64,000 bases of DNA from Patellaria atrata CBS 101060 (taxonomy: Eukaryota): assembly GCA_010093705.1 (NCBI GenBank), contig MU006093.1, positions 827,301 through 891,300 on the forward strand, given 5' to 3'. The notes beneath the pieces were generated by a model that made no database searches, was not told the DNA's origin, and saw only the letters and a program-made list of their open reading frames with translations. Positions 1 through 64,000 of the stretch are shown in pieces; the stretch's first letter is position 1; each line of letters opens with the position of its first letter. A program made the position numbers and the translations under genes.

Positions 1-697
1 TAATCTTGTGTTCGCCTCTGCGGTATTCGACGTCCACATATATAGGCGCCGCATAGGTCATATCTCGAAGTCGGCATTCATTTGGAGTAATCGAGGACTT
101 GTAATTCTTTAAATCGTCTTCCACCATTCGGTTCGGAGAGAGCACCCGGATGTCAGTATACTTCCACCAGAATTTATTGTCCACATCACTTCGGACATAT
201 TGATTGGCCTTGACAATATTCTTAAGCTCAACATCAACAAAGTAGTTGAATGAGTCAATGTGCTGCTTCACCAGTCCCTTGACTTTTAGGAAAGCTGGAA
301 GAAGGTTCCATTTGTCTCTAGCTGTGTCAATGGGATCGGTAAGGCTTTTACCATAGTAAAAAGGCTCCAGAAGCGCGTCGAAAGCGTCATCACGCCCTAT
401 GCTTGTATGTGGCCTATTCTGTCGCTGAACTGCAGATCTTGGTAGTTCGGGGGCTTGATTTGGAGGTAATGAAGGTTGGGAGGTAGATGATTCTGGTTCA
501 CGGAGGGTTCCAGCTGTAGCTGATAGAGCAGGATCTTTGAGTCTGCGTGGTGCCCGCGGCTTTTTCACTTTGGTGGGGTCCTACGAGAGCGTCATTCAAA
601 TGTTCGACGAGATATGGCACACAAATCATACCTTTGCAGTGATTTCAGAGGTCTCTGGGGCTTCCAGATGCGTAGGTTTCCTTGCTTTCGGTGGCAT
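1..697 (-). CDS. RPC2: RNA polymerase III second-largest subunit, 5' part (continues off the left edge)
   Basis: Manual translation: ATG at 697 (MPPKARK...), intron 581-631, then DKWNLLPAFLKVKGLVKQHIDSFNYFV...ITPNECRLRDMTYAAPIYVDVEY, the conserved N-terminus of RPC2/RET1. Not in the ORF track. Confidence 0.93.
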
Positions 698-2705
698 ATT
701 GTACGTGCGCGTATAACTAGGTAAGGTAACCTTTATGAATGATCCTCCAGAAATCTTTTGGTTGGTATGCCGAGGAAGAGATCTTAGATTCTTGGCAAGT
801 CAGATAAGATAGGCGAAATGATATTCCGAATAGTCCGAGCGGCTCCCACTAGTCAGGGACCATGCGGTGGTTGTGGTGTTGCGGGGGGAGATCATGGTGA
901 AGGCATGCCGATGTTGACCTAAGCTGCTGTACATCTCACAAAAGCGGTGAGAGACTTTGAACCGGTGAACATATTTTGCAAGGTTTAAGGATAGATAACA
1001 GCTAGAAAAACATGAAGATATAGATACAGCTTGACAAAATGAACATCCTTCTGTTCATCTTGCATATGCGTGGCTTTATTCAACGTACTTTGCAGCTTGG
1101 ACCTTGCTGCAAAGGCTCTTCAAACATCCCACATACGGAATACATTGCCCCACCAGTCATGTTCAACTCTACAGATCAGTAGTGGCGCATATTTGCCCAA
1201 ATACTGCATCACTAAACGATCGAGTTCGAAATAGTAAGGTAGTATGAGAACTCGACTTTCGCCGGTATCCATAATCATCCATTTAGTTTGTATTTCTAAG
1301 TTTCCACAAGCAAATCGAGGGCTGGCAGCTCGGTGCTATAACCTTACCTTACCTGATTGCCCCTCACTCTCATTACCTCTCTCCTCTTTACTCCATGTTG
1401 TAATCCGGAATTCTGGAAAGACTTGTTACCCGCGCAAAGAAATGATCCTCATACAAAAATGCCAAAGAAGTCAACTGGAGAGATAGCCGCCAAGGTGGCC
1501 AGAAGTTGCAGATCATTTACTAACTTGCAGAACCTACTGTATGTCGTGACCTGAATTGCGCCCACAAACTCCCTTTAGCTTCCGCTTGAAATCGCCGAGT
1601 GCGTGCGGTTCTGTTCAAAACCAAAGGCACTTTCCTCCTGCAATCTAGAGAGTCTGTACGTTTTGTTCCATAAGGTACTTACGGCTCCTTGTCTAAACCA
1701 AAATAGGGGACCAAAGTACAGTCCTTTTTTTTTTTTTGATCATATCTGCGCTGTAAGTTGTACTTGTACTTGTACATGTACTTTGTACATGCAACATCGT
1801 ACTGTACCACTTGACTCGCGGAGGGGGGAGTTATGTATGTAGAGTGCGAACCGGGGGGCAAGGTGTTTCTCACTTGCTCTCCTAGATTGTCGTTTACCAA
1901 TTCGTAATAAGATAGACAACGTGCAGTAGTCCTCTTGAAGTCGATCGAATAGAAGTTGTACAGGATGGCAATCGATATGAATACTCTTCCGGCCAGAAGT
2001 TCTAAGTGGTGGCGTTTCTTGGAGTAGGTCCTCTTGTACCTTGAGGTTAACGTAGGTCGAAACGTCGAATTATTATCTCCACTGAACGCTTTTCGTTTTT
2101 CGCTTCTCTCAGGGTCTCTTGGTCCTTGCGCTTAGAACTAACCTCCACTACCTTAATGGCCCTTGCGATTTGCGTCGTCCCATGGCTAAAGATGGCTTGA
2201 TTTAATTCTCTGGTAGACTTCGGCCTCGTCCTTCGATCTTCAACTGTACTTTCTCTTTCCTCTCTGTCATTCTTTGTGTACATTTTCGGTGTTTGGGTCT
2301 TATTCAACAGAAATTTGGCTGGGAAAGCACCGAGCGTTTCTCGGCAGCTCCAAGCGCTGTAGTGTAGCACGACTTCTACCAAAACTTTCCCTGGTCAAAG
2401 GCGAACGGCCTGCCTCACAACCTCCTGGCTCTTTCGATCTCACTCAATACTGCTGCAGTCCCGCATCACTCTTTCAGGGCACTCGCCCTCTGTACTTTAC
2501 TGTATACAAGTCAGTTTTCCTTTAGGTGAGCTTCCATATCTTCTATACTTACCTAGAAATCCATCCTGTCACCTCACCATATAGTACGTGTAAGGTAGAG
2601 GCTCGCGCTCCCCCACACCGCCCAACCCCACACACTCTAGACGACCTCGAACTTTACTCTTGGCTCTTATACTGATATTTCGAGAAGTCCTGTAGAGATT
2701 CCGAT

Positions 2706-5700
2706 ATGGCGTTCACCAACGGGCTTGGGGACCGCGATCGCGTCGACCACATGCGCTTCCGTAGTGTACAGTCTCCTCGAGAAGAGTCCACCTTTTCGAT
2801 TAAATCTCCTATTCGAGGCATTGGAAGCCAAATATCAGGGACAAATCCTCCTTCTTCGACTGATCCGCGGATGAGCTTGCAAAGACGATTTACAACGAAT
2901 ACTGTACCTACCATACCTACAACATCATCGTTATCCCCAATTGGGCAGCAGCGGAGACAAGCAAATGAGTCTTCAGATCTGACGTCTGCGGTAAGTGAGA
3001 TATATCTTTTAAAGTTTGATTTCTACCCGTGATGGAGAGGTCACAAGACGAGGTTGTTCTTGGAAAGGCTTGAATGTTGAAATTGTTCTTTCACATAACC
3101 CCTTGCATTTGCCATCTGTGACATTCCTCTCTATAAGTGACTGACTTCTCGTAGACTTATCATAAAGTACAACTTGTAAGCTCCTCTTCCCTAGATGGTC
3201 ACCGTGTATCTCGGATACTCAATCCCTCCAATATACGTGACTCTGTACCCTTCCATTTGCTCTGGTGATACGTCAGTGTGTATAAGTCTCGTGGACAACT
3301 ATCATATCTCAATATCCACTTTACCTAAAGCCCCCCACCTGACTTCTTCTGCCCCTCTTTCAAGATAGCAGATTTTTTATTCAAAGACTCTGTTTGCTGT
3401 TACCTCAATTGAGCACTCCCTTAAACCTCATCTTAAACACACATCTGTCTTGATTGCTTTCGATCACTCTATCTCCTGACCGATACCGTATCTGGGTAAT
3501 TAATCCAATTATCTCTGACTGGTGATAGCTCGAGAAGAAAAAGATGGAGTATGAAATGCTAAAGGAGCAGCGGCGACGCTTTGAAGCTGAAATGGAGCTT
3601 CTAGACCTGCAAACTCGCAACAACGAGGAGCAGATCAGCCACCTCTCCCGCGACATCAATCCATATAACTACTCCGGCCATCAAAGCGAGCCTACAACTC
3701 CTCCAGAGTATGCTCGCGAGATCAATAACGGCTTTCCGTCTTCGTTATCCAAACCAAATCGTTTCTCTGCCAGCATGGCTAGCCTAAATGGCTTGACGTC
3801 GCCTCCTGGAATATCAACTCGCCCTAACCGTTCCGGATCTCAACTCATATCCCCATCCTTCAACCCTCACACACAATTGCCATCAAATTCTGTACCTGGC
3901 TCTCGCCGCAATTCTGATGAGGAAGAGCAGACCTACGAATATGAGTTCGGCAATGCAAAGCCTCGCTCGACAACGTAAGTCATTTCCTTCACCGTTCTGC
4001 CCACCTCTGGAGGCATCACTACCTCCTTGGGTCACGCAACATTCCGTAGAACCATTGTGTCGGCATTACCCCACCCAGAATCACATTCCGCTACGTTTGT
4101 CGCGTTATCCGCTGACCTCTTCTTCAGTGTTAACAGGAACTCCATGCCGGTGACCGGACTTGATCTTCGCGGGCGTAGTGACATAACAGATCTCGCCTCA
4201 GTTCTTGGACACATCAACACCACCGGCTTTTTGTTCGGTGACGACGACGACAAACCTGCCAACAACAACATTTTGAACTCGCTTTCATCTCCAGACGCCA
4301 AAACCTACCTACAGATGAATACCACTGATGACAAGTTCCCCATTCTTGTTCGACGTGACGGTGACGGTAATATGCAACTTTCTGCTTCTTCTGCAGCCCT
4401 CGATCTCGCATTGTCCTCCTCACCTGGCCCCGAGTTTCAGTCAAACGGCTGGCCCTCATTTCCCCGCCATCGTCAGGCTCAGCATTCTCTTCCTATGAAC
4501 GCACTTCGGTCATCTAACAATAACGAAGAAGCGGGGTCAACAAACGGGTCAGGTGCTGCCACTCCGACCAGGTCACAAGCATCATCAAGTCGCCACTCTA
4601 TAGAGTCAGCCTTTTCTCCATTTAACGACACCAACAAGCGTCCAACTTTGTTAACCACTCCACCCAACGGCATGCCAAAACTTCAATCTTCCTACTCCAC
4701 CAACGATTTGCCCACCATGAAGAGTGTTAACGGTATAAACGACGTCTCTAGCCCTACTCCAAAGACCCATGCGGAGAAGTACCTTCACAATCACAACGCA
4801 AGCTTGGGACGCATTCCACCCAACGCTGTTCCACGCCATTCTCGTGAGTTATCTGGAGGTGAGAACAGGGTTGAAGAACAACAGAACAATTTTCGCCCAT
4901 TGCAGAGTGTTCTTCAAGCGAGTGCTGCGCCATTTGGTCCTCCATTGACCACCGCTACTGCTGCAACAACATCTGCAATCATCTCACCCACTAGCAATCA
5001 CACCAGCAATCACGTCGATGCAATCAACTCATCTCCAATGTCCGGATACTCCAATAATTCTCCGTACTATGGTGGATATGCCATGGCAATGCTGAACTAC
5101 AACATGAACAATATGAACATGGCAGGGCAGAACCAATGGGCAAATCAGCAGATGCAGATGTATCAAAATCCATATGCTCAATTTGCTCACGCCTATCAAC
5201 AGCAGACGACCACACCATATGGCCGCTTCCCTGACAGTCAAGCACGAGTTATGCAACAACGTCGTATGCAGAATCAAGCCGATGGTGAGTCATTGAATTA
5301 TATCAACGTTATCCAAAGATACGTAACTAACCTTTCATCCAAACAGATCAATCCAGACTCAATGGTGCTAGTCTTGAGTCGGTTCAAGATGAGATCTACA
5401 ACCTATGCAAGGACCAACACGGTTGTCGCTATTTGCAGAAGCGTTTGGAAGAAAAGAACCCCGATCACATTCGAATGATCTTCGAAAAGACAAATGAACA
5501 TGTTGTCGAGCTCATGACCGATCCTTTTGGCAACTATCTTTGTCAGAAATTGTTCGAATTTTCCAACGACGAGCAACGCAGTACTCTGATCAACAATGCT
5601 GCGCCTCAAATGTTCACTATTGCTCTCAACCAACATGGCACACGCGCTCTGCAGAAGATGATCGAGTTTATTTCTACACCGACTCAAATCCAACAAATCA

Positions 5701-6707
5701 TCAGGGCTCTCGACGGTCAAGTTGTCAAACTCATTCAAGATCTTAATGGAAACCACGTTATCCAGAAATGTCTCAATCATCTCTCTTCTGCAGATGCTCA
5801 GTTCATCTTTGATGCTGTTGGTAAGATGTGTGTTGCCGTAGGCACTCATCGCCATGGCTGCTGCGTCCTTCAGCGCTGCATTGACCATGCTTCGGGCTAT
5901 CAAAAGGCGCAGCTCGTCAGCCAGATCACCGACAATGCATTCCAGCTGGTTCAAGATCCCTTTGGCAATTATGTTGTCCAGTATATTTTAGATCTAGCAG
6001 AACCAATGTTTACCGAGCCGCTTTGCCTCACCTTCCGCGGAAGCATTCCTGCTCTTTCCAAGCAGAAGTTTAGTTCCAATGTTATCGAGAAATGCATCCG
6101 CTGCGGCTCTCTTGATACAAAGCGTTTGATGATCGAGGAGCTACTCAATCCTTCTGAGTTGGAAAAGTTACTTCGAGACTCTTATGCTAATTATGTCATT
6201 CAAACCGCTATGGAACATGGTGATGAGACCTCCAAGTTCCTTCTCGTCGAAGCCATCCGTCCTCTTATCGCCGGTGTTCGTCAAACTCCGTATGGTCGTC
6301 GCATCCATCAAAAGATTATGGAATACGATAGCCAACGCGATGGTTCTGGCGGACATACTAGCCCTATGGGTATGGGTAGTCCTATGGGCATGGGTAGTCC
6401 TATGGGTATGGCCAGTCCTATGGGCATGGCCAGTCCTATGGGCATAGCTACTCCTATGGGTATGGCTACGCCACCGATGCAACTTCCCGCACAGCTAAAT
6501 GGTATGTACAACGGTGGCCCAAACGCTGCCTATGGTAGCCCGACTGGAAACCACTACGGTCAAGCCAACGGCTACGGACCTGTCATTGCTTCTCCACAAC
6601 CACATCGTTTGAGCAACCCTCCTCTCCCAAATCATCTTCAAAACACTGTAAATTCGGCTTTGCCTTACAGTCGTGGTGGACAGATGAACGGTCTCGGCTA
6701 TTATTAG
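2706..6707 (+). CDS. PUF4: Pumilio/PUF RNA-binding protein (Puf4/Mpt5 type)
   Basis: Exons 2706-2990, 3155-3175, 3529-3974, 4128-5284, 5347-6707 join in frame with GT-AG introns. C-terminal Pumilio repeats (CKDQHGCRYLQ, MTDPFGNYLCQ, NQHGTRALQ, DLNGNHVIQ, HRHGCCVLQ, DPFGNYVVQ, QKFSSNVIE, DSYANYVIQ). Confidence 0.9.
6360..6474 (+). repeat. 18-nt coding tandem repeat, about 6 units of [ST]PMG[MI][GA]
   Basis: AGYCCTATGGGYATGGSY units encode SPMGMG SPMGMG SPMGMA SPMGMA SPMGIA TPMGMA. Confidence 0.9.
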
Positions 6708-7960
6708 CGCTATATGTACTGATCGAACGACGTAACGACTTTGACGACTTTGACGGCCAACCAACGGCAAATCAATTACCATCACTCCGATACTATTCAT
6801 CTTGTGGCGAAGATGTCGACCCGGGCACCTGTCTAAATCACGTCCGAGTCTCATCATAATCCATTCGTACAGAATAACACGCACGCACAAATCTCATTTA
6901 CGAAATGTCACGGCCACGATCACCGATAGAATCACGATAGCTACACGCATCGCCCACCGGATGTTAATGCCTTTTGTACACTACACTTTTTCAGTAGAAG
7001 CTCTATCACCTCTAGGCATGTCTTGTGGGCGATTGCAAGGCCTCACGGCTTTTGGCGCTGATTGAGGTCTTTTATTTTCCTCTTCAATTTCTCCCCTGTA
7101 CTTTGATTCCCGACCGAACACGAAACCCTTTTCCCTATATGCACCACCACCAGCTTCATGATCCCCTATCATACTTTCATCACCCAGGTTCAAGAATCAT
7201 GTCTTTCTGGTCTTTCTCTACTACTGCATTATCAAAAAATATCCTTCTCTGGTTTACCCATGGATTCGGCGAAAATTTCTTCTAAAATCTCTGACATCAT
7301 GGCGGGTTCGATACTTTGGCTTACTACCTTATGTGGCCTGTTCATGTTCATGGATCCCTCTTGAATTTCTCAAGGATTATCAAGTTTATATAGGGAAAGT
7401 AGTTAGGTACCTTGGCGGACGACGGACTAGCTGTCGGGCCATCAAATGCGTACATCATCTACATTGCCGCCCTTTTATAAAGCCCGTGACATGAAACGTT
7501 TTACCTCATTCCGAAAACGTCGATGTATGATTCCCGCGCCAGCCTACTAATAATAGCAAGCAAGAACTCGGTAGATCCCCGGTAAGCGGCCACTTGGCGT
7601 TCATCCAAGACTCCTCATCTGAAATTTGGCATTTTCACGATCGAGTCTATCAAATCCATCTCGCGGCCAAGTTTAAAACCCATATTATCATTGATTGTCC
7701 TGGCATAAACCAATTATGTGGGCTAGTGACACTGACGGCAGCTCATCTACGACCGTACAAGAATTCAAGAAAAGCACTGCTATGTTTACTTAAAGTAAGA
7801 TGATTACAGGTGTAGCATGCGGAATGACGGGTCGACAGCTCTATATAAGGGTTCGTTGTCCTCAGCTTTCAGTATACCTTCTCTCTCTTCACGCTCATTG
7901 CGCACGTAATAACATTCCTTCTGCATTTCATTCATTTTTAATTATCTATTCTTCCCTAAG

Positions 7961-8534
7961 ATGTCTTTCCTTCATGCCGCAATCTCTTGGGAGCTCCCAG
8001 TGTCGCTGTGAACCCTTACGGTACATTTCAGGGCGTCACTATTGGGAACAATACTTTTTCGGTTACAACCCCTTTTCCGATTCCAGAATCCTCCTCCTAA
8101 AGTTATGCGATGGACCGCCGACAATCTTGACAATGGCTTCGTTACCCCGGATGCCTTTTCCAATCCTGATATCATCTGCCACAAGGGAGCTCTCATTGTC
8201 GCTGTGAAGGCCACGGTACATTGCAGGGGGTCACCATTGGGAACAATACTTTTTTGGTTGCAACGCCTCTTTTCGATTCCAGAACCCTCGTCCTAAGTTC
8301 CAGCTGAGACCGGCACCCCGTCACCAACGCCCTCATCCACCTCAGGATACTTCTCCACTGAGGAGAACTTAGCGTATGTCGACTCCTCCATCAACAAATA
8401 CTTTGTGCAGAACCAAGTTAACCAACACCTACGTACCCAGGACTTCAGTATTGCTAATCTCCTGGAATATCAATGCAATGTTCTCTCACGCCCATCCACA
8501 AAACTATCCCCGTGACCTTGCGGTTCGTGGATAA
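7961..8534 (+). pseudogene. AA9 (GH61) lytic polysaccharide monooxygenase pseudogene with internal duplication and deletion
   Basis: Fragments HGTLQGVTIGNN and GYNPFFRFQNPPPKVMRWTADNLDNGFVTPDAFSNPDIICHKGA match the AA9 N-terminus. Frameshifts in the signal peptide and after GNN. Remaining catalytic core absent. TATATAA at ~7842. Confidence 0.8.
7989..8299 (+). repeat. Degenerate direct repeat (~115 bp x2, period 196 bp)
   Basis: 7989-8104 and 8185-8299 align (GGGAGCTC..TGTCGCTGTGAA..ACGGTACATT..ATTGGGAACAATACTTTTT..CGATTCCAGAA..TCCTAA). Confidence 0.9.
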
Positions 8535-9663
8535 CTAGGAAATTCAACCTCTTTAAAAGTTTTGAGGAACCGCAGTATGGGACGTTCGATCCTCTCTATA
8601 TTTATTATAACTTTTCCGACCTTTACTATCGTCGCGAATCGACTATTTTTATGTACAAAGAGGTTTTTCACGATTCAGGTAATTCAGTTATCATTGTTAA
8701 CTAAAATACAGCGATGAATGATGTCATTTTTATGTGAGGAACTTATTCCATACCTATTGGTTCTTCTCTCCTGATGTGACTTTTTGAGCGCATTATTCCC
8801 TGTAGTCTGTAACCTCCCCCTCATTTTCAACATACATTATTACCTGCCGTGCCTGTTTCGGTGTGTTTCCAACCTATTGGGTCCACGTGCTTGTTCCTAA
8901 TCCGGAAGTTTGTAATATAATCACTCTCATGATGTGTTTTCGCTTCGTTATCTTTCTACAAAGTTTGGTTTATTACAACTCTAGTGTCCTCAGTCACAGT
9001 ACGAACCTTTTGAATAGACTGTAGAAACGCTGAAAACACTTCTCGGATAATTTCTACTGTAGTACAAGGATGATATAAGTTGAAGGATCCGGCGTGGGTC
9101 AGCAAAGTGGCGAAGCAAGGGCCAACTTATGTTAGGTACTAAACACGCAACAAATAGGTACAGCAATCCAGTAGTAATCCTCCTTCTGCAATACTAGTGA
9201 GATCACTAGCTAAACTAGCTGTTGCTACTGGGGTTGCCTTATGCTCTTAAGTGATATTCGGGCCTCTGCTCACAGTTAGGTGTGGTCCCGTTCCACGTTG
9301 CATCGATCTTTCCTTTCGAGCAGCTACAATGCTACAGTGAGTTAGGGATTTTGGGTATGTTATGACGCACTTGCTTGTAGTATGTTACTTCCTTTAAGTG
9401 TTATTCCTAGCTATCCCCATGTTTTAACTTGGTGCGCAATGCCCTACGTTGGTATTTAAAGATGAAAATGCCCGCAGTTGTATAACTTGCGGGGTGACTA
9501 CAACAGTATTTCAACCAGTACTTTGGAGTATCATCCAGAACTTAGATCCTTTCTTTCTGCTCTCATGGTGTCTTTCAAATCATAGAAATACCGACAATCT
9601 GTCCAAACCCGTTCTACTAACATCTACAGAGTGCGTCTTTCCGACCTCTTAGTTAATCTTACA

Positions 9664-10720
9664 ATGGTCTTCTTCAAGCTGTTAGCATCTGTCTCACTCT
9701 CCTGCCTCTTCCATGTAGCAAAAGCTCAGGGTGGACTTGTCCTCGACCTCAACTTCCCAGACCCTGCCATCATTCAAGTGAATAATCGATGGTACGCATT
9801 CGCAACGACCAATGGACAGGCAAACGTACAAATAGCGTCCTCCGATGACTTCAGCACATGGAGTCTTCATGAAGGCCAAGATGCTCTTCCGGACTTACCG
9901 TCGTGGGTGAACGCTGGTGGTGCAAACGTATGGGCACCAGACGTCATTCAAAACGTACGTTTGACAACCCCTATTCCCCACAGCAGACCATCACATCAGT
10001 AAGTTAAACAACATAGCAATACGCTAACCCCGCACCCAGGACGCCGGCGAATTCGTCCTTTACTTCTCTGCCACCGAAACGTCGTCGGACCACCACTGCA
10101 TTGGTACGGCGATCTCCTCCTCCGTGACTGGTCCTTACGTCCCTGCCTCTTCCGCCTTCGCCTGCCACCGCGAGGAAGGCGGCTCTATCGACGCCGCGGG
10201 CTTCCGCGACCCTGCGTCGGGCAACACCTACGTCGTCTACAAAGTGGACGGTAATTCAATCGGGAACGGCGGCCTCTGCAACAACGACGTCCCGCCCATC
10301 GTGCCGACACCTATCATGATGCAGCGGGTAGAAGCAGACGGCGTGAGCAAGATCGGTGACGCATTCCAGATCCTGGACAGAGACGAGCGGGATGGGCCGC
10401 TGGTCGAGGCGCCGAGTCTCGGCAGGATCGGCGGGAGGTACGTGCTGTTTTTCAGCAGCAGCTGTTACAGTTCGACGCTTTATGATGTCTCATATGCCAT
10501 CGCGGACGCGGTCGAAGGCCCGTACACCAAGTATGGACCGCTGTATGTGACGGGGGATCTGGGGATGACGGCTCCGGGTGGGGCAGATATTGCTGCGGAT
10601 GAGACCAGCTTCGTGTGGCATAGCAATAGAAACGGGGCGGACATTGGAGGTGGAAGGGCTATGAGGGCCGCCAAGGTCAGTTTGAGCGGGAACGTCATCA
10701 AGGCCGTACCTGTGAATTAA
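9664..10720 (+). CDS. Secreted glycoside hydrolase family 43 (arabinanase/xylosidase-like)
   Basis: Signal peptide MVFFKLLASVSLSCLFHVAKA; motifs NFPDP, WAPDV, SIDA, LVEAP; intron 9955-10039. Confidence 0.88.
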
Positions 10721-23109: not shown

Positions 23110-24711
23110 CAACTAAGAATCCACTTGGGGGGTTTTCATGAGTGGTTCGCGAGATGCCGTAAGCCAGCGAAAAAAAGGTCGCTGCACGGGCCGCGAGCCG
23201 GGTGAGCTTGACCGAGACAAAAATAAACCGCCCCCCCTAGTCCCCCGTCTCCCCGAAAACCCCCTAACCCTTTCAGCCCTACAGCATAACCGGCTACCTA
23301 ACCTTAGTGAGTAGTGGACCCCCCTAGGGACCGGATGGCGTCTCAGCGACCAATCGTCACCGCTTCTACGCTTGTTCCGTGGAGTCACTCTCACATGGAT
23401 GTCACGCACCGTCTTTTCCTCAAGGAGTCTAAACGGGAATCCGCTCTGTAAATTCGACCCTCATTCGGACACCAGAGGCTGTGCGTCACGAAAGGGTCTG
23501 TGCGGATTTAGTAACTGGGTGATTATGGCGACCTGTAACTTTCATGACCGACTTGTGACGAAAGAGACCTGGGGAGAGCTGGTGAAGCTTTAGGTTCCCG
23601 CAAGTCAATTCGTTGAAACCTGCGGTACATGGCGGAGGGGCTCTGTTCGATGATGAGTGGCGAGTGGGGTTAGCTGTTTGATACTTTTGTATCAATTGAC
23701 GGCCCCTCAAAGCTGGTTGGTCGAATATTTTGATTAATTTCTGTTTTTGCGTGGATACTTTTATTCGAAAATCTCTCGATCCTGTGACTGTTTCTTGGGG
23801 TCAGGATAATAGACTATTGGAGTAGTATTAGGAACGTTTATGGCGTTACTAATGACGCACACAACAACACCAAGGGCAGATGCTTGAGGCTGAGTGCAGG
23901 TAACTAGTCCGATTGGCAATATTTTAGCAGCAAATTATTTCTTTCTACTGTATTCGATGACTTTGAGAGAAAAGACTGCTAAAAGACTACTAAATCTACG
24001 CTTACCTATCACATCCACGCCTTTTCGTCAAAACGCTCTACACACCGCACTTGGCAGGAATCTTTGCCGGAGTCCCCGACCATACACCGTCTATCATTAA
24101 TTAACGGCTTAGTACACATTCACGACATTCTGAAGACTTTCAAGGGACAGTACGAGCTTCTGATCTTCGGTTTTCGCTAATCGCGCATTAATCGCATCTC
24201 TGACTCGTAGTAGGATTATTGGTATCACCCACAATTCACAAAGAAAGATATGTTTTCCGGCAAGGATCGAAAAACCACACCACCGTCGTGACATTCACTC
24301 TCAGCGCACAAGTACAGGCTTAGGCGATGTGACTGATCACATTCGGAGAATTTCCGAGCACATGCTACGCCATGTTATACCACGTTGCACCAAAGGAATG
24401 ATTCATCTGGAGTGTAATATTCTGGAAAGGGGTCCCCACGAGCCTCATCAGCGACCCTGCATCGCCCGTACAAAAGACAATGCGCTGCAATTGTGCTGCA
24501 GCACATCCATGGAGAGACTAAATTGCCGATGCATGACTTTGTCATACTCGCTGAGAGAGTTCAATAGCACCCTTCGTACCTGCATTTGAGCGCCCTTTCA
24601 CAACGTCCTACCGGTTCGTCCCGCATCCGACGGATCATAGTGCAACCAAAGTAGGCACCGAGCATCCTTACCGATGACACATAGTCGGAAATTTTTGCTG
24701 CGCAGCGAAGC
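23110..24711 (+). ncRNA. TER: Candidate telomerase RNA (ends approximate)
   Basis: Template CCCTAACCCT 23262-23271; adjacent helix 23125-23137/23255-23267; many helices with plus-strand G-U pairs; three-way junction 24444-24557 with a short P6.1-like hairpin; Sm-type site AAATTTTTG 24689-24697; no credible ORF. Pseudoknot not unambiguously assigned. Confidence 0.65.
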
Positions 24712-24896
24712 GTAATACTACTTTGAGATGTGAGCCGGAATTATGATTCACGAGTCGAAAGGAGCTTGACCGGAACATGCGAAATCATACGATTACAAGC
24801 TGCTTCATTCTATCAGGGCTGTTCAGCAAGAGGAGTGAACTGGCATTGAAGAGGTCTGTTCAGTAGTTGAAAACCCCACGGTCGATTCTCTGCTCA

Positions 24897-26125
24897 TCAG
24901 CCTGCTGTGTGAGCGATGTAGTACTGTGAATTGTCAATTTGATGTCGAAAATGCCTAACGAACACAAGAAAGAATACCGTAAGCACAGAAGAATCTTCTT
25001 CCTCTTCTTCGCTTTGCAAATAGACATACAACACGATAGCATGCTTGTCACATACGCCTATCCATCGTCAGTCATTTTGATCGGAAAACATTTCGTTTGT
25101 CTTTATTCACAAGCAATCACACGCCCACTAAGCTTCCCTATGGACAAAACCTTTGACAGGTCTTTCCCATCTATTCTCACGGAAGCCCACCCCTCGAGAC
25201 TCTTACCGTCGGCAGACCCCTTTTGCTTCATGATGGTGCTTGGATGGTTAGCGATGCCTTCTTCTCCCCCTTCTACCTGAGTAGGATCTAGTTCAGGATT
25301 AGAAAGTTCGGTCCAAAGGCAAGAAATATTCTGAGGATCCGTAACAACACTTAGTCGAAGACATCCATGCATGTTAGCCTCGAAATTGATGATCGGCCTG
25401 TTCTGACGACCACTACGAGAAACAGTATCCCGTATGGCTATCTGAGTGAATTGGTCTGAAATGCTCTTCAGGGCCTTCAAGTTGGGTAGTTGGATGTGTA
25501 CATCAGGATCTGGACATCGAGGCTCATGGATATTTGCTACTGTCTCCGGGCTTAATACTCGGATTGGGATCTGCTGGTTGATCTCATGAGTTCGATCTGT
25601 ATTGCCGGTGGTTTGAAGGTCAACGGTTTGACCATCGCCATCGAACTGGTCATTGAATGAGCTGCCAAATGTACCGGAAGAACCGCTGAGCGATGTTATC
25701 TTCAAACATAAAATCGGCTGGTTGCCAACTTTGGTAAGACGAAGTTCAGCAGCTACGGCATTCAGGGCGGATTTGAGCGCAGCTGTAAGTTGTCCAATTG
25801 GGATTTCAAGATTGATAACGTTGTCAGCTTGTGATACGATGGTGTACTGGTCAAACACGGTGTTCTAGCACCTCTTTAGTTTTATTTCCTGATAACAGTC
25901 ACTCTAGACGTACGATGCTAAGCACACTGAATACTTATCAGTTGATAGAACTATAACCAAGAGAGAAGTCACTCACGCCCAAACCTGCGAGCCTTGCTCG
26001 GGTATGATGGTGAATCTGATATCATCTAAGCTCAATCTGACCCAACATATGCTCCCTATGGAAGTAAGTGCAGACACCAGCTTGTAGAAAGTATTGATAT
26101 TCTGGACATCTGCCTTAAAGCGCAT
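24897..26125 (-). CDS. HUS1: 9-1-1 checkpoint clamp subunit Hus1
   Basis: MRFKADVQNINTFYKLVSAL...RFTIIPEQGSQVWA-VLSI-NTVFDQYTIVSQADNVINLEIP...EPRCPDPDVHIQLP...ANMHGCLRL...HAIVLYVYL...SSVLT-YYI. Five exons including a 13-nt micro-exon. Confidence 0.9.
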
Positions 26126-26141
26126 GATGGTTGAATAGGGT

Positions 26142-26161
26142 ACGCGTTGCTAAAGACGCGT
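26142..26161. promoter_or_regulatory. Two MCB (ACGCGT) boxes upstream of HUS1
   Basis: ACGCGT at 26142-26147 and 26156-26161, 17-36 nt upstream of the HUS1 ATG. Confidence 0.55.
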
Positions 26162-26595
26162 AGAGCTTTCTTCGGTAGTTGACGAATCAGTAGCGATGAG
26201 TGCACGGTCTCTATGAGAGGTAATTATCACCTCAGTGACCTCACAAGCTCAGCTAGCTTTTGACCTGCCTTTTTGTTCGTAAGGAGGGGCATCGATTCAC
26301 GGACACAGCCAGTTTTTCGCTGCATCACGGTTCAAATTAATGAAGCCTCTCGGTTGCTAAGCATCGTCCAGTCGGCCCTCGATGCTTCGCAAGCTTTGCT
26401 TGATTGAGCCTGGATAGGATAAGCTTGTATGCATCATGATCGACCCGAGGCAGCACCCAGCTTGGATCGTCCTTCATATGAGACTTTTAGATGGTGTTTC
26501 TATCTTCTCACTTAAATGGCTTTCCCTCCTCGTAGGTGGTATTTCTTCGATTCCGTGTTTGCTACTCCACTACTGTATATTTAAACCTTTTCAGT

Positions 26596-28367
26596 ATGGC
26601 TCAGAAGGTCCATCCCTTGATTATAGCAATTCTTGTCTCTATATTTGAAGCGTGCATTCTTATTTATCTCTACAAATACCTAGGTCGCAATGACATATCG
26701 TTTACATATGCTTTTCTCTTTTCTTGTGCTGTCAATCTTGCCTTATGGATTGTCTACATTACCCAGATCTACCCAAACTTTATCAGTCCGTTACGCCATC
26801 TACCTAGTCCTTCCGTAAGTCTCCAAAACCCATAGACTGGAATATGAATTGATAGAGGAAGGGAGCTTGGCCGTTCCTAGGCCACATGTACGTTGCTTTT
26901 TCGAACCCTCCAGGACAGAACCTCCAGGAATTCGCTGCAAATATTCCTAACAATGGGATCATTTATTTCCAAGGGCTTTTCAAGGGTGACAGAATCCTAT
27001 TAACAGATTCAAGAGCTCTTGCAGATGTACTGGTGCATAATGCTTATGATTTCGAAAAACCGAACAAAGCTCGCGTCTTTTTACGGCGTATCTTAGGCGA
27101 TGGATTGATCCTCGTAGAAGGAGATCTTCACCGATTCAACAGAAAACATCTTATGCCAGCTTTCAGTTTTCGCCATATTAAGGAACTCTATCCCATCTTT
27201 TGGAAGAAGTCGATCGAACTGACCCAGGCCGTAGAAGGGGAAATCAGGCACAAACGTGCGACTGAAAACAAGGAGAAATTTACAGATGATACCGACGTCG
27301 AACTTAAGGAGTGGGCGAGCAAAGTTACATTTGATATAATAGGTGATGCGGCTCTTGGGCGCGACTTCAACACCCTCTGGAGTCCAGATGATCCGTTGAC
27401 CAGTATTTATCACGAAGTTACTAGACCAGACTTAGGGAAAAACATACATTTCTTGCTTAATCTTCTTGGGCCACAAAAGCTGGTGTCTTTACTACCAATC
27501 AAGGAGGAGCTCCTTCTGAGAAAGAATAGTAAAGCATTAAGAGAACATTGCCGTGAGTTACTGCGGGAAAAGAAAGAGCGTATGAAATTGGAAAGCTCGG
27601 AGCATGTCGATATTCTTTCTATCCTGATCAGGAGCAATGACTTCGCTGACGATATGCTCATTGATCAACTCCTTACGTTCCTCGCGGCAGGGTTAGTGCA
27701 ACTCACTTGATATCGAAAAGACTCCTTACTGACCAAATACAGACACGAGACTACCGCAGCAGCATTCACCTGGGCCGTCTATCTCCTTTCCATCCACCCA
27801 TTCATCCAAACCAAGCTCCGCGAAGAACTCTTCGCCAACATGCCCGAACCCTACTTCCAAACCAACCCCTCCAACCCTCAAAGCCTCTTCGCCCTTCTCG
27901 ACTCCCTCCCCTACCTCAACGCCATCTGCTCCGAATCCCTCCGCCTCTACCCCACCGTCCCCATCACCCTCCGCGATGCCGTCCGCCCCACCAAGATCCT
28001 GGACCAGCACATCCCCGCCGGCACCCAGGTGGTCGTCTCGCCGTGGGCCATAAACCGCAACCCGCACCTCTGGGGCCCGCGCGCGACCGAGTTCGTCCCC
28101 GAGCGCTGGATCGACGGCAGCGGCCAGGCGAACAACACCGGCGGCGCGACGAGCAATTATAGCAATTTGACGTTCTTGCATGGGTCGAGGAGCTGCATTG
28201 GGCAGGGGTTTGCGAGGGCGGAGTTGAGGGCGCTAGTGGCGGCGTGGGTGGGAAGGTTTGAGATGCGGATGGCGGATCCGACGGAGACGGTGGTACCGAG
28301 TGGGGTTATTACGATTAAGCCGAGAGATGGGCTAAGGTTGAGGTTGAGGCCTGTGGTGAGGAGTTGA
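26596..28367 (+). CDS. Cytochrome P450 monooxygenase
   Basis: N-terminal TM anchor, SPLRHLP, I-helix FLAAG|HETT across intron 27692-27741, ESLR (ExxR), PERW, heme motif FLHGSRSCIG. First intron from 26815 to ~26861. Confidence 0.93.
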
Positions 28368-28966
28368 GGGAGTTGGGTCTGTATGGTTGATCTGCTTGAG
28401 GATACTGTAGAGTGCTTAGTCATAGGGTTATGATATCATGAGAGAAGTTCCTCTGTGATATATCCAGCCGTAGATATATAAGTTTGCGGTTCATTAATAA
28501 AGATCAGAGGAGAAATTTGCATTAGCAGTCATCAAAAATCTCCTCATTTCAATATAGCTTCAAACAGACCACACGACAAATAAACCAACCAAAAGAAACA
28601 TCCCAAGTCCCACAACTCCTCCTTCCCCCCCATCCACCCAGTCTACGACAAACCACGTGCCTCTACGGGAGCCGGTAACCCAACGCGGTCGCACCCGCTC
28701 CCTCGTTCCCCTAGCAACCGCGTACAACCACCCACTTGATTGGCCAGTTCCAACCTCACGATTCAGCAGACGTTCGACGAAAAATTAAAATTTCCTAGTC
28801 GGGTATAGTCGGCGGGCGGATTTCTATCGCGATATATGAGGGATGTCTGATTGATATCTGGGGATAATGCACCATACTAAGGAAGCAGTGGGGATGTAAT
28901 ATTATTTTACTGTTTATATTGTTAGACGGATCTGAGTGTGTGAGAGGGGTTTGGGTGAATTGGAAT

Positions 28967-29012
28967 TGGGGTTGGGGTTGGGGTTGGGATTGGGATTGAG
29001 ATTGGGATTGAG
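28967..29012 (+). repeat. Hexamer microsatellite (GGGGTT)3 grading into (GGGATT)n
   Basis: TGGGGTTGGGGTTGGGGTTGGGATTGGGATTGAGATTGGGATTGAG read directly. Confidence 0.85.
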
Positions 29013-32000
29013 CGGGATGTATGGTGGATGTTGTTTTTCGAGTGGCCGGGAAGCGGATGGCCTGACGTGGCACAACCACACACAGAGGTAGTTGAAAAGT
29101 TAATGGAGACTTGAAATATCATCTCATCTGCTATTTTCGCTTTATGACTGTATGTCCTATTACAAGCATCGGTATAAAGATTCGAATATTGAGGATAAGT
29201 GAACGGGGAAGGAAATAGAAATGTCTAAGAAATGGTGGTACTGGTTTGTCCTGTACTTAACATATTTAATAAGTGATAACGCCTCCAATGACGAAAAAGG
29301 GGGGACTGGTTGCGGAGATAGGGTTGTAGTATCTGGCCGTCCGTCTACTCTGTGCTCTTTATCTGTAGTTAAACAAAATAATGGATAGAAAATGGCAAGG
29401 CTATAAGTCTGGTCTTAAGAGATTCGTAGAGCTTTCCCAGCTTAGAGTGACATAGATATTTCGTTATGGGCCGCGAAGACTTGAAGCGAACTTAAAAATG
29501 ACGTCTTGACCCGGAGCAAGGAAAGTATAATACTGTTTATACGTAGATTGTTGACACGTCAACCAGTGATACGGTCCTGCATTTTGCTCATATTCTCACC
29601 AAATCTCACGGGGACAGCACAAATCGCTAGGGCACCAGCATATATAAATCTAGTGCATTCGTAGTGGACGGTTTGAAACCTGTTCCGTGCACCTGGGTTG
29701 CAGGTCGTGAAATACAGTATCCTGATCATTCGATAAGAATATTCCCGGAAGGGGGATGCAGACACAAAGCGACACAAGAGAGATTCAATGAGTTGGATGA
29801 GCTTCTACAACCTGGATTGAAGCTCTCCCTGAATCGAGTAATTAAGAAGTGGTTGAAGGGAAATATCTAAAGCCTCTCAAGCTCATCAGGATACATGACA
29901 AAATATTATAAACATGCGCCAGCAAAAATGCGGAACAAATATAAGATTAAATTATTCTTAGAATCAAATAATAAAGTGAAACCCGTGCTACATCAGCAAG
30001 CGGACCGAAAGAGTTGACGAAGATAGATTGGACGGGTTTCGAGCTTCAGACCTTAAAATTTTCAACGAAGAACATGAACAGATCTTTCTACTTGATCATG
30101 GATGCAGCTCTTTGAGGTCAAGCGAGTCGTTTTGCAGTATGGAGACTTGGTTTGAAGGGTATATCTAAGGGTAATTATTCGAAAACGAAAAGAAATTCTA
30201 TATTATGTGACCGTCTAGAGTGATATTTTTCCAGAACTATTTTAAAGAAAGAGAAACCAGATTAATGAAAACCTATTATTTAATTTTTCATCGTCTTCTA
30301 AGTCCATGTTGGAGCTATCTTTCTTGCTATCGAATATGCTTAATCTTTTTCTAGATCAGAACTTTTCAAGGGAAGGCCGTCTATAGAAAAGAGCGACAGT
30401 CGGATAGAGAAAGAAGAACGGTACTCCACCAATGATAAACTGTTTTTATCATATTAGGAAATACTGGGTGAATTTTGTTAAAAATCTAGCCTTCTATTCG
30501 AAACTAGTTCGAATAATTAAGGTGCATATACGATTGACGTGCTCCCCAGTTCGTATCGGAAAACGTCAGGCGTTTAGAAGAACATCGACCTCGTCCTTAA
30601 TTCTTGTAACGGAATGTACGGATGCTCGATATTCGAAGGTTGTGCAGCTAGCTCGTGTTCAAATAATATGTTTGCCAATCCAAAAAGGCTCAACTGCCAC
30701 TCTTTCTGATGAGTGTGAAGTAAATGAAAGATACTTATCTTTTCTCTAAATTCATATTAAACTCCGGTAGGGATACTTCCTGCTTATGTTATATGTGTCG
30801 TAGACTGTGAGAATAAGAACTGAGTAGAAGAATATTTGACGTGCTTTGGTGGAGATTAACTAAACAATAACTGAGAGCCTCATCCAGAGGACGGGGAACA
30901 CAAAATACAAATGCGGTGATGGAGGATTGACCAGTGTAGCAATATTTCCAGTTCCAGTAGTATGATCTTCTCAGAAGATCAAGGGTGTACCGGTGTGGTT
31001 GTGCTAGATATAAGCCAGCCTCGTCCGGACGCATCGTCGAGAATCGAGATGAACAAAAGTTGGTGCCTACGCAGGTATATGGAGTACTAGGGCGTAAGAC
31101 GGAGAATCTATTTTCGATCCGTATACATGATTTGAGGATTGCGAAGCGTTAGTTCTTTGAGCTGGGAACCACAAGGCTATGAGGGACTCATTTCCACCAA
31201 GTCCTTGTACTCCATACTGATACAGTTGTCCGAGTTCAGTTTTGGGCTGAGTCTTGCGAGGACTTTATCGGTATGGATCCGATGTTGAATTAATGCCTTT
31301 TGTTATTAATTCAGGCGCGTAGAATTTTCATCGTAAGATGGTTGAAGTTGGTGGGGAGGTGAAGCTATAGTATTCCTCAGGAAGCTCCCCTTGCTCGTTG
31401 GGGGCCGATATGTACGCTTCTTTTGACGTCCAACAAGTCCTTAAGAGGACAATTATAGAGACGGACAGTAATGACAATATTACTCGTTCACCGGATTCAT
31501 CGGAATCAATTTATTCTACATGAGCCACATTAGCAAATGGTCCAGTAACTTGAAAGCTTGGAATCGGAAATCATGTTCTCGTCCCATCTCGGCCAACGGC
31601 TGCACGGCAGGCAGAACTTTCGTAATTGAATCTAGCAAATGTGAAATATCAGAGCCAAAGCCACATAACTCGTATACTTCCATCCATCATGATGATCGTC
31701 CAATGATGTTGTGATAGGTATTCAGCTACGGGTCATGCGCCTGATGTCCACAAGGCTTCACGTGGAATGAGCAGAATCGATGAGTGCTCTGGTTGGACGA
31801 TGAGGTCAGCCAGGGATATGAAACCTCTTGCAAAGGCTTAAAGTCGTCGCTGTTCCAGCTCTGAGCCACTCATCGTCCGCTACACGAGAATATTGACCGG
31901 CATCCATCATGCTGTGATGCTCTGATGCGCTGCAGGTTTGGACTAATTAGTTCATCTCAAAAGGCTGCCATAACCCGGCTTGAAGACTTGCTGAGAACGA

Positions 32001-32242
32001 AAGAAGCTCGTCGAACTTTTCGTTTGATTTCTCTTCTCAGTGAACTTTGTGTGAATCTTGTGACTAGGAACATACATAGTCCCGTCCAGTCTCTGTCACA
32101 TTATCTTGGACAACGAAGTGCTTCCTTGGCCACTTCCTTGCGTCGTCATCAGCGTATTTGCTATAACTTTAAACACGCAGCTCTAGCATCGTCTACCTCT
32201 TACCTACCTTCATACAACTTCTACACTTCTCCGACAGAAACA

Positions 32243-32868
32243 ATGGCCTTCAACTTTACCTTACCGTTGCGCATCGTGCAAATACTTTTCAGCGTCATAG
32301 TGCTAGGACTACTCGCTTATGGTATGTACTATCCTGTTGCCGCAGCTCGACTGCTATGTCGGTTTATCGTCGACCAACGCTGACTAGAATCCAGTCGCAA
32401 ATTGGTGGAATCAATTCTGGTGGACATCATCGCCATCTGAAATCAACTTCCTCATCTTCTGCAGCATCTGGACACTCCTCGCGCTCGTATACCTGATCAT
32501 CGCACCATGGAAATTCCCAGTTGCAGCCCACAAGTTCGCCATCCTCGGAGTAGAGGTTGTGACGATGATCTTCTGGTTTGCAGGTTTCATCGCTCTTGCT
32601 GCCTTCTTGGGTAACGGTAGAGAATGCCGAGGAAGTGTTTGCAACAGTGCTAGAGCTGGCGTCGCATTTGCGGCCTTCGAATGGTATGTATCTCTGATAC
32701 AGCCTTGTATCGATTTCGGCAGCTGATTCTTGATATCATAGGCTTCTCTTCACGGCCACGACTGTTATGGCTGTTCTCCATGTCTACCGCACTCGTAACA
32801 CTCATAACAACGAGCCTCCAGCGGAGATGCAAGTGCCAACCACTACTACGACTCCCAAGGTTGGTTAA
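32243..32868 (+). CDS. MARVEL-domain four-helix membrane protein
   Basis: Exons 32243-32321, 32395-32683, 32742-32868: LRIVQILFSVIVLGLLAY...SPSEINFLIFCSIW...EVVTMIFWFAGFIALA...C...C...RAGVAFAAFEWLLF. Confidence 0.88.
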
Positions 32869-33499
32869 GAGAATCGCCGCGATGATGATACCCAAGTTTG
32901 ATGGGAGCTGTGTCTCTTATTAGACTGAAAGTTGGCGTTGTTTAGAAAGACTATGGTCTCCTTGAATTAATACCCAACTCTGATGAGGACGGGGGTTTCC
33001 GGTTCAATCTTTATTACGATACCAATGCCTTTGGTGGGCTGCTATGGCTTATGCTTTACCTTGCTAGATAATTGAAATCTTAATTTCAACTCACTCGGAG
33101 CTTCACCTATGACGTTTCCTGTGGCTGCATAACACTAATGCGCATTGCTAACTTCTCAGGGATAGATTCGCGTAACTGGATACTTAAAATTCTGAATGTG
33201 TATTTGCATATATGAATGATATTCAGGTCAGAGTAGAGTAATAGACAAGCTAAGACTGCTGCTTCGTACAAAGGAAGGACAGACGGGAACACAACAAGCG
33301 GATGACAAATGCGGGCAGAAATGGAAAGTCGGGGAACACGCCAGCTCGACCGCCTAGCTCACCATATCTACTTCAACATCTTTTGCCTCCCAGCTCACGA
33401 TGTCTAGCATTCTTCAACACTCCGACTATTCTAGCATACTCTCATACGACTACAAGATACCCTAGAAACCCCCGAACTATAAGACATACTAGGAGAGCA

Positions 33500-34561
33500 A
33501 TGGCGGAAGCTACAGATCAAATCACCACCCCATCGTCATCGTCGGACGAGCTCCAACTCACAATAACCCACCACGGCACACCTCACATCTTCACCCTCCC
33601 CTCCACCTCCACAATATCCGACCTCTCCACCGCGATCTCCAACGACCTCTCTATTCCCTCCTCGCACCAAAAACTCCTAATAACGCCACGAGTCGGCCTC
33701 CTCCGCGCCCCCTTCAAAGACCCCACCCTCCCCCTCTCAACCCTCACCTCGAAAAAGATCCTCCTGATGGGCAGCACAGCCGCCGAAGTATCTCAAATAA
33801 CCAGCGCCAGCACAACGTCCCACGAACAATCCCTCCGCCGCGCAGCCGGTGGGCCCATAAAACCCGCCACACCCTCCCGGACACACAACCTGACCCGCAC
33901 CCTCGAAGAAGCCCAATACACCTTCCACACCCTGCGCCCCCTCCCCTACCTCCCAGACCCATCGCGCTCCCTAGCCCTCCTCTCGCGCCTGCGCTCCGAC
34001 CCAGGCATCAAAGCCACCATGCGGCGACATAAATTCTCCGTGCCTCTCCTCACGGAAATGGACCCCGCAGCCCACACCACGCACGCCTCCCGGACGTTGG
34101 GTCTAAACCGCAACCGGGGCGAAGTGATCGAGCTCCGTCTCCGCACCGACGCCGGAGACGGGTATCGGGATTATAAGACGATCAGACGGACGCTGTGTCA
34201 CGAGCTCGCGCATAACGTGTGGGGGGAGCATGATGGGAGGTTCTGGGAGCTGTGTCGGAGGATCGAGAGGGAGGTTGAGAGGGATGATTGGACGAGGGGC
34301 GGGAGATCCGTTGGAGAAGAAGTGTTTTATGAACCCGATGTTGTGGCGGATCATGGGGGGTGGACTGGGGGGGAGTTTGTGCTTGGAGGGGGGAATGTTG
34401 TTGTGGGGGGTCAGACGGGGAGGGTGGAGGGAGGTGCTGATGGTGGGATGAGTAGGAGGGATATCTTGGCTAGAGCGGCGGAGGAGAGGGCGAGGGCTGG
34501 GAAGAGGGCGGAGCAGGAGGGTGGCGCTCAGGAGGGAAAGAAACCGGAGGGGACTGCGTAG
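33500..34561 (+). CDS. Ubiquitin-like plus WLM (Wss1-family) zinc metalloprotease
   Basis: N-terminal UBL-like segment (LTITHHG...QKLL...KILLMGS), LGLNRNRGEVIELRLRTD, HELAH zinc motif, HDGRFWEL. Intronless. Confidence 0.9.
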   Translation: MAEATDQITTPSSSSDELQLTITHHGTPHIFTLPSTSTISDLSTAISNDLSIPSSHQKLLITPRVGLLRAPFKDPTLPLSTLTSKKILLMGSTAAEVSQITSASTTSHEQSLRRAAGGPIKPATPSRTHNLTRTLEEAQYTFHTLRPLPYLPDPSRSLALLSRLRSDPGIKATMRRHKFSVPLLTEMDPAAHTTHASRTLGLNRNRGEVIELRLRTDAGDGYRDYKTIRRTLCHELAHNVWGEHDGRFWELCRRIEREVERDDWTRGGRSVGEEVFYEPDVVADHGGWTGGEFVLGGGNVVVGGQTGRVEGGADGGMSRRDILARAAEERARAGKRAEQEGGAQEGKKPEGTA

Positions 34562-35115
34562 TTTGGTGTATACATAGCGAGGCGTTGGTGTTTTGTTACT
34601 GTACACGTTCTCCCTGAGCGATTTTGGCGCAAATGGAATATCATGTGTTAGTCACATCGTCAGACCGAGAAATAAGAATGTCAGCATAATAGCAGATATC
34701 ATACTGTCAAATCCACCTCTCGTCTCTCTACCGTCCACCAACAAAAAATCTCTCCTTCCGTGATAGACCCATCTCACATCCTCCCAAACACGAAGGAACC
34801 CATATCCCAGATCCAGAATAGCAAGCCAAGCGAACGCTATGAGGGTATCAACCCAATCGTGCGGAAAAAAAACAGTAAACCTCCCAGAAAGAACACTTGG
34901 CGCCAAAAATCCCAATGCCATCGAAAAGAAAACAGAGAGCCGCATCAGAGGAAAATAAACATGCGTTTCATAGATATGGATATAATATCTGTTTTGATAT
35001 GTCAAGTATGAAAACATGGTATAAAGCAATGTACCGGTCCCGCATGGTCCGGCCTGAACAAAAAGTTTTGATTCCCTGTGAACGAATTTAGTGGTATGAT
35101 GCAGCTTTGAATATG

Positions 35116-36230
35116 TCACCAACTAAGGATGCTGCGTTTTATTTTCTTCTCTTTTTTCTCGTTGGTGGTTTCAGGGTTTTTGACCCATTCTTTGAGATCC
35201 GGGTTCCAGGTATGACTGGAGCAAAAAGAAGTTAGTTATGAACTATTGCTCAAATTTATTTTGTGGCTAGGACATACCCCTGGAATTCAGTCACAACCAA
35301 AGCTTTGTCTTTATACTCATCCGTTAGGATCTTGTCATAGGCGTACGGAATTAGTGCCGGTACACCCTCGTATATCGATTCACGCATCGGATACAGCTCT
35401 GTCGTCTTGTATCTATGGAAGTTTTTACAACTCCAGATCCCAGGGTGAATGTCAGGTTGTGTCTCACTGAGCCCGGTGATATCGATGTATAGACCATTTC
35501 GCATATCGATCCAGCGTGCATCAATGATATTTTGCCCATCACCTCTTTCGCGTTGCCAAGCCCATCGGTTAACGTCAAGGAGGTAGTCACGCCTCACGGT
35601 CTTATCTTCTGAGACGTAGTGATGGATTGTGCGGTTATGGTGTTTACCCATATAGTCTAATGTTGCGCCAGATACTTGGGTATCTACGTCCCAGTCCCAT
35701 GGTAACATCTACAAAGCGGTTAGTGAAGAATGAAGAGGAGAAGCCAAGCGTGATTACCTTGCCATTCCACCACCAACCTAGAAGAGTACCATGTGCTATC
35801 CACGTCTCTAAACCTTGTTCTCGGAACCAAGTTAAATATGCGCGAATCATGTGTGTAAGGGTATCAGTGCGTTCATCGTAAGATACGGCTTCTTTAAAAT
35901 ATCGTGTGTCATAATGGCCGAGTATATCGTCAGAGCTACAGATCCGTTAGTTTCTCGGATGCGAAATACTTTGCAAGGGCTGAAATGACTGAGGCGCATA
36001 CCCAGGTTCATCTAGATCAAAGTCAGTGAGGAGAATCAGGGATATATACTGAGATATGTCTTAAACATACGGAAGTATTTATTATCGCCTTTCCTTGGTC
36101 CACCCCTCTTTTCTATTTTTCTTTTCTCCAATCCCTTTTTATCCGTCTCCACTGTTGCCTCTGGAGCAGCTATCACCGGTGCAACCAGAAGTGCGGATAC
36201 GAGGAATGTCGCATATTGTAAAAGTCTCAT
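35116..36230 (-). CDS. Secreted LicD-family phosphotransferase (Mnn4-like mannosylphosphorylation protein)
   Basis: Signal peptide; KYF-HEPG-SDDILGHYDTRY; ETWIAHGTLLGWWWNGK; LPWDWDVDTQV; IDARWIDMRNGLYIDIT. Five exons including a 10-nt micro-exon at 36002-36011. Confidence 0.88.
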
Positions 36231-38707
36231 ACTCTTCCTTTTCGCTAACTCTTAACTATGCTGATAAGTGTGATTGTTTTAAGTTCTATTCGCGGCGAAG
36301 AAGCTGTCGAAAACTCCTAGAGAGAGATTACAACGACGTCAGATAGCTAGGACAAGCTGAACTACAAGCCTTCGAGGATAGTTGGGTCAAACTTCGAGGC
36401 GAGGAAGTACAGAGGATGATTATTAGGGATAAGCGAGTATTTCAGGTCGTAAGAATATTAAGGTGAAGGATTCAGAGACTTGCGTACTTCGTTGGGTACG
36501 AGGCTGTGGGGAATGCCTTACGACGAGTCGCAGCACGTTCAGATAACCCCAAGGTATAAGTAAAACGGGCGTCGCTATGTACGATGTGGGATCAAACGGA
36601 GAGTACAAGAAGAAGGGAATTCGCGCGATTATGAGTACATGTACAAGGCGATGATAAGTACAAGAAGAAGGGTCAAAGGGGCCAAATTGGTTAACAAGTT
36701 TGCGTTGGTTGAGAGTGAGAGTTGGGATCAAAGTCTCCCTCTCCTGAGTGCTGAAGTTCGTACAGGTACAGCCGTTGGCCTGTCGCGTGCCCTAGTGCTA
36801 AACGTGCCCAATTGCCATTTCGGAAAGCGGCCTCGGTTGTCAAACTGTGATCCTTCAAGACTTTTCAACCCACTCAGCCTTCCCCAGAATAATCCCCGCT
36901 TAACCCTAACAGGAGAATCTCACCCGTCAAACTCAATATCTGACACAAACCCTTTCTGACTTTAAAAAGTTCCCTATACTTACCCCTCCACGGCCTCCAT
37001 AAAGTAGTCAGACATTGCGGTCCATGCCGCTCCCTTAAACTGGCTCTTTTCCAATCATTCCTTCGCTTAAGGACGACAAGCTTTAAGTTGACCGCTTATT
37101 ACCATAGCCTCGAGTTAAGCTCTCTTTGAAACAGTGCTTATCAGATTTCGATAGGGAGAACGCCAGGGACAGATGAATCTAAACCAGGCTGAATGCTCCT
37201 CACAGGGGAAATACGACATCTTTTAAACACAGTGAGGGAGGTTACGCATACTGTTTACGTATGTCGACAAGAAATCCAGCCATAGGATGCGTCGACGACA
37301 AATTCAAAGTCACTTTCGGCTAGAAGGAGTACGTATGAACGCAAGAGAGACAGATCCTCTCGATGTCATGGAGAGATAATGGGAATGAGCATCTGGGTCG
37401 TCAAAAATAAAAGTAAAATCATGTCCCACCTTCTGTAATGCATGGTCTACGTCAAAGACATGTGTACGTATGCAAAGTCGTAACATTGCCGTTCCTATAC
37501 GTTGTAGGTGAAGGATGGGAAGTCTTCGTACGAGCCAGTCACTGTACAGAAAACCATAATGTTAGATTCTCGGGGGGACAAATTCTGATGCTTGCTCCGT
37601 ATACTGACGTGCAATGGTATTGACAAAGCGCGGCTCCTGTACGGATTGTACGGTATGTGATATGAATGCAATAAAGCAAAATATCTTTACATAAAACGCC
37701 TTGAGAAGCTCACTCTGACTAGGTAGAGCATGGAGAGCGTACAGCTCCTGCACAACGAAGCTTTGCGTTCACATGTTGATAGAAGATGGTCATCCCTTAG
37801 CATCTTTGACTGGGAAAGGGAAATGAAGCCCATTTGGACAATCTCCTCCTATGGATAGTTTGATATAGCATATGCCCACGACTTGCCATTCGATGGACGA
37901 GCATACGTATAGTATATTGGAATAACGTTTCCCGTAAAGTAAATCAAACGCGATGGGTCCTTGGTAGGAACAAAAGTGCGAAAGATTGGTGCCCTAGACT
38001 ACTCAACTCCTCGAACGAACTTCTCGTATCAATTGGATCCTCCTCTCATGGAGCCTGAACTTCTGAGGTATTGGATACTTGTTTTATAGCCATGGTCTGT
38101 TGTCGACTTTGGTTCCTTACATTGTCTAAATGACGTACTACTGCAGATCTAGAGCTTGAGAGAGGGCTAAACCACCCCTCCGTGCCCTGCTACCCCTCTA
38201 TCAAAAGAAATAGAAATCTGGGGAGCTCATGGTGGGTGTTGGTACCTTACAGTATAGAATGCAGCCCCATTACAGGCACACAGGATTGATATTGGAGCCA
38301 ATAAGATCTAATTGTAGTTCGAGGAAGACGAACTTACAGAGGGATACAGTAACACGCATTTGTAACAACAACGTGTGCTGTTGTCCTCCAAAGGACTGAC
38401 CTCTTTTAGGTCCCTCTGGCCCCTTCATGATGATCTAGTGCGGGGGAATGATGTTGGCTTCACCAACAGCCACGCCGCCTCAGAAAATTGCGTGATTGCT
38501 GGAGTAAAAACACAAGGAGCTTGAGAAAAGCCTGCGAAATTTTCTTAAAGAAAGCGATACCCTTTCTTCTCTTACTTGTAGTTTCTAGCTTACCTTATTG
38601 ACCCACCTTGAAGGAATTGAAATAAGCAACGACTTGCTAGGTAGTTCATCACTCATTCTCCCCAGAAAACATACCAAAAGAGTTGTTATATCGTCCCAGG
38701 TCCCATC

Positions 38708-40425
<1,718 letters not shown>

Positions 40426-41450
40426 GAAGATTAAACCGGTGTGCGGTGTATAAGCGTCGATGTGGATGCAGATGGACCTCCAATGGCATAGTGAGGGCAT
40501 CCGATCTCTAGGGTTTGATGAGAAGTAGCACTGTTTGCATGTTCACAATGCTAGCAATGATATCCCAGAGTATCAATCAAGCATCCATCTCGAATCGTAG
40601 AAATATTCTTTTGCACTTGATGAAATTTCCATTTCAAACGGTGGTCTTCTTTCGTCCTGGTCACCGGTTCATTTCCGAGCTCTTGTAGCCCGCCGCCTGG
40701 CTCCAAAACCTAAAGTCGATGGATAGATTTTTCTTTCGCAGAACATCCCATTTCAGCACATGTCAATCCCAAAAGCCCGATATCGAGCGCTCTTATCGTA
40801 TGTTCATACCTTAGGATGATAGCGCGACAGTGTATCGACGTGCGCGATATAGTGAAGACGTGTCATGAAAAGATCGTAAGTAATAATTTGCAATGTCGTG
40901 ACCGGGTCCATGATACTGAGGATTGCACTACCTGAAAGTAAAGATGATTGCTTTAGTATCGCTTCAGTGGTTCATTTCGGTGTTTCCTCGTGTATTGTAG
41001 CTCCCCTGGGCATGCTAATAAGGTAATCATCGGGGACCCCGCTGCGTGACCTTGTAACAGCTGCCCCACGTGCCCATCTAAAAGTCCCAAACGGAGGTTT
41101 TGCCCCCACAGCTTCCAGTTCCGACCGGATGGCCATGGAGTTCGGGGTAGAGTAGATCTACTATCACTAATAAGGTAATAACTTTTAGAGCTGTAAGCAT
41201 GTGAAGGTTGGGTTCTAACGTAAGAACCTTAACAGCTTAATTTGATGGATTACCTACTGTGAGACAAAGTTAAGCACGCGTAGCTATATCTAATAAGGAT
41301 TTGAAAGACAATAGGAGGATGCTGCATCCTAATCTTGAAAGTGGTCAAAAGATACCTTACATCTTCACCGAAAGCAATACTCGGCGGAGTTACCTAGAAG
41401 GTGCATGTCCTCCTTGTCCAGTCTGAAAAGCCCGGTGTCGTACAAAAGTA

Positions 41451-41456
41451 CCGAGG
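41451..41456. promoter_or_regulatory. CCGAGG (CCTCGG) FarA/Ctf1-type fatty-acid response element
   Basis: Hexamer ~380 nt upstream of a peroxisomal acyl-CoA synthetase ATG. A single short match, supported by context only. Confidence 0.4.
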
Positions 41457-41832
41457 CTTGTACTTGTTCAAACAAAATAGCTTCGCTCTAGTTCTACCAC
41501 TTGAAGAAGGCCTTCATCCCTCCTTCTCACCTTCTAATATTTTCTTGTTCCGTTCGAAATAACTTACAGTATCAGATCCTGCCCTCTCATGCATATTAGA
41601 TGAAATCCTACGGTTAAATCCGGACGTCCCACCTTAACATAGGAGTTCCACTCATCCCTTTAGTATTGGACTATAGCATCATTCCAGGTTGGAATCAATC
41701 AAGGTAGGATTCACAGCACTGGTTGGTTAATGCTTTATGCTGAAAGTAACATTTTAGAAAACATTGGCCATTCAAGACATCCTAACTTTCCTACGCCTCG
41801 TCTGGTTCATCTCGCCGTTATAACACTTTACG

Positions 41833-44189
41833 ATGGCTCCAGTAGAAATCTTAGCCGTTCAGCGGGCTGCTACTTTGCAACCACCTCCCCCGAAAGGGTC
41901 CCCTCATGGTGTCGCTCTACCTGGAACGAAGAGAGACGGTCGAAGTGCGATATACAGACACTGGCGTTTCCAGGACGAGCTCTTAAAGACATTGGACCCC
42001 TCCGTGAGCTTTCCATAGCTGATACTCGTAGAATATAATGACTGAATCTCAGCTTATCTTCTCCTAGGTGACAACTTGTCATGAAGCGTTCGAACAGACG
42101 GGTAAGATATTCTGAGTCTTTTGGGATCTCACATATTGACATCTTCTTGTAGCTAAGGCCGCTCCGAAGCGAAACTGCCTCGGTCATCGTCCGTACCACC
42201 GTGACACGAAAACCTTTGGAGACTATGTATGGCAAGATTATGAGACAGTCCAACGGCGAAGAAAAAATCTCGGTGCAGGCATTGTACGCCTCCACAGAGA
42301 AGCTGGTATCACGGAGCAAAAGTATGGAGTTGGACTATGGTGCCAAAATCGTCCAGAATGGCAAATAGTTGGTATGTCAGACATGAAGCAGAAATCTATG
42401 TCCTCATGTTTGGTGTAGGTACTAACCCTGGACATAGATCTTGCTTGCATGTCTCAGAGCCTTTTCTCCGTCTCTCTTTACGACACGCTCGGACCGGATA
42501 CAACCGAGTACATCATAAACCACGTCGGCATGACCTGTGTCGCAACATCTTTGAGCCATATCACGACTCTTCTAAAACTTAAGCCGCGCCTTCCCACTCT
42601 TAAATTCATCATATGCCTTGACCCCCTGAGCGAAGGCGAGCGACTCGGTGAATCAAAAGGCGAAATATTAAATGCTATCGCCCAAGATCTTGACATTTCG
42701 ATATATTCTATTCAGGACGTAGAAGCAATCGGCGAAAGTACCCCGATTCCCTATAATCCACCCACAGCAGAAGACATTGTAACCATAAATTACACTAGTG
42801 GCACCACAGGTGACCCAAAGGGCGTTGTATTGACACATGCTGCAGCGATAGCCGCGGCAAGCGTTTCATTGCTTGTCATTGATAAAGATGCTGGAGATAG
42901 ATTACTATCATTCCTTCCACTTGCTCACATTTACCAGCGGGTGGGTGAACACTCCGCTTTGTGGAGTGGCACATCGATTGGCTACTTTCACGGAAATATC
43001 CTCGAATTAGCAGACGATATCAAATTACTTCGTCCGACGGTATTCAGCGCAGTGCCGAGATTGTATAATAGATTTGGCGGTCTCATCAAAGCTGCTACGA
43101 TCCAACAAGGAGGCGTGCGGGGCGCATTGTCCAGACGTGTCGTCTCTACGAAGCTTGCAAATATCAAGGCACCCGAGGGTACAGCTACGAACAAGCATCT
43201 CTTCTACGATCGTATTTGGGCAAAGAAAGTCTCTGCTGCTATCGGCCTGGACCAATGTGTGACAATGGTCTCCGGCGCCGCACCCTTAGACCCTTCCCTT
43301 CATCAGTTCCTACGCATAGTCTTCGCCAACGATTTCAAGCAAGGTTACGGCTTGACTGAGACTTACGCTGCGTCCATGGCACAACTTAAAGATGACATGT
43401 CATCTGGAAATTGTGGTCCTCCAGCTGCAACTCATGAGCTTTGTCTCTTAGACGTACCTGATATGGATTATCTATCCACAGATAAGCCCCATCCGCGCGG
43501 GGAATTGCTCATCCGGGCGACTTCTTTGTTCAGAGAATATTATAAAAATGAGAAGGAGACCACCAAATCTATTGATAGCGACGGTTGGTTCCACACCGGT
43601 GATATCTGCTCGGTCGATGAACTAGGGCGTTTCAAGATAATTGATCGTGTGAAGAATGTTCTGAAGCTAGCGCAAGGGGAGTATCTTTCTCCTGAGCGTA
43701 TCGAGAACGTTATTCTGGCGAACTGTAGCTGGCTTCAGATTGCATACGTGCATGGGGATTCCCACCAGAGTTTCCTGGTTGCTATCTTCGGCATCGCGCC
43801 TGACGCGTTTGCGCCTTTTGCAAGTAAACTAATAGGCAAAGAGTACTCTGTTACAGATCTGAAAACGTTGGAGTCTGTGGCACAGGAACCTAAAGTTCGG
43901 AAGGCAGTAATCAAGGAGTTAGACAAGGTGGCCAAACGAAACAAGTTCAACAGCTATGAGAAGGTTAGGGACGTCAGATTGCTCGTCGATCCTTTCACAA
44001 TTGATAATGAGCTCTTGACTCCGACGTAAGTAGAATTTCCTACTCTCGTAATTGACTAGATGATGCTAATAGCTTTACAGTCTCAAGCTTAAGCGCGCGC
44101 AGGCCGCCAGGAAGTATCGTCATCTGCTGGATGAAATGTACGAGAACACCCTCGCAGAGGATGAGAATAAGCCCCGGGCTAAGCTATAG
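41833..44189 (+). CDS. Long-chain fatty acyl-CoA synthetase, peroxisomal (PTS1 -AKL)
   Basis: YTSGTTGDPKG, FLPLAHI, QGYGLTET, GWFHTGD, IIDRVKNVLKLAQGEY. Last exon 44081-44189 ends RAKL-stop. Four introns. Confidence 0.93.
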
Positions 44190-44725
44190 TTTGGAATCGT
44201 GTTACGGGACTAGGAACCGAACGTCTCGTTGTACATACATATCTTGTGTTATGAAATATTAAGGTAGGTGCTTCGAACTGCTCGTCTAGACGGAGTGAAG
44301 CAGGATTGGATGAATCATTTCCCTCCATTTTGTCGTATTTATGGGCATTTTAGAAATGGAACTGCATAAGATAGCATATTAGATATAATGAACGAAAGAT
44401 TATACCTTACTATTACGTGCAATTAATTTTAAAAACAACAGCTGTGAACTTTCATCATACTGATAGGGCTGATAATTTGCGGGATGAGAACAGACCCTGG
44501 TCTCTCCCTTGGGTCGACCGGCAAGCTGATACACAACCTCCCTTCGATTCTTTACCTCCTCAATTTGCCCTTATACATATTGTAATCGCCTATTCGAATC
44601 CCTTCATTACTACCCTGGGTCACTCATTTTATATAGACACGCGTCGTTGCTGTTTTAAATAAATCTTTTGCGCCTTGCGCGGCGCCGCCGCACCTGAAGA
44701 TCTCTTTCTTCTCGACAGCGCAATT

Positions 44726-46703
44726 ATGCAGTTCCCTAAATTAACACCTCTTCAATCTCGCCTTGCTGCCTCACTTACGACCGCAGTAATTCTCATAGTC
44801 ATACTATTCTCTCTGTCGCCAAGACATTCCGCATACGCAGCTGAAATCGACTCGATACTGAACGACGAGCATAATCACCACTGGTTACCGGAAAATGTTG
44901 ACGCAGCTGGTTTGAGTTGGGACGATGAAAAGGATCAAGATGCGTATGAAGCTGAGTTTCTCGGATTAGACAGGGGGATAATAGGAAGAGCACCAGCCGG
45001 AGTTGATGGACTGGATAACAATACACCGAGCAATCTGAATCTTGACCCTGGGCGGACAAATAACTACGTTTTCGAAAACAAAACATTATGGGGAAATCAT
45101 TCTGCGACGGGTCTAGGACTTCCCGCACTTCCTCGGACCAGAGAAACTCGAGACGTGGGAGAATTCGCTACCCCTATAGAAATAAGGCAAGACCGAGCGT
45201 CGCAAACCACTCGACTATTGTATATTTCCATCAATGTTTGTTCACAACCAACTAGGAATGGCACCTCCACTTCTACGGGGCCTCCTCCACAACTTACGTT
45301 GTACATATCGCAATCTGAGAGAAACCAACGACCCAGCCCAGACGCCAACGAGCTTGATATGAAAACGTTACCACTAAATGAGGGGTTCCAAAATTGTACC
45401 ATCGACGCTACAGGAGATGTCTATATTGGTGTCCACGCCCCGGAATTGCCGCAAGGTTTCTCTGGTGGATATAACTATGACCTCGCTGCTTCTATCGACG
45501 GCTATTACCATTCGTGGACTGAGGACGAGAAGGACTCTCCGCTTCTTTATCTCGTTGACAGTGACACGAGTTCCGCCCTTCTCGTAACTAGTAACTTAAC
45601 CCAGAACGATATTACTGACAGAGTGTACCAAAATGGGTTGAACATGAGGCCACCATTTCAGATCTTTGCATTCAATGAAAATGAGACGTCTATCAAGGGC
45701 TTGGAGCATTCATACTGTGGCCTTAAGACCATGAATGCATCGACCCAGGTAATAACCGACAGAAGTATGACAGTTCGAGGGTTGGGGAACCACCCTAAGG
45801 AGCAGTTCTACGTTCGAAACCTGAATCATAGCTCGACGTATCTCTCGTACCTCGCTATTGAAGGCAACTCGACAAACTTCGGAGCTGGTACTGTAGGAGG
45901 GGGTGGTACGATATTGGTTCGCACTACCTTCAAAACCAAAGCGGGTACGGATACATCATCCTACTTATTCTACCATTACTAATGATGTGATAGACAATAA
46001 CTGCCGTGTTGTGTTTAACTTGACTTTTTGTTCTGAAGTCGCCTACGCCGTCCCATCTAACCCTGAACTGTTTCCCGACCGCCAAAATCTAGCAGACATG
46101 TACGATAAAAATGCTGCGCATCATTATCAGAATTTCAACTATTCACTCCAGCAGATCCCTTGCAGTACCACTGCCAACGATACAAAGTACTCGCTCGTAC
46201 GCAATTGTACCCACTGCGCCCGTGATTACAAAAACTGGCTCTGTGCAGTCACCATTCCCCGTTGTGCCGACTTCTCTACTTCATCGCAACTCTACTATCT
46301 GCAACCGAGGAATCTGGCTCAAGCTTTCATCAATGGTTCGAGACCGTTACATGATACCCTGACCTCCCACAGGACATTAACACAACGTCTTGGAACTAAC
46401 AGTTCACGCAATCCATGGATAGACGAGGAAATTCGCCCAGGGCCATACAAGGAGGTGTTACCGTGCGAGGACCTCTGCTACAATGTGGTGCAGAGCTGTC
46501 CGGCAGCTTTTGGATTTGGATGTCCAACGTCAGGCCAAGGTCTAGAAATGAGCTATGGGACACGAAATGAGAAAAAAGGTGTGGTGACATGCAACTTTCC
46601 AGGTCAAATGATCCCCGTAAGTGGAGGAGCGCCTATGAGGTCTCAGAGCTGGAATATTTGGGCCTGGGTTGGGGTAGTGGCTTTGTTCACGGCATGGCTA
46701 TGA
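44726..46703 (+). CDS. MID1: Calcium influx channel regulatory subunit Mid1
   Basis: MQFPKLTPLQSRLAAS signal, VDSDTSSALLVT, FCSEVAYAVP, YKNWLCAVTIPRC, SRNPWIDEEIRPGPYKEVLPCEDLCYNVVQSCPAAFGFGCP. Intron ~45945-45993. Confidence 0.93.
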
Positions 46704-46848
46704 GGGTCTGTTTATATGGATGGTGAGGGTCGCATTTTATAGGACGGAATTGCATGGATGGCGTTCTGGGTGAATGTGGGTTGTATGACGGTTCGTTTGG
46801 GCGACTGGATCTGTATGACTGTGAGCCATCGTATATGAATGCTAATAT

Positions 46849-47020
46849 AGGCGCACGCCCCTAATGGACGTTACTAGACCCTTCCCGTACCGTTGGGACT
46901 GACGGTCAGTTATGCGCCTCCCGTGTTGCGGGCGCAAGAGGTTTCTCTTCTTCTATCAGAGCATTACTGGCTTACTGTACACCTTTGGTTCATGCATGTA
47001 TCGGGATTGACCATACAAAC
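46849..47020 (+). ncRNA. Possible structured small RNA with H/ACA-like layout
   Basis: Nested stems 46849-46855/46913-46919 and 46860-46867/46890-46897, two small hairpins, AGAGCA (ANANNA) at 46958-46963, ACA at 47015-47017. No rRNA target identified. Confidence 0.3.
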
Positions 47021-47296
47021 TATAGAGATTTGATAATGGGCCGGAACTGTGAGTATGTCAGTACGTGTACAACAACCGTACAGCGTATAACGACTGGTAA
47101 CATGAACATCCTAAGGTTACTAAAACGTTTATAATTTCATCCTCCATTTTCAAAAACCTAAGCATCTTTTGCTAATCGATCCTGACCTTCGAAGCATTGC
47201 TGTGAACGCCGTTTTTAGATGCTTTGTCCCCATGCGCCGCCGCTAATAAACAATATCACTACCCAATAAGTGGAATATCCCTGAAAAACGAAATCT

Positions 47297-47730
47297 TCAT
47301 TCATCCTCCATCCCTTCCTCCTCTCGCTTACTTCCATCTCTCCTATTACCAATTAGTATTCTATCTTTGCATTCCCATTCCACTCGCAGGATCAAACTTA
47401 CGGGAAGTACCTCACCCCCGCGTTCTCCATATTTGCCAATACATCCTCCGGTAGCATACCCGTAACTTTGACCGCATACGTCCCCGGAACAAAGGAATCG
47501 AGCCGTTGCCATTTCGCTACCCAAGATGTTGCAGGGTCGGTGAGTGCGATCAGGCCTTCGTAGACCTGTGATGTGCATTCTCGAATAGCGTCGTTGTTGC
47601 CGACTAGGCTGAGGAAGTCGTCGCAGTTGGGACAACCAGAGGTATAGAATTTGTGCTGGTGTTGCACGATAGAGCAGACCATGCAGGCCCGTAGAGCACG
47701 GTGTTGAGAGCGGGCGACGAAGGCAGACAT
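47297..47730 (-). CDS. SPT4: Transcription elongation factor Spt4
   Basis: RACMVCSIV...GCPNC...ECTSQVYEGLI...SWVAKWQRL...PGTYAVKVTGMLP. Intron 47343-47401, last exon PRDGSKREEEGMEDE. Confidence 0.96.
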
Positions 47731-48177
47731 ATTGGGGTTGGTTTGAAAGTGGGATGTCTAGATTGTAAGTTCGACTGTTGAGTCCTGGCCTTAATGTGTA
47801 GTAGGTGGAGGTGTGGTCAGAATATGAAGCCCATGATGCTTTGTTCGAGATTCGATGAAGTTGGAAATGTACCAAGGGCGGAGCGGAGCGGACTAATTCC
47901 GCCCGTCTGGAAAAGAAGTTTGTGGAACGCTGCCCTAAGCTTCCATCCATCGTCATTTGTGTTGACCCGTCGACCTGGACCACGAGGTCACACCGAATTC
48001 GGACAGTGTTATTCTTGACTGTCGCTAGAGATTTTTACACCTATATATCGCTCCTTCACTGAAATCTATCTTTTGCTATAAATCCTTACGAGTTTCGTTG
48101 ACTTCTGTCTAACCGCCCCGCTGCAGCTTGACTAGCTCTAGAGACATACTAAATTCGTGCCCCTTCCAATTCGAACG

Positions 48178-49878
48178 ATGACCGCGGCCGAGGAGGCCAT
48201 TGCCTTGAAGAACAAGGGGAATGAGGCGTTCAAAGCTCATGACTGGGCAACTGCCATCGAGTATTATACAAAAGCCATTGCAGTAAACGATAAGGAGCCT
48301 TCGTTTTACACCAATAGAGCTCAGGTTCGTCTAGCTGTCAAGTCCACATATGGGCACGCGACATAGCTAATAGGATATTGAATAGGCCAACATCAAGCTA
48401 GAATCATACGGATATGCTGCCGCAGATGCAACGAAGGCGATAGAATTAGATTCAAACAATGTGAAGGTGTGTAGACAGTCCTCGTCGTTATCGTAGGCAT
48501 ACTGACCGCTGTCCCATAGGCATACTATAGAAGAGCTGTTGCGAACACAGCTACCTTAAAGCACCGGGAGGCGCTACAGGACTGGAAAATTGTTGTCAAG
48601 AAGTTGCCAGGCGATAAGGCCGCAAAGCTTCAGCACGATCAATGTAGCGCGATAGTAAAACGAGATGCCTTCCTCAAGGCTATAGAAATTGAAGATGCAC
48701 CCTCAGCAGCGGAGGGTCTCGATATAGACAATATCGCTGTAGAGGAAGCATATGATGGCGTACGGTTAGGCAAAGAGATGACACAAGAGTTCATCGATGA
48801 TATGATTCAACGGTTCAAGGACGGAAAGAAGATACACAAAAAATATGTGTATCAGATAATATTGGCGGTTAAGGATATCGTATACAAAGAGGCTACTATG
48901 GTTGAGACCGAAGTTAAAGAAGGCACGAAGATCACGGTATGCGGTGATACACACGGTGAGGTCCCATTCATATCAAGGTTAACCTTCCATGAGAAACCCA
49001 ATACTAATTTATTTTACGCATTTAGGCCAATACTTCGATCTTCTCGAACTCTTCCGCCTGAATGGCTTCCCCTCGGATACACACCATTATCTCTTCAACG
49101 GTGACTTTGTCGATCGCGGCTCCTGGTCCACGGAGATCGCTCTCCTGCTCTACTCATACAAGTGGCTACGACCCAATTCTTTCTTCCTCAACCGTGGCAA
49201 CCATGAAACTGATGACATGAATCGCATGTACGGCTTTGAAGGCGAGTGTCGCCACAAGTACTCCGAGCGTGTCTTTAAGCTCTTCTCTGAGTCCTTCTCG
49301 GCACTACCACTCGCAACCCTAGTCGGCAAGAAGTATTTCGTCCTCCATGGCGGCTTGTTCTCGGATGACAAGATCACGCTTGACGATGTGCGGAAACTAA
49401 ATAGGCATAAGCAGCGGCAACCCGGCCAAAGCGGTCTCATGATGGAGATGCTGTGGACCGATCCGCAAAAGGACCCTGGCAGAGGGCCGAGTAAAAGAGG
49501 AGTGGGCTTGCAGTTTGGACCGGATGTTACGAAGAGGTTTTGCGAGAACAACGGTTTGGAGGCTGTTATTCGGAGTCATGAGGTCAGGATGGAGGGCTAT
49601 GAGGTAAGCAACCATGAGCATCTTCCGCTTGATATCATCCTAAGGGGTTCCTTTTGTGTGGTAGCGATGTTAACTCTATCTACTCACAGTCCGAACACGA
49701 TGGCCGCTGCATCACTGTCTTCTCCGCACCTAAATATTGCGATTCTACCGAAAATAAAGGCGCATACATCAACATCGGCCCCGATTACAAACTCGATTTC
49801 CACAAGTTCGACGCCGTGCCACATCCAAATATCAAACCTATGGCATATGCTTCGAGTCCACTCATGGGGATGATGTAG
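48178..49878 (+). CDS. PPT1: Ser/Thr protein phosphatase 5 (TPR plus PPP domain)
   Basis: TPR N-terminus (ALKNKGNEAFK), GDTHG|QYFDL, GDFVDRG, RGNHE, HGGL, IRSHE, TVFSAPKYC, PHPNIKPMAY. Four introns. Confidence 0.95.
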
Positions 49879-50597
49879 TCGCTATTCTATAGACTATAAT
49901 GTTTTGGGAACTTGTGCAGCGGACTGTTCAGATGTACTAATATTTGCGCAGTGAGCATCGGCGTCAGGGGTCGTGAGAGGGATTTGGATGGCAATTGCAT
50001 GTCGGGATGATGTTTCCGCTTTGTATAGGCGATACGAGGTCGTATGTACAGCATATAGGTAAAAGTGTGTAGTGGGGAGTTTTTCGGAGTTTTGCTCCGG
50101 AAATTTTATCAGGGCTGTATAAGCACTGGAAATATATCTAAATTTGAGCTTGAGGTATACGTATCGCTTCCTTGTTACGGATATATGTGAGTTATTGCAC
50201 GATTGCTGTACACGAATTAGCAAAACTGTTGAGTTTCGCCCCTTAGCGAATTTCGAAATATGTACAGCAGAGTCCGAAGTCGTACAGATATTTGCATACG
50301 GCAACTTGGGGAGCGCCACAGTGAGGGAGAGCATCGATTTTTGCGCGTTTCAAAATACCGATGCGCCGTATAGCTCTTTCGGGGGTCTTCTCAAACGTTA
50401 GTGTGCCGCAATTCAGAGGATGTCTCATAAGGCAAATGAAAGATCATAGATATTTCCCTTATAGCTCAGCAACACCCAAACGCCCATACTCCTCCCCCCA
50501 ACCCGCAATTGCCCAAACAACTATTTTCTTTTCCCACCCCGCAAGCAAGTTCATAACCAAGCGAACCCAATACACCCCTATATAACAGAATTCGGGT

Positions 50598-64000: not shown

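Follow-up and report, generated by a model that had tools for sequence, protein, structure and literature searches.

Patellaria atrata possesses an interval without long open reading frames beside its HUS1 gene, and the question raised by this locus is whether the interval is the telomerase RNA (TER) gene of the species. TERs evolve very fast and for this reason most fungal genomes leave them unannotated. The window analyzed here is the whole 64-kb stretch of P. atrata DNA, in which the candidate interval occupies positions 23110-24711 on the plus strand. The interval had been described in the initial annotation as free of ORFs. ORFs read from a start codon do not exceed 98 aa, and none of the 8 ORFs searched in the interval matched a Pfam domain (0/8). 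The product of the neighboring HUS1 shows 100% identity to a protein assigned to Patellaria atrata CBS 101060, the next-best HUS1 homologue is just 56% identical, and the literature search gave no publication linking Patellaria atrata with telomerase RNA. On the basis of its sequence, the interval is predicted with good confidence to be the TER gene of P. atrata, located at about 23,0xx-24,71x (+). The conserved elements together span ~1.6 kb, which is within the ~1.5-2.4 kb of non-coding TER loci and near the size of A. nidulans TER (1584 nt). The candidate very probably encodes the TER, a gene of an ordinary kind which mostly goes unannotated, though its 3' end looks unusual.

The putative template, 5'-CCCUAACCCU-3', is situated at 23262-23271 (+) and is complementary to 1.67 repeats of TTAGGG. 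The sequence claimed for it, CCCTAACCCT, was verified at these positions. Telomere-like 10-mers occur three times in the window (23262, 36901 and 54386) while ~0.7 are expected by simple arithmetic, and the template 10-mer is not significant by itself. The boundary helix proposed beside it was also recovered. Its 5' arm UUGGGGGGUUUUC (23125-23137, +) pairs with the 3' arm GAAAACCCCCUAA (23255-23267, +) in 13 bp, composed of 12 Watson-Crick pairs and one G-U pair. Helix ends of at least 13 bp were found at 5 of 127,480 positions in the window and one of these abuts the template, ending at 23267; a helix of this length beside the template greatly exceeds what the background rate would give. The helices adjoining the 10-mers at 36901 and 54386 do not exceed 7 bp, and a long neighboring helix is present only at 23262. 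Inside the boundary helix, a hairpin with the arms GGUUCGCG and CGCGAGCC and an inner stem was observed at 23144-23199 (+), which taken alone is at chance for its length. As had been cautioned earlier, the 3' arm overlaps the template by 6 nt, and 6 of the 10 template bases are paired with it in the minimum free energy (MFE) structure. The template would not be free without partial melting. According to the available text of PMC4993307, the fungal boundary element is a stable helix directly upstream of the template, and in fission yeast this helix even overlaps the template.

Element matches were referred to the published Aspergillus TER alignment, as far as it is given in the accessible part of its source (Kuprys 2013, Fig S1, PMC3603654). 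Three Aspergillus TER elements recur on the plus strand in the right order, each as a single match in the window. The first is a hairpin, UUGAUAC-UUUU-GUAUCAA followed by UUGACGG (23678-23702, +), the counterpart of UUGCAAU-GUAG-AUUGCAA...UUGAUGG in Aspergillus. Searched as a 7-bp stem with a 4-nt loop followed by UUGAYGG, it is the sole match in the window and was found in 0 of 300 shuffled windows; it is placed 66 nt upstream of the second element, CS3. In three of its stem pairs both bases are changed relative to Aspergillus, with the pairing kept. It is enclosed by a helix of GAGGGGC (23635-23641) and GCCCCUC (23702-23708) on the plus strand (23635-23708), the arms of which are paired in the MFE structure.

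The second element, the U-rich pseudoknot block CS3, is present at 23744-23767 in the loop of a pseudoknot-type hairpin (23721-23768, +). This hairpin is closed by a 7-bp stem, UCGAAUA/UAUUCGA (23721-23727/23762-23768), and its loop contains U5 (23744-23748), GGAU (23753-23756) and CUUUU. The consensus YTTTT-N2-6-GATGYT-N0-1-TTTGTYCG, searched with up to 2 substitutions, gave one match in the window, at 23744 (+), compared with 7 matches in 150 shuffled windows. The strict Aspergillus CS3 pattern has 0 matches in the window, and the gaps allowed in CS3, like the description of the hairpin, were settled once the candidate had been seen. A CS4-like purine/A-rich tract, UGAGAGAAAAGAC UGC UAAAAGAC, was recognized at 23964-23987 (+) by comparison by eye with the Aspergillus GGAGAGGAAACAAAAAC, and is a candidate for the 3' strand of pseudoknot stem 2. 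Duplex search for stem 2 gave several mutually exclusive pairings, none beating shuffled sequences, and the earlier caveat that the pseudoknot is not unambiguously assignable holds for stem 2. Duplex search for a core-enclosing helix was likewise no better than shuffles.

The third element is a P6.1-like hairpin, AAGU-ACAG-GCUU (24310-24321, +), with a 4-bp stem and a 4-nt loop. It fits the Aspergillus AAGY-NNAG-GCUU at 10 of 10 fixed positions and is the single match to this consensus in the window, at 24310 (+), where 0.30 matches per window are expected. Along the strand it comes after the pseudoknot block and before the U-tract. It forms in the MFE structure, where it caps a long stem, without a clear three-way junction. 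The initial annotation had placed a three-way junction at the 3' end. Such a junction does fold at 24440-24562 (+), ~120 nt downstream of the P6.1-like hairpin, with a closing helix UCAGCGA/UCGCUGA, a long arm UGCAUCG/CGAUGCA and a hairpin AUGAC-UUU-GUCAU (MFE -38.9 kcal/mol, z = -2.22; minus strand z = -1.35), but it carries neither a P6.1 signature nor sequence similarity to the Aspergillus junction. The 21-nt Aspergillus junction/P6.1 block with its flanks has its best match at 6 edits, a level reached by 132 of 200 shuffles. The 16-nt Aspergillus junction motif, with up to 3 mismatches, matches the window at 9721 and 48316 alone, and the GUC which is invariant after P6.1 in Aspergillus is absent here.

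All seven helices listed in the initial annotation were present at their positions (7/7), but most of them are at chance level for their length. On the plus strand of 23110-24711, 31 helix ends of at least 8 bp were counted compared with 30.4 expected, and 11 of at least 9 bp compared with 8.6; helices of this size are therefore at chance level. Helix ends of at least 12 bp number 3 compared with 0.2 expected. Two helices are exceptional in the interval, the boundary helix and the helix 24060-24071/24256-24267, these being the two helices of at least 12 bp. The latter, formed by AUCUUUGCCGGA and UCCGGCAAGGAU, is itself 12 bp long and closes an arm at 24060-24267 (+). Compared with shuffles, the core segments folded better on the plus strand, with z values of -1.82, -2.18 and -2.22, than on the minus strand (+0.42, -1.38 and -1.35). 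The variable segments 23290-23630 and 24040-24440 did not outdo shuffled sequences (z = +1.15 and +0.84). Taken together, the template-adjacent helix above background and the three Aspergillus elements in order on the plus strand support the reading of the locus as a TER gene; the sequence and structure elements exist, are rare, and have the order and strand of a TER.

The mature 3' end probably falls in the region 24671-24697 (+), where a terminal hairpin CCGAU...GUCGG is followed by the Sm-like tract AAAUUUUUG, resembling the Aspergillus stem-loop and U-tract. The Sm-type site claimed earlier is present as AAUUUUUG at 24690-24697, with a 5-bp hairpin (24671-24688) ahead of it, but it departs from the AU5-6GR consensus in having C instead of a purine after the G. 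No AUAAGU 5' splice site was found on the plus strand at 19,508-28,477, nor, over the same range and strand, an A-first variant beside a U-tract or a matching branch site. The U-tract at the end of the candidate has no splice site adjoining it, whether beginning with A or with G. GUAAUA at 24712-24717 (+) is the only 5'-splice-site-like hexamer just past the U-tract and lies outside the scanned GUNNGU/AUNNGU patterns; to regard it as a splice site would be a weak and speculative suggestion from its letters.

Fungal covariance models and template conservation at syntenic loci had been named in the initial annotation as checks on the gene, and neither gave support. Rfam over the window showed no match at the gathering threshold. 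With Rfam 15 and E values up to 10, no telomerase family matched the candidate in 21500-26500 or 23000-24950, as far as fungal TER models are included. HUS1 relatives were collected from metagenome contigs, where 266 pattern matches were reduced to 171 confirmed ones and 80 loci were kept; no TER orthologue was found among these 80 related HUS1 loci. MnmE is linked to HUS1 in 14 of the 80, and 10 have the HUS1...MnmE arrangement of the window. In these 10 metagenome intervals there was no telomere-like 8-mer outside the included HUS1 end (0/10) and no nucleotide similarity to the candidate, and their long ORFs are unlike those of the window. Longer homologues of the minus-strand ORF at 20633-21139 were searched and none was found. 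Two sequencing runs, both of one sample, turned out to be DNA contigs with even coverage throughout, which has no bearing on expression.

Other sequences were considered and set aside. The 12-nt AACCCTAACCCT, located 6.8 kb from HUS1 in three of the related loci (L009, L011 and L077), was rejected as a TER, as it sits in an inter-ORF gap of ~0.6 kb. TAACCCTAAC at 36901, in an ORF-poor stretch, has an adjoining helix of at most 7 bp and no CS3, hairpin, P6.1 or Rfam match. The 10-mer at 54386 was rejected as a template, being inside a 253-aa ORF. An internal duplication was suggested by two 12-mers at an offset of ~2162 nt, and was judged too weak (blastn E 2.6-7; global alignment z = 3.4).

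Among the rival explanations, chance survives best, though it appears improbable. According to it, the interval is long intergenic DNA or an unrelated non-coding transcript, in which a telomere-like 10-mer, an inverted repeat and a few short motifs occur together by accident. The occurrence of three telomere-like 10-mers in the window, the background rate of 8-9 bp stems, the partly post hoc descriptors, the unmatched strict CS3 pattern, the missing canonical 3'-end cassette, the lack of an Rfam match and the lack of conservation in related loci are all in line with such a reading. Against this, chance needs four independent rare events on the same strand and in TER order: a helix of at least 13 bp at the template (5/127,480 positions), CS3 (7 per 150 shuffled windows), the hairpin with its tail (0/300 shuffles) and the P6.1 consensus (0.30 per window).

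A TER paralogue or decaying copy, with a working gene and a normal AUAAGU 3'-end cassette elsewhere in the genome, is very improbable. The absent spliceosomal cleavage signals and the partly sequestered template are what such a copy might display, but template, boundary helix, CS3 and P6.1 are each intact, the surroundings of the locus carry no signature of a repeat or transposon, and TER is single-copy in the fungi described. The idea that CCCTAACCCT is not an RNA template and is instead a telomere-repeat-like promoter element of the Tbf1 type, serving a neighboring gene, deserves hardly any weight: telomere-like motifs do occur in promoters, since AACCCTAACCCT in L009, L011 and L077 lies ~90 nt from a gene start, but here the nearest gene starts more than 2 kb off, the 3' end of HUS1 faces the site, the conserved minus-strand ORF ends at 21139, and such an element accounts for neither the boundary helix nor the CS3 and P6.1 matches.

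Under the preferred reading as a TER gene, the product would be a Pol II-type non-coding transcript of ~1.6-1.7 kb. By analogy with characterized Pezizomycotina TERs, we infer its transcription, TERT binding, the telomere repeat of the species, how the pseudoknot pairs and how the 3' end is made. TERT would copy the template CCCUAACCCU (23262-23271), adding TTAGGG repeats, and the helix 23125-23137/23255-23267, immediately 5' of the template, would keep reverse transcription from running past the boundary. The U-rich CS3 hairpin (23721-23768) and the A-rich tract at ~23964-23987 may form the pseudoknot which positions the template. The P6.1-like hairpin (24310-24321) could be part of a CR4/5-type domain which is bound by TERT and activates the enzyme, while the terminal hairpin and U-tract (24671-24697) would bind Sm or Lsm proteins and set the 3' end.

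The Aspergillus and Penicillium TERs, as presented in the accessible part of PMC3603654, share many features with the candidate. Common to both are a CCCUAA-containing template, a yeast-like helix directly 5' of it, the hairpin with UUGAYGG, CS3 (U5...GGAU...CUUU...UCG) in a hairpin loop, the CS4-like purine/A-rich tract, P6.1 AAGY-NNAG-GCUU, the order of the elements, and a terminal stem-loop followed by a U-tract. Differences from the same portion of that source (PMC3603654) are also evident. The CS3 closing stem is UCGAAUA/UAUUCGA in P. atrata and GAAGCG/CGCUUC in Aspergillus. The boundary helix has 13 bp with a 6-nt template overlap in P. atrata, whereas that of Aspergillus has ~8 bp and is ~2 nt upstream. 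The candidate is without the AUAAGU 5' splice site and GCUAACU branch site of these TERs; neither the Aspergillus GUC following P6.1 nor the compact P5/P6 context is conserved, and the other invariant Aspergillus blocks, compared by eye, are unrecognizable in P. atrata.

Qi et al. 2012 (PMC3592445) dealt with the Neurospora crassa TER and 72 other Pezizomycotina TERs. Going by the available text of that paper, the candidate would share with Pezizomycotina TERs their two-domain design, in which a core of template, pseudoknot and template-adjacent boundary element is accompanied by a CR4/5-like P5/P6/P6.1 domain; a TTAGGG-type template and long arms of variable sequence are likewise common to both. 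From the same text (PMC3592445), the N. crassa template UAACCCUAA, compared by description, is offset from that of P. atrata, and the TER of the Dothideomycete M. graminicola, with 2425 nt, is longer than the candidate. S. pombe TER1, as described in PMC4993307, also shows a boundary helix partly overlapping the template. Another trait shared with the candidate is an AU-rich site of Sm type close to the 3' end; in S. pombe a GU 5' splice site overlaps the Sm site, and the repeats are heterogeneous. Unlike S. pombe TER1, P. atrata is without a convincing splice site, and its template overlap is larger (6 nt).

The unusual features permit a bolder version of the preferred reading, which we consider tentative and rather unlikely in its full form. 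The locus might be the functional TER of an isolated lineage of Dothideomycetes, one that abandoned AU-intron spliceosomal cleavage, said to be universal in known filamentous-fungal TERs. In that case the hairpin and the Sm-like U-tract, converging on the 3' UTR of HUS1, would determine the 3' end. The boundary helix, tying up 6 of the 10 template bases, would have to open partly in every repeat cycle. If true, this template-locking helix could by itself slow or regulate the use of the template. As the boundary helix ends at 23267, the real template could alternatively be the next stretch, CCCUUUCAGCCCU (23268-23280), giving a non-canonical 9-nt repeat of the AGGGCTGAA type; this is less likely than the template at 23262-23271.

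The candidate retains the template-adjacent helix, CS3 and P6.1 across the Eurotiomycete-Dothideomycete divide, while the AUAAGU signal, thought general in filamentous fungi, is missing. Each TER from a deep and isolated lineage sharpens the view of what a TER truly cannot do without. Confirmation of this gene would offer a natural example of a boundary helix overlapping the template, and it would indicate that the 3'-end pathway of TERs is more variable than their catalytic core.

The candidate telomerase RNA (TER) gene occupies 23110-24711 (+) beside HUS1. The 253-aa ORF at 25103-25864 (-) encodes a Hus1 domain protein which is 100% identical to a Patellaria atrata CBS 101060 protein named as Hus1-like, while the second-best homologue shows 56% identity, marking an isolated lineage. 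Mapping of the 340-aa protein onto the window placed the HUS1 coding sequence from 26125 down to ~24897 (-). Two short 3' exons lie past the long ORF (24897-25103, -), so the gene ends ~200 nt nearer the candidate than the ORF suggests. As HUS1 is convergent with the candidate, its 3' UTR must come near the candidate's 3' end or overlap with it. A MnmE/MSS1-type GTPase gene (18468-20036, +) and a conserved ORF (20633-21139, -) lie upstream. The interval was described as ORF-free in the initial annotation, and indeed no start-codon ORF longer than 105 aa is present from 21139 to 24897. The same interval holds a telomere-like 8-mer beside a C-run at 22228-22245 (- strand: UUAACCCUACCCCCCC). Two 12-mers are also exactly repeated at 21330-21341/23491-23502 and 21486-21497/23649-23660, with offsets of 2161 and 2163 nt; the 260-nt stretches around them gave a global alignment z of 3.4 against shuffles and blastn E-values of 2.6-7, and may reflect either a local duplication of some age or similarity by chance in G-rich sequence.

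The putative template, CCCTAACCCT (1.67 repeats complementary to TTAGGG), was confirmed at 23262-23271. It is one of three telomere-like 10-mers in the window, at 23262, 36901 and 54386, against ~0.7 expected by arithmetic, and such a 10-mer by itself is no excess over chance. All seven helices proposed earlier do pair. Their rarity was assessed by scanning all positions on both strands for the longest contiguous helix ending there, with at most one G-U pair and a span of up to 250 nt. Helices of at least 8 bp end at 1.9% of window positions on both strands, and those of at least 13 bp at 5 of 127,480. On the + strand of 23110-24711, 31 ends of 8 bp or more were observed against 30.4 expected window-wide, 11 of 9 bp or more against 8.6, and 3 of 12 bp or more against 0.2. 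Most of the proposed stems are therefore ordinary and occur at background rate; the 13-bp helix at the template (23125-23137/23255-23267) and the 12-bp helix 24060-71/24256-67 are exceptional. At the 10-mers of 36901 and 54386, the longest adjoining helix is at most 7 bp. In Aspergillus, the boundary helix is yeast-type, has ~8 bp and in most cases stands 2 nt away from the template (Kuprys et al. 2013, PMC3603654), whereas that of the candidate has 13 bp and, as noted initially, overlaps the template, pairing C62-A67 (6 of 10 template bases). The A4/U4 part sets the helix register, and copying to C62 thus requires the lower six pairs to open. In fission yeast TER, the boundary helix also overlaps part of the template, according to a passage of PMC4993307, though to a lesser extent than in the candidate. 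If copying stops at the helix, the adjoining CCCUUUCAGCCCU (23268-80), with its repeated ends, could template a 9-nt repeat, which is unlikely. Terminal repeats of the TTAGG type are described for the Dothideomycete P. nodorum in a section of PMC8146201.

The comparison with published TERs drew on Kuprys et al. 2013 (PMC3603654), whose Figure S1 aligns 10 Aspergillus-group TERs with ClustalX, and on what Qi et al. 2012 (PMC3592445) report. Four agreements emerged, in the boundary helix, a conserved hairpin, CS3 and P6.1; all lie on the + strand and follow the element order known from published TERs. The most conserved Aspergillus block is UUGCAAU-GUAG-AUUGCAA, followed later by UUGAUGGGCGCC (PMC3603654, Figure S1). 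The candidate shows UUGAUAC-UUUU-GUAUCAA and directly UUGACGGCCCC at 23678-23702, sharing the 7-bp stem with UUG start and CAA end and the 4-nt loop. Three stem pairs are changed on both sides with pairing kept (C-G to A-U, A-U to U-A and U-A to C-G). A descriptor of TTTG, a 7-bp stem with 4-nt loop and TTGAYGG within 8 nt matched only this site in the window and none in 300 block-shuffled windows, a rarity which is overstated because the descriptor was written after the match was seen.

The pseudoknot block CS3 has the Aspergillus consensus YTTTT, 3-4 variable bases, GATGYT, one variable base and TTTGTYCG, and is held in the loop of a hairpin whose closing stem is GAAGCG/CGCUUC (PMC3603654, Figure S1). 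The strict pattern has no match in the window. A relaxed search (gaps of 2-6 and 0-1, at most 2 substitutions over 19 fixed positions) gave a single window match, TTTTTGCGTGGATACTTTTATTCG at 23744 (+), and 7 matches in 6 of 150 shuffled windows (~0.05 per 128 kb searched), which scales to a chance rate of ~6 x 10^-4 over the 1.6 kb that follow the template on the same strand. As in Aspergillus, this block lies in a hairpin loop, here closed by UCGAAUA (23721-27) and UAUUCGA (23762-68). The 13-mer ATTTCTGTTTTTG (23737-23749), containing the CS3-like U5, recurs 1257 nt upstream at 22480-22492 without the remaining CS3 pattern. By eye, the purine/A-rich tract UGAGAGAAAAGAC...UAAAAGAC (23964-87) resembles the block CS4 of Aspergillus (GGAGAGGAAACAAAAAC). 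Stem 2 of the pseudoknot is ambiguous, and difficulty in assigning the pseudoknot was recognised at the outset. Two stem 2 pairings, GCGUGGAU/AUCCACGC (23749-56/24013-20) and CUUUUA/UAAAAG (23758-63/23980-85), compete with each other and with the hairpin UUUUAGCAG/CUGCUAAAA (23922-30/23976-84), and searches for a stem 2 duplex performed no better than shuffles.

P6.1, the hairpin of the CR4/5 domain, reads AAGC-UUAG-GCUU or AAGC-UCAG-GCUU in Aspergillus rows, AAGU-UUAG-GCUU in A. niger and A. kawachii, and AAGC-CCAG-GCUU in A. terreus (PMC3603654, Figure S1). The consensus drawn from these rows, AAGY-NNAG-GCUU, has a single window match, AAGUACAGGCUU at 24310-24321 (+); shuffles gave 0.30 per window and at least one match in 25 of 100. 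The match forms a 4-bp hairpin with 4-nt loop in the MFE structure and occupies the expected place, 3' of the pseudoknot blocks and 5' of the U-tract, outside any clear three-way junction. The GUC invariably following P6.1 in Aspergilli is missing from the candidate. With flanks, the 21-nt Aspergillus block matched the candidate at best with 6 edits, no better than shuffles (of 200, 3 at 4 edits, 46 at 5, 132 at 6 and 19 at 7). The three-way junction placed toward the 3' end is robust at 24440-24562 (+), with a small hairpin AUGAC-UUU-GUCAU, and lacks the P6.1 signature. Either this junction or the region of the P6.1-like hairpin may be the working CR4/5.

For the 3' end, a Sm-type site had been suggested. 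The candidate carries AAAUUUUUG directly after a 5-bp hairpin at 24671-88, an arrangement that echoes the Aspergillus stem-loop and U-tract. A splice-site cassette beside the U-tract is absent. The Aspergillus cassette comprises the U-tract, AUAAGU and GCUAACU (PMC3603654), whereas the + strand from 19,508 to 28,477 has no AUAAGU, and no A-first or G-first 5' splice site followed by a branch site adjoins the U-tract. The sole nearby 5' splice site candidate, GUAAUA at 24712-17, is poor. Kannan et al. 2015 (PMC4299874) show that cleavage requires the A of the AU-type splice site, and a passage of the review PMC4993307 gives spliceosomal cleavage as used by all known filamentous-fungal TRs.

In folding against dinucleotide shuffles, core segments beat shuffles by more on the + than on the - strand, with z of -1.82 and +0.42 for 23110-23300, -2.18 and -1.38 for 23625-24045, and -2.22 and -1.35 for 24436-24570, respectively. 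Segments between the cores folded no better than shuffles (z +1.15 and +0.84). This pattern, modest in effect, fits a TER having conserved cores and variable arms.

A covariance-model search found no match to Rfam telomerase families, even at E up to 10. HUS1 relatives were found at 80 metagenome loci, 14 of them with linked MnmE. The window-like order is kept in 10 of these 14 (L001, L022, L024, L035, L037, L038, L040, L041, L060 and L063), with the genes 3.4-9.0 kb apart. Their intervals are wholly different and include lineage-specific ORFs of 398 and 710 aa. Across the 10 intervals of these distant relatives, whose HUS1 identity is 56% or less, the equivalent strand shows no telomere-like 8-mer except one within the included HUS1 end. 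Only the HUS1 end and 20605-20734 of the window share nucleotide similarity with related loci. TER-HUS1 linkage is thus lineage-specific or not real. No orthologue of the candidate was found among related HUS1 loci, which is uninformative at this distance.

The 10-mer at 54386 falls within a 253-aa ORF. A second ORF-poor stretch, ~36400-38700 (~2.3 kb), carries TAACCCTAAC at 36901-36910 (+), which was rejected as a TER, having neither a boundary helix, hairpin, CS3 or P6.1 motifs nor a Rfam telomerase match. It lies upstream of a gene starting at 38709, which resembles an O-acetylhomoserine sulfhydrylase gene, and may be a promoter element similar to telomere repeats. At 38581-38623 (-), Rfam gave a CRISPR direct-repeat family below threshold (30.2 bits; gathering score 37), which is certainly chance in a fungal genome. 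Among the metagenome loci, the 12-nt AACCCTAACCCT occurs at L009:17896-17907 (-) and also in L011 and L077, ~90 nt from a gene start, in a ~0.6-kb gap that separates ORFs and lies 6.8 kb downstream of HUS1; it resembles a promoter telomere-box and no TER.

The prior for a random telomere-like 10-mer being a TER template is low, because 0.7 per window implies some hundreds of such sites per genome. Chance was estimated at ~5 x 10^-4 for the template-adjacent helix, allowing +/-6 nt, at ~10^-3 for CS3 as used in the weighing, and at ~2 x 10^-3 for P6.1 over the 900 nt where it is expected. Template helix, CS3, hairpin block and P6.1 are four rare, independent features on one strand in the correct order, which outweigh the prior by a wide margin and continue to do so when heavily marked down for post hoc choices and the missing 3'-end cassette. 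We therefore consider it likely that the candidate is the TER gene of P. atrata. TERs are published for 73 Pezizomycotina species; in the literature searched, no paper joins Patellaria atrata with telomerase RNA, and of two that do so for Dothideomycetes, neither describes such a gene. If confirmed, the gene would offer specialists two features, the absence of an AU-type cleavage site and a boundary helix lying over most of the template.
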